Positions 1 to 64,000 of a stretch of 64,000 bases of DNA are shown one piece after another. The stretch comes from Utricularia gibba. Taxonomy: Eukaryota; Plantae; Magnoliophyta. Within the stretch, counting starts at the first letter, position 1, and each line of letters opens with the position of its first letter. The stretch covers positions 1,984,001 through 2,048,000 of the forward strand of contig NEEC01000012.1 in the NCBI GenBank assembly GCA_002189035.1. The letters run 5' to 3'. Below the pieces are notes generated by a model, which ran no database searches, was not told the DNA's origin, and saw nothing but the letters and a program-made list of their open reading frames with translations. The translations under genes were made by a program, and so were the position numbers.

Positions 1-1855
1 TGGATTAGCAGCACGACAGATGAACATTCACCTCTGTTTAAGTAAAGCCAGTAGAATAAGGGCTAAGAGTAGATATGGGTAAGGATACTGGTGAATTTAA
101 ATATTCATTGATCTGTCATAAGTCAAACACATTACCCTTAATTATACAACATTGATACGAAATGAATCTATATAATACATAGGTACGAGTAGATTCGATA
201 TTTTTTACTAAATGAGTTGAACAACTCAATCAATTGAATCTAGAATTTATGAATTAAATTCGATTCATGATAATATATATAAATTATATAATGATTCGAG
301 TCAACTCATGATTTAAGATGAATGTAATATATTAAATTGTATTCATTTAATCACAATTTTTTCATTAAATCGTAATTTTTTTATGTTGACTTGACGTATT
401 CAACTCATATGTCCATTTCTACCTCCCAGCCAGCAAATGATAAGAGCTAGGCACTTCATCCTGTATTACTGAATAGAGCACCCCACTTTGCATATATTAG
501 GGATACAAGCATCTTCCACTCATCTAAAGGGTAAAGCATGAATGGTTTACAACGAAATCGACTAGCAAGAATCACAGCAAATGCTCTTGAGTTGCCGTAA
601 GTGGAAGAAGATAACTGCAAAATCAGTAGGAGACTTGTTTCTGGTTTAGCAATCACAGACAATATTGCAAGGAAACAAAGTGATGATTCCAAAACCAGCA
701 CAAGGAGAGGCCCTGCGACCCAACAAGCTGAGCTAATAACTCCAGTTATTATTACATAGGAAACTACTTTCTATAAAGTCCCTTAATATTCAAAAACTTG
801 GGAAACACCAACTTAGTTTTAATCCCCCAAACAAAACTTTGATCAATGAGATGGGAAACGAAAGATGATCTTGGCCCTCTATCCGCTCTTCAACCATGAT
901 GAAACAGCTAAGATAACAAGAGAACCACCCCACCCCCAACAAAAATGTAAGATCATTTGCATTGTACATGTTAAAAATTGAAACTTTACATAATAGCTTG
1001 TTTTGAAAACTTAGATCGAAAAACAAGAAAAGTAAAAGAAAACATACCAGTTTTACATAAAAACTCGAGATGAGAGAATATCACGGGTAATGAAGTCGTT
1101 CATCACTACAAAAGAAAAGTTTTTAAAATTACAATACTTATAAAATAAAATAATTAAGTAAGAAAATAAATGTAAATAATATTAAATTTCTTAAAAGAAA
1201 AGTCTTATATCTTATATTGTATGATGTCGTATGAAATAAACATCATGTCTTGTTATTATATTAAATTATGATAACTCAAATTATAACAAATTGAAGACAT
1301 TAACCCAACAAAAAATGTTGAAACCATTATGTTCACACAAAAAATGGAACCATCCATGACCTTTGAATGGCTAAAAGTTGCGCCAGAGAATCCAATCATT
1401 AGTCATCAAAATTGTAGAACTGATGAGATGGGTGTTGATAGGAATTGCCTGAACTCCAACTCTCTACTTACATCAACATGATGATGAACATTGATAAGTG
1501 TATCTGCTTCCATTCTGAGATTTGAAGCGCACAGCATTACAACAAAAAAGTCAAGGATCCATACGAGTTCAATCAAAATAAAAAATTTGGAGCTATGAAT
1601 CGATCTAAAGTTTTAACTTCAAAGAACAATCCAATCCATCACAAAATCTAATTTAAAAAAAAAACAATCTTTACTTTCTTTGATGGGGAAGAAGGATGAA
1701 TTTTGTGGCAAGACTGATCATGGTGACTGGTGAGTGCTCTCTCTACAATATTATTTATTAGGAAGAAAAATATATCCATATTGTACAAATTAGCAATGAG
1801 GTGTCGTCTATGCAAATTTATCCCTTTCAGGGTTTAAGCCTCATATGCAATTATA

Positions 1856-4800
1856 ATGGCCGCCGCCGCTTCTATTGCCGTCACCGTCGTGTCTTCTGGT
1901 TCAGGTTGTGGCTTTTCGAGCAAGCCTGAGCCGTGCATCACCTGCGCTAGCTTGTTTGCTATCCGCCGTCGAACTGCCTGGCCATTGAGCAAACTGGTAC
2001 GTCACAATGCGTTGGGAAGGCCACGACTTTTGTGTTTCTGTTTTGTATGAAAAGTTGATTTTTTTCGTGTTCAGGGAACTGGACGGGGATTTATTCTTCT
2101 GTGTTTCGCGCGAAGGCTATGGCGCAAACTCTTTCTAATTCAGCAGTGGAGAGTTTGTCCTCGGGTTCTGGTACTTCTTCCTTCCTAATGAGATTTGTTA
2201 GGGAGTGGCAACTTTGCTGTTGTTCTCAAAATTGCATGCGCTCCTTTCTAATATCAAATTCTCTTATGCTTTTTTAAGGAAAGAGGCAAGCTTTGGTTTC
2301 ATTGTCGGACAAGAGGGACTTGGAAATTCTTGGCCGGGGACTCCAAGAGCTGGGGTATTCATTATTTTATTTAATTTCTTCATGGTGATTTGGAAGATGG
2401 GTTGTATTTTGAAGACTAACTCTTATAGTTCATCTCCTTTTTCCACTGAGTAGAGGGGATAAGTAATGGATGCCTCATGTTAACATTACTCAAGAGTTGC
2501 TTTCTTAGTGTGAACGCTTGCACTCGATTGAGATATTCACTAATGACGTATCCATGTTTCAAGGTTCAACATAGTTTCCACGGGAGGGACGGCCGCATCC
2601 ATTGAAAGTCTTGGGGTCCCCGTTACCAAAGTGGAAAAACTTACTTCTTTTCCTGAAATGGTGTTTCTCTAGGCATTTTTTTGTCTGCCTTTCATTATTT
2701 TGTATAATCTAAGTGCCTGCAATTTCCTTTTACATTTGTTTTCATGCCCTGTGAAAAATCATTGTTGCCATTTCATTGCCATAATCGAATGCTTTCTCAC
2801 CCTTTCTCGTATTTGAACAGCTTGATGGTCGTGTGAAAACCTTGCACCCAAACATTCATGGAGGCATCCTTGCAAGAAGAGATCAGAGGCATCACATGGA
2901 AGCTCTTGAGAATCATGGAATCTGTGAGTGAACATTTTTTTTGTAGAACTATGTTTTGGAGTTCAGGCATCTTTGCATCATCCTTCCATTCTTTGCATCT
3001 GTGAGTAAAACGTTTTCATCATCGGAAGGTTAAATCTTTTGTTTTCTTTTTTCCGTTTTTCAGTTTCATTCAGTGTTTCTCTTTTAGTGCACGATTAATC
3101 ATAATTAATTACCTCCATATGAAATGGACAATATGGTTTGGTGACTTGCTTATTGATGAAAACGAGCTCCAAAGTAATTAGCATTATACTTAAATATAGT
3201 TCGGGTGACTTTTTCTTTGATATTTTTTTCCATTCTCTTTTGACGTCTAGTCCATCATTTGTATGTAAACTTGTGTTTCTGCAGGTACATTTGATGTAGT
3301 CGTAGTTAATTTATATCCCTTCTATGATAAAGTTTCGGCTTCTTGTGGGGTATCTTTTGAAGATGGGATTGAAAATATCGATATTGGTGGACCTGCCATG
3401 ATAAGAGCTGCGGCTAAGGTACATGAGGCTCAAACACTGATGCTTCGTTTTTGTAGTCAGAGCATTAACTTTTTTTGGTTTTCCCCAAGGACCCCGTAAA
3501 CTTCCTCTTAGAGACCTGAGCAAAACTATAACTTCTCGAGGTTTCATTTTGCACTCTGATAGATTTCCATATACAGAGGAGATTGTTATCTTCATGTTTT
3601 TCTCTTCTCTTTAACTTTTTGTTATGTGTATATGTGTGAGGCCGGATTCCTTCATATTACTAATGTGGATAAACGTATCTTTTTTCTCTGCAGAATCATA
3701 AGGATGTTCTAGTTGTAGTAGACTGCAATGATTATCCAGCACTATTAGAATATTTGAAAAACAACCAGGACGACCAGCTCTTTCGTAGATGGCTAGCTTG
3801 GAAGGCTTTTCAGCATGTAGCTTCATATGACTCTGCTGTCTCTGAATGGTTGTGGAAGAGTACTGAAACAGGTAGTTCCAATTTCTTCATTCCCAGTTCA
3901 TTTAACGTATTGTTTCCCATGGATGTGAAAAGAATACACCACTTTGGAGTAGCAGTTTGCATTTAAATGTATAATGTGCAAAATCTTTCACAGGCAAGTT
4001 CCCCCCGCCATGGCAGTACCTCTGTCTCTCATTAGTTCACTTCGGTATGGTGAAAACCCTCACCAGAAAGCTGCATTTTATGCTGATAAGTCTTTAGCAG
4101 AGGTAAATGCTGGTGGCATTGCCTCTGCTATACAACACCATGGAAAGGTATGATAATCCCCTATTTCATTGAGCCTGAGTTGTTTTCCTGTAACCATTTT
4201 TAGCTGATTTGATAACCATTTTTTGGTTTTGCTAAATATGTTTCTCAGTTCAGTGTCTTTTATCATGCTTCAGTTAACGAGTGACTCATGAAATGTTTTC
4301 ATCATGCAGGAGCTCTCTTATAACAATATCTTAGATGCAGATGCTGCCTGGAGCTGTGTATGCGAATTTAGCAAACCAACCTGTGTTGTGGTGAAGCATA
4401 CCAATCCTTGCGGCGTGGCGTCGCGCGACAATATTGTGGATGCATACAGACTGGCTGTAAAAGCAGATCCTGTTAGTGCTTTTGGAGGCATCGTGGCCTT
4501 CAATGTTGAAGTCGACGAGGTATCACACATCTGACTCCTCAACATGCAGTTTTTACTTCGTAACTTAAGATCTGTTTGATGCATCTTTAAAAAGATAACT
4601 CTAAAAAAAGTGATTCTCTATATTGAAGAAGCATTTCAGTGTTTCAATTCTATGTAAAGTAAAAATAGTGTGTTTTGTCTGAGAATTACTTCTAGAAGTA
4701 ATTTTATTAAAACTGAAGTTGAAGTTGCACCAAACAGATTCTTGGATTGTTGTTAATGCATGTCGCATTCCTCATTTTTACGAATGAACATGTCGTGGGC

Positions 4801-5637
4801 ATATGGTAACTTTGATCGTTGCAAAATCCTCAGGCCTTTCGATGTATTCATCCTATTTGCTTCTCAGGATTTAGCCAGAGACATAAGAGAGTTCAGGAGT
4901 CCAACTGATGGAGAAACCCGCATGTTCTATGAGATCATCATCGCTCCCAAGTACTCCGAAAAGGGCCTCGAAATACTCCGAGGGAAGTCCAAGAACTTGA
5001 GAATCCTCCAGGCAACCAAAAGCACCGGAGGAAAGATTTCACTGAGGCAAGTCAGCGGTGGCTGGTTGGTTCAGGAGGCAGATCAGCTAAGCCTGGAGGA
5101 TATCCAGTTCAGTGTCCGCTCAGAGAAATCCCCACAGGAAAATGAACTCGACGACGCCAAATTCGCATGGCTCTGCGTAAAACATGTGAAGAGCAACGCC
5201 ATTGTCATAGCCAAGGTCTGCATTTCCCCTGACTTCCTGCACACTTCACTAGTTTTCACTGCAGCAAGTTTATTTTGGACAGAACAACTGCATGCTCGGT
5301 ATGGGATGCGGCCAGCCGAACCGTCTCGAGAGCTTGAGGATTGCGATGAAGAAGGCAGGGGATAACATCACGGGAGCTGCTCTGGCCAGCGACGCGTTCT
5401 TCCCATTCGGTACATTTTCCTTCTAGAAGGCGTGCTTGGAATCCTCCATCACCTCTTAGTTTTGTGTTGTGGTGCATCGTCGCAGCTTGGAACGACGCCG
5501 TGGAGGAAGCGTGTCGAAGCGGCGTCGGCGTGATCGCAGAGCCGGGCGGCAGCCTGAGGGATCCCGACGCGGTGGACTGCTGCAACAAGTACGGAGTTGC
5601 ACTCGTCTTCACCCAAGTAAGGCACTTCAGGCATTGA
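1856..5637 (+). CDS. purH: Bifunctional AICAR transformylase/IMP cyclohydrolase, plastid-targeted, about 12 exons
   Basis: Spliced exons give [119 protein letters not shown] and a C-terminal VRHFRH stop at 5635-5637. Transit-peptide exons (1856-2161) are uncertain. Apparent 1-nt deletion in the C run at 4001-4006. Confidence 0.96.
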
Positions 5638-6874
5638 TGGACGACCAAACTAGTGAACCTGATGGAAGAACGGGGGAGCGCATTTTATTTTTTACTACTT
5701 TTTTTAAAAAATAAAATTACATCATATCATTTTTAATCCATTAATTAATCAAATAGAGAAAGTCAATTTTTTAATATTATTAATCTAAGAATATATTAGA
5801 TGTATGATTTATTTTTTGACTTGTAATTTAAAGTATATATTAAAATTAGAGAAAAATCATTTTTGAAATTACAATATTTGAATTTTTTTATTTTATAGTT
5901 GAACACTTTATATTATGTAAAATCCAATTAATAAGTTTATCAATAAACTCATCTTATGGTATCTTGATCAAAAATTTGTTGGAATTAATTATCACAATTG
6001 TTATTTGCACTATTTTCTCTTTTTATTCAATAATTATGTATTTTTCAAATAAATCATAAAAAAATTTAAGTTATAATTGATTCAATAATTATGGTTCAGC
6101 ACAATTATTCAAAATTATGGGAAATTATTTGAAAAAAAATACATAATTATTGAATCAAAAAAAAAGAAAAGAGTGAAAATGATAATCGTGATAGTTAGTT
6201 ACAATGAGTTTTTGGTTGTAATGTTATAGAATGAATTCATTTGTAAACTTTTGGTTAAGATTTTACACAATATATAGTATTTGATTGTAAAATAAAAATA
6301 AATCAAATATTATGTTTTTAAAAAATATTTTCCTTAAAATTAATTATTATATATTATCCCAATTTTTAATTATTTATAATTTTTATTCAAACTTTCACTT
6401 AACTTTTACTTATTTTAAATTTTTTTATATTTCTACTCAAAATCCAACTTATTTTGTAAGTTACCTTGGCCTACTTATCAAAATAAGTCATCAATTTTTT
6501 CAAATATTGTGCACACAACAACTACTTATTTAGATTCTACTCATTTAATAAATTATATTTATAAATTAAGTAAAAGTTATGAAATAAGTTGTGTAGATTA
6601 TATTCTAAGTTTTTGTATAATATCAAATATTAATATAATCTCATTTGACCATATCATTTTTAATTCGACATACTTGATTTATAGGAAAAAAAGTAGATTT
6701 ATTTTTTTTAATTTAAAAAATATTTGAATATAATTCATTATATTCAATACTAATTGCATATTTAATATATATTTTTTTACTTTTAAAATTGTTGTGTGTC
6801 TGGTGTGGATCATTTTGAAGGATGAAAATAAAAAATGTAATTATATATATATAATTTTATGTTGTATATGAAAT
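5455..6874 (+). repeat. Direct repeat copy A (purH last intron/exon plus AT-rich 3' flank)
   Basis: Colinear with 9828-11136 throughout, e.g. the shared GAGCGCATTTTATTTTTTACTAC and GTGCACACAACAACTACTTATTTAGATTCTAC blocks; roughly 90% identical by eye. Confidence 0.93.
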
Positions 6875-6897
6875 GAAATGATCTCTTCCTCTATTCT

Positions 6898-7080
6898 ATC
6901 AAGGAACAGGTGAAGATCATTGTGGCATGTGCCGTTCTACACAACTTTATATGGAATGAAATGGATGTTAATCCATTTGAAAATGAACTTGATGATGAAC
7001 ATGAGGAAGATGATACCGAGCCAGATATTAGCATAGTAGAATCAACCCTTATGAGATTGCAAGGAAGTTATATGATGAAT
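6898..7080 (+). pseudogene. HARBI1/DDE_Tnp_4-like transposase C-terminal fragment
   Basis: KEQVKIIVACAVLHNFI followed by an acidic tail (ENELDDEHEEDDTEPD), typical of the end of plant Harbinger transposases. The upstream catalytic region is absent. Confidence 0.75.
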
Positions 7081-7424
7081 GGAAAACATGACATATGCAG
7101 ATTCAACTTTGGTATTAATTCATTGTTGGTTTATACCTTTTCTTTATTATAATATTTCAACAATGGATTCCAAATTTAGTTTCAATTGTTATCATTTTGT
7201 GTTTTTGGGCTGTGTTGACGTTGCTTTTGGTTATTCATTATATATGCTATTCATTATACATGTTTGTTTCTAGCATTAATTATAATGTTTTATAATATTG
7301 ATATTTTAGTATAAATTATATATGTTATTTATAGAAGTACATAAAATAGGTATACTACATCTATTTTTATTTACATATTTTCTAATGTATTTTAAAACAA
7401 ATAATTATTAATACTTTAGACAAT

Positions 7425-7800
7425 TAATATAAAATAAATAATACATTCAATCATTAGAAAAGTATAAGGATATAATGCATTTTTTTTATTAAAAATAAAT
7501 AATTAATAAAAATAATACATTCGATACTTATCATTTTTAAAAATAAAGTATATTTTTTATGACAAAATGATGCATTCGATCCTCAAAAACATAAATATAG
7601 AATGTAATATTTTTATTAAAATAAATAATACATTCGATTATTATTGCTTCTAAAAATAAAATATATTTTTTATTATAAAATGATGTACTCAATTCTTAGA
7701 AAATATAAGGATATAGTGCATTATTTTTATTAAAAATAAATAATACATTCTAATCTTATGTATTTTAAGGATTAAATGCATTGTTTATTTTATTAAAAAT
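7425..7800. repeat. Degenerate AT-rich tandem repeats
   Basis: Recurring TAAAAATAAATAATACATTC and AAGGATATA.TGCA blocks at irregular spacing of roughly 60-130 bp. Confidence 0.55.
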
Positions 7801-8575
7801 ATTTCATTCTATACTTACATGTTATATGAGTTAAGTATGTTGTTTATCCATAACGTATGTGCGTTGTTGACTTACGTGGGTTACCCATAACCCAATTCTG
7901 TATGACATGCTGATGACATGGACGTGGGTCACATAACCCATGCCCATGTGCAATGCCGATGACACGAATGTCGTTCGTGTGAGTTGCCGATGGATGTGGA
8001 TAACGCATGAGATTGTCAATGGACGTGGGTTATGTGTAACCCACGTTCGTGTTGCGTTTGATTATATATGTATATAATTTAATATTGTAGTATTAAATGA
8101 ATATAAAATATTTATATCCATGTTAAATGTACAAAATAAAATTGAAAATTTAATTGATTTGATTTTTAATAAATAAATCAAATCTTAATTGATTGATGTT
8201 ATTTTATATGTGAATATGTATTTTAGTAAAAATAGTTATGAAAGAATATTGTTTAATATATATTTATGACTATTATTTTTATAAAAAAGATATAATAAAA
8301 TGACATATTTAATGAAATATATTCTAAAGATATTTAAAATTATAATATATTTTTAATTACATTTAAATGATGATTAGTGAAGCTAATTTTTCCCAACAAA
8401 ACATTACGTAATACAAAAAAGGCAATCTTGTAATCTTAATCCATTGTTATACATAATGCAGCAAAATAGACAACAAAACACATACTCCTACATAATACAA
8501 AAGAGATGTATTGTGCAGCATCAAATCATTGTTTTTGGGATAATAAAAGAGGCAATGCTTCATTAAAGTTGTTTG

Positions 8576-9553
8576 TCATATAATCTGAAGTAGATCAGCA
8601 ACCCACTCAAGACGATTGTTCTCACTCATTTCAAGAAAACATTCTATTTTTGGTTGATCACTAAAAATCCTTGCATATACCTCGCCTTTTTGCTTAGCAG
8701 TCAAACCCGTTGTTCCTACAATTTCTGGCACAGTCTTTCTATCATATGGGTTCCCACACATCAATGCAATCGTCATGGTGAACATATCCTTATTATTTGC
8801 AGCAATAGTATCTAGCTTCTGGACCAAGTTGTTCATCAATCCAATGGGATCATCAAATGCCTTCCTCTTACCCAACCTTTTTGATTTTGTTCCAGCAGTC
8901 TCAATGCAGGAACTGCATTGATGGCTGAAGACTTTGTACCAAAAGATCCTGCTTCTAGATTACTGGTTGATACCTCAGGTGGCCCTTGAGGAGGTGCAAA
9001 CTCATCAAGTCCATCTTCTTCATTGCATCCAAAACCTTGATCACCACTTGCTCGATCTTTTTCAAATATCTCACACCATGCCTCATACATTGGGAACGAT
9101 TTATCCTTTAGTGTAGAAAACTCGACCTGTCATGCTGCAAAACAAAAGTATAAAAATATGAAAACTTAAGGTATCTTAAAAGAATAGTTAGAGGTAGTTC
9201 ACCTCTAAAAGCTCGTTCCATTGCTTGTCGGTGACATTTATCATTTTGGTTATCTGGTTGAAGCTATTTCCAGACCTATTCACAAAATCATACACGGCAC
9301 TCCATTGATTCTTCCAAATTTTTATCTTAGATTCGATATGGGGTGTGGCTCGCAAATCACAATTTCGCAACTTCAATTTCAAAGCCATTTCTGGATCTTT
9401 CTGATAGTTACCCCTGAAACCATTTTCACAATGCCCTCCGTTAACAATATACTCACACAAACAGTCAAGGAATACGTGCTCTTTGGCTGGAACCCATGAG
9501 CGTCTAGCACGCTTTGATTTCTATGTGTTTTCCACCATGTGTGAATCTGCCAT
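8576..9553 (-). pseudogene. Myb/SANT-like DNA-binding protein of the Harbinger element, two exons, disrupted
   Basis: ATG at 9553, in-frame TAG at 9523-9521, then RRSWVPAKEHVFLDCLCEY...NGFRGNY...PHIESKIKIWKNQWSAVYD. After an intron, a frameshifted exon gives KSFPMYEAWCEIFEKDRASG, matching the FP.Y..L..IFGKDRATG family motif. Confidence 0.85.
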
Positions 9554-9827
9554 TTGCGGCTAAAGACTTGAGAAGCAGGCTTAGGGTTCGTAAAATCACC
9601 AAGAACGCTGCATTTGAGTAAACTCAATGCACATCCAAAATTCCCTCGATTTATTTCAGTAAAATAAGGACATTTTCATTATTTTAGATATACAAACAAT
9701 TATCTCATCCCAATTATTACAATATAAATAAAACACATCAAAATACATTCCCATTTAATCCTAACCTACTATCCTACTTAATTTTATCTTGAGATAACTT
9801 ATCCCACGAACCAAACGCAAATGCAAC

Positions 9828-11136
9828 CTTAGTTTTGTGTTGCGGTGCAACATCGCAGCTTGGAACGACGCCGTGGAGGAAACGTGTCGAAGCGACGTCG
9901 GCGTGATCGCAGAGCCGGGCGGAAGCCTGAGGTATCCCGAAGTGGTGGACGAGCGCATTTTATTTTTTACTACTTATTTTAAAAAATTAAAATTACATCA
10001 TATCATTTTTAATCCATTAATTAATCAAATAGAGAAATGTTAATTTTTTTAATATTATTAATCTAAGAATATAATATGGATTTATTTTTTGACTTGTAAT
10101 TTAAAATATACATTAAAATTAGAGAAAAATTATTTTTTAAATTACAATGCTTGAATTTAATTTTATTTTATAGTTGAACACTTTAGATTATATAAAATCC
10201 AATTAATAAGTTTATCAATAAACTCATTTTATGGGTATTCTGGTCAAAAATTTGTCGAAATTAATTATCACAATTGTTATTTGCACTATTTTCTTTTTTT
10301 ATTCAATAATTATGTTTTTTTTCAAATAAATCATAAAAAATTTTAAGTTATAATTGATTCAATAACTATGGTTCAGCAAATTATTAAAAATTATGGGAAA
10401 TTATTTGAAAAAAAACATAATTATTGAATAAAAAAAAGGAGAGCAAATGATAATCGTGATAGTTAGTTACGCTGAGTTTTTGGTTGTAATGCCGTAGAAT
10501 GAATTTATTTGTAAACTTTTGGTTAAAATTTTACAAAATATAAAGTAATTGAATGTAAAATAAAAATAAATCAAATATTATGATTTAAAAAATATTTTCC
10601 TTAAAATTAATTATTATTGATTATTCCAATTTTTCATTATTTATAATTTCTATTCAAATTTTTACTTAATTTTTATTTATTTTAAATTTCTTTATATTTC
10701 TACTAAAAACCAACTTATTTTGTAAGTTACCTTTGCCTACTTATCAAAATAAGTCATCAAGTTTTTCAAATATTGTGCACACAACAACTACTTATTTAGA
10801 TTCTACTCATTTAATCAATTATATTTATAAATTAAGTAAAAGTTATGAAATAAGTTGTGTAGATTATATTCTAAGTTTTTGTATAATATCAAATATTAAT
10901 ATAATCTCATTTGACCATATCATTTTTAATTAGACATACTTGATGTATAAAAAAAAAACTAGATTTAATTTTTTTAATTTAAAAAATATTTGAATATAAT
11001 TCATTATATTCAATATTAAGTTGTATATTTCATATATATTTTTATTTTTAAAATTGTTGTGTGTTTGGTGTGGATCATTTTAAAGGATGAAAATAAATAT
11101 TTAATTATATATATCATTTGATATTATATATGAAAT
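9828..11136 (+). repeat. Direct repeat copy B
   Basis: Copy of 5455-6874 lacking about 98 bp that correspond to 5578-5675. Confidence 0.93.
9859..9950 (+). pseudogene. Truncated duplicate of the purH last exon
   Basis: cag acceptor then [30 protein letters not shown]; the last ~19 codons and the stop are deleted and no upstream exons are present. Confidence 0.9.
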
Positions 11137-11527
11137 AATAACTTTTGCACTGAATTTAAAAAAATGAAAAATTAAATACAATTAAATTTATAGATTGCTT
11201 ATGGTATTATTAGAAAATATAATTAATAATTTAAAAAATGAAAAGAAAATCGCTATATTTTCGTGATGGCTGCTGTCTAAACAAGCATCCCAATCCGTTA
11301 GGTCAAAATTCCTGATCCCTTTGTTTCGTTTCCAGCCTGATTGTAGTTACCTTTTTTTTTCTTTCTTCGTCGTAAAGTTGAGTTTGGAAGCGGAAAAGTT
11401 TCAGTGCATCATCTTCTTTTTGTATAAGGTTTTGTGCGTATTCTTTTTTTTAACGATTTGAGGAACGCATGCCCATGTTCAAATTCCTGGTCAGGTCGTG
11501 GGTGCTGAGCCGGTGGCAAACGCGGGA

Positions 11528-14500
11528 ATGGAAGGCGGTGATTGGAGGGGTCAGCTGCAACAAGATTCTAGGCAGAGAATTGTGAATAAAATGTAAGAAT
11601 TAGGTTTTAAGTTTAGGTGGAGAGTGTCTTTTAAGACTTTGAGATAAGTATCAATTATGATGCTTTCGATTGCAGAATGGAGACGCTGAAGAGGCATCTT
11701 CCTTATTCTGGACCAGAGGGATTGCAAGAACTCAAAAAAATCGCTGTTAGGTTTGAGGAGAAGATATACATCGCAGCAACAAGCCAGGTTTAAATGAATT
11801 TTCTCCTGTTTCCTCCTGCGTACACGCTGAGCATTGACCGTTCCTGTTGTCTTTTAATTGGACATACAGTCAGATTATCTAAGAAAAATATCTATGAAGA
11901 TGTTAACTATGGAGACAAAGTCTCAGAATCCGGATTCTATGCAGCCTGGTGGTGGAAGTAATTCGCAGGACCCAGGTACAGAATATCGCTGAAGTATATG
12001 AAAAGAGTCATTTTTTTTTTGTTGATGTTGCCATTAAGAAGGTGACTCTCCTTGCTCTTGTGGCATTTGGGCTCGATACATTCTCACTGGCACACCATCC
12101 CCTTTATAATGAGCCTCAACTTTTCATCAATGATGAGCCGATATACCTATCTATTCCGGCAACTTGTGTATCGCATACCTATGGATCCAATGGCATACTC
12201 CGAAAAATTTTCAACTCTTCTTGATTGTTGCAAATGAATGTGATTAAGGGGTTTTCTGGTGTTATTTTCCAAGTTGGATTTGATATTAGTGTCTGGTGTG
12301 TAGATCACATGTTATGAGTGCTTATGAAGTTGGGGGCTTCAGGCTATGGGGGGATTGATTTCCTGACTGGAGCGGTTGATAACTTGCCAGATTTAAAGGG
12401 TTTTTCCATAGCTGATTCCATGCATTGCTAGAATGCTGTCTAAAGACCATTTGAAAATCTCGTTCTGGAAAAAGCTTCTAGTTTTCTTGCCAAATCATTA
12501 AGTGAAGTGGTATTGGTATTCGACAAGGGATTACAAATCATTCATCTCACAGGAAATTTACGGAACCCTGTCTAAAAGTTGTTTCTATCATGTTATCTGA
12601 TTAGAGCCATAACACTTTTGAATATCATCTTTTTTTTTACTATTTTTATTTTTTGGATTGAGCAGTAGTCTGCTAACATCTCTTGGTGTTGCTTACATGA
12701 TTATTATCTGCACAATATGAATTGCTTTATACTGGTAATGCTGCCAGGATTTGGTCTCTGGTTATTTTTATCTTGAATTAATTACTAGTACGCTACCTGT
12801 TTTATATGAGTTATTGTGTCACCATATGTTCAATCTCTCTGCTTGCTTAACGCAGCTTCTCAAAGCATGCAGCCCCAAATACAAAATCAGGTCCAACAAC
12901 TTCAACTTCCGATGGTTTCCAGTCAGTCTCAGGTGCGACAGCAGATTTTATCCCAGAATTTACATAATAATATTGCCTTGAATGGCGCTCCAAATTCTTC
13001 TGGTTTGTCATCTGGTCTTCCGCGATGAGTGGCACCATGCCCAATATTCCTGGGCCAAATGCTAACATTCAGAACATGCAAAGCCTTCCAAATATGGCCT
13101 CTAACGCAATTGGGAATTCAATGGGCCAAGGTATGCCTGCTGGTAACTATGCCAATCCACAGAGGCAAGTTCAGAATAGGCAACAACCTGCTGCTAACCA
13201 GGAGCAGGCACAGCACTCCCAGGGGTCTCATCAGTATGTATACAATCAGCAGGTATTTATGAAGCCAAAGTACCAGACAGGTGGTATTCCACAGCAACCC
13301 ATCATGCAATCTCAGGTCTCACAGCAGCAGCAACAACAGAACCTGATGCTTCCTAATCATCTTCAGTCGTCGCAGCAGCCTGTTATTCAACCATCATTGA
13401 GGCAAACATCTTCACCAGCATCATCATCGTCTTCTACTCTCCAAAGTCAACAGTCATCTCTTCAGCATTCAAATCAATCTATGCTTCAACAGCCATCACA
13501 GTCGGTTCTTCGACAGCAGCAGCAGCAGCAGCCACAGGCTCCAGTCATGCATCAGCAGCAAAACCCAATGTCTCAACACTCAATATTGCCTTCTCAGCAG
13601 CCGCACCATACTGCACAGCAGCCAAATGCTGCAAATATCCAACCAAGTCAGCTGATTGGCCAACAAAACATTGTTGTTGATACACAACAACAGCAAAGGA
13701 TGATGCCGCAGCAGAATGCTATGCCCAACATGCAACAGCAGCATACAGCCAGTAAGCAAAACAATATTCCAAGTTTGCTTCAGTCGCAATCAGCCGCCCA
13801 GCAGAATAATATCCCAAATGTGCATCAGCAGCAATTAGGCTCCCAAAACAACCTATCTGGATTCCAGCAGCAGCAAGCGGTTGGTATCCAACTTGGCAAT
13901 TTTATCTTGCAACTTACTTTGAGCCTGTCTGTGGTTACAGTAATCAATGTTTTGATGCAGCAACAGATGCAGGCGAGTATGTCAAATATGTTGCCTAATC
14001 AATCTCAATCGCAGCCAATGCAGCATCAGTTGATGTCACAGATGCAGTCACAGTCAGGGCATATGCAACAGCAGTTAGGATTGCAGCAACAGGCGAATGC
14101 ATTGTCAAGGGACATGCAACAAAGGATTCAAGCATCTGTTCCCTTGAATCAACAGCCGACAACGGTTGATCAAAAGCCGATTATGCAACCTCAGAGAGTG
14201 ATTGGTGAATCACAACTAAGTAAGTAGCTGGTGCTTTTGTAATAACTCGGACATTTATCAAAGGAGAAAAAAATATGATAATGATATTGAGGCTCAGCTA
14301 TTAGTGCAGGCCATGGATTCGAAAATTGAATGTTCTTTCCTTGTCTGGATTGTGCCGTATAATTCATTTACTGCTTTTAATCATGGTTCTCTTTTGCTTA
14401 ATCTAACACTTTGAAAACTTAGCATCTCGAGATCCCTCGTCACAGATGGGAAATTCAGGTGGAGATTGGCAAGAAGAAGTTTATCAAAAGGTATTACATC

Positions 14501-17500
14501 TAAGTGGAGATTGGCAACTGTGACCTGTCGCGTGTGCATTTTCTGTGTGAAGCTCCACTTTAGTCTTCCTAACTTTTGGGCTGATTGCAGATCAAATCCA
14601 TGAATGAGATGTATTATTCTGAATTAAACGAAGCATACCAAAGAATTGTTGCAAAGTTGCAGCAGGTGAGCTACTGTTTGATTTTCATTGTACTCTAATT
14701 GGTCACCTTTGATCAAGTGGTTGATTGGTGTGTTTTGTGCTTCACAATCTGTGGTTATTTAAATTTGAAAGCTAATGTAGGTTTTGTTGATAGAAAGTAA
14801 TCACGCGTGTATAATCCATCACTTAAATCGATTTGACGTATGACGTCTGGCTCTTGTTTTTTTTTTAAGAATACATTTCCTTCCAACTCTGTATCATTCA
14901 ATTTCTATTGCCGTGTATCAAATTTTTATTCCCTCTTTCTTATACTTCTTTTCATCATTTTAACGTTTCATCAAGCTTTACCAATAAATCCTTGTTGCGT
15001 TTGATACAACTGAAATCGTTGATTTCTTTTTTCTTTTTTTTTAAATGGGTATTTTGAATAAGGTGAGTAAATAACTGTTAAATAGGGGTAAATGAGATTA
15101 TTCATTTAATTACTTATACGACAAGCACAATGCCTATAATCTACTTCTTAATGAGGCATATAAAGCACATAAAATTTCACCTTAATGCACTGCAAACTAG
15201 TCTCTCTTCAAACAAATTATTTATAAAAGGCCAGATTTATCTTTGAAAATTCACTTTGATTATCAACATTTTTATTTTCGACTGACTTTACTTCTGCTTT
15301 TGCAGCATGATTCGATTCCTCAAATGCCAAAGGGTGACCAATTTGATAAGCTCACCTTTTTCAAGGGAATGTTGGAGCGATTGCTTTCATTTCTGAGAAT
15401 TTCCAAGAATGAAATTCAACCAGCTCTTAAGGATAAGATGGTTCAGGTTGAGAAGCAGATCATCAGCATTCTGAATTCAAATAGGCCTCGAAAGCCTGTT
15501 TCTTCATTGCAGAAAGGACAACACATGCTTGCTGCACAGCAGCCTCAGCAACAACAGCCTCAAATTTCTCAGATGCAGACAAATGAAGGTCAAATGAATT
15601 CTCAGATACAGTCTCTGAATGGACAAGGTTCAGTTGTGACTAATTTGTCCAATCTGCAGCATGGTTCACTATCTTCAGCTTCTGGTGTTCCGAATTCTCG
15701 TCAGAGTATTATGGATATTATGCAGCATGGTTCGAATTTTGATGCAGGACAAGGAAATGCATTAAACCAGATGCAGCAAGTGGCTATAAACTCTCTGCAG
15801 CAGAACTCTGTGAGTGGTCCTCAGCAGATGAACATCCCTTCTGTGACATCCCAATCTGGTTTGACAACCTTAGCATCTTCTGTTAACCCATTACATGGAA
15901 ATTCTAATATGATTCAGGGACAGCAAATAAAGCAGGAACCACTTATGTTAAACCAACAGTTGAAACAACAGTACCAGCAGCGACAGATTCAGCAGCAATA
16001 TATACAAAGACAACAGATCATGCAGCAGCAACAGCAGCTCCAAGCACACCAACAAGCTGTCCAGATGCCTGGTCAACAAGTGACCCATCTTAATCAGATT
16101 AATGATGCAAACGATGTGAAATTGAGGCACCAGATGGCTGGAAAAACAGGAGTTCTGCAGTCACATTCCTCTATCCAGCGGCCGGCCTATCATCATCAGT
16201 CATTCTCTATTTCCTCACAACAGGCTCCATCCTCACAGATTCCTCATCATTCTTCTCCCCAAATGGAACAACAAAGTCTTCTGGCATCCCATACAAAAGT
16301 TGGAACTCCTTCACAATCTGCAAATTCTCCTTTTGTTGTCCCATCACCTTCAACCTCGGTGGCTCCATCTCCCATGCTAGGTGATTATGAGAAGATTGTC
16401 TCTGTTGTTCCTTCACAGTCAAATGCTGGAAATAGCAATAATCTGCCGACACCTGCAGCATCTGTACAAAATCAGTCACTTGCCATTGGAACTCCTGGTA
16501 TATCAGCCTCGCCTTTACTGGCAGAATTTTCCAACCCAGATGGGCCACATGGTGTGTTGCCTAACATTATTCCTGCAACCTCGAATGTAGTGGAGCGACC
16601 ACTTGATCGCTTGATAAATGCTGTCAGTGAGACTTTAACATCTTTTGTATTTAGACATTTCGTCCTTATGTAGTCTGAATTTCTATTTTATTTTGACAGG
16701 TAAAATCTTTGACTCCCACAGCTTTGAGTGCTTCAGTTAATGACGTCAGCTCTGTTGTCCGGTTGACTGACAGAATAGCTGGTTCTGCACCAGGAAATGG
16801 ATCACGGGCTGCAATGGGTGAAGACTTAGTTGCTATCACAAAGTGTCGTCTTCAGGCCAGAAATTTCTTCAGTGCAGATGGGTCTGGCTGCACAAAAAAA
16901 GTTAGACGTTGTATCTCTGCAATGACTTCTAATGTTGTTTCGTGTACTGGGACCATGAATGAGAGTTCCAAGAGTGCTGGTGGAAATGAATCCTATGGAC
17001 AGTCACTGAAGTTTCATCCAAGAAAAGGCCTAGAAATGATGTACTTCATCTTTTTTTTAAGCCTAAATTGATGCATGTTTTTATGGAGACTGCCAATGTT
17101 TAAATATCAATATGACATTTGTGTTATTGTTGCACACCTGTGAATTTAAAATAAACTAAAGCTGTTCTTATTTGCAGGTCAATCACGTGCTTGAGGAAGA
17201 ACTGCATGAAATTAATGTGGAACTTATTGATACTGTGGTGCATATTAGTGATGATGTTGATCCAACTGCAGTAGCTGCAGCTGCTGAATGTGCAGAAGGA
17301 ACTGTGGTGAAGTGCTGTTTCAGTGCTGTGGGTCTTGGCCCAAATCTGAAATCGCAATTTGCTTCCGCTCAGATGGTGAAATTTTGGACCTCTTGAGCCA
17401 TCTTTTATTTTACTGTTTTCTTTTAGTCATCATTGTACCTTTCTTTAAATGCAGTCACCAATTCAGCCTTTAAGATTGCTCATTCCAAAGGATTATCCAA

Positions 17501-17894
17501 GCTGCTCTCCTGTACTTCTGGATAAGTTTCCAATTGAAGTGAGGTTAGTCTATGTGCGGTTAGTGGTGCATCCATTTATTCCTGAGTAGTTGAATTGGAT
17601 GATTTCGTTTTAGAATGTATTTTTTCTTACCTTTGGTCGTATGTTTTTTTGCACAACCATGGTAATGCTTTTTCCCTCACCTTCAGCAAGGAATACGAAG
17701 ATCTTTCTATGAAGGCAAAGTGTAGACTCAGCATCTCCCTTCGAGCTCTTCCGCAGCCAATGTCTCTTGGAGAAATTGCACGAACCTGGGATAAATGTGC
17801 CCGAGCCGTCATATCCGAGTATGCACAGCAGAGTGGTGGCGGTACTTTCAGCTCCAAATATGGTACCTGGGAGAACTGCCTCAGTGCCGCCTGA
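11528..17894 (+). CDS. MED15A: Mediator of RNA polymerase II transcription subunit 15a-like (KIX domain, Q-rich region)
   Basis: [31 protein letters not shown]...RFEEKIY...[18 protein letters not shown] (KIX), long Gln-rich exons, [25 protein letters not shown], and C-terminal [19 protein letters not shown] stop. Apparent 1-nt deletions at 13020-13021 and 16997-16998. Confidence 0.95.
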
Positions 17895-18394
17895 ACGAAG
17901 TTTAGATCAACTGAGAGAAGTGCTTCCATTAGTCTGCAGCCATCTGTAAAGCCGAGGGGGTCTTCAATCCCTCTTTGTATCAGTGCTGCCTGAACGACCT
18001 CAGGGACTCAGTTGCAAAGATGAACATTCTATACATACATATCTCATACTGTCCTAAAACATGAATGATGTTGGTAGTTGAAGTATTATTTTGTATCGTT
18101 GGAAAGGTGTATTTGAATGTGTCGAGTCATTTTTGTATTTTTGAAACTTGAGAAACATATGCTAAATTATTAGTTTTTGGAGGGTATTAACTAAGTATGT
18201 GTTTGATAGTTATATCGATATAGATTATTTCGATATAAATTTTTATTGATTGAAGTTATAAAAATAAGGAGGTATATTGATGTAGATAATTTTATGTTTT
18301 TAAAAAAGTAAAAAAGTATTTCGATAAAATTTAATATCGATTATTAAACATATTATTATTATCTCTAATGTTTGGATATTTTATGTTATCTTTA

Positions 18395-18710
18395 TTAGTC
18401 TAACAGTACAACTGAGTCGAGTCGGCTCGAACTCAACTCAACTACAACCGGCTCGATTGAGTTTGAGCTGAGCCAATATCAAACTTGAGCCAATTGTCGA
18501 ACCGAGCTCGAGCTTCACATTCCAAGGCTCAAGGCTCGAGTAGACACATTTGTGGGTTCGAAATACATTTTTGGACTCGAGGCATATTTTTGGATTCAAA
18601 TTTAGCCCGAGTTCGAGCCAAGTTTTCTTGGGTTCGACGAGCTTGAGCTCGAGCTCGAGCTCGAAATTTACTGAAAAACTAGGTTTGGCTCGAGCTCGTT
18701 TGCAAACCTA
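18395..18710. mobile_element. Non-autonomous hAT-type MITE remnant
   Basis: Dense GAGCTC/CTCGAG subterminal repeats and a right end GCTCGTTTGCAAACCTA resembling TAGGGxTGxAAACGAG hAT-MITE termini. The left end is degenerate. Confidence 0.55.
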
Positions 18711-20068
18711 GTATCAACCATTATAGGTATATGGAAATTATGTGCATGTTTTATGATATTTTTTTCATACATCTATATTGAATTATTATCGAATTAGTGA
18801 AAAATACATGTATTTTATAATAAATAATTTCTATGTAACCATAATAATGTTAATCAAACATTAATGATCAATGATGTTAAGTTTTGACCAAAGAATCATA
18901 GTTATTATTATTAAATTGACATACAATTTTGATTAAAGTAGATGATTAAAAAACTATGTCATGTCTCTAGCCAAATTGGTTGACTATTTAAGTCTTAAAA
19001 AATACTCACTATTAGTTTAAATTAATAATTTATAAAACCAAGATTAAAATCATACATTTTAATACTTGTCATTGTATATATATAAAAATTTAATAAATTC
19101 TAAAAGGTATATAGTAAAAAATATCTATATTGATACTTGAAATTACCAAATTAATTAAATCAATTAAATTGATCATTTGAGTATAAATAATTGATGTTCG
19201 AAATTATCAAATTGATAAAACATTTGATCAAAATAAATCTTAATTATTCGTTAAAGTTGTTTATTCAATAAACGTTATTAATCAGTTTTGTTATTGTTAA
19301 TAAAACTTAGGTAAAAATTACATGTTTTGCAAAATATGCAAGTCACGTTTGCATTGTATATAACATGGTTGATGATCAAAATTATAATTATTAAATATCA
19401 TTTATGTAAAAGAAAATTTTAATAATAACACCTCAAATTTTGATCACTATAAATAGTTTAAATCTAAATAAATTATAATAATTTGTGACATTGTTCATTA
19501 TCAAAATATGCACATTCTTGGTTGACTTAAAAAAATTCGGAAACCGTTAAACTGAGTAACCGTTTTTTCCGGTTACAAATGTGGTCAGAAAATCATGTTA
19601 TCATCATCTGGCTTCCCAGTTTTTTGGTCAGTTATTTTTGTGGGCACCAGGGAAGAGGTTCCACGTAGATTCATGTTGGTGTCGGTTTTTCTTTTCAATT
19701 TACAGATGCACGCATTTATGGAGTTCCGTTGATTCTTGCTTCCCGCGGTAAAGACGCCTACTCTTTGTCCTTCCCTGCAAATTTCGTTAGAGAAAAAAGG
19801 AGGGGGGGAAGAGATTGTACCGGGAGAGTGGCATTGGCCGTGAAAATCAACTTTCTTTGGCGTAAACGAAATTGCCCAGATCATTTCCACGGCCACCGTT
19901 CACTTTTTCCAACCAACGGATATAGACATACGGTGGAGTCCCTGAAATCTCTCATTTTTTTATTTCCAAACCTTTCATTGTTCTTGTATCTTACACCCCA
20001 GATTGCGTTTCCCCTCCTTTTCTCCTGTTTTCAAGCTCTTTAGGGTGCTACACTATATTGCCAATACT

Positions 20069-23000
20069 ATGCGTAGTTTGAAGATGATTGATGGGTGCAA
20101 AGGAGCCCAAGTTTACGCTCTGAATCCAAGCAGCGGCGGTGTTGCAGAGCGGTTCTTGCAACATTTGCAAGATAACCTCAGGGTTAATTCGATGAGATCG
20201 AAATCTCATCGGCGTAACCGAAGTTTACCTCAGATTCCTAATAATGCGAATGTAATTAGTGTAGCAGAAACTTTTGCGGTTTATGGGCTTCCTCAAAAGG
20301 ACCTTTTGGAGCCTCAAATTGATCCATATCTTAAATTTGTTGATTATGTTGATGTTCTAGCGGATGCTTATAGGAGACTTGATGAATGCCCTGAATTTGA
20401 TAGATCAAGGATGTACATTGAGCAATCTGCGATCTTTAGGGCTTTCATGACTCAAAATTTTTTAGGCGATGTCTTCGTTCTGCGAGGCAATATGCAGTGG
20501 ATGTGCATTCTAAGGTTGTGCTTTCATCTTGGTTGAGGTATGAACGACGGGAAGATGAGTTGTCTGGTGTGTCCGCAATGACGTGTAGTAGCTTAAATAT
20601 GGAATGCCCCAAAGAGTCATTGCGACCAGGGTATAATCTTGAGTCTTCAAATGATTTATGTTGTTGTTACAATGGAGAAAAGGAGCAATGCTCAAAATCT
20701 ATTAGATATAATGATGGTTGTGATAGCCTTGGTGATGATCATGATCTTTGTTTTTGCATTGGGGATAGTGAAGTTCGATGCAATAGGTTTAAAATAGCTT
20801 CACTGTCAAGACCATTCAAGGCACTGTTGTATGGTAGCTTCATGGAAGCTAGAAGTGAAAGAATATATTTCTCTGAAAATGGTATTTCCGCAAGAGCAAT
20901 GAGAGCTGCTGAGGTGTTTTCCAGGACGAAGAATGTGAATTCTTTCGAGCCAAATACAGTTTTGGAGCTCTTGACATTGGCTAACAGATTTTGTTGTGAT
21001 GAGATGAAATCTTCATGTGACGCACATCTTGCTTCTCTTGTTACAGACATGGATACGGCTGTTCAGCTCATTGAATATGGACTGGAGGAGGCTTCATACC
21101 TTCTAGTAGCAGCTTGCTTACAGATCTTTCTCAGGGAATTGCCACATTCGTTGCGAAATCCATTTGTGATGCGAATCTTGTGCAGTTCAGAAGCAAAAGC
21201 GAAGTTAGAATTAGCTGGGCATGCATCCTTTTTGCTTTACAGTTTTTTGAGTCAAGTTGCTATGGAGGAAGATATGGAGTCCAATACAACTGTCATGCTT
21301 CTGGAGAGGATGGCAGAATGTGCATCAGAGAGTTGGGAGAAGCAGTTGGCGTATCATCAGTTGGGCTGTGTGATGCTTGAGAGAAAAGAATACATAGATG
21401 CACAAACATGGTTTGAAGCTGCTGTTCAGGAAGGACATATTTATTCCTTGGTTGGAGTTGCAAGAGCTACAGATAAGCGTGGCCAAAAGTACAAGGCTTT
21501 CAAAATGATGAACTCCATCATTTCTGACTACACACCCTGTGGATGGATGTATCAAGAAAAATGTTTATATAATAACAATGGAAGTGATAAACTTACTGAT
21601 CTAGATACAGCTACCAAGCTTAACCCCACTCTTTTGTATCCTTACAAATACAGAGCAGTATCAAAAATGGAAGAAGAAGATATTGATGGAGCCATATCCG
21701 AGATAAACAGAGTCATTGGCTTTAAGGTGTCTCCAGATTGCCTTGAGTTGCGTTGTTGGCTCTTGATTTCCAAAGGAGACTATGAGGGAGCTCTAACAGA
21801 TGCTCGTGCTCTCATTACATTGGATCCTCATTATATGATGTTCCATGGGAAATTACATGGAGGCAAGCTAGTTGAACTGCTAAACCATCATGTTCAGGAG
21901 CAGCGCAGTCAAGCTGATTGCTGGATGCAGCTGTATGATTCTTGGTCTTCAGTTGATGACATCGGCTCTTTGGCTGTTGTGCACCACATGTTGGATAATG
22001 ATCCTGGGAGAAGCCACTTAAGATTCAGGCAGTCTCTCCTTCTTCTCCGGTGAGTACCTACTTTTGTTCTGAGCTCTGCAATCTCTGATGCATGATGGCA
22101 TAGTGAATTGGTGCTGTGAATAGATTAAACTGTGACAAGGCTGCTATGAGATGTTTAAGAATGGCGAGGAATGATGCACCATCCGAACACGAGAGGCTTG
22201 TGTACGAAGGATGGATGCTATATGACACAGGCTACCGTGAACAAGCAGTTGCAAAAGCTGAGGAATCCATCTCAGTACAGAGATCATTTGAAGCATTTTT
22301 TCTAAAAGCATATGTTTTATCTGAAACAACCACAGACCATGAGTCTTCACTCTATGTCATCCATCTTCTAGAGGAGGCTCTGAGGTGCCCATCAGATGGT
22401 CTGAGGAAGGGACAAGTAAGTAGTATTGCTTCTGCATTTTCACTGTGAAACAAATAATGTGAGAAGAGATTCATTGTGCAACTGCAGGCCTTGAGCAATC
22501 TCGCTAGTATATATGTGGATGTGGATAAACTAGACAAAGCTGTGGACTGCTACATGAATGCACTCAACATTAAGCATACAAGAGCTCATCAGGGCCTGGC
22601 TCGAGTATACCATCAAAAGAATCTTCGCAGAGCGGCCTGTGACGAGATGATCAAGTTGATCGAAAAGGCTCAAGGTAGCAACAATGCTTCAGCTTCAGCT
22701 TCTGCATATGAGAAGAAATCAGAGTACAGTGACCACGAAACTGCTAAAAGTGACCTTGCCATGGCCACTCGTCTTGATCCTCTAAGAACTTACCCCTACA
22801 GATACCGTGCTGCTGGTAAAAATCTAATCATCCATGAGTACAGTAACGATTTTCATCTTGGGGAAGCATCAAAATTGAGTCTTGCTTCAAATTCTGCAGT
22901 TCTCATGGATAACCACAAGGAAGCTGAAGCCATAACAGAGCTGGCAAACGCCATAGCTTTCAAGCCAGACCTCCAGCTGCTTCATCTTCGCGCGGCGTTT

Positions 23001-23123
23001 CATGATTCGATGGGTGAAACCGCTGCCACCCTACGTGACTGTGAAGCTGCTCTGTGTCTGGATCCTACACACACTGATACACTTCAGCTATACAAGAAAG
23101 CTAAAAATGGAACCTTGATTTGA
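20069..23123 (+). CDS. ETO1: ETHYLENE OVERPRODUCER 1-like BTB/TPR protein, 4 exons
   Basis: Starts MRSLKMIDGCKGAQVYALNP; WLRYERREDEL; BTB region; TPRs; SVDDIGSLAVVHHML; RLDPLRTYPYRYRAAVLMD. Exons about 20069-22049, 22123-22415, 22487-22815, 22900-23123. Apparent 1-nt deletion at 20439-20441. Confidence 0.95.
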
Positions 23124-23941
23124 TCGACTTGTTGCTACTGGTGTCTTGTTGTGTTTTAAGTACATATCTCAGAGATAATGTGTTAACATTGCGTTGTATT
23201 GAGTTGTATATGAGTTCTGTTTTTTTGGATTCATATCAAGAATTACTTTTAAGATCTTTTTAAAAATAAAAATAAAGTATCATTATCATCAGAATTTCAT
23301 TATGCTTGGAACAATCCAAGAGGAAGATTGTGTTTCAGGTTTTGTCTTGTCTTGTTCCGCGAAAAGGAAGCTGTGTTGTGTTCTTCCAATTCGTTCCTCT
23401 TTAACCTTCAGTCTTCCCTTCTCCCTCCCCTTTTAGCCTACCTTTTAACTGTAGTCGAAAAGAATGCCAGTCTTTCGGTCAAATGCCACCAGTTGGCAAC
23501 TCTTGCAATTCCCGGTAACCTGCTTCTGTTCCTCATCCTAAATTCGCACGCTTTCACCTAAAAGTTGTCCCCTTTCCAAATACTTTCATCAAATCTGAGG
23601 ACCCATTTGGGGTTCAGCTGTTTTCTCGGAGCTTGCTCGTTTTTCATTCCTTTCCTTAAAACACCGGTGGGTCGTGTGTTGAACCTTCAACTGACTGTGG
23701 GCTGGTTGGGGAATTGGCCCTCCGTGGTCGATTCGTCTTGTGCTGCGGACTCCCATTCATCTGTTTTTGCTTGGACTACGAATCGAGTTTCGTTTCAACC
23801 CATGAAAGTTGGTTTGCTTGAGTCGATTCTTAAATCTCGTTGTTTGTTGTCTGTAACATGATTAGGCATCAAGATTTGTAATCTGTTGACAAGGAGGGGA
23901 TTTGAGTTTCCTTGGGGGCTGTGGAATTGGTTTACCGGAAG

Positions 23942-26914
23942 ATGGTTGACAACAGGGAAAATGAATGGAGAGACTTAGCGAGGAAAATGCTGCCTCCGGG
24001 AGCTCCCGTTCCCGATGAAGATAATATGGATTACTCAATAGCGTTAGAGTTTAATGGTCCTGCACTTTCATATGATCTCCCGAGGGTTGAACCATTTCCG
24101 TTGGTTCCTGATTCTCTTCGTGTTGCCGATACAGTTTCCAATTCGATAAGTGTGGTGGCTCATGATCATGATTCAATACCTACACCTCTTCCCGTTTCTC
24201 ACATTGCTACCTTGCAGAGGGATAACTCTGTTTCTTCACAGTCACTTTCTGCTGCTTCTGATTCACACTGCTCAGTGCAGGGTAGTGGAGAGAGCGAGCT
24301 TCCTGGAACCACAAATGAAGGTAGGAGGAAAATGGTGGTTAGGTTCAATACTGCAGAGAGATCAAAGAGTACAGGAGTAGATGCAGAGAAGCAAGTTTTT
24401 CCTGAGTCCGTAGGTTCCCTTAAAGAGAAAAAGAAAAGAAAGAAAACAAGGGTGTGCTATAGATGTGGTAAAGGGAAGTGGGAGTCTAAGGAAGTTTGCA
24501 TAGTATGTGATGCAAGGTATTGCTGCAGTTGTGTGCTGAGAGCAATGGGCTCTATGCCTGAGGGGCGTAAGTGTGTGACATGTATCGGAGAGCCTATCGA
24601 CGAGATTAAACGAATAAGTTTAGGGAAACGCTCGAGAGTTTTGTCTCGTTTGCTCAGTCCCTTGGAAGTCAAGCATATCATGAAGGCAGAGAGGGAATGC
24701 TTTGCTAATCAGCTCCGTCCACAACAGGTAATCGTCAATGGCTGCCCTCTGAAGCCTGATGAGATGGCTGATCTTCTTGGCTGCCCCCTCCCTCCTAGGA
24801 AACTGAAGCCAGGCCGATACTGGTATGATAAAGAATCCGGTTTCTGGGGGAAGGTAAAGAAAATATGCATAAAGCTCAACCATGTGTAGATTCTTTGTTG
24901 TATGATATATTGATCTTGTTCATTTCACAGGAAGGTGAAAAACCTGACAAAATTATCAGTTCAAATTTGAACTTTTCTGGAAAGCTAAGTCCAAATGCTA
25001 GTAATGGGAATACAGAGGTTTACATTAATGGTAGACAAATCACAAAGCTTGAGCTCAGAGTACTCAAGGTCTGTCCTTTCTCTTTGAACTCGTTCAATAG
25101 CATATCAAGTTCCTGTTACATTCGTTTTGTTTTTGAGCCTCAGTTAGCAAATGTGCAGTGCCCTCGTGATACCCATTTTTGGGTGTACAACGATGGCACG
25201 TATGAAGAGGAAGGCCAGAATAAAATCAGAGGAAACATTTGGGAAAAGGTGTGTAACATCCTGATGGAGTTTTACTGGTACTCTGCTTCTTTAGGAACTA
25301 ACTGTCTTTGGATTCTTGCTGTAAGCAGGCCTCAACCCGATTTTATGCTCCTTGCTCTCCTTGCCTGTACCTCAAGCTCAGCAGCTTCATGCGAATAGGG
25401 ATGAAGCAAGCAACTATGCAGCTAGTGCTCCACACCATTCAGATAACAAAAAGATTCAGAGGCTTCTTCTTCTTGGCCCAGAAGGTTCTGGCACGAGCAC
25501 TATTTTCAAGCAGGTGACTGCTTTCTTAAACCATATAACCTGCAGTTTGATGAAGATTGTGGTTTCAAAGAAGGTGATGTATATTGTTGAACAGGCAAAA
25601 TTTCTATACGGGAAATGGTTCACTGCTGAGGAACTTGAGGATATTAAACTTATGATTCAGAGCAACTTGTACAAATATCTCAGCATTCTGCTTGATGGCC
25701 GTGAGCGTTTTGAGGAGGAGGCTGCTACAGCTGTTTCGGAGACCCAGGGCCTCAAAGACCAAGGTAGTTTTGTCCTTGTGCTCATAAAATTAAGACCTTT
25801 GGCTCCCAGAGCTTCAAAATTTGCTGCAACAGGTGGACAGTGTGTGAGTATGTATTCCCTGAATCCTCGACTGAAGCACTTCTCAGATTGGCTGTTGGAC
25901 ATCATAGCCACAGGAGATTTGGATGCATTCTTTCCTGCAGCAACACGTGAATATGCGCCTCTTGTCGAAGAAGTCTGGAGAGATCCTGCCATCCAGGCAA
26001 CTTACAAGAGAAAGAACGAGCTCCACTTCCTCCCAGATGTGGCTGAATATTTTCTCAGCAGGGTAGGTGGCTATTGCCTTTTTTCAATCCTGAAAACCAC
26101 ATTTTACCTGTCTTCATCCTGCAGCTTAGTTTGATTCTCCTGCTTCACATCAGGCTGTCGAAATATCGAGCAACGAGTATGAACCCTCAGACCGTGACAT
26201 TCTCTATGCAGAAGGAGTCACTCATGGAAATGGGCTGGCTTTCATGGAGTTCTCAATCGATGATCGCAGCCCGGTGTTCGAAGGGTACACTGAGAATGTG
26301 GAAGGTGCAGGAACAAGGTATCAACTGATCCGGGTGAAGGCTAATGGGATGGCAGAAGGATGCAAATGGGTGGATATGTTGGAAGATGTAAGGGCTGTTG
26401 TGTTCTGCATCGCCCTCAGCGAGTATGATGAGGTATGTGGCACCGAGAACAAGATGATAAAGAGCAGGGAACTCTTCGAGGCCATAATCAGGCTTCCCTG
26501 TTTCAAGAACACCAGATTCATCCTCATTCTGAACAAATACGACTTGTTGGAGGAGAAGATCAGCCGTGTGCCACTGCATGTCTGCAAGTGGTTCAGTGAC
26601 TTCCGGCCGATCGGAGTTGGCGGCCATAGCAGCAACCCAACGCTGCAATGGCACAGCAAGCGTATTTCTACATGGCCATGAAGTTCAAGCATCTGTACAC
26701 CTCTGTAACCGGGCAAAGGCTGTTTGTGTGGCACACTAAAGCCAGAGATGGATCAAGCGTTGACGAGGCTTTCAAGTATGTGCAGGACATAGTGCGCTGG
26801 GATGCTGAGAAGCATCAAAACTACTTTGGCGCTGGCAACAACGAGGACTCCTTCTACAGCACCACGGATATTGCATGTTCCCCGGTCCACAGCTCAAGTC
26901 ACAGGCAAGAATGA
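23942..26914 (+). CDS. XLG3: Extra-large G protein 3-like, 7 exons
   Basis: [22 protein letters not shown]-terminus, Cys-rich [38 protein letters not shown]-alpha domain [17 protein letters not shown] and [14 protein letters not shown]. Apparent 1-nt deletions at 25341-25344 and about 26647. Confidence 0.95.
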
Positions 26915-28658
26915 AAGAGGACACAGTGTACAGTGTACAATATATGCATTGGCCATGGCATTTGGACTGTACTCTTATCTATGCGGTTTTGCACAACTAA
27001 TGCTGCATGTGCTGAATTGAGGGAACTCTCCAAATTGTATTCTCGTCTCAATCAATTCATTTACACCAACCTGTTCAAAGGAATAACATCCAAGCTTTGT
27101 GTATACACAAGGAATTGCAGAGGCAGAGCTGCTCATCAGCTCCTAGCTGCATTGCCATGATGAGGTTGGTGTCTGTAGTGTGTCAGCCGCAGAGCCTGCA
27201 AATGGGAAGAACTGCAGACCTGTTTGACTCATAATTCACTGAACATGGGACCTAACACTGCTTTGGAGGCATTTTTCACAACGAAAAGTCTACAAGAGAC
27301 TAATGCCCAAAAGCCATATCAAACTGGTGTTAGATCCCAGAGACAGACGATAACCAAGGATTTTAAGGGCAACTTCGCTTTCGCGTTCATCAAATGTAAA
27401 GTATTCAGCTTTTCAATCCTAGTTGCAGTAGAAGAATCCAGAAAACATGATTTTTCACAGGTTGTGCAGGAGGATCTTACGGCCATTCTACCACTCACCT
27501 CTCATGGCCTTTGAACCCTCCTTTGAGGGTTACCATAAAAAGACCACTGGAAGCGAAACGCATTCATGTGCTTGTCCTTACAGTTGGATGTCAATCTGTC
27601 AAATGTCGGGGAGAGTTTGATTAGAGTTGTAATATGTTCGAACCCAAACATAACGTATTCAGGTCAGTTTGATATATTTGAAAATGAGAAACCCTAGTTT
27701 CGATTTTAAGACCAGTTTGATATATTTGACCCTAGTTTCGATTTTAAGACCATTTCATGGTTTTTACATGTGGCACTTTCATTTCATTTATTAGATTTCT
27801 TAAGATCATTGTAGTAATATAATTTTATTTCCTGATTTTATTAAATGAATTTTCATTTACATTATAGAAATCCATTAAAATGGATATAAAAAAATGACAC
27901 ATCAAATTTGCAGAAATGATTTATGTTACGAAAATGATTATAAATAAAATGAAAATTTAGTAACTATATTTATGAAAATATAATAAAAGTAACATGGCAC
28001 TCCAAATTTTCGGAAACCATTAGACATGCTCTTATGGAATCAATGGAATCGATGGTTAGAAATTGATGAATCATCAATTTCATTTTTAAATAATCATAAT
28101 CATGCTTAATAACAATCATATCAACTTGAAAAAACATTAAAAAGAATGATGTATTTTTTAAATATGCTCAACGACTTATATAAATATCTAGAAAACATTC
28201 TTTATTTTGAGGACTGTTTATAAGTACTCGAAGTTTAGAAAATCCTTTAAAAACGACATGTTTCGTAGTTTAGAAATTAATTTCTAAAAATATTATTCAA
28301 TTCCGATTTTGATTTGTTTCAACGTTTTTGCTTCCAATTTTACTTTGATTCATAGTTTAAAAATATGATTTCGGTTCAAAATCAGAATCAAAGTGAAAAG
28401 TAAATCAAAATTTATTGAATGGACGATTTAAAAAAACCATTCGATTTTAAGTCGCAACTCTAAGTTTAATTATATTCAGGTCCAACCCATCAATTTAAAA
28501 TTTGTAAACCCGTTTCAGTACGAGCAGCCGGGAAATAAGGCCCGGGTCCGTGTGGCCCATACCGCGAAGGCAGCCCAGGCTGGACCCAAACAAGGGGAAG
28601 CTCCAAGCAACCGCTCTTGTAGATTCCGACGTCATTCTTTCCGATCGGCGATCCGATT

Positions 28659-31475
28659 ATGGCCCCTCAGTTACCGCCATGCTCATCTCTCTCGCCCTAC
28701 GCGCTCGAGTTCCTAAATTCCAATTTGAGCTCCGAGGTTGATCTTGCTGGAGGAGCCGCTTTGCTATCGGAACTTCGAGATCAATCCGATGATCTTGCTC
28801 GCTCCATATCTGAACTCAACACCGAATTGCTGGGGCACTTGGCCCGGCATTTCTCGAATTCGGAGAGGGTCGCTTCAGTATTCTCTAGCGTCCGTGGTCA
28901 GTTAGAGGATCTTCGTCGCATTTCTGGTGGCCGTCTGTGGGGTAATCCTGGATTTTGGGCTTTATTTTGGGTTGAATCATGATTTTTTAGGGGACTTGCA
29001 TGAGTGCAGATCCGGAATCCAGTGGAGGCATGTGGGTTAAATTACAGGCAATGGCGAAGGAAGTGGCCAGAGTAGACATTGTGAGAAATTATGCAGGTTT
29101 GGAAACATTGCTATTGGCATTGCCGGGTCTCCTTAGTGTAGAATGGTGAATCTTACCAGATTTTTCGTGAACTGAGGCTGAAATCATGTGCCTTTTTAAT
29201 CTCAGTATCCTGTGTTGTTTTGCTCAAGAATGATTCATTTTAAAAAATCGTTTAATATGCAAGTTTTTGTGGTCTTCATAATATTCAGAGACTGCGCTGA
29301 AGCTTGATATGTTAGTTGCTGATGTTGAAGATGCTGTGACTTCCTCTAGAACTGTAACCCTGAGGAAGCTTCAATCGAAAAATGAAGTAAGTATCCCGTA
29401 AAAGAAGAGTTTCTTGTTTTTTCTTCTTTTTCTTTTTCCCTGTTTCCACTGGTCTTCAGTATTGCTTAGAAAAATGAAAGTGCTTTATATGTAAATATTT
29501 GGAAGGATGATATGAGATGTCCATCAAAAGTTTTTTTTTTCCCCTGCCTTTTCCTTTGCAGGATAAGATTGCAGTTGCTCTAAGAGCTCTTAAACTTACT
29601 GAAGATGTACTTGCCTCAGTTGTAAAGCAGAATCCTCAGTGGTCCAGGCTAATTTCAGCTGTTGATCATAGGATTGATAGGGCCTTGGCAATCCTTAGGC
29701 CTCAGGCTATTGCTGATCATCGTGCCCTTCTCTCTTCTCTTGGGTGGCCTCCATCAGTATCAAACTTGAATTCATCATATTCAGAAACAAGAGCATGCGC
29801 TGATGCGCAGAATCCTCTTTTCACGATGCAAGGAGACTTAAAGATCCGATACTGTGAAAATTTTCTGGCATTATGTGGACTTCAGGAACTTCAGATAAGA
29901 AGAAAATACCGTCAACTTTTGGGGCATTCTGTAAATGTTCCTTTGCATGAACCTCTTTGGGTCATAGAAGAGCTCGTGAATCCCATAATTACTGCATCAC
30001 AGCACCACTTCTCTAAGTGGATCAATAATCCAGAATACATCTTTGCCCTTGTCTATAAGATTACTCTAGACTACGTAGGCTCTATGGATGATCTATTGCA
30101 ACCTTATATTGATGAATCAATGCTATCTGGATACAGCTGCAGAGAAGAGTGGATCTCTGCAATGGTATCATCGCTAGCAACCCACTTTTCCAAAGAAGTA
30201 TTTCCAGTATACGTAAACAACCTTAGTGATGCTGGTAATGCCCATTCTCGAAATCAGGCTAGAATGTCTCTTCTGAATCTGCTGGACTTAATGATTGAAT
30301 TTGATAAAAGATTCCAATCTCTTGCTGCACAATCTGGAGTAATTCCATCTGGCATGGAATATAGCAATCTTGAGAAGATTTCCTCACTTAGTATATTCTG
30401 TGATAGACCCGACTGGCTTGATTTATGGGCTGAAGTTGAGCTTGCTGAAGCACTTGATAAATTGATTCCTGAAATGGAAGATGAAAGAAATTGGATAGAT
30501 ACCCCACCACAGGTCTCTCAACTGCCTGATGAGTTAGAGAATAAATGTCCTATAATTTCAACTGCTGTTATTCGATGCCTGAATTCTGTTATTGATCATT
30601 GTCGGGCACTTCCCAGTGTATCATTGAGGTCTAGATTTGTCCAGTTGACTGTTGGTCCCATAATTAACAAATTTTTGGATTGCCTGCTTCAAAGGTGTCT
30701 TGAAGCAGAGGGTTTAACGGCGTTGACAGATGACACTTCCCTAATAAAAGTTTCTCAGTCTGTTAATACTGTGCATCACGTGGAGGCTGTGTTGAAGGAA
30801 TTCTCTGAAGACATATTCTTTCTGGAGATGGTATCAGACCGACATGCATCTGAAACTGTAGATGCTGATGGTTCTAAAATACAGCTTTCCTCACAAGGAC
30901 CAGAAAGTAATATTCTTTGTGAAGAAATCGAGAAGTTGCAAGGATTCAGAACTGAGTGGGTTGAGAAGTTTTCCACTGTTATACTAAGAGGGTTTGATGC
31001 ACTCTGCCGGGATTACATAAAGAACAAAAAGCAATGGCAGGAGAAGTGTGATGAGGCCTTGTCACTTTCCCGATCATTTGCCCAAGCCATGGATTATTTG
31101 CATAAAAAACTGTCCGTTGTCCAAGATGGATTAAACAAAATGGACTTTACAAGGGTTTGGAGAAGTGTGGCTGCTGCTGTGGATAAGTTTTTCTTCTCAA
31201 GTATTTTGATAGGAAATGTGAAATTTCATGATGGAGGGGTGGAGAGACTTGGGAGTGATCTGGCATTGCTGTTTGGAGTATTTGCAACCTGGTGCATGAG
31301 ACCAGAAGGTTTTTTCCCAAAGATTGCCGAGAGCTTGAAGTTACTGAGAATGGAAAAGCAATTGCTGCAAAGCAATTCCGTTGATGATGAACGGTGGTTA
31401 CGGGACAATGGAATAAAGCACTTAGGTGTTCTCGAGGTACAAAAGGTCGTGAAAAGTAGAATCTTCTCCAGTTGA
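28659..31475 (+). CDS. MAG2: RINT1/TIP20-family ER-Golgi tethering protein MAIGO2, 4 exons
   Basis: AKEVARV..VRNYAETALKLD, VDHRIDRALAILRPQAIADHRALLSSLGWPP, SIFCDRPDWLDLWAE, WCMRPEGFFPK; the long last exon 29562-31475 is open. Confidence 0.93.
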
Positions 31476-32447
31476 ACTCCATGTACTTCTGCTGGAGTAA
31501 CCGTTTTCTTCTGTTTACATCCATCAAAAAGGGCGTCATTCCCAGTAATAACCCCACTTATTTATTATCAACTGTTGCATGGTTGTGTCCCCGATGCCTG
31601 GATCAATTACCACGCAACAAAATAACTCCATATGTTGAAAATGTCCCCCTGGGGCCCTTTTCAGGTTCATCTCCTCAATTCTCAGGAACCACTACTTCTG
31701 TATAACATGAAGCCGTTCTTTTTTATCAGGCTCTGATGCGTTGATCCTTCTCAAGATTTATCAACATTGGCTTGCACAACTTGCAAACAGAGTTTTCCGC
31801 TTGAAGGGAGAAACACAGGAACAGCGTATCATAGCATCTTGGTATATACCATAGGATTAGTGCAAATGGTTCAATTGAATTACAACCATCATTTTAATAT
31901 CGCCACCCAATGAACTATTCTACTTTCTAGCTTCCCTTTTTAATACTTTTTACCTATTTGTAGGTTTTGAAAATAGAGTATTCAACTCAGACGTAACTCC
32001 TCATTTACAGCTCACTGATTTGATCTGTAATTTACTGTTACGATCGTTGACTATTGTAGGCTGTTGGGGAGGAGTAAAATGAAGTCATTTCGAGGAAGGG
32101 CTATTTTTCATAGGTTTTCTTTGGTATTCTGTTCATACTGTTGTGTTGAATGATCCCAGCCTGTTACCTGCTGTTCCCTCTGGTTGTTCTTGCCGGTTGA
32201 ACGGGCTCCATGGCCTTGTACCCCTTTCATGTGAAGTAAAGAGCTCGATCAATCATGAGCATCCTTTGGAGGATAAAAATGAGAACAAACCACAGTACAA
32301 CTAAAAGGTGTGTTATTTCATTCATATACTACTACTAAATACATCATGTTCAGGGCTCTCTGTAACATATGTAGGAGCATTCATGTTTCAGGCGTATCAT
32401 AGTGATGCTGTCACAAGTTGCAGGTTTGTATACTGGAACACTTTCCA

Positions 32448-32842
32448 TCATTTCCGGATTACCCTCAAGAGGTTCACCATCATCGATACGCACTTCTTCT
32501 TCGATTCGTTTTCCAACTTGTGCTGTGCCTGCAGGAGTCTCTCCTCCAGCTTCTTCTTAGCATCCCTCGCAGACTGATGAAGGTGGCTCTCGTCCCCGGA
32601 GCCCGGGCTTCCTACCAAGTTCTTGGCCTGTAATCAAATATCCCAAGGCATGAATGGCCGTGTGCCGTTCGTTCCCACCGCTTCACCAACAATGAGATCA
32701 TATGCTTACCGCATCCAAAGAGCACGGCTGGAAGTCCGGATAGGGGCGATAGACGGCGGTGCGGATCGGGATGCCTCGGATGGTGTCCGGCGTGTACCTC
32801 CTCCGTGTGTGCTCTATCCCCGGCAACCGACCTGCGATTCAT
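32448..32842 (-). CDS. Small (~100 aa) two-exon protein resembling the N-terminus of RHY1A-type RING proteins, without a RING finger; start codon out of frame
   Basis: Exon 1 (32838-32710) IAGRLPGIEHTRRRY resembles the MAGMLPGVECARRRR family motif. A GT-AG intron spans 32709-32628. Exon 2 DESHLHQSARDAKKKLEERL resembles DEKL..AAREAKERL..RL; stop at 32450-32448. The nearest ATG (32842) is 1 nt out of frame. Confidence 0.5.
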
Positions 32843-33081
32843 TCTCATAACCAAATCTTAGACGTGCACGATTCCGATTCCGAATAGCGATCGGTATTCG
32901 AATCGCGACGACAAGCGCACCTGGATATCCCGACGGCATTGGTAAGTATCTCGATCACTCCTGCAATCTGGAGATGGATATGGAGATGGAGATGGAAGGG
33001 GAGAGCTTGGTGGTGGTTTAAATAAACCCTCAAGCCTTGATGAGTGAGCTTCACTAGTCATTTGTTAAAGCGTTAGGTGAA

Positions 33082-33099
33082 GGGGGGGGGGGGGGGGGG
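33082..33099 (+). repeat. G18 homopolymer
   Basis: 18 consecutive G residues. Confidence 0.95.
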
Positions 33100-33567
33100 C
33101 CTTTGCCCTAATTAAGTTCCCATCATCACCAAGTCTTTCTTTTCCTGATTAGGAAATGGGGTGGATTCGATTCTTGACCTAGTGAAAATAATAAAAAAAA
33201 ACACACTATTTCCGGTCAATTCTATGGAATCATGATCCATGTTATATAATTTAATTTATTGATATTAAATAATTACTAATTTCGAATGAATTTATTTAAA
33301 TGAGAATTGTATTAACTTTTAATTCAAAGAAAATTAAGAACATGTTTGGAATAACTCTAATTTCAATAAAATTATTTTTAAAATTGATTTTCGAACAAAA
33401 CATATACTAATTTTACTCTACAGAGTTAAAAGGTAAAGTATTTCAGTTTTTTTAAGAAGTTGATGAACATCTCATCAAACAAAATTTAAAATGTTTCTTA
33501 AATATAGATAATTGTTTTTTTGAAGTTATTTTTTAAAACTACATCAAACAAATTTTAATCATCTATA

Positions 33568-33589
33568 ATATATATATATATATATATAT
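33568..33589. repeat. (AT)11 microsatellite
   Basis: Direct reading of the sequence. Confidence 0.9.
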
Positions 33590-33925
33590 GTATTATTTTA
33601 TTTAATTTTATGATGGTATAAGTAAGGTGAATACTAAATTCATATAATTTATAACTAAAATTGAAAAACCATGGAAACTTATATGCTCAATGGAAAGAAA
33701 GGAATGAGTTAGGGTACATTTTTTGAAATTGGGATGTGAACTACACTTGTCAAGTGTTGCACATGTAAATCAACATCTGCAAGGGGCTTCAGTTTCAAGC
33801 ATTGCCGGTTTCTTGTACTGGAAAGAAGACGGATGGGAATCCACAGCTGCAGCAGCAAACGGGCAACGCAGCCTCCTTGAGTTGCTGTGAATGGTGTGTG
33901 TCTCTGAGCTTGTGACTCTTCTCTT

Positions 33926-35707
33926 TCAGGCATACAGCTCGTCGCCTGTTTTGTCGCCTCCGCCGCTGTTTCACAGCAAATGCACGTTATACTGTTGCTG
34001 CTTATGTGCAGTTGCAGTCATAGGAATGGGACTGAACTGAAAAGGGGCATCAGAGGATTTGATTCTGCATTTGGTTACCTCTTGCGCTTGCTTTTCTGGG
34101 AAGATGAAGATGAAGGATTGCTGTGCCAGTTGCGCTTTCTTTGGTTGATGAACCAGTTGTTTATCTGCTTCAGCTGCAGTCCTGTTTCTTGAACCAGTCT
34201 TGCCTTGTCTTCCTCCTGCATTCATTCCATAAGATTCCGTCTAAAGATCCAGCTAAAGTGGTAGAAACTTACAGTGGGATAAGGCCACTTGGAATGGGAT
34301 TTCCACCAAGCTTTCAACACAGAAGTGGTGTCTCCGGGGAGCTTTCCAGCTCTTCTTTTTCTCAGTATTTCTTCCCTGATATCCACAATCTTGTCTTTGT
34401 AACCCTGCAAAGAAGCACCAAACAGCTCGCTAAAATGAACAACAATCACGAGAAGAAGGGAAGTTAATGTCAATGTATGAGACCTGCTTCAGCTCATGTT
34501 TCAGTTCCTGTCTCACTCTTTCCATCAAAGATCGTTCCGATTCGCTCATAACAAGAGGGCCGAACCCCATATTGTCCGGTCCATCGACGCTTTCGTCGAA
34601 CAAGTTGGTTTCGCTGTCGCCCTGGTCATCGTCATCATCGGACATGGTTGCTCCGGTGCCTTCTCCTGGTGCCACCCCTGTGATTGCATGATCAGATCAG
34701 GGAGTGGATAGAGAAGCAGAAGCCAGAGTGTTTCTTTGAAACCAGAAGTTTGGTATACCAGTCAAGCTCTGCAGGGATTGCTCGAGCTCCCAACAAGCCA
34801 TGACGGCTTCCATAGCGTGCACACGAACGTGCTGCTGGAGCTGCTCTTTAAACGATGAAAGCAGCAGAACGTAATGCGTCTACACAGAATCAAAATGCCA
34901 TTGTGAACAAGAGATGATCTCAACCAAAGTAACAAAAACACAGGATTCTGAATCATTGCATCCAAACTGTGCACATAAATCGAGGAGATGCTTTCGGAGG
35001 CAAGAAAAGGAAAACAAGAGGATATGTTGATACAAAAATATATGCATTGCACTGTAGAAACTACAGGAAGATGGATGAATGGAGTCAGAAAGAAAGGATC
35101 ATGTAAGGAATGAAAAACAAGCATGGTTCTAGTTTCCCAAATGAACAAGAGACAAAAGGATGTAAATTTCACTGTAAAAAATAAAGAGACAAGGAGCTTG
35201 AAAATCGAGCCCTCAAAAGTGGAATCGGAAAAAGGGGGAGTGTGGGTGTTACCATGAAATGGTCGAGGTCCTTTTGGTCGAGGGGCGGTTGAGACTGTGC
35301 GAGAAGGGAATACTTAGCGACAACCTGCTGCGACTGCGCGAGCTGGGCGTCGATTCTGGTGAGTTGGTCCACCGGCGTCGCGATACGAAGACACGCCACG
35401 TGCGCCGCCAATAGCTCCTCGTAGAGTGGGTGGCTCAGAATATCCGCCTTGCACTTATCTCTCTCCCAGTTACAATTACTGCTGCTGCTGTTATCGCCTC
35501 CCCAGCACCCCCGCCGCCGTCGTGAAACTGATCGGAAGCCCTATCTTGATTCTGGGCGGTGGCGGGGAGCCAGTGGTGGTGCTGCTGCTGTTGGAAACTG
35601 CTGTTCCAATTGGTGGGTGTGTTTTTATCCGAACGGAAAAGGGTGGACGGCGGCGAGGAGTGGTCGGGGTAGTGGAGCGGCATCTGGGTGTGGTCCTGAA
35701 ACGCCAT
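33926..35707 (-). CDS. KNAT3: Class II KNOX homeodomain protein (KNAT3/4/5-like), 6 exons
   Basis: [64 protein letters not shown] domain [20 protein letters not shown], homeodomain [58 protein letters not shown]. Exons 35707-35253, 34879-34759, 34677-34484, 34404-34273, 34215-34079, 33965-33926. Apparent 1-nt deletion near 35500. Confidence 0.95.
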
Positions 35708-38700
35708 GGATTCCGATGACGGGAAAGCTTTTGCCTTTTTCGTTGTTGTGAAAGACGGGGGAGGCAGAGCAGGCTACAAGCTACCAGCAAAATTGCTGTG
35801 CTGCTGCTGATGGTATAAGTAGCAATCACAAACGGGGACCGGTTGTCCTTACTCCTCTGAAAACGACAATGGAAGTTGAAAACCAGGGACCTCTCTACGT
35901 TGCATTTTTTTATCAACTAGACTCAAGACTAAATCTCCGTTTACACCTCACCCGCCTTCCTTCCCCAAAACCGATGCACCGGTCGGTTACCATAGAATCT
36001 AGCCACCGGACTTAACAAACCAGCCATGAACGTATCTTATTCGTGTTTTGTAATGTGATCAATATATATATTTTTTACTTTATTTTTATGTGCACTCACA
36101 TGACCCTATCAAATACTTAAATTACGATTATTAGTGATCTACGATTTATTATATATTTAATTATTTCAATTTCAAATTACAATATGAATTTATTTATTTT
36201 AATATTTATTCTTAAGTCAAATTGGTCTTTGAACATTTGTTTTTTGTGATTATAAATAATATTTGGATCATATGTTAATCTATTTTTTTATCATCTTAAA
36301 TCCAATGATTTCTTTGTTTTTTTTACTAGAATTCAGATAAATAAAAATCTATCTTGGTCATCCAAATCATCCCATAAGTCAAATGTTTTAATACCATATT
36401 GAAATTAAAAATTGGATGAAGTCGAATAAGTAAACATAAAATCTAAATATACCAATAATTTGCAATTTCTTATATAGTTAATTATTTTATTTTTAAATTT
36501 TGATATAAAATTATTTATTCTAATAGTTCCCATTATGATACAAGAGAATTCCAATCATCCTATTTTCAATATTCTTATATGAGTGGAAATGACATTGTTT
36601 CATCATCTTTAAAATAAAAACATAAATCCTTCCAAAATACTTAAAAATATAAAAACATTTCTTATTTTTAAATTTAATTTTTCTTTTTTAAAAAACGTTT
36701 TTTTTTCATAAAACTATACCTTTATTCCTAATTTTTCTAAATCCTTCGCGTAGCACACACTCATGAGCCAAAAATATTGTATTTTTAAAAATGTACGGAA
36801 ACTGTCAATTTCTCTTTTTATTCAAATTTTAATATTTTTTATTTGAAAAAGAAAGAAACAAGACCATCAATACTTCACCAAGAGATTCTTTTCTTGTCCT
36901 ACTGTCGTTGGAGGGCGCTGCTCTCCTACACTCACGACCACCTTTGTCCTCTTGCACATTACATCCCTTCCCTGATCCCTCCCTCCCTTCCTCCCAATAA
37001 AATATTCATATTAAATAACCAAAATATTCTCAAAATTCATATATTGCAATTAAATATTTCCCAAAAATCTGGATATCCCTTGCAACCAAGCCGTCTGGAT
37101 AGGGGCAGTCCCGGCTGAGCCGAGTATCTCATCTCGGCGCGCCGGTTTTTAAAAGCAAAGCAGAGGTTTCCAAAGGCGGAAAGAAATGTTTAGCCAGCGT
37201 CCGTCGGCTCGTGTGAGGGTGACGGGAGCCCCGCCCCCGATCATGTTTGGGCCCACGCATCCTAGTGGGGTCCATATTGCCACGTGTCGACCTACTTTTG
37301 GACCACTGACACCCGGAAAGGGGGACCACCATCGTAACCCGCGCCGATACTTGGACTTGGACCTGTCTCCTGCTGCTGGCTGCCCCCATAATAAAATCCT
37401 ATTCGTTCTTAAGCGGGTAGAACCAACCCGACCCGACCCGAACCGCCATAATCATTAACAAACCATTATTTATTTATTTATTTATGAAAATAATAATGGG
37501 AATTGGTGCTGCAGTTGGGCGCGGTCCCAACAGAAATTATGAGGTACCTGCGACTGTGGGGATTTATTCTATGCAGCGGCGTGTGAAGAATAGAATAGAA
37601 TGGTCCCCTGGGCAGGGCTGGCTCAGCCCCCATTTGAACAGTAATTAATAATATTTATTATTTTATTATTATATATTATATATTATTATTATTCTGTGTC
37701 AATTATTTTATATTATATTCTCGTTTTTCGGTTCCGCAGGCCGCGGCGTGCATGTCTTTTGAGGCCGATCATTTAATTCTCCCCTTGCTTATAATACGCA
37801 TGCAAATATTTATTATTATTCATTTTCAGTAAACTTAATAAAAGATTCACTTAGGGGTGGTTGACCCATTCCGTAATAAATCCACACATTTATTAAACAA
37901 GATATTATTTATGAAAAATTAGAATTTTAAGATATGTAAATTTCAATATTCATTTAATATTTAAATTAAAACGTGATGATGATGTAACTATCTTTTAGTA
38001 TATGAAAATTTGAGATCTTTTTGAAGTACTGTTTTTTACTTCATTTTCTAAAGTTATTTAAGAATATTCGTTTTTTAATTCAATAATTTTAAATATAATG
38101 AAAATTTTGCTTCACTTCTATCTGGAGGAGGAGAAATCGAGAGGAGGCTTTTGTTGGCCCGCTAGCGACTCCGGCCCAGCTTTAATGAATAATCACGTGG
38201 CGGGCCCACATCCACTTGGGCCCTTCGTTTTCAACTTGGATGCATAAACTATACCATTTTTGTGACCGTTCCGAGTGAATTGGTTCAGTTGATAGATTCA
38301 TCCGTTTGTTAAAAAATATATATTTGAAATGTTATTATATAAATTATAAATTAATTTTTTTTAATAAAAATCAATATATAATATAAAAATAAATTTGAAA
38401 TAAATTCAACACAAAATTAATGAACATGAAATGACCATAATTAAATGAAATGATAAAAATAACGTCAAAATAAAATAAAATAAATAATATGAATGATGTA
38501 ATAATTTTATATGTCACTCGATTTTTTTTTCTCGATATCAGTTCACCGGTTCAATTGGAAGGTGAACTTGTGGATTGAAAACGTAGCTTGGACTGTGCAT
38601 GTGCTATGGATATTGTTCTAAAGACCATGAGAACTATCAACTAAATATGTTTATTAATTTTTTTTATCAGTAATATAAATATGTCTATAAATGTGTATTA

Positions 38701-39000
38701 ATTTTTTTTTCACGAAAAATACTCAGTATTCTGAATTTGGAATAATATATATATAAGGCTTTAATTATTTTACAATAATAAATATAATTTGCATTTTTGC
38801 GGGGGCGTCTTTCGCCGTCGCTGAACAGTAAAAGAAATGCTTGGCTTAGCGCGGAAGCGAAGAAAAGGTGGGAAAGAGCTTCAATTATTGCATTTGCGCC
38901 TTCCGTACTAGCCACGAGGGGTGTGAAGTACTTCTGTACTCTGGAGAACGAACCGTTGCTTGCATTCACCGAAAGTGAAGATTCCGCGATCACCGCTGTG

Positions 39001-42000
39001 ATGATGGATGATCGGCCGATGGAGACTGAGTTGGTGAGTGTTTGTCAACGTCTGTCAACTCTCAGAGTCAATGCAGACACCAACGGAACGCCGGAGCATG
39101 TGGAGAGTGGAATCGAGGAGGCGATGGGTTCGGTATCACTTGACGCAGACGAGGATCGGGTGGTTGCTGGGAATCAGGAAAAGGACCCTTGGAAAATAGC
39201 AAGAAAGTAAGCTAGTTTTAGTTATTTCTTTTAGTTTTTTGGCCTAGAAGGTCTGTGGGCTGAAATTCGTGCGAAGGTTAGTGTAGTTTTTTTTCAGATA
39301 TAGGTCGGTATGCTTTTACGAACCCAACCAGAAAATTATATCCTGGTTCTGGGCAGTGGAGTCGTCAGCACTTTGGTAGTTGTGGTTTCTATCAGTTGAA
39401 CCACGGTCTAAAACAAAGCATGTAAACGAATTTTTGGGAATATAGGCAATGTTTTATGCAGTAAAATTTCTGATTATTGAATATTAATGAAATGCATGGG
39501 AACCTTGTAAAATTGTAGTGGTCGATTTCCTTCACGTGAACTGTTTAATTGCCAATATATTTTTTGGAATTCCTTTCTTTTTGTAGATGAGCTTTCACTG
39601 GTCAGTCCAATGGTTTTGATTTGCAGGCCCCTCGCTTTTTTCTGATTTATTTTGTTACCCGTATTTTCTTGTATCTGCTACTTTTTACTAGCTTTCCTGA
39701 GTATCAAACTGTCTCCGGGTAACCGTGGGAGTAATGCCATCATTTGTGTGCTTTAAATTTTGATGAAAAAGTATTCTTGTAAGTAGTATCGTGGTCAAAT
39801 TGTTGAAAAACAGAACACACTCCATGATATTGACTACAGCATTTCATAGGTATCAGATTGAACTATGTAAGAAAGCATTGGAAGAGAACGTCGTGGTGTA
39901 TCTGGGAACTGGCACTGGGAAAACGCATATTGCTATTTTACTTATTTATGAGATGCGGCACCTTATTAAGAAGCCCCAAAACAACATATGCATCTTTCTT
40001 GCTCCCACGGTGGCTTTAGTTCAGCAGGTTTGTGCATTCTTTCGATTCTCATGTTCTTTTATTTACAATATCATGTGACGCATAATCATTTATATACCTG
40101 CTCTGGCATTTTTCTGCGCTTTTGTTTAGGCTTGCTTCGTTCACCATGGGCGTAATGTTGATTGAAATGTGTTTCTTTACAAGCTACTCTGTTTGTCTCA
40201 CCTCATTTTTTTTTGGTGCAACAAGCAAGCTAGGCTTATACAAGATTCTCTTGATCTTAAAGTTGGGATTTGCTGTGGGAACTCAACACACTTGAAGAGC
40301 CACAGTGATTGGGAGAAAGAGGTCGCCAAATATGAGGTTGGTTGTATTAAATGTCTGGTTTTTTTTAAGTCCTTGTCATTAACTCTGTAATGAAGTGTCA
40401 TCCAGCCTCCAAATCAAGCATAGTGGTTATGTCTAATTTTCTATTAATTCCTCTTTTTCATTCATCTGTATTTTCTATATACGTGCAGATCTTTGTTATG
40501 ACGCCTCAGATAATGCTGCATTCTCTATCTCACTCCTTTATCAAAATTGAATGCATTGCCCTTCTTATATTTGATGAATGCCATTATGCGCAACTTGGAA
40601 GTAATCATCCTTATGCTGAAATCATGAAGGTGATTTGCTGAATTTATTTTCCATAGTTCATTTGTCAGTTGGTGATCCTGTGAATGGGAACCTACTTTTC
40701 CTATAAATGCCACAGATCTTCTATAAAGTTGATGCTATGAAACTTCCTAGAATTTTTGGCATGACGGCATCTCCAAAGTTTGGAAAAGGTAAGCTAGATG
40801 TTCTGGCACAGTTTCTATTAGTTAGTGTCCTTTCACATTGTCATATATTTTATTAGTTAGTGTTCTTTCTATTAAATGTCTCTGCTTTACTTGGAGAGGA
40901 TTCTAGGGATGGGTAACAATATTTTATCCAGAGCTATCATCATGCGTAGAGTTGATGTGTATTTTGATTATAAAAATTATATGCTGTGCCATATTACACA
41001 TCCTGAGGCATACTAAACTTTCACACATCAGGTGGCTCAATTGACGGTTTAGAGACATTACTTCGTGCAAAGGTACCATTTTCATGGCCTGCCATTCAAG
41101 TATCTAGACAATGAATTAAAATATTTTTGACAGGTCTATTCTGTTGAAGACATGAAAGAGCTAGAGAAAGTTGTTAATTGCCCAAAAATAAAGATATATT
41201 ACTACTGTTCTTCCCCTAATGGAATCTATATCAGGAAACTAGAGGAAATCAAGCACCAGGTATAAGCTAGTCAGGCATTTCACACTATAGCTTCTCATGG
41301 GAAAATAGTGTCCATTTTTTGCTCATTCAACTGTTTTAGCAGTATGTTTCAGAATTCCGAGCTGACTCATTTGATCAGAAAATTTTAAAGAATGCAAAAA
41401 AATTGCTTCTAGGGCTGCATTCCAATTTGCTAATTTGTCTGGAAAGTCTTGGATTATGGGGTGCATTACAGGTAAAAATCTTAGATGTGTGGCAGTTTCT
41501 GAATCTCTTGAAGTAGATAACTGAGAGTCTAACCTTTATTTTGTTAAAGGCCAGCTACAACTTCATACGCCATGGTTATGATCTTGAGAGTAATATGCCT
41601 GTGGACAAGGAAAAGGCGTCTGATGGCTTATGCAATAAGTACTTGCAGGAAGCCTCCAAGCTCCTTGCTTCTGATTGCACTTGGGGTATTTTTCACTGCT
41701 GCGCGAATACATCCAAAATTCGCACCCTTTTGTCACTTTCACTCACACTGTTACTAATACTTATCTGAATCATAAATTTCCAATATAGCTGGTTGCATCA
41801 TTTTCATATTGCAACTGATGGTTTTTCCCTTTCCTACTGCTTTTTATTTGAGAAATCATATCTGTATTTTGATGAATGTACTTTTTCAATTATTATTTAT
41901 GCAGATGGAAATGAAGTTGGTTTGTGCAATGTTGAAGTCTTGAAGGAGCCGTTTTTTTCAAGGAAGGTCTTAAAGCTTGTGGGAATTCTCTCAGGCTATA

Positions 42001-45000
42001 GGTTTCCATGATTGTGTTCTGTCGCCACTATTTCTATATTGTAATCTGTAGTGAAACGTTTGAGTTTTCTTGCAGGTCACAGCCTAACCCCAAATGCATA
42101 ATATTTGTGGATAGGATCGTCACTGCTTTGTCCCTTTCACACATGGTTCAAAATTTAAAGCATTTATCTTCATGGAAATGTGGGTACCTTGTGGGAATAC
42201 ACTCTGGGTTTATGTCAAGAAAAAATACCAATGATGTTCTCGAGAAGTTTCGTGATGGCGAGGTAAATTTTCTACGATGTAAGCAAGTGCTTTTATTGTG
42301 GTTAAAATAATTCTACCCCTTTACTATATATTCTTCTAGCCTTTTTTAAGTCCTGAAAATGAGTTTTCTTAAATGGGCAGCCAAAAGAGAAGTTTTCTGT
42401 TCTTTTAATATGCATGCAAGTGTAAGCAGGTTGACACCATACGCGAAAGCTTAGGGTGTTGTTATGTGTACCGCTAGGAGACCCTAACAAATTGAATGTG
42501 ATTGTGCTAACTCAGGACTCTTGTACAGATTTTCAAATTTTCCTTGATTGCATATTTGGAAACTGTGTAATGACTTTTTTATTTTCTGGCTCGTTGTCCT
42601 GATCATGCTATCTTGGCAGCTCAATCTGTTGGTTGCAACAAAGGTGGCTGAAGAGGGGCTAGACATTCAAACATGCTGCCTTGTAATACGTTATGATCTA
42701 CCAAACACTGTTGCAAGTTTTATTCAGTCAAGAGGACGTGCTCGAATGGCACTTTCAGAGTACGCTTTTTTGGTGGACAGGTGCCTTTCTCATGCTATGC
42801 AGTTTCAGTTTCAGATACTAATCGTGTTTAATGCACAAGGTTGTTTTGAATCTTACATTGGATGATGCAGGACCAATCCACAAGAACAGGAATTAATTGA
42901 AAAGTTTAAAAGGGATGAATCTCTAATGAATGAGGAAATTTCATCTAGAAAATATAATGTGCCAATGGTCAATTTTGAGGAGAAAACCTATAAAGTTGAG
43001 TCGACAGGGGCAACTATTAGTTCAGTTTCAAGTGTTTCATTGCTCCATCACTATTGTTCAAAACTTCCACATGATGAGTAAGATTTAATTTAGTTTGGTA
43101 ATTCCTTTCTTATGTTCTTATCATGTCCAAATGAGTTTTGTTGTTAGACTTATTAAACTTTTATATTGACAGGTACTTCAATCCAAGGCCTGAGTTTTTC
43201 TATTGTGAGGATGGAGACGAAACCCTTTGTACTATAATTCTTCCAGCCAATGCTCCACTGCATCAAGTTGTTGGTGCCCCGCAGTGCTCTAGAGAGGAGG
43301 CCAAGAAAGATGCCTCCCTTGAGGCATGCAAGGCTCTGCATCAGATTGGAGCACTAACCGATTATCTCTTGCCAGAGGAAGATGATAAAATTGAGGAATC
43401 AATAATTGACATGCTTGATTCTAGCAGTTGTAATGGTCAGTATGTCTCGTGCCATTTATTTTGAAATGCTTTCGTTTCTTACCTGGCTATTTTATTTTTT
43501 TCCCAATTCTTTCAGATGATTATCGAGCTGAACTACATGAAATGTTTGTTCCCGCAACCATAAGGCAACCCTGGAAATACATAGGGAATTCTACTTGTTT
43601 AAGTTCATACTTCTTCAAAATTTGTCCTTATCCAGAGGATCGGACTTATTGCAAGTTTGGGCTTTTTTTGATGGAGCCACTTCCTGAAGAGGCTGGGAAA
43701 ATTAAACTTGATCTTTGTTTGATGCATGGTAGAATGGTTAAGACAGAGCTTGTCCCTTCTGGAACTTTGTCGTTTGATGAAGATCAGGTGCCTTTGCTTT
43801 CAGTTTCATCTGTTCAAGTTTAGATGAAAAATTGTTGTACTGAGTAAGCTACTCGAAAATGCAGATTAATGCTGCAGAAGCGTTTCAGAAAATTTGTCTT
43901 GGAGTTATTTTTGATCGACATGCATTTATGCCAGAATATGTGCCGCTGGAATCCAATGATGTCCATGAACCAAGCACCTCAACTTTTTACTTGCTGCTGC
44001 CTGTCATTCAACATGAGCGTCATATCTCTGTAGACTGGAAATTAGTGAAGAAGTTTATTTCCTCGCCTATTTTCAGACAACCAGGTTCAGGCGATGGTGG
44101 AACCTCCCAAATTACTGGTTCCTTGCATCTTGCCAATGGTCGCAGAAGTGTGGAGGATGTGGTGGGTAGCTTGATTTTTGTTCCTGGGAAAAATGTATAT
44201 TTTTTTGTTGCTGATGTTCTGGAAGATAAAAGCGGGTACAGCTTATATTGTAATTCAAAAACTCATGTGAGGCACTATGCTGAAGAGTAAGTCTTCCTTT
44301 CTTTTTTTCATTTCAGGCCAACGTATAGGTTTCTTTTCATACATAACAGTCTTCTTTAATGACACATTTTGTACATCTAATTTTATCAGTTGGCTTTGTT
44401 TTGGAGTTATGATCATATTCGGTGGATGTTCTTCTGATTTATCTGTATGAGTTTAAAATAATGCTGGATTTAAGAACCCTTACTGTTCATATTGTCAGAA
44501 AATTATGAATTCAGACACTGATAGTCAACAGATCTCATTGTAGTGTGTGTGATTTATATATCTGATTTTAAAAGTATTTGTGCTTCAATGTAAGTACATG
44601 TGTATTCCTCTTATCATCGTTGCTTCTTTCTTGATCTTATTCTTAAAAACCTCGGCTTATATAGCTTAGGTATTCATCTGGCGCACCCGGATCAGCCCTT
44701 ATTGAAAGCTAAACAAGTTTTTGTTTTGGACAATTTACTGAGAAAGAAAAAACACACAGGTTAAAATTTAATTTTGTTCATGTATCACCTTTTATTGGAC
44801 GTGTTAATTTCCACTCTATTGTGTGTTTGGCAATTCTGTAACTCCTGTCACATCATCTGCAGAAAAATTGAAAGAGAAAGTGGAGCATTTTGTTGAATTG
44901 CCCCCTGAGATTTGTCAGTTGAAAGTAATCGGTTTTTCCAAGGAAGTTGGAAGTACATTATCGCTCCTACCATCAGTAATGCATCGGCTTGAAAGCTTTT

Positions 45001-48000
45001 TGGTAGCTTTCGAGTTGAAAAATAAACTTGTTGATTCTTTCCCTGAGGCCAAATATGTAACTGTTGATCATGTAAGTTCTATCCATCTGGTCTTTTAATA
45101 ATTTATAATTGGTTTGTTGATTAGCAGGCATCTTAGGATTTCCTGACAACAATCTTTATCTTGCTAATACGTTGCCTTGAGCGGTGCAGGTTCTTGAAGC
45201 CATAACAACAGAAAGTTGCTGTGAACAATTTTCTCTTGAACGGCTTGAAACTCTAGGAGATTCATTTCTAAAGTTAGCAGTTAGTACACATCTTTTTCTA
45301 AAGCATGATGTTTTGGATGAAGGCCACCTAACCAGAAAGCGTTCCAACCTTATTAACAACTTGAATTTGCACAAACTGGCAAAAAAGAAAAATTTACAGG
45401 TAACAACACATGGCAACATTTCCTTCCGCACACATTATCATTGTTTTAACCTCGCCTAAAAGTTTAGAATGAGTTGCTTCCTCCTGTGAAAAAGAGCAAA
45501 GACTAAATTTCAGAGAAACTTCCCATATCGGTCTTTGGTGTTGCTAATTTTTTAAATAAATGTTATAGGTATACATACGCGATCAATCACTTGATGCCAA
45601 TCAATTCTTTGCACTTGGTCATCGCTGCCCTATTACTTGCAATAAAGAAACTGAGGGAAGTATTCACCCTCATCCTCATGGAAAGGAACATGGTAGAAGT
45701 TCTGAAAAGAGGTGCAACAAATGCCACCACTGGTTATACCATAAGACTGTTGCAGATGTTGTTGAGGCACTCACTGGTGCTTTTGTAATTGATGGTGGAA
45801 TAAAGGCTGCGACAGCTTTTCTTAATTGGATTGGCATAGATGTTGAATTTTCACGTATTCAACTAGAGAGTATCTACTCTGCAAGCAAGGCATTCCTGTC
45901 ACTTTCCAGCAAGATTGATACGAACACTCTGGAGGATATGATGAGATACAGATTTGTGCACAAGGGTTTGCTGATTCAAGCTTTTGTTCATCCATCCTTT
46001 AACAGGCATTCGGGAGGATGTTACCAGGTATGGTGTTGAGCTCCAACTTTGAGTGCATGAATTGGTTGTTCTATCTTGGCATCACTGGCTTATCCACTTT
46101 TAAATGGAAGCAACATTCGAATTTCATTTCTGTGTGTAGGTTTTAGAATTTGGATATTTCAATGTGAATTGGGAACAATTGCATTAGTCCAAGGCAAAAT
46201 CTAAATTCTCTCTAGTGCAAAAATGTCGCCATGTTTTTTTAATCCCACATCATTTGTTTTGCGTAACTATTTTACTGTTCCACTAGTTTAATAACCTGTT
46301 ATATTTACCCTCTGGTCAGTAACAATGACCATTCATCCGCTTATAACTCTAATTTATCCTATTGGGTGATATGCATTGAATTCTTGATCAGAGACTTGAG
46401 TTTCTCGGAGATGCTGTCTTGGACTATTTGATCACTTCATATCTGTATTCAACATTCCCAACCTTAAAGCCTGGCCAGTTAACGGATTTGAGGTCTCAAT
46501 GTGTTAACAACATTGCATTTGCTGATGCGGCTGCCCGTTTGTCCTTCCAGAACTTCATCATTTGTAACTCTGCAGTTCTTCGTGAGTCATTGACGAAATA
46601 TGTGAACAGTGCACTGTCATCTACAGAGAGTGAACATGTTGAAGGGGTTCCCTGTCCCAAGGTTCTTATTCTGTTAACTATTGCATGGAATTTAACAAGT
46701 TTTTCTTGGTGTTCTTTCATTTTGAGCTGATCATCTTGGTAAACTGAGTCAGTTTGGATAACCGTATGCCATTGCTTGAAGAGCATACATATCACAAATT
46801 ATATCCACCTCTCTTTTCTTGAGAAAATGTCCGTCTGTCTCTTATAAATTTTTTTTAAGAAAAAAAAATCGTGCGGTTACATGATATAACAGTTGATTGA
46901 GCGACTTCTTTTAAGTTAACTTTCGTATCCTTCATGTTGAAAGATTGGTAGTCTGCATAGTATGATGGACAAAGCCTTACTTAACACTGCAATGCTTCAG
47001 GCCCTTGGTGACCTCGTGGAATCTTGTATGGGTGCCTTGTACCTTGACACTGGATATGATTTGAAGCATGCATGGGAAACAATGCACATTTTGCTTGATC
47101 CGGTCATTAATTATGCAAAGCTTCAACTTAATCCCATTCGAGAGATTATAGAGCTTTGCCAATCTTACAATTGGGAGTTGAGATTTTCTTCATCTAGTAG
47201 AAAAGGTGAAGTTACAACTGAAGCAAAAGTCGATGAGATAAACATGTCAGCTTCAGCCACACATACTAGTGTACGAGCTTCCAAAAGATTGGCTGCAAGT
47301 GAACTTACTAATCTTTTGAAGGTGTGTTAGTTTTAATGATTTCCTTTGTCCTAGAAAGTTAATGAAGGCTGTGAGATTGCACTTTATGGGCTTTCTCTTT
47401 TTGGTTTTTGATATATCGCTCCTTTGCATTATGGGCTTTCTGCCATTCTCATATGAACCCTTTAATCTGCAGGAGAAAGGCTACAAATCAAACACAAAAT
47501 CACTGAAGGACGTTGTAGGAAAAGCCAAACGGGCAGAACCAGTATTGATTGGACATGATGAAACCCCCACCAATGGAGCTTCGAAATCTGAAGCCCCTGC
47601 AACCTTTCATGGTGACTGTAGTCAGAAAGCATCTCCTCGTGATGAAGATCCCACGCACATTCCTGATAACAATGCAATTCCTATCAGACAGTCCCCTTCT
47701 AAAGATAGGCTTTTAGGATCCTGCAGAAAGCAAGAAGCTCCCTCTAACAGCAGCAAAAGTGATGCTTCTGCCGAAGATCTGAATAAAGGATGCGACTCTC
47801 ACTCACCAGTAAAAGGAGGTATTCTTCTGATTGGCATTCTCAAGCCTTTTTCCCCCAGATGTGTGTCTTACTCTACCACTCAACACATATGTTAGGTTCT
47901 GGACCCAACACATCAGCAAAATCACGGCTATTTGAAATATGTGCCGCCAACTACTGGAAGCCTCCAGTTTTTGAATGCTGGAAAGAGACCGGCCCGGTCA

Positions 48001-48472
48001 CTTGAAGGAGTAAGATCTATAGTGTGGATTCCACTTTTTTTTTATCTATCGGTTTGGCTTATTGAATGGGGCATGTGATTATTGAATACTAGAAGTAGAA
48101 TATTAGGACATACTGGGAGAACTTGAAAAGATCTAGGTATTAGGACAAACTGGTTTTTATCATATCCTTTGAGGTGAGCAAATGTAATGTTGATCATGCT
48201 CCCAAGGTAAAACCTACTTTAGCAGTTCCTCTTTCTCTTGCTTTTAGCTTCAGCTGTGGTCCATTTCCCCGTTTGATGCATTGAAATTCTAGAACCACAC
48301 AGATGTTAACCCTGGTTTCCACAGATTCATTTTCAGGATCACCTTCGATATCGAGGAAGCAATGCACGAGTCGATCGAGGCCTACGGAGAACCCAGAAAC
48401 AAGAAAAAGGATGCTGCAGAGCACGCTGCAGAAGGAGCCCTCTGGTACTTGAAACAACGAGGTTACACATAG
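39001..48472 (+). CDS. DCL4: Dicer-like 4, multi-exon
   Basis: [32 protein letters not shown] box, [19 protein letters not shown]283 ([17 protein letters not shown]), RNase IIIa [12 protein letters not shown], RNase IIIb [12 protein letters not shown], two dsRBDs ending [21 protein letters not shown] stop. Apparent 1-nt deletion at 47993-47995. Confidence 0.97.
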
Positions 48473-49413
48473 GGCCAGCCACAAAGGTACTCTCTCCCAA
48501 ATGCAGCATGTTGTTGTGCGTTCATGAGCCATGAACTGTGCGCCTCTGCAGGAAGGTCCTAATGCTTGTTGTGACTGGGGGAGACACGTCGCCACAACTT
48601 GACCGTTTAATATCCTGGGCAGTAAGTATTTTTGGCCTGGAATATGAATCCCCGTACATAATGGGACTTCATGGTCAAGCCTCAGCTAGAGATGGGAGGA
48701 GCCTTTTTTGATCGCCTCTGCATGGTGACGTTTGATTCCCTCCAAATTGCATTGTAAAATTATGTTATCTCCCCAATTTAAAAGCAGTGTTTTAAAACTC
48801 AATTAAACCTCAACCCAAAAGAATTTTTTTTTAAAAAAAATATATTAATTTTTTAAAATATTGAATTCATATGATTATTTTATTTTCATAATATATTTAC
48901 ATTAAATTTAACTGGTTTAGAGTTTAACGTCATTTTAATTGCCGAGGCGTAAATATGGAATTAGGTTACTCTTTTTAAAACATGTATAAGGAGTAAATAT
49001 TAATACAAAAAAAAAAACAGAAGGACTGCGTGGCGATCTGGTTTCTCTGATCCGAGCCTCAAAATCCGCATCTTTCACCCCACTCGGTTTTGCGTTTGGA
49101 TTTCTCCTGCACCTCTTTTTTTGGCAACTGCTGCTTCGATACGGACGATGACGGAGATAAGGATTTTCCGGCGAAGGATTCCGCCGACTCCTCGTCGCCC
49201 CACGACTTCGACTTCGCGGCAGATTGCCAAAATGATTTTGTCGACCAAATGTTCTCATCCATTCCCCTGTGGTGGCCAGTTTGTAAGAACAGCCACCGCT
49301 GTGCCGTTGACGCCAAAGACCACCTGTTGGTTCAACTGCCGTTTCGCCTTTGCCGCCGGTGGTGCGGCGATACAGTATCTTCAAGACAAAGGCCGCTGCT
49401 TCATGCCCATCTT

Positions 49414-49530
49414 CGAGCCTCTCATGCAATGCATGTGCTCAGCAGAAGGTAAGAGTTATCCAAGCTCGACTAAAACCAGAGATTACAAAAGAAAACAAGC
49501 ACTTCAGACATGCATTGCACGAGAGGCTCG
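49414..49530 (-). ncRNA. Candidate pre-miRNA/hairpin RNA with a 23-bp stem
   Basis: 49414-49436 and 49508-49530 are inverted repeats with one difference, which is a G:U pair on the minus strand; 71-nt spacer. Confidence 0.4.
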
Positions 49531-49750
49531 GTTTTGTCATTGAGGCCGTAAAGAACAAGACATAATCAACAAAGGAAGCACAAAGAATTCAAGACCACCA
49601 TGCCATTTCATGTCCGAGATCTCGGACACACCAACATTAGATGCTAGTTGACGTACGAACAAAGCAGCGATGCAATATGAACAAGAAACCAGCAACCCAC
49701 CAATGCATTGGTACGACAGACAAGTATTGCTTACTTAAGGAGCAGTAGAT

Positions 49751-49872
49751 AGCTGTGCCAAAACGCGAAAAGCGAGGTTCCATTGTGGGATCCCGCTCGA
49801 TAAGTATTTGGCTGACATGTTTCTGTGGCTGGTTTAAGGGGAGCATCACATCATCTATGCCATACGCCAAAC
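49751..49872 (-). ncRNA. H/ACA box snoRNA, predicted guide for 5.8S rRNA pseudouridylation
   Basis: H box ACAGAA (49826-49821). The 3' hairpin has lower stem GCCAAA/UUUGGC, upper stem AGCGGG/CUCGCU and pocket strands UAUCG and UUUCGC, which pair with plant 5.8S GCGAAA-UG-CGAUA; the pocket lies 14 nt from the ACA (49756-49754). The 5' end is approximate. Confidence 0.72.
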
Positions 49873-50260
49873 GCTAGTAAGGACATATGCATCATTGAGC
49901 TCAAGACATCCCTAACCCAGCAAGAGGTATCAGAAAGAAACCGAAAACAAAAATGTCAGGAACAGGGGCACCTAAACATGGAGGGAAGAATCACGAATCA
50001 GCTCAAAAACCACAGTTCAAGTCCCATATCCCGTTGCTACACCAATGTCGGAGGTATTCCAATCAGAACTGCATGCTTGAAATGACGAACCGACTACCAT
50101 ATGCTAAAAGATAGTATCCATCCCACTCGGGTTCCTATACAATGGAGAACGGCAGGGACTGAAGCCTACACTTCACATGAATTTTGAATGTATCATTGAA
50201 ATGGCAGCAACCGGGCATTGGGATCGCAAATATGCGAAAGGGGAAGATGAGCATCGGAAG

Positions 50261-50394
50261 ATATGTAGTCAACCGCTACGGAGTAAAAGCCCCACGATCA
50301 GAGACCCACTCGACCTTAAAGTTGATACTCTTTTCTTGCAGCTGGTTTCAGGAAGCATGCCGTGTATCATGCATGCAGGACATCAAACCGCTGC
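50261..50394 (-). ncRNA. H/ACA box snoRNA (target not identified)
   Basis: 134 nt: hairpin (GCAGC-GGUUU/AAACC-A-GCUGC with upper GCAUGC/GCAUGC), H box AGAAAA (50336-50331), second hairpin (UCAAC/GUUGA, pocket, GAGUGGG-GUCUC/GGGGC-UUUACUC), then ACAUAU with the ACA 14 nt from the pocket. The G:U pairs work only on the minus strand. Confidence 0.62.
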
Positions 50395-50684
50395 TTAACC
50401 AGCATACACGAAAATTCATGCAAGAAAAAGAAAAGGAAAAGCAAACTCTCCGATGGAAACGTAAACACAACGCCCAACAACTTAAAAGACAGGGAAACAG
50501 GAAACATTATAACCCACAGAGCTTCCACGAGTCTTCAAACTGAGATAAGTTGCAGCTGCATTGTGTAAACGAGGATTCGCCACCACGTTTCAACTGTCGT
50601 TCGCCATTTTCAGATCTGAAAACGGAGACGGGAAGAGAAAGGCAAAATTGGCAAGCGAGAGGGCTCCAGAGTCCAGACCAAAAC

Positions 50685-50699
50685 TAGGGTTCATTTATA
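50685..50699 (-). promoter_or_regulatory. TATA box and telo-box of the presumed snoRNA host transcript
   Basis: Minus strand reads TATAAAT-G-AACCCTAG. Telo-boxes are characteristic of plant ribosomal-protein and snoRNA gene promoters. Confidence 0.55.
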
Positions 50700-51762
50700 A
50701 AGAATTACAATTTATCGGGTTATTTCTCTTGAATTAGAAATTTCGAAAAAAAAATATCAATAAAATTAAAAATTATTATTTTAAATGCAATAACAATCTT
50801 AATATATACGAAAAAGGAGATGGACCTTTGGAAACAAATCTTCAATCTTCAGTATTTGAATGTATTTTTATTTTTGTTAGCTGTTCGCTTGAAGTCCGGA
50901 GAGAAGGTAGGATAATCTGGGGTCCGTTGATTCTTCTGAGTTTCTTCTTCCTGACTACTCTCGCTTCCTCAGATGATCCCCTTCTTTTTCTCCTCGCATA
51001 TAGATGCACCGCGAGTACGTATAGGTTTCCCTGGGCTGAGCTTCCGCGATGTGCGTGTTTCTTGTTTTAATTGGGTTCATTGATTGCGTTTCTTAATTGG
51101 GTTTTCTCTGAAGATTCGCATTTATTTTGTGTTCTTCTCGAAAGTACGTGTTTATCTGTTTTTTACGCTATCGATTGAGCTCACCATTAGCTCCTTTTCG
51201 TACGTAAGTTGGGAAATTGTTGAATTTTAGCTGTACCCAGAACCATATTTTTGTTTTCTTTTTTCGGGGCTACCCGTTTGAGGTAATTCATGCATTCTTT
51301 GCTTCAAATGGGGTATCGATCCGCTGATCTGTTTAAGGATGAAAAATGTAAAAGCTTTGTCTTTTTTTTATGGTTTTAGAACATTTGTAAATTGGCGCAT
51401 TGGGAAACAAAGTGGGGGTGCTCTGAGGCTGTATTGAACATGATTGATGTAGCAGGGTGAATAAGAAAGTTCAAAGCTTTTCTGGCTTTTGATTGCTCTG
51501 TCGTTATCCATTTTGATTCCTTTTGTGATCTTTTTTGGCCATGGAGTTGTCTGCTCGGTGGCATTTTCTTGTATTAGGCATAGATTTTTGCTTTCCCTGA
51601 ACTCATATGATGACAATTGCAAATGCTTCCCATTAAATGGCTCAGCTTTTTCATCTTCTACATATGCATCTGTATTATGTTGCCGCCTGAATCCCCTTAT
51701 GCAAATTTTGTTGTTGGCATGTTGCAGATCACCTGGAATTGAAGCAATGTTAACACCTCAGG

Positions 51763-52887
51763 ATGGCCTTCCGATCATCACGGCTTCTTCGGAGGCGTTC
51801 TCCTCGATATCTCATTTTCCCTGTGCTCTTGATGCTTGTCCCCATATGTACCATAGGGATAGTTAGCCACCATCAGAAGATCTCATACTTCTTTAGACCT
51901 CTGTGGGATGAAGCCCCTGCTCCATTCCACACTCTGCCACATTATTATGCAGAGAATGTGTCCATCAAGCACCTGTGTCATCTTCATGGCTGGTCTGCGC
52001 GGTCGGAGCCCCGCCGTGTTTTTGATGGAATAATATTCAGCAATGAGCTCGACATTCTGGAAATCCGGTGGAATGAGCTTCTCCCTCATGTCACAAAGTT
52101 TGTGATACTTGAATCCAATACTACATTCACTGGCATCCCTAAGCCTCCCTTCTTCTTGGCCAACCAGCAGAGATTCTCCTTTGCAGAGGACAAGATCGTG
52201 CACGGTGTGTTCCCTGGTGAAATAGCGGTGGAGGGATCCAAAAGAGACCCTTTTCAGCTTGAAGCTGCACAGCGTGTGGCAATGAACTCCCTGCTTCGCC
52301 ATGCCGGAATCTCCGCCGGTGATCTCCTCATCATGTCGGACACAGATGAAATGCCGAGCCCCCACACCATCAAGCTACTGCAGTGGTGCGACGGATGGCC
52401 TCATCCACTCCATCTCGAGATGCGGCACTACATGTACTCATTCGAGTTCCCGGTGGATTACAGCAGCTGGCGCGCCACGGCGCACATCTTCAACGAGCGG
52501 ACGCAGTACCGGCACTCCAGACAGAGCAATTCCATCCTCTCCGACGCAGGGTGGCATTGCAGCTTCTGCTTCAGGTTCCTAGACGAGTTCGCTTTCAAAA
52601 TGAAAGCCTACAGCCACGCGGATCGGGTTCGACATAAGAGCTTCTTGGAGTACGACAGGATTCAGGAGCTGATATGCCGTGGAGAGGATCTGTTTGACAT
52701 GTTGCCGGAAGAGTACTCGTTCAAGCAGCTGATCAGCAAGATGGGAGCCATTCCCAGATCAGCTTCTGCAGTCCACATTCCTGCATCTTTGATCCAGTAT
52801 GCTGACGAATTCAGGTTCCTCCTCCCCGGAGGATGCCACCGGCGGCGATCCTCCAGTTCAGACTCTCCGCCGGCTAGGGGTCTTTGA
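51763..52887 (+). CDS. Glycosyltransferase family 17 (beta-1,4-mannosyl-glycoprotein 4-beta-N-acetylglucosaminyltransferase-like)
   Basis: Intact 374-aa ORF with an N-terminal signal anchor, [32 protein letters not shown] and [10 protein letters not shown] motifs; a probable 5' UTR intron ends at 51727. Confidence 0.93.
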
Positions 52888-55744
52888 ATTTCAAGGCCAG
52901 AACTCCTCTCCTCCTTTTAGTTCAGGCAGCCGAGTAGTACGTACACTCACGCCATCTCTTTAATTTGTACTTTTTCTTATATCATTAGTACTAATTTGTA
53001 CTTTTATTTAAATGTACTTAAAAACGTGTGGCTAACTATTTGTAATACACATCGATACCTAACTAAAAATTTAAAATAATATGTTTAGTTGAAAATTCTT
53101 TAAAAATAGATGATTTATAATTTTAATTGTATGATTTAATAAAAAAAATTAGTAGAGTTAATCGGATACAATTGGAATTCTGAGTTCCGTACGGCTCTGG
53201 TTGGTTTCAGATTGATTTGGTATTTTTGAAATCGGCAAACTGCACTTTCAACTCATTTGGAACTGATAGAATCGATAGTTCGAAATTGTTGAATTGTCGA
53301 TTTAGATTTTAAATTTTAAATATTATTAAAACAAATTGAAAGTTAAATTAGTTTGATTAATTGAATCATAGTTAGTTAGTTGAATGGAATATTTATATTT
53401 TAAAACCATGGGTTAAAACATGTATATTGTATATATATCATATTTACAATTTTTTTTACTTTTTTTTTCATTTTTGACTTGTTTTTTAAGAAATTCATCT
53501 ATCTTCAAATTACTCTAAGTCAATCACGTTTAATTTTAGAATTCTTACCAAAGATTATATCCTATACATGGAAAAAAAATCTCATATAATGTTTAATTTT
53601 ATTATCTACCTCATCTGTAATCGATGTTAAATTTAATTTGATATTTTTAGTTATTTTTCTGGGTAAAAAACTATAATTTATTTATCATAATATAACAAAA
53701 AAAATACAGAACCATGATGTATTGAGTGATGGAATCAGCAAGTTCAAAACACCGTTGGATTGATCGATTAATCATTCAATTTTAAAATATCTTCACCAAA
53801 CAGTGAATTTATCATTAATTAAAAAATAAAAAATGCGGGAAAACTTATAGACCAGTGAGTGAGTGGAGGGGGAGGGCCCACCTCCTGGTCGGCAGTGACC
53901 AGTGTGTGGCGGCGCAAGCAGTTGGGAAGCTTCTCAACCACCCGGGAGTTAGAGTCGGGTTGTTCACCTTCCCGGCGCATTTATTGCGCCGATTAGGTTG
54001 TATCTTCAGACAACCCGCCAGAGAATTTTAGGGCTGCTTTCGCCATTTTTAGACACGAGCCTGCGAAATCATGTCGCGGTGTTATCTCGCATCGACCCTG
54101 TCTCTGACTCCATGCATAACTAATGTCTCTCCAGTGCCCATCGCCTCCAGCACAGTTAGAGTATGATCGCATTTGAGTGGTGTGTATAGTTGTGATCCGG
54201 AAACAAGATATAAAATTTGGTGATTGGAAACCCGAAGGAAGAATCCGGGGTATTCAATCAATGTAACAAAACGATGTGGAAACAAAAATATGAAATGTTT
54301 ATTAGAATAAAGAATAGCATATCGATATTTGAAAATAAAATAATAAATTATATAATAAATTATGAATTACTAATAATTGATTTGATCTAATTTTTTTAAA
54401 TATGTTTTAATTTTTTTTATGTATTTGAATTTTATATATATTCATTTGATCTATTGGATTCTTAATTACAATATTTTTCTTTCTAATTTCGAAGATAATA
54501 CTCAAAAGGTTTCAGTATGAACCTTTAAGCATATATGAAGTTTTTAAGAATGTCTTTCTACAATATCGAAAGGAACCTATTGGCCATGTTTCATTAAAAG
54601 TAAAGGAATTAAGTGGTTTAGGTTATTAAAGATTATGTATGTGTTTAGTTTAAAATAAAATATTTTTACCCAATTTTCTCATAAGATTTATTTATTTTTC
54701 ATTATATAAAGAAAATATCATGTTTTTGTTTTTTTCATAGATTTGATAAATCTTTATACCAAACACAAAAATATAATTTATATTCATTCAAATATGTCCA
54801 AACTGATCAACAAAACATGGCCCTAGTGTTACATTCAAACTTCAAATCATGAAAGATTATTCTACAAATAAGTAGTCTTCCATTAATCTCTAATACAGGT
54901 CCATTGCTGTATATGATCAAGATATGATGATAATATATTATTATATGTACAAAATTGCAAATATATACCAAATATATATATATATCTTCAGATATCTGGG
55001 TTTATCGAGGCTGATGGAATCTGATTTCGATCGTGTGCATTCGACCAGAGTTGCAGTAATTAATGAACTGCTGTCTTTTGAAACGGTAACTCCCTCCGGT
55101 TTCAGTGGAGACTTCCCGGTTTCTGATCCTCTCAGATTCCCCTGTAACTGGGATTGTCTGCTCGCTCAAACCCATCGTTCTTCTGCGCCATGGTCTGAGA
55201 AACCAGAACCAATGCAGTGTGTGTCAGCAAATTATCCACGTTTCCCTATGAGTTTGAAATTTCTTCATCCCTAGAGTCGAGGGTTGGTTGTAGCCTATGA
55301 GAGGAAGGTGTTAGCCTCCCTAATCGTTGAAAACCAGGATAATATAGATATCTTATAACGGTACTCTGAAATTCTTACAAAATTGATTTCTTTGTCTTGT
55401 TATAGAATGTGATTTTTGTAATGATTTCAGAATATTTGTTTAAATTTCGTTTATGGGTATGGTAGGAGGCCTACTTACCCTCGGAAAAACGATGGAATAT
55501 TGATTTTTTTTTTTTTACTATGAGCGCACGTAATGCGTATCCATGGAGTTTAGATCGAATGCTGAATGGGTAATTTGGCGTGTAGACCTTCCCCTCCCAC
55601 GGCATGCCTAATATGGGGAGTATTTTAGTGAATGGAGCTTCTAAAACAGAAGATAAAGTAATGGGGCAGCCACGAGTTGGGCGATGGGAGGGGAAGGTTG
55701 AGGGGTACCATCTTTTTCATTAAATTCATGGCGCATCCAACGTC

Positions 55745-55753
55745 TATATATAA
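55745..55753 (+). promoter_or_regulatory. Probable TATA box of FATB
   Basis: TATATATAA upstream of a leader exon ending in TTG|GTAAGG near 55924. Confidence 0.45.
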
Positions 55754-56587
55754 CTGTGTGTCGGGAAAACATCTACCCACCACGGAAAGTTCGAGTTTTT
55801 TCTCCCGTAGAGTGGCATAGACCTGGGAACAGAGTAGCAAGGTGACGGCAAACCCGGAATCTAGTTGCCATTGTCGCTCTCCTTTGCTGATTTTCATGAA
55901 TCTTGGCGAGGGCTGACTTGTTGGTAAGGTAAAGGAATTTCTTTTTCTCTTTTTATTTTTCCGGCCAATTGGTTTTTGTTGTGTTTTTTTTCCAATCTTT
56001 TGCCGATCTGGTAAAATTGGGGTTATTGGGTCTTCAATGGGTCTCCAGAATTTTGGTTGCCGTTTTCTTCTGGATGTGTTTGCTGTGTTTTGTATATTGG
56101 ATGATCAGATCTACGGCCTTTTTTTGCAAAAAATGTTTCATCTCGTTTGCCGTCTCTGTTGCAAGCTTGGTCTCTTTGACCTTTTTATGTAATCTCGGTG
56201 CCCAGATTGCTAGGTTCATAGATAATGCAATTTCTTGGTGCTTTACGGAGTATGTGGTATTTTTATTTTTGTTCAAAACTGAATCCTATTCATGCATTTG
56301 TTATAAATTTTCTTTTTTTCATATTTCTGTTCACCTGGGATCATTTTGGTATACATATCCTTATGGTTTGTTAACGCCCCTTCCGAATCTTTTTCATTAA
56401 GGAGATTCAAGTTGATTTCTTGAAGATTGTATGGTGTTGTGTCTCTGGGCCACCTTGTTGTGATGAATTTTTTCACATCTCCAGTGTCTTGACTCTCTAG
56501 AACTTTCATTCAGAGTACTTTTTTTTCAGGGTGCCTCCAATTCAACCTAGCACAGGCGTTCTACTCTCTGCTTGATAAGAAGAGAGC

Positions 56588-58322
56588 ATGGTAGCTACAG
56601 CTGCAGCTTCGGCATTTCTGTCAGTACCTTCTCCATCTTCTGAGTTCTCTGGAAAAAATGGTGGGAACACCCATCAACTGTTGATGTTGGTGGAGTTAGG
56701 ATTAAATCGAAATCTGCATCTTCGGGAGGATACAGGTTAAAGCAAACGCTCAAACCTCTTCGAAAGTCAATGGGACTAAAGTTGGATTCTTGGATGCTAC
56801 AAGGATAGATGATGAGGGGATCGTTTCTCACCCTCCAAGGACATTTATTAACCAGTTGCCCGATTGGAGCATGCTTCTTGCTGCCATTACCACTATCTTT
56901 TTAGCTGCCGAGAAGCAATGGATGATGCTTGATTGGAAACCAAAGCGGGCTGACATGCTTGTTGATCCATTTGGTTTGGGGAGGATTGTGGAGGACGGTT
57001 CCATATTTTGCCAGAACTTCAGTATTAGATCATATGAAATTGGGGCGGATCGAACAGCTTCAATAGAGACGTTAATGAATCACTTGCAAGTATATCCACA
57101 TCTTTTTACTATCCCTGTTGATCCATTTGTTGTGCGGCTTTTTTCCCTGCTTGCGAATTGTTAATACTCATCTCCTTGTTTGCTGGTAAACGTGCTCACT
57201 CCTTTAGGAAACAGCTCTAAACCATGTAAAGAGTGCTGGACTACTTGCCAATGGCTTTGGTTCAACACCGGAGATGTGCAAGCGGAATTTGATTTGGGTT
57301 GTTTCAAAGATGCAGGTTCTTGTAGACCGCTACCCTCAATGGTAAACATCACTGAATGAAATGGTGTGGTATTCCACTGGACATTTCTATGGATTTGACA
57401 TTGATTCAATGGCTATACTTGTTATTTTTGAAGGGGTGACGTTGTTCAGATAGAAACCTGGGTTGCGGCAGCCGGTAAGAATGGAATGCGTCGAGATTGG
57501 CATATCCGAGACTGCAATACAGGCGATACATTACTTCGAGCTACGAGGTTTGGTATTATGAACACGTTGAGTAGCTCATTCTTGTGCTGTAGTTTCATGG
57601 TAGGAACTTACAGAAGTCTCTGATCACCTTTTTTTTTGTTGTCCCTTGGATTAATGTCAGTGTTTGGGTGATGATGAATAAAGAAACAAGAAAGTTATCT
57701 AAAATTCCTGATGAGGTTCGAGAAGAAATTTGTGATTATTTTGTTGATTCGCCTCCGATAGTTGCTGAAGATGTCAGGAAGCTTCCTAAGCTCGATGCTA
57801 GTAATGCAGATCACTCCCGCACTGGCTTAAAGGTAAGCTGCAACCTCTTTTCCTGAAATAATGCTGCATTGTTTCTTGGAATCATTCATTTTTTTTTTTT
57901 CACTTGTAGCCTCGCTGGAATGATTTGGACCTCAACCAGCATGTGAACAATGTGAAGTACATTGGTTGGATTCTTGAGGCAAGATTCTTGTATTCTATTT
58001 GCGTACTTGGAGAATCTGGTATTGCACATTATGATCCGCATCAAAGTTACGATTTTGTGGTTGTGCTGTGTGTGTTCAGAGTACTCCACCATCAATTCTG
58101 GAGAAGCATGAGTTGGCTGGCCTGACACTCGAGTACCGGAGGGAGTGTACTCGGAGCAGCACCGTGGAATCCCACACCTCCGTCATCAACAAGGACGACG
58201 GAAGCTCCCCTCCAGAATGCCAGCACCTGCTTCTCCTCGAAGGAGGTGGTGAAATCGTGAAGGGGCGGAGCATCTGGCGCTCCAAGCTCGTCGACAGGGC
58301 GATCACTACACCTCCGGAGTGA
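56588..58322 (+). CDS. FATB: Palmitoyl-acyl carrier protein thioesterase, 6 coding exons
   Basis: MVATAAASAF, PRTFINQLPDWSMLLAAITTIFLAAEKQWMMLDWKP, FSIRSYEIGADRTASIET, GKNGMRRDW, DLDLNQHVNNVKYIGWILES, LTLEYRREC. Two apparent 1-nt deletions (56670-56672, about 56728) in the transit-peptide region; GC-AG last intron. Confidence 0.96.
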
Positions 58323-58682
58323 CCCACCAAGCTTCAGTCAGCCTCCACATACTTACCCGTATATCATGGCTGGATGTCATCTGGGGCTGCTGAGCTGCCG
58401 CCCTTGTCGTCTATACTACTTAAACGAGTATTAATTAGTGAGCATCTGCTTGTATTCGTTCATTGCTTGGGATGAAGAGACCACACAGTAAATTATGCCT
58501 CTTTATGCCTGGTGTTTATGGCTTGAATGTGTATACTTGAACTGAATGAAATGAAGGGCGGTTGTGGTGACGGCGCCAGGTTCCCAGTAAGAGTTCCCGT
58601 CAACTGTGGGGAAGATAACGTAGTAATTATACTGCGGTTTGTGAGGGAGTGAGTCCAGGGTGAAGCAGTCCTTGAGCGAGTC

Positions 58683-61600
58683 ATGCTGACGCTGCCTCGG
58701 CTATTAGTTTACTCATCGCCCTTCTCCTCCAACCCCTCGCTATTCAGCCTTTCCCACGTTAACCCAAAACTCTTTCGTCGATTAAGGTTCCTAAACGTCG
58801 CAGCTATGGCCGAGGAATTCGTCAAGGGAAATGTGCACCCTAATGGCGTCGCTATCATCACTCTCGATCGCCCTAAAGCCCTCAATGCTATGAATTTAGG
58901 TTGCTTTCGCCTATTTCCTTTCATTTCTCGTTGTTTTTGAAGTGGGTTTGGGGCGGCGTTTCCTTGATTGATTATTCAAGAGCTTGATGGGTTTTTTTGT
59001 TGTTTGTTGCAGAGATGGATTTGAAATACAAGGGATATCTTGATGAGTGGGAAGAGGATCCTAAGGTGAAATGTGTCTTGGTAGAAGGCAGTACGCCGCG
59101 TGCATTTTCTGCAGGTTGATATTTTAAGTCTTCTTTAGTTGGTTAATTTGATTATATAGTAACACATCTTTTGCAGTGACATTCATAAAAACTAATACCC
59201 ATCTATGTGCTTATCTTGATGTATAGCAGCACGCTTCGTTTTGGTGTTTTGTTTCTAGAACTAAAATTTCAGTATTTTGGTCTGGGTTTTGTTTGATTTT
59301 GGTTGAAACTGCAGTGCTCCATTGACACTGTCTTAAAGGGTGCTGAGGCCAAATATTATACATCATTTATGCAGGAATGGATATTAAAGGTGTTGTTGCA
59401 GAAATTCAAAGAGACAAATTTACTCCTCTTGTAACAAAGGTTTTCTTTTTGTACAAAACATATTTTTCATTGCTTGATTGACTCTGGCATTGTGTCTTGT
59501 AGTTGTTGGGAAAAAAATCGACTTGACTATGTTTTTGGATTTTAATTTGAAGCTACTTAAATTCATAAAGATGGTGTTGTGCAGAAACATTTTCCCAGGA
59601 TCTAGATTATCAGACTGCTAAGGTGTTTAGTTGTAAAATTCTGTGCAGGTGGTGATGTGAAGCAGATTACCAAAAGTAGTCAACTATCAGACATGATTAA
59701 GGTTTTGTAGTGTAGCAAACTAGCTTATATGTAGAGGTTTGTAGGGTGTTCAGCTGGTATGTGGAAAAAATCATAACCTAATTTCTTGAGTCTCTGCCTC
59801 TGGTTCAATGCTCTTTCAACTCCCTGACAAGCAGCTAAAAGTAAATTAGTGGCGCCTTCCTTCTTACCTTCTGCAACCAAAATCTGCATTGATTTAGTGT
59901 CTCTATTCGGCTATTAGGATCTTTGGATTCCTTAAAGCTAGGAGGTGTGCATGTGGGTAGTGTAATGTTCAGATAAAACCACACATAATGCTCTTCCTTA
60001 AACTGTTCATCTTACTGCCAAGTTTTTTTTGAAGCTGCTTTCTCTTACTTGTTGTTTTTGTAATTTCATTGACAGTAAAGGAGTTGGGTTGGCAAAATTA
60101 TCCATACATGTATTCATTGTGAATGCTATATACAGAAAGTTGCATCTATGTCTATGCACATGCTCCTTACTGAAAATTCATCCATGGAGCATTTCTTATT
60201 GTTCTTTGCAATTCCAGGTATTTTCTGCAGAGTATTCTCTGATATGCAAAATATCTGAGTACAAAAAGCCTTACATCTCCTTCATGGATGGTATAACGAT
60301 GGGTTTTGGCATTGGTCTATCTGGTCATGGCCGCTACAGGGTCATAACAGAGGTACCTTCCTTGGATACTTTCTCTCATCAATGACTAGAAAAATATTTT
60401 ATCTGATACGTGATTACATCCAGAAAACAGTTCTTGCTATGCCAGAAAATGGCATAGGCTTGTTTCCAGATGTTGGTTTTGCACATATTGCAGCCAAAAG
60501 TCCTGGAGAAGGAGCAGTGGGTTAGTGACTGTGCATATAGTTCATCTTTCATTACTATAGGTTGTTGTCATTTAGCTCACTGATGATAGCAACGGATTGA
60601 TCCTAACAACCAGAGAAGACTTGAGAATTCCACATATCAGATTTGTTTCCTCTCTTCTTGATCCATTAGGGGCCTATCTTGGATTAACCGGGAATAGAGT
60701 ATCTACTCCAGCTGATGCTCTATATGCTGGTTTGGGATCACACTATGTACCTTCTGCGAGTCTAGCCATGCTAAGGGAAGACCTCCTGGCGACAACCTTG
60801 TAGGCTTCCTCTTCCTACATTTAACACTTGTTATGCTGTAATTTGAACACCCTTGTTCCTAGTGCTTGTAGAACCTTTGCTTCTCAGCATCATCTCTAAA
60901 AAAGTACTTTTGCAATCTGCAAAATTGGTTGTTCAGTCTTCATTCTATACTTGAAAAAAGCTATTCAGTTCACTTCACCTGCAGTTGTTGCTAATTTATC
61001 CAGCTTGTCCTTGTGTTTGATGCAGCTCTGAAGATCCAGATCACAATATCAGATTACTATTAGAAAGATACAGCAAGAATCCGGAGTCTGAGCCTCGGCT
61101 TAAACTGCTATTACCGCGAATAATTTCGACATTCGGAGGTAGCAGATCGATTCAGGAGGTGATCAAGGAGCTAGAAGATCATCAGCAAAGCGGTGATACA
61201 TTAGGTTCGCATCAACATCTTGTTGTCTCTTACCCCGGAAATCAAATATTCAACATTTCTGAATACCATCATCCTTGTATGCAGTGGCTGAATGGGCAAA
61301 AGATGCTCTGCAAGAACTCAAGAAAGGAGCGCCCTTATCTCTTTGCCTCACCCAGAAGCATTTCTCAAAAGTTGCATCTGCCCAAGGCAATGGTGGCAAT
61401 GAACTATCTGAGGTGAGCAGTGCCTGAAATTTGCATAAACACAGTGTTATCCATCTGCCTCTTCTATCATCATGCGTCCACCTTTTTTCACTTGAGTCTG
61501 TTTATACCAGCTACGTGGTGTGATGAAGGCAGAGTATCGCATCGCTTTGCGATCGTCTCTCCGAGACGATTTTGCAGAAGGTGTTCGAGCCGTCTTGGTC

Positions 61601-61915
61601 GACAAAGATCAGGTCAATTGTCTGGTATTACCGTCCTTGAACCTGTGCATGTGTGCTCGTGCATCTGTCTTTTAGCAACCAGTTTCTGTTCGGAATCCCA
61701 CCATCGGCTCTCAGTTTTCAGCCACACCGTTTTGCTTTTCTGCTTGAGTGTGTTTGGTTCTTCCGATGAACCAAACGAACATGCACTGATTCTTGTCAGC
61801 TGGTGGTCTGCAGAACCCGAGGTGGAGTCCGTCGAGCTTGGAGGAGGTGACTAATGGCGAAATTGAAGCTCTGTTTGAACCATTGAGCCCCGACATTGGA
61901 GAATTGAAGGTTTGA
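58683..61915 (+). CDS. 3-hydroxyisobutyryl-CoA hydrolase-like protein 3, mitochondrial (crotonase superfamily), with alternative exons 3A/3B
   Basis: [89 protein letters not shown]; all introns GT-AG; stop at 61913-61915. Confidence 0.94.
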
Positions 61916-62192
61916 TCACGATGGCGTCCCGATGCTCTCCGTCCCTCCTTGATCGAACGGTATCACGATCCTCATCTTGTCTTGTTTCAATGAAAACTGG
62001 TAGCCTCTTTGTCGTGAATAAAAGGATGAGATCTCATGGCCGTCGTCCGAAGGCCGTGCTGCCTCCGAGAAATATCGACGATCCCAGGCGCACTCCGGCC
62101 TAGATCGATGGAGGCGCTCGGGGAAGACGACCCGCGACGCCGTGTCTGTTTTTGAAATTAGAAATTGGGGTATAAAAATTGAACGAGTGACG

Positions 62193-63732
62193 TTAGGATA
62201 CCAAAAGGAGAAAGACAATGCAACCTTCGGCGACGGCGAGCAGAATCCCGACGACTTTCCTCCTGAGAAGCAGGAGGGAGTGGTTGTCGGCGATCATCAC
62301 CGGAAAGACACATTTCTCATCGGAGGGATCCTCGTGGGTGATCCTCGCCAGGCCGGAGAAGTCGCAGTCCCATTCATTCTGACTCTTCATCTGATAGTAC
62401 ATGTTGAAAGCGTAGGAAGCATTCCCCTCGAGAGTCAGATGGTTGCACGATGATCCGAACCCTAGCGCTGTGCAGTCCGATTGGCTGCAGGCGAAATCGA
62501 TGTTCGCCGCAAGATCTCCGTCGACGTCCTCCGCTGCCGCCACCGTGGGTTTCAACACGCACCACCGTCGCACCATGTACTCCACGCCTTCCACCGCCAC
62601 GAGTGCTCCATTTCCGCCTAACAAATCCAGCTCGTACTTGGGTTTTCCGTCGAATTCGAAGATCCCCCAATGCCGTTCGAAGGATCCGGGTTCGATGCTC
62701 TTGGCGTTTTCGTCGAATAGGCTGAAGAGGTAGATTTCTAGTTCCCCCTTTCTTGCCGGCGTTCCTTGCGCCGCGGCTGCGTGGCGGATCAGCCCCTGGT
62801 TGAATCTCCTTGCGTTCTCGATATTCGCGTGCTCGTCGCCGTCGGTAGGCCACCCAACCTCCCCGACGATGATTTTCATATCCGGGAAGCCCGCCTTCGT
62901 CAGAGACCAAACCAGAGTGTCGAAATTCGCATCAAACACATTTGTGTATGTGCAACTTCCGTCTCTCAGGGGACGAGCTCCGCCATCGAAGAAAGCGAAG
63001 TCGACCGGAAAGTATGCATTCTGGTAGAGACTCAAGAACGGGTAGATATTAACGACGAAAGGGGCGTCGTTGGAATGGAGAAATTGGACAATCTGAACGG
63101 TTAAATCACGGATCTCCGGCCGGAAATCGCCGCCAGAAGGAACGGGATTCGATTCCGGCGAGTTGTAGATATCAGCGTTGAACGGAACGGTTGCTTTCAC
63201 CACCGATCCCAATCCTGCTCTGTTTAAAGCTCCTTGAATGTTCCTCAACGCCGGCAAAGTATGCTGTAGATAACTTCCGTTGTACGTTTTCAGAAACGGC
63301 TCATTCCCGACGGCGACGTACCTGAAAGAAACACCAAAATCCGATTCCGGTACCCACAAATTGAACGGTTTTCTTGATCGAAAAAACAACCACCCACCTG
63401 ATATCAACTCCCCCGGGATACGCATATGCGGTGACATTCGCGTCCACCCACTGCGCAGCGGCGCCGGCGTCGAGGCTCAGCTGACGCAGCATACAGTTAG
63501 GAACCGCCAACATAACTTCGATCCCACTCCCGGAAAGCGCTTCCAGAATCTTCCGATCAGCCTCGAAGAGCTTCACCCTCTTGAACCCGTTTTCTTTCAG
63601 CATATTCACCACGCTGTAAGGAGCTAAAGAGTGCTTAGCCATGGTACCCCAGTTGACGCCTATAGCGGCCGCGGCGGCCGGCGAATCCAGCGCCGCCGCG
63701 AAGAGCATCATCAGCAGCAGAAGCTCGTTCAT
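62193..63732 (-). CDS. Glucan endo-1,3-beta-glucosidase (GH17 + X8, probable GPI anchor), 2 exons
   Basis: Signal peptide, IGVNWG, intron 63397-63322, [30 protein letters not shown]8 domain ([29 protein letters not shown]), hydrophobic C-terminus. Confidence 0.96.
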
Positions 63733-64000
63733 CTGTCGACTGTGAAATTGCGAAATGACGGGGAATTCAACCGGCGGCATGCAAGGAAAGCATCCAGGTG
63801 GTGTCCCAGTCTCTAAAACCGACAACTTTTCGCCTTCTGAATCCATACTTCAGTTGTAAGTAGTTGCGCGTATCCGTTCCCGTGAAGGTTGCCAATTGTA
63901 GCACCCGCTCAGGAGCTTTTGGATTAACCGATAAACTACTGCCATTGTGTGGGGGGTGGTTTTGATTTTTAAAAAATAAAAATACATTATTAAATACGCA

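Follow-up and report, generated by a model that had tools for sequence, protein, structure and literature searches.

In the 64,000-nucleotide stretch of Utricularia gibba DNA that was analysed (hereafter the window; contig NEEC01000012.1, positions 1,984,001 to 2,048,000 of the forward strand), a gene for a 3-hydroxyisobutyryl-CoA hydrolase (HIBCH)-like protein was found to contain a genuine, expressed pair of mutually exclusive exons, as had been predicted from the sequence alone. We propose, with a probability of about 0.9, that this gene is the orthologue of Arabidopsis At3g24360, that its two alternative exons are included one at a time, that their exclusivity results from the reading frame together with nonsense-mediated decay, and that exchanging them alters the geometry of the active site. 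The exon pair itself has been known since 2008, and the gene described here adds a further example.

The gene was rebuilt on the plus strand of the window as 11 exons, of which the alternative exons are the third and the fourth, and every intron is of the GT..AG type. Exon 1 was originally taken to start with an ATG at 58806 and ends at 58899 with the donor TAG/gt. The frame is open from an upstream in-frame ATG at 58683, which gives an exon 1 of 58683-58899, and contigs of spliced RNA from the same organism, which begin at 58626-58655, cover this ATG. The resulting 41-residue N-terminal extension is likely a mitochondrial presequence. Exon 2 (59013-59114; RNA joint 58899>59013) ends in PRAFSA plus the first base of a Gly codon (phase 1). 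It is followed by exon 3A (59375-59439, 65 nt, "A type"), an intron of 209 nt (59440-59648) and exon 3B (59649-59701, 53 nt, "B type"), both defined by frame, splice sites and RNA joints. The two separate exons, their 22- and 18-residue peptides, the tgcag acceptor and AAG/gtttt donor that they share and their conversion of phase 1 to phase 0 all agree with the original prediction. The constitutive exon 4, in phase 0, was placed at 60218-60352 by both the rebuilt model and the RNA joints, one base upstream of the start at 60219 given before. The remaining exons, 5-7 (60424-60520, 60670-60799 and 61026-61204) and 8-10 (61285-61412, 61511-61612 and 61814-61915, the last with the stop codon), have all their joints in four RNA runs. 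Since both alternative exons are 3n+2 nucleotides long and lead from phase 1 to phase 0, either one preserves the frame: from the ATG at 58806, the complete open reading frame encodes 377 residues with 3A alone and 373 with 3B alone, and from the ATG at 58683, isoforms A and B have 418 and 414 residues, respectively. The full-length proteins differ solely in the 22- versus 18-residue segment.

Contigs of spliced RNA from this organism were compared with the gene model, the evidence thus consisting of assembled contigs rather than reads. The four predicted junctions (59114>59375, 59439>60218, 59114>59649 and 59701>60218) are all present, in up to four runs. The 3A joints 59114>59375 and 59439>60218 have depths of 139 and 97 in run X1 and of 13 and 13 in X3, while the joint into 3B, 59114>59649, has depths of 12.8 in X1, 43 in X2, 11.5 in X3 and 30 in X4, and the joint out of it, 59701>60218, of 43, 11.5 and 30 in X2, X3 and X4, respectively; in X1 and X3 the joints are flanked by short sides of 23-30 nt, a pattern to be expected of an assembly bubble but weaker than long bridging reads. 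The A:B ratio is thus approximately 10:1 in X1 and 1:1 in X3, and B alone was assembled in X2 and X4, where it should be considered that X1 carries SNPs relative to the window and represents another genotype, so that effects of sample and genotype on the ratio are inseparable. Both isoforms are therefore expressed in this organism, in a ratio that varies strongly among samples. A 3A>3B joint (59439>59649) and a 2>4 joint (59114>60218) were absent from the assembled contigs of all runs, contigs being prone to drop rare variants. Moreover, 3A and 3B stand out as peaks of conservation in a comparison of the window with Penstemon and the introns do not, and these peaks, together with the RNA junctions, indicate that the pair is not a chance pattern of open reading frames.

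As predicted, the swap affects a HIBCH-like enzyme of the crotonase fold, and the exchanged segment has the AG(x)D motif at its start. In a Pfam profile search, window exons 4, 6 and 9 each matched PF16113 above its cut-off (ECH_2, E = 4e-17 for exon 4), and orthologues carry PF00378 and PF16113. An orthologue matches human HIBCH (3BPT) with E = 5e-65, the alternative segment aligning to a 21-residue stretch of 3BPT and the PEN...FPDVG stretch of exon 5 aligning, through the orthologue, with PET...FPDVG of the human enzyme. We take Glu in PE(T/N) and Asp in FPDVG to be catalytic in HIBCH. The PE(T/N)...FPDVG stretch and DGITMGFG lie in constitutive exons, the latter motif being the second glycine-rich oxyanion-hole motif in the 45-residue segment encoded by exon 4, whereas AG(M/G)D comes from whichever alternative exon is used, directly upstream of the (F/Y)xxEY motif of exon 4. 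In crotonases, the backbone NH of x in AGxD makes half of the oxyanion hole. Compared with canonical HIBCH (human 3BPT and Arabidopsis CHY1), the window protein has the same fold and its B exon retains the canonical AGGD, but it belongs to a distinct subfamily in which the second glycine-rich motif reads MGFG, not MGGG. To our knowledge, canonical 3-hydroxyisobutyryl-CoA hydrolases have no alternative exon pair. An AlphaFold model of isoform A (pLDDT 78.5) contains a helix at residues 116-125, a loop and a second helix at 131-147; the segment from AG(M/G)D is accordingly predicted, for the A isoform, to form a short helix and a loop leading into the start of a long helix that continues in exon 4. 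The model of isoform B has a pLDDT of 56, probably because of a shallow alignment, and is too weak for structural conclusions on B.

Given the contribution of x in AGxD to the oxyanion hole, active-site geometry most likely differs between the two isoforms, which could mean a different substrate range or different kinetics. Somewhat less probable, yet a serious contender, is that both isoforms have the same substrate preference and that the swap tunes the rate, stability, oligomer assembly or regulation of the protein, or serves a non-enzymatic role. The catalytic motifs and the second oxyanion-hole motif are encoded by the constitutive exons 4 and 5, and across deep lineages exon 3B is conserved only at GGDVK.I, with a poorly kept tail, which would be unusual for a pocket that determines specificity; both points are in keeping with an equal preference. 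From what is established for crotonases, however, some effect on the active site would be hard to avoid for a segment that starts at AGxD and precedes (F/Y)xxEY. As for a non-enzymatic role, paralogues with the HIBCH fold act as the structural mitoribosomal protein mS47, and in a Foldseek search mS47 chains scored equally with the best solved-enzyme matches, 4HDT and 3BPT (TM ~0.7). The plant mS47 protein, however, is a different HIBCH paralogue ("like protein 2"). We retain altered active-site geometry as the preferred reading of the swap.

How one exon comes to be used at a time can be explained, in our account, by the frame. As originally predicted, inclusion of both exons yields GTG GTG ATG TGA, with an in-frame stop at 59658-59660 (the corresponding construct terminates after VTKVVM), and skipping of both shifts the frame and leads to a stop inside exon 4. 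With both exons 3n+2 long, the exclusivity of productive mRNAs would be guaranteed by arithmetic: the stop codon of the one product and the frameshift of the other would fall far upstream of the last junction, and both kinds of transcript would be degraded by nonsense-mediated decay. Which of the two exons is taken would probably be decided, under trans-acting control, by competition between two splice-site pairs of similar weakness. A single Medicago EST lacking both exons has been reported (PMC2277414).

It is also conceivable, though improbable, that a dedicated mechanism, such as pairing of intronic docking and selector sequences, steric hindrance or incompatibility of U2 and U12 sites, enforces exclusivity in place of frame and decay. 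Conserved bases at degenerate codon positions of both exons (PMC2277414), the first 19 nt of 3B, which are invariant in the window, Penstemon and Vitis with synonymous sites included, and two intronic blocks conserved between two Closterium species (L004:4459-4518 and 4669-4698) would be compatible with such a mechanism. Against docking and selector pairing as the main mechanism, only short, AT-rich and unremarkable inverted repeats were found in 59100-60230, and no intronic block is conserved between the window and Penstemon, the 3A-3B intron included. Steric hindrance was rejected because the 209-nt intron between 3A and 3B, well over the minimum, is long enough to be spliced, and U12 incompatibility because the sites of both exons are ordinary GT..AG sites with no U12-type donor. 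Frame together with nonsense-mediated decay remains the preferred explanation of exclusivity. An analogous one-at-a-time swap of a functional segment is offered by exons 9 and 10 of vertebrate PKM, adjacent exons at homologous positions that are used singly to give two isoenzymes from one gene; the PKM protein is unrelated, its two exons are of equal length, and both their regulators (hnRNPs, PTB) and the functional difference between the isoenzymes are established.

The novelty implied by the original prediction did not hold. The same pair of 65-nt and 53-nt mutually exclusive exons was described by Wang et al. 2008 (BMC Plant Biol 8:17; PMC2277414) in a gene termed "enoyl-CoA hydratase/isomerase", with EST support, for Medicago AC145449_47, Lotus LjTC_2465, Arabidopsis At3g24360 and rice LOC_Os06g39344, and the two products are annotated as X1 and X2 isoforms in many species. 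The event in the window shares with it the gene family, the exon numbers (3 and 4 of 11), the exon lengths and order and the use of one exon at a time in transcripts; given the ATG at 58683, the protein sizes also equal those of the Medicago orthologue, which has 11 exons and products of 418 and 414 residues (PMC2277414). Species alone differs, the window being from a lamiid. The earlier study was confined to angiosperms, and where the segment lies in the active site was not among its topics (PMC2277414). By sequence comparison, the locus is assigned as the orthologue of At3g24360, AC145449_47 and LOC_Os06g39344, annotated as 3-hydroxyisobutyryl-CoA hydrolase-like protein 3/4, mitochondrial: its isoforms share 73-82% full-length identity with HIBCH-like protein 3/4 proteins of many angiosperms, the closest among those compared being that of Penstemon (82% identity), and in at least 12 other species two annotated proteins are identical except for a GMDIK segment of 22 residues versus a GGDVK segment of 18. 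Knock-out of At3g24360 alters several metabolites (PMC6314165); a biochemical characterisation of the HIBCH-like 3/4 subfamily was not found in the literature.

The pair is conserved well beyond Utricularia. The 65-nt exon 3A was found in Penstemon, Vitis, moss-like contigs and Closterium, and the 53-nt exon 3B in Penstemon, Vitis and Apostasia. Codons of 3A differ between Penstemon and Vitis at four synonymous and no non-synonymous positions; 3B retains its open reading frame and phase as well as its splice sites, and its GGDVKQI start is invariant. Intact pairs of A and B exons with frame-compatible lengths also occur in the moss-like contigs L001 and L010 (65 + 62 nt) and in two Closterium species (65 + 68 nt), and in comparisons within each of these two sets the B exon is conserved like coding exons, unlike introns. 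These comparisons show the pair to be ancient and subject to purifying selection. Evolution of the 3B tail is fast, the middle of the exon being variable and non-synonymous changes exceeding synonymous ones among angiosperms, a pattern compatible both with relaxed constraint and with functional tuning. Very improbably, and already largely refuted, one exon, most plausibly 3B, could be a non-functional or decaying duplicate included by splicing noise, as its changeable middle, the A type of 108 of the 115 annotated orthologues and the existence of single-exon losses might suggest. However, 3B-containing forms alone were assembled in two RNA runs and account for about half in a third; eudicots, a monocot, moss-like contigs and Closterium all preserve the frame, phase, 3n+2 length and splice sites of 3B; its conservation resembles that of coding exons in both the Closterium and the moss-like comparison; and it or a B-like segment is the only form in Apostasia and in chlorophyte orthologues.

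With regard to origin, a putative exon duplication would be consistent with the shared position, phase and GxD[IV]K start of 3A and 3B, whereas beyond these first five residues the two are no more similar than shuffled controls (BLOSUM alignment, p = 0.4-0.9). B (GGDVK) looks ancestral, because a B-like GGDVK segment is the sole form in chlorophyte orthologues, and A (GMDIKG) looks like a streptophyte innovation. Single-exon genes exist on both sides: Arabidopsis At4g13360 (HIBCH-like protein 3) and the Apostasia shenzhenica gene for P0352 belong to the same subfamily and have the same exon-intron layout, the former with the 65-nt exon only (PMC2277414) and the latter with the 53-nt exon only; both genes have reduced the alternative pair to one constitutive exon. 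In Sphagnum, a decayed relic of the B exon was found, and gymnosperm-like sequences gave only the A type among transcripts, which cannot show that a B exon is absent. We consider the odds about even that A arose beside an ancestral B in an early streptophyte, that the pair, maintained as alternative exons, predates the divergence of Zygnematophyceae and land plants, and that it later became single-exon repeatedly. The intact pairs in two Closterium species, two moss-like genomes and angiosperms argue for the pre-land-plant age, and the loss of B from At4g13360, the loss of A in Apostasia and the decay of B in Sphagnum for repeated resolution.

For annotation, gene models at this locus need two coding isoforms, not a single one, nor a read-through of both exons. 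Deposited predictions for Vitis (P0258), Cucumis (P0232) and Linum (P0266) wrongly read through both. The new part, if confirmed, is the possible pre-land-plant age of the pair, which would then count, within the green lineage, as one of the most ancient conserved cases of alternative splicing that changes the protein, and would offer a natural series for comparing alternative splicing with gene duplication. Few mutually exclusive exon pairs that change the protein are well supported in plants, and this is one of them; its position at an oxyanion-hole motif makes the two isoforms a ready handle on what the HIBCH-like 3/4 proteins do.

The exons of the HIBCH-like gene were assembled by script from positions 58000-64000 of the window, giving a complete gene of 11 exons on the + strand. 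By open frame and splice sites, these are exons 1 (58806-58899), 2 (59013-59114), 3A (59375-59439, 65 nt), 3B (59649-59701, 53 nt), 4 (60218-60352), 5 (60424-60520), 6 (60670-60799), 7 (61026-61204), 8 (61285-61412) and 9 (61511-61612), followed by exon 10 (61814-61915), which terminates with TGA; GT..AG was found at every intron. The original prediction, in which 3A and 3B form a mutually exclusive, duplicated exon pair, was reproduced by this model in its peptides, acceptors (tgcag), donors (AAG followed by gtttt), phases (1 to 0) and coordinates, except that exon 4 starts at 60218 and not at 60219. Either exon alone keeps the frame, yielding an ORF of 377 aa with 3A or 373 aa with 3B, while inclusion of both reads GTG GTG ATG TGA, as had been claimed, and skipping of both causes a frameshift with a stop within exon 4. 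The earlier model started from the internal ATG at 58806. An in-frame upstream ATG at 58683 is covered by RNA contigs starting at 58626-58655 and adds 41 N-terminal residues (58683-58805), likely a mitochondrial presequence; counted from this ATG, the two proteins are 418 and 414 aa long. Exons 4, 6 and 9 each separately matched Pfam PF16113 (ECH_2) above threshold. Tail-to-tail with this gene lies a gene on the - strand (62196-63437) with glycosyl hydrolase family 17 (PF00332, E = 5e-49) and X8 (PF07983, E = 3e-15) domains, which appears to have a further upstream exon around 63440-63735.

RNA sequencing runs of the same organism contained 33-40% of the words of 58700-62000, a share expected for spliced mRNA. 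When contigs of four runs (X1-X4) were aligned on 58500-62100, all constitutive introns were spliced out and all four predicted alternative junctions were present. The joints of 3A with exon 2 (59114>59375) and exon 4 (59439>60218) had contig depths of 139 and 97 in X1 and 13 and 13 in X3, with neither seen in X2 or X4; those of 3B with exon 2 (59114>59649; 12.8, 43, 11.5 and 30 in X1-X4) and exon 4 (59701>60218; 43, 11.5 and 30 in X2-X4, none in X1) gave an A:B ratio of about 10:1 in X1 and near equality in X3, with B alone assembled in X2 and X4. In both X1 and X3 the sides of these joints are short (23-30 nt), as expected at assembly-graph branch points. Contigs of X2-X4 equal the window sequence, while those of X1 differ at about 20 positions, indicating another genotype (or a close relative); in X1 the exon 1/2 joint is also one base out of place and contains an extra T. 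Neither a 3A>3B nor a 2>4 joint was found among the contigs of X1-X4, which drop rare variants. Within the limits of contig assembly, both exons are clearly spliced into RNA, contrary to the refuting outcome named beforehand (no reads entering one of them), and they are used one at a time. RNA and the comparative data below support the mutually exclusive reading.

How might this exclusivity arise? Incompatibility of U2 and U12 sites is unlikely because both exons have ordinary U2-type sites, and steric hindrance is unlikely because the intron between 3A and 3B measures 209 nt. Conserved intronic complementarity was not found, either as inverted repeats of the window introns or between the window and Penstemon. 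Both exon lengths are 3n+2 in every lineage examined (65/53, 65/62 and 65/68 nt), and therefore a transcript with both exons, or with neither, always falls out of frame early in a gene of 11 exons. Early frame breaks are the classic setting for nonsense-mediated decay (NMD). The most likely mechanism is thus frame incompatibility plus NMD, which would remove transcripts with both exons or neither, combined with exon choice by regulated competition between two weak-donor exons.

The exon pair itself is already known. The Medicago gene AC145449_47 (enoyl-CoA hydratase/isomerase, 11 exons) was described as using its 65-nt Exon3 and its 53-nt Exon4 in a mutually exclusive way. Each form is EST-supported, and the two proteins have 418 and 414 aa; both exons together occurred in no isoform, and one EST skipped both (Wang et al. 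2008, BMC Plant Biol 8:17; PMC2277414). An identical alternative splicing pattern was reported in Lotus, Arabidopsis At3g24360 and rice LOC_Os06g39344, with only the 65-nt exon retained in At4g13360 (PMC2277414). The window gene equals AC145449_47 in exon lengths, order and count and in protein sizes, and its pair thus adds a further species to the published event. A full-text literature search returned no second paper describing the 65/53-nt pair, and the sole functional data found are altered metabolites in an At3g24360 knock-out (PMC6314165).

A phmmer search of protein representatives with exon 4 retrieved plant proteins of both A type (3A-encoded segment) and B type (3B-encoded segment), together with faulty predictions spanning 3A, the intron and 3B (e.g. 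P0054). With the full-length Rumex A-type protein P0018 as query, about 120 angiosperm orthologues were listed, 108 of them A type; their annotated name is 3-hydroxyisobutyryl-CoA hydrolase-like protein 3 or 4, mitochondrial, and both PF00378 and PF16113 are found in them. A search limited to the B segment of P0221 (Chenopodium isoform X2) yielded about 80 B-type proteins; these belong to rosids, Caryophyllales, Brassicaceae, legumes and the orchid Apostasia. In 12 species, A/B protein pairs stem from a contig of equal length and are identical outside the segment, which reads GMDIK... (22 aa) or GGDVK... (18 aa). Closest to the window protein are those of Penstemon (82%), Ipomoea, Forsythia and Olea, which places the organism among the lamiids. 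Predictions that run from 3A through intronic sequence into 3B as a single block, in Vitis (P0258), Cucumis melo (P0232), Linum perenne (P0266) and Malus (P0054/P0055), are annotation errors caused by the exon pair. Two Chenopodium quinoa homeologues are annotated with in-frame hybrid isoforms (P0168, isoform X3; P0218, isoform X2) whose segment, 16 residues plus GDVKQII..., joins a truncated 3A with a truncated 3B via internal alternative sites. Window 3A also contains an internal GT at 59431, which would give a 56-nt version.

Between the window and Penstemon, identity peaks (17-23/25) at exons 2, 3A, 3B and 4 and equals alignment noise in the introns. Over 21 codons of 3A, four synonymous and no non-synonymous differences separate Penstemon from Vitis, and five and three separate the window from either; over 17 codons of 3B, angiosperms differ by 1-2 synonymous and 5-10 non-synonymous changes. 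The middle of 3B is under weaker constraint; even so, the first 19 nt of the exon show no difference, not even at synonymous sites, and in no case has it lost its ORF, phase or splice sites. Most positions are near-invariant in A peptides (n=186), and in B peptides (n=80) GGDVK.I is invariant and the final I-E near-invariant (93-99%).

Exons in genomic loci of relatives were placed by translation and splice-site scanning. Penstemon (L006) and Vitis (L007) both have the 65/53-nt pair. Apostasia shenzhenica (L005:3876-4100) has a B exon of 53 nt, and an A exon is not traceable within the 230-nt intron, a mirror image of At4g13360. Two moss-like loci, L001 and L010, from a metagenome and a Logan assembly, combine a 65-nt A exon with a 62-nt B exon (GGDVKTMVS.PR..., canonical sites); identity between them peaks over both exons, with five synonymous and six non-synonymous differences in A and six and four in B. 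They share an NEY signature with Sphagnum tenellum (L009), whose exon 2 end is also identical to that of L010. Sphagnum has a 65-nt A exon and a decayed B relic (L009:2934-2996; GWDIESIGSAPRH... / GWDIESIGSAPRHAF...) with a broken GGDVK motif and no in-phase donor.

Closterium NIES-64 (L004) and NIES-68 (L008), 78% identical in the HIBCH-like protein, both have a 65-nt A exon (GMDIK(G/D)AVGYIKEDI.TPYVPQ) and a 68-nt B exon (GGDVKAIVT.NREELGM..TAVQ) with AG/GT sites. In their alignment the B exon (27/30) is as conserved as exons 2, 3A and 4, against 10-17/30 in introns. Between the two species, identity rises to 67-80% in two intronic stretches, L004:4459-4518 upstream of 3A and L004:4669-4698 between 3A and 3B, against about 40-50% in the surrounding intron; both stretches are possible splicing-regulatory elements. 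In NIES-64, L004:5297-5355 is a second partial copy of the exon 4 start (VFTAEYTLICTIGRYPKPH...), located some 160 nt upstream of exon 4 proper and having its own ...catcag acceptor; not obvious in NIES-68, it may be a pseudo-exon or one more duplicated exon.

Chlorophyte orthologues with the MGFG subfamily signature (Pyramimonas P0045; P0056, P0058) have a GGDVK-type segment, and the Mesotaenium segment is GMDVKG. We infer from these sequences that the B exon would be ancestral and the A exon a streptophyte addition, making the pair older than land plants; its RNA support comes from angiosperms, the algal and moss-like pairs being known from genomic sequence. This possible age may be the sole new part of the finding. 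3A and 3B agree in where they lie, in phase and length class, and in starting with GxD[IV]K, beyond which their similarity is no higher than in shuffled controls (p = 0.4-0.9); in contrast, conservation of the A segment between Closterium and angiosperms is strong (p < 0.001). The natural explanation of the pair would be duplication, rather than one proved by sequence alone.

P0221 aligned with human HIBCH (3BPT) at E = 5e-65, its B segment matching a 21-residue stretch; the PE(T/N)...FPDVG stretch and the glycine-rich motif, encoded by constitutive exons, are conserved. In the AlphaFold2 model of the Chenopodium A isoform (pLDDT 78.5), the A segment is predicted to form the AG-MD loop, helix 116-125, loop 126-130 and the first residues of helix 131-147, which carries on into the part encoded by exon 4; the B-isoform model was weak (pLDDT 56) and was left out of this structural reading. 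The HIBCH-type crystal structures 4HDT and 3BPT were among the best matches of the A model (TM ~0.7), and mitoribosomal mS47 chains scored equally well. The small-subunit protein mS47 of plants and fungi has a HIBCH fold (PDB 9evs_f, 6xyw_BE, 6yw5_88, 5mrc_88), and plant mS47 is "HIBCH-like protein 2", a paralogue distinct from the window gene. In crotonases, one of the two backbone NH groups that form the oxyanion hole comes from the residue standing between G and D in AGxD. The exon swap changes this residue between Met and Gly and makes the following helix-loop four residues shorter in the B form. It is plausible, as originally predicted, that one gene would provide two isoenzymes differing in acyl-CoA preference.
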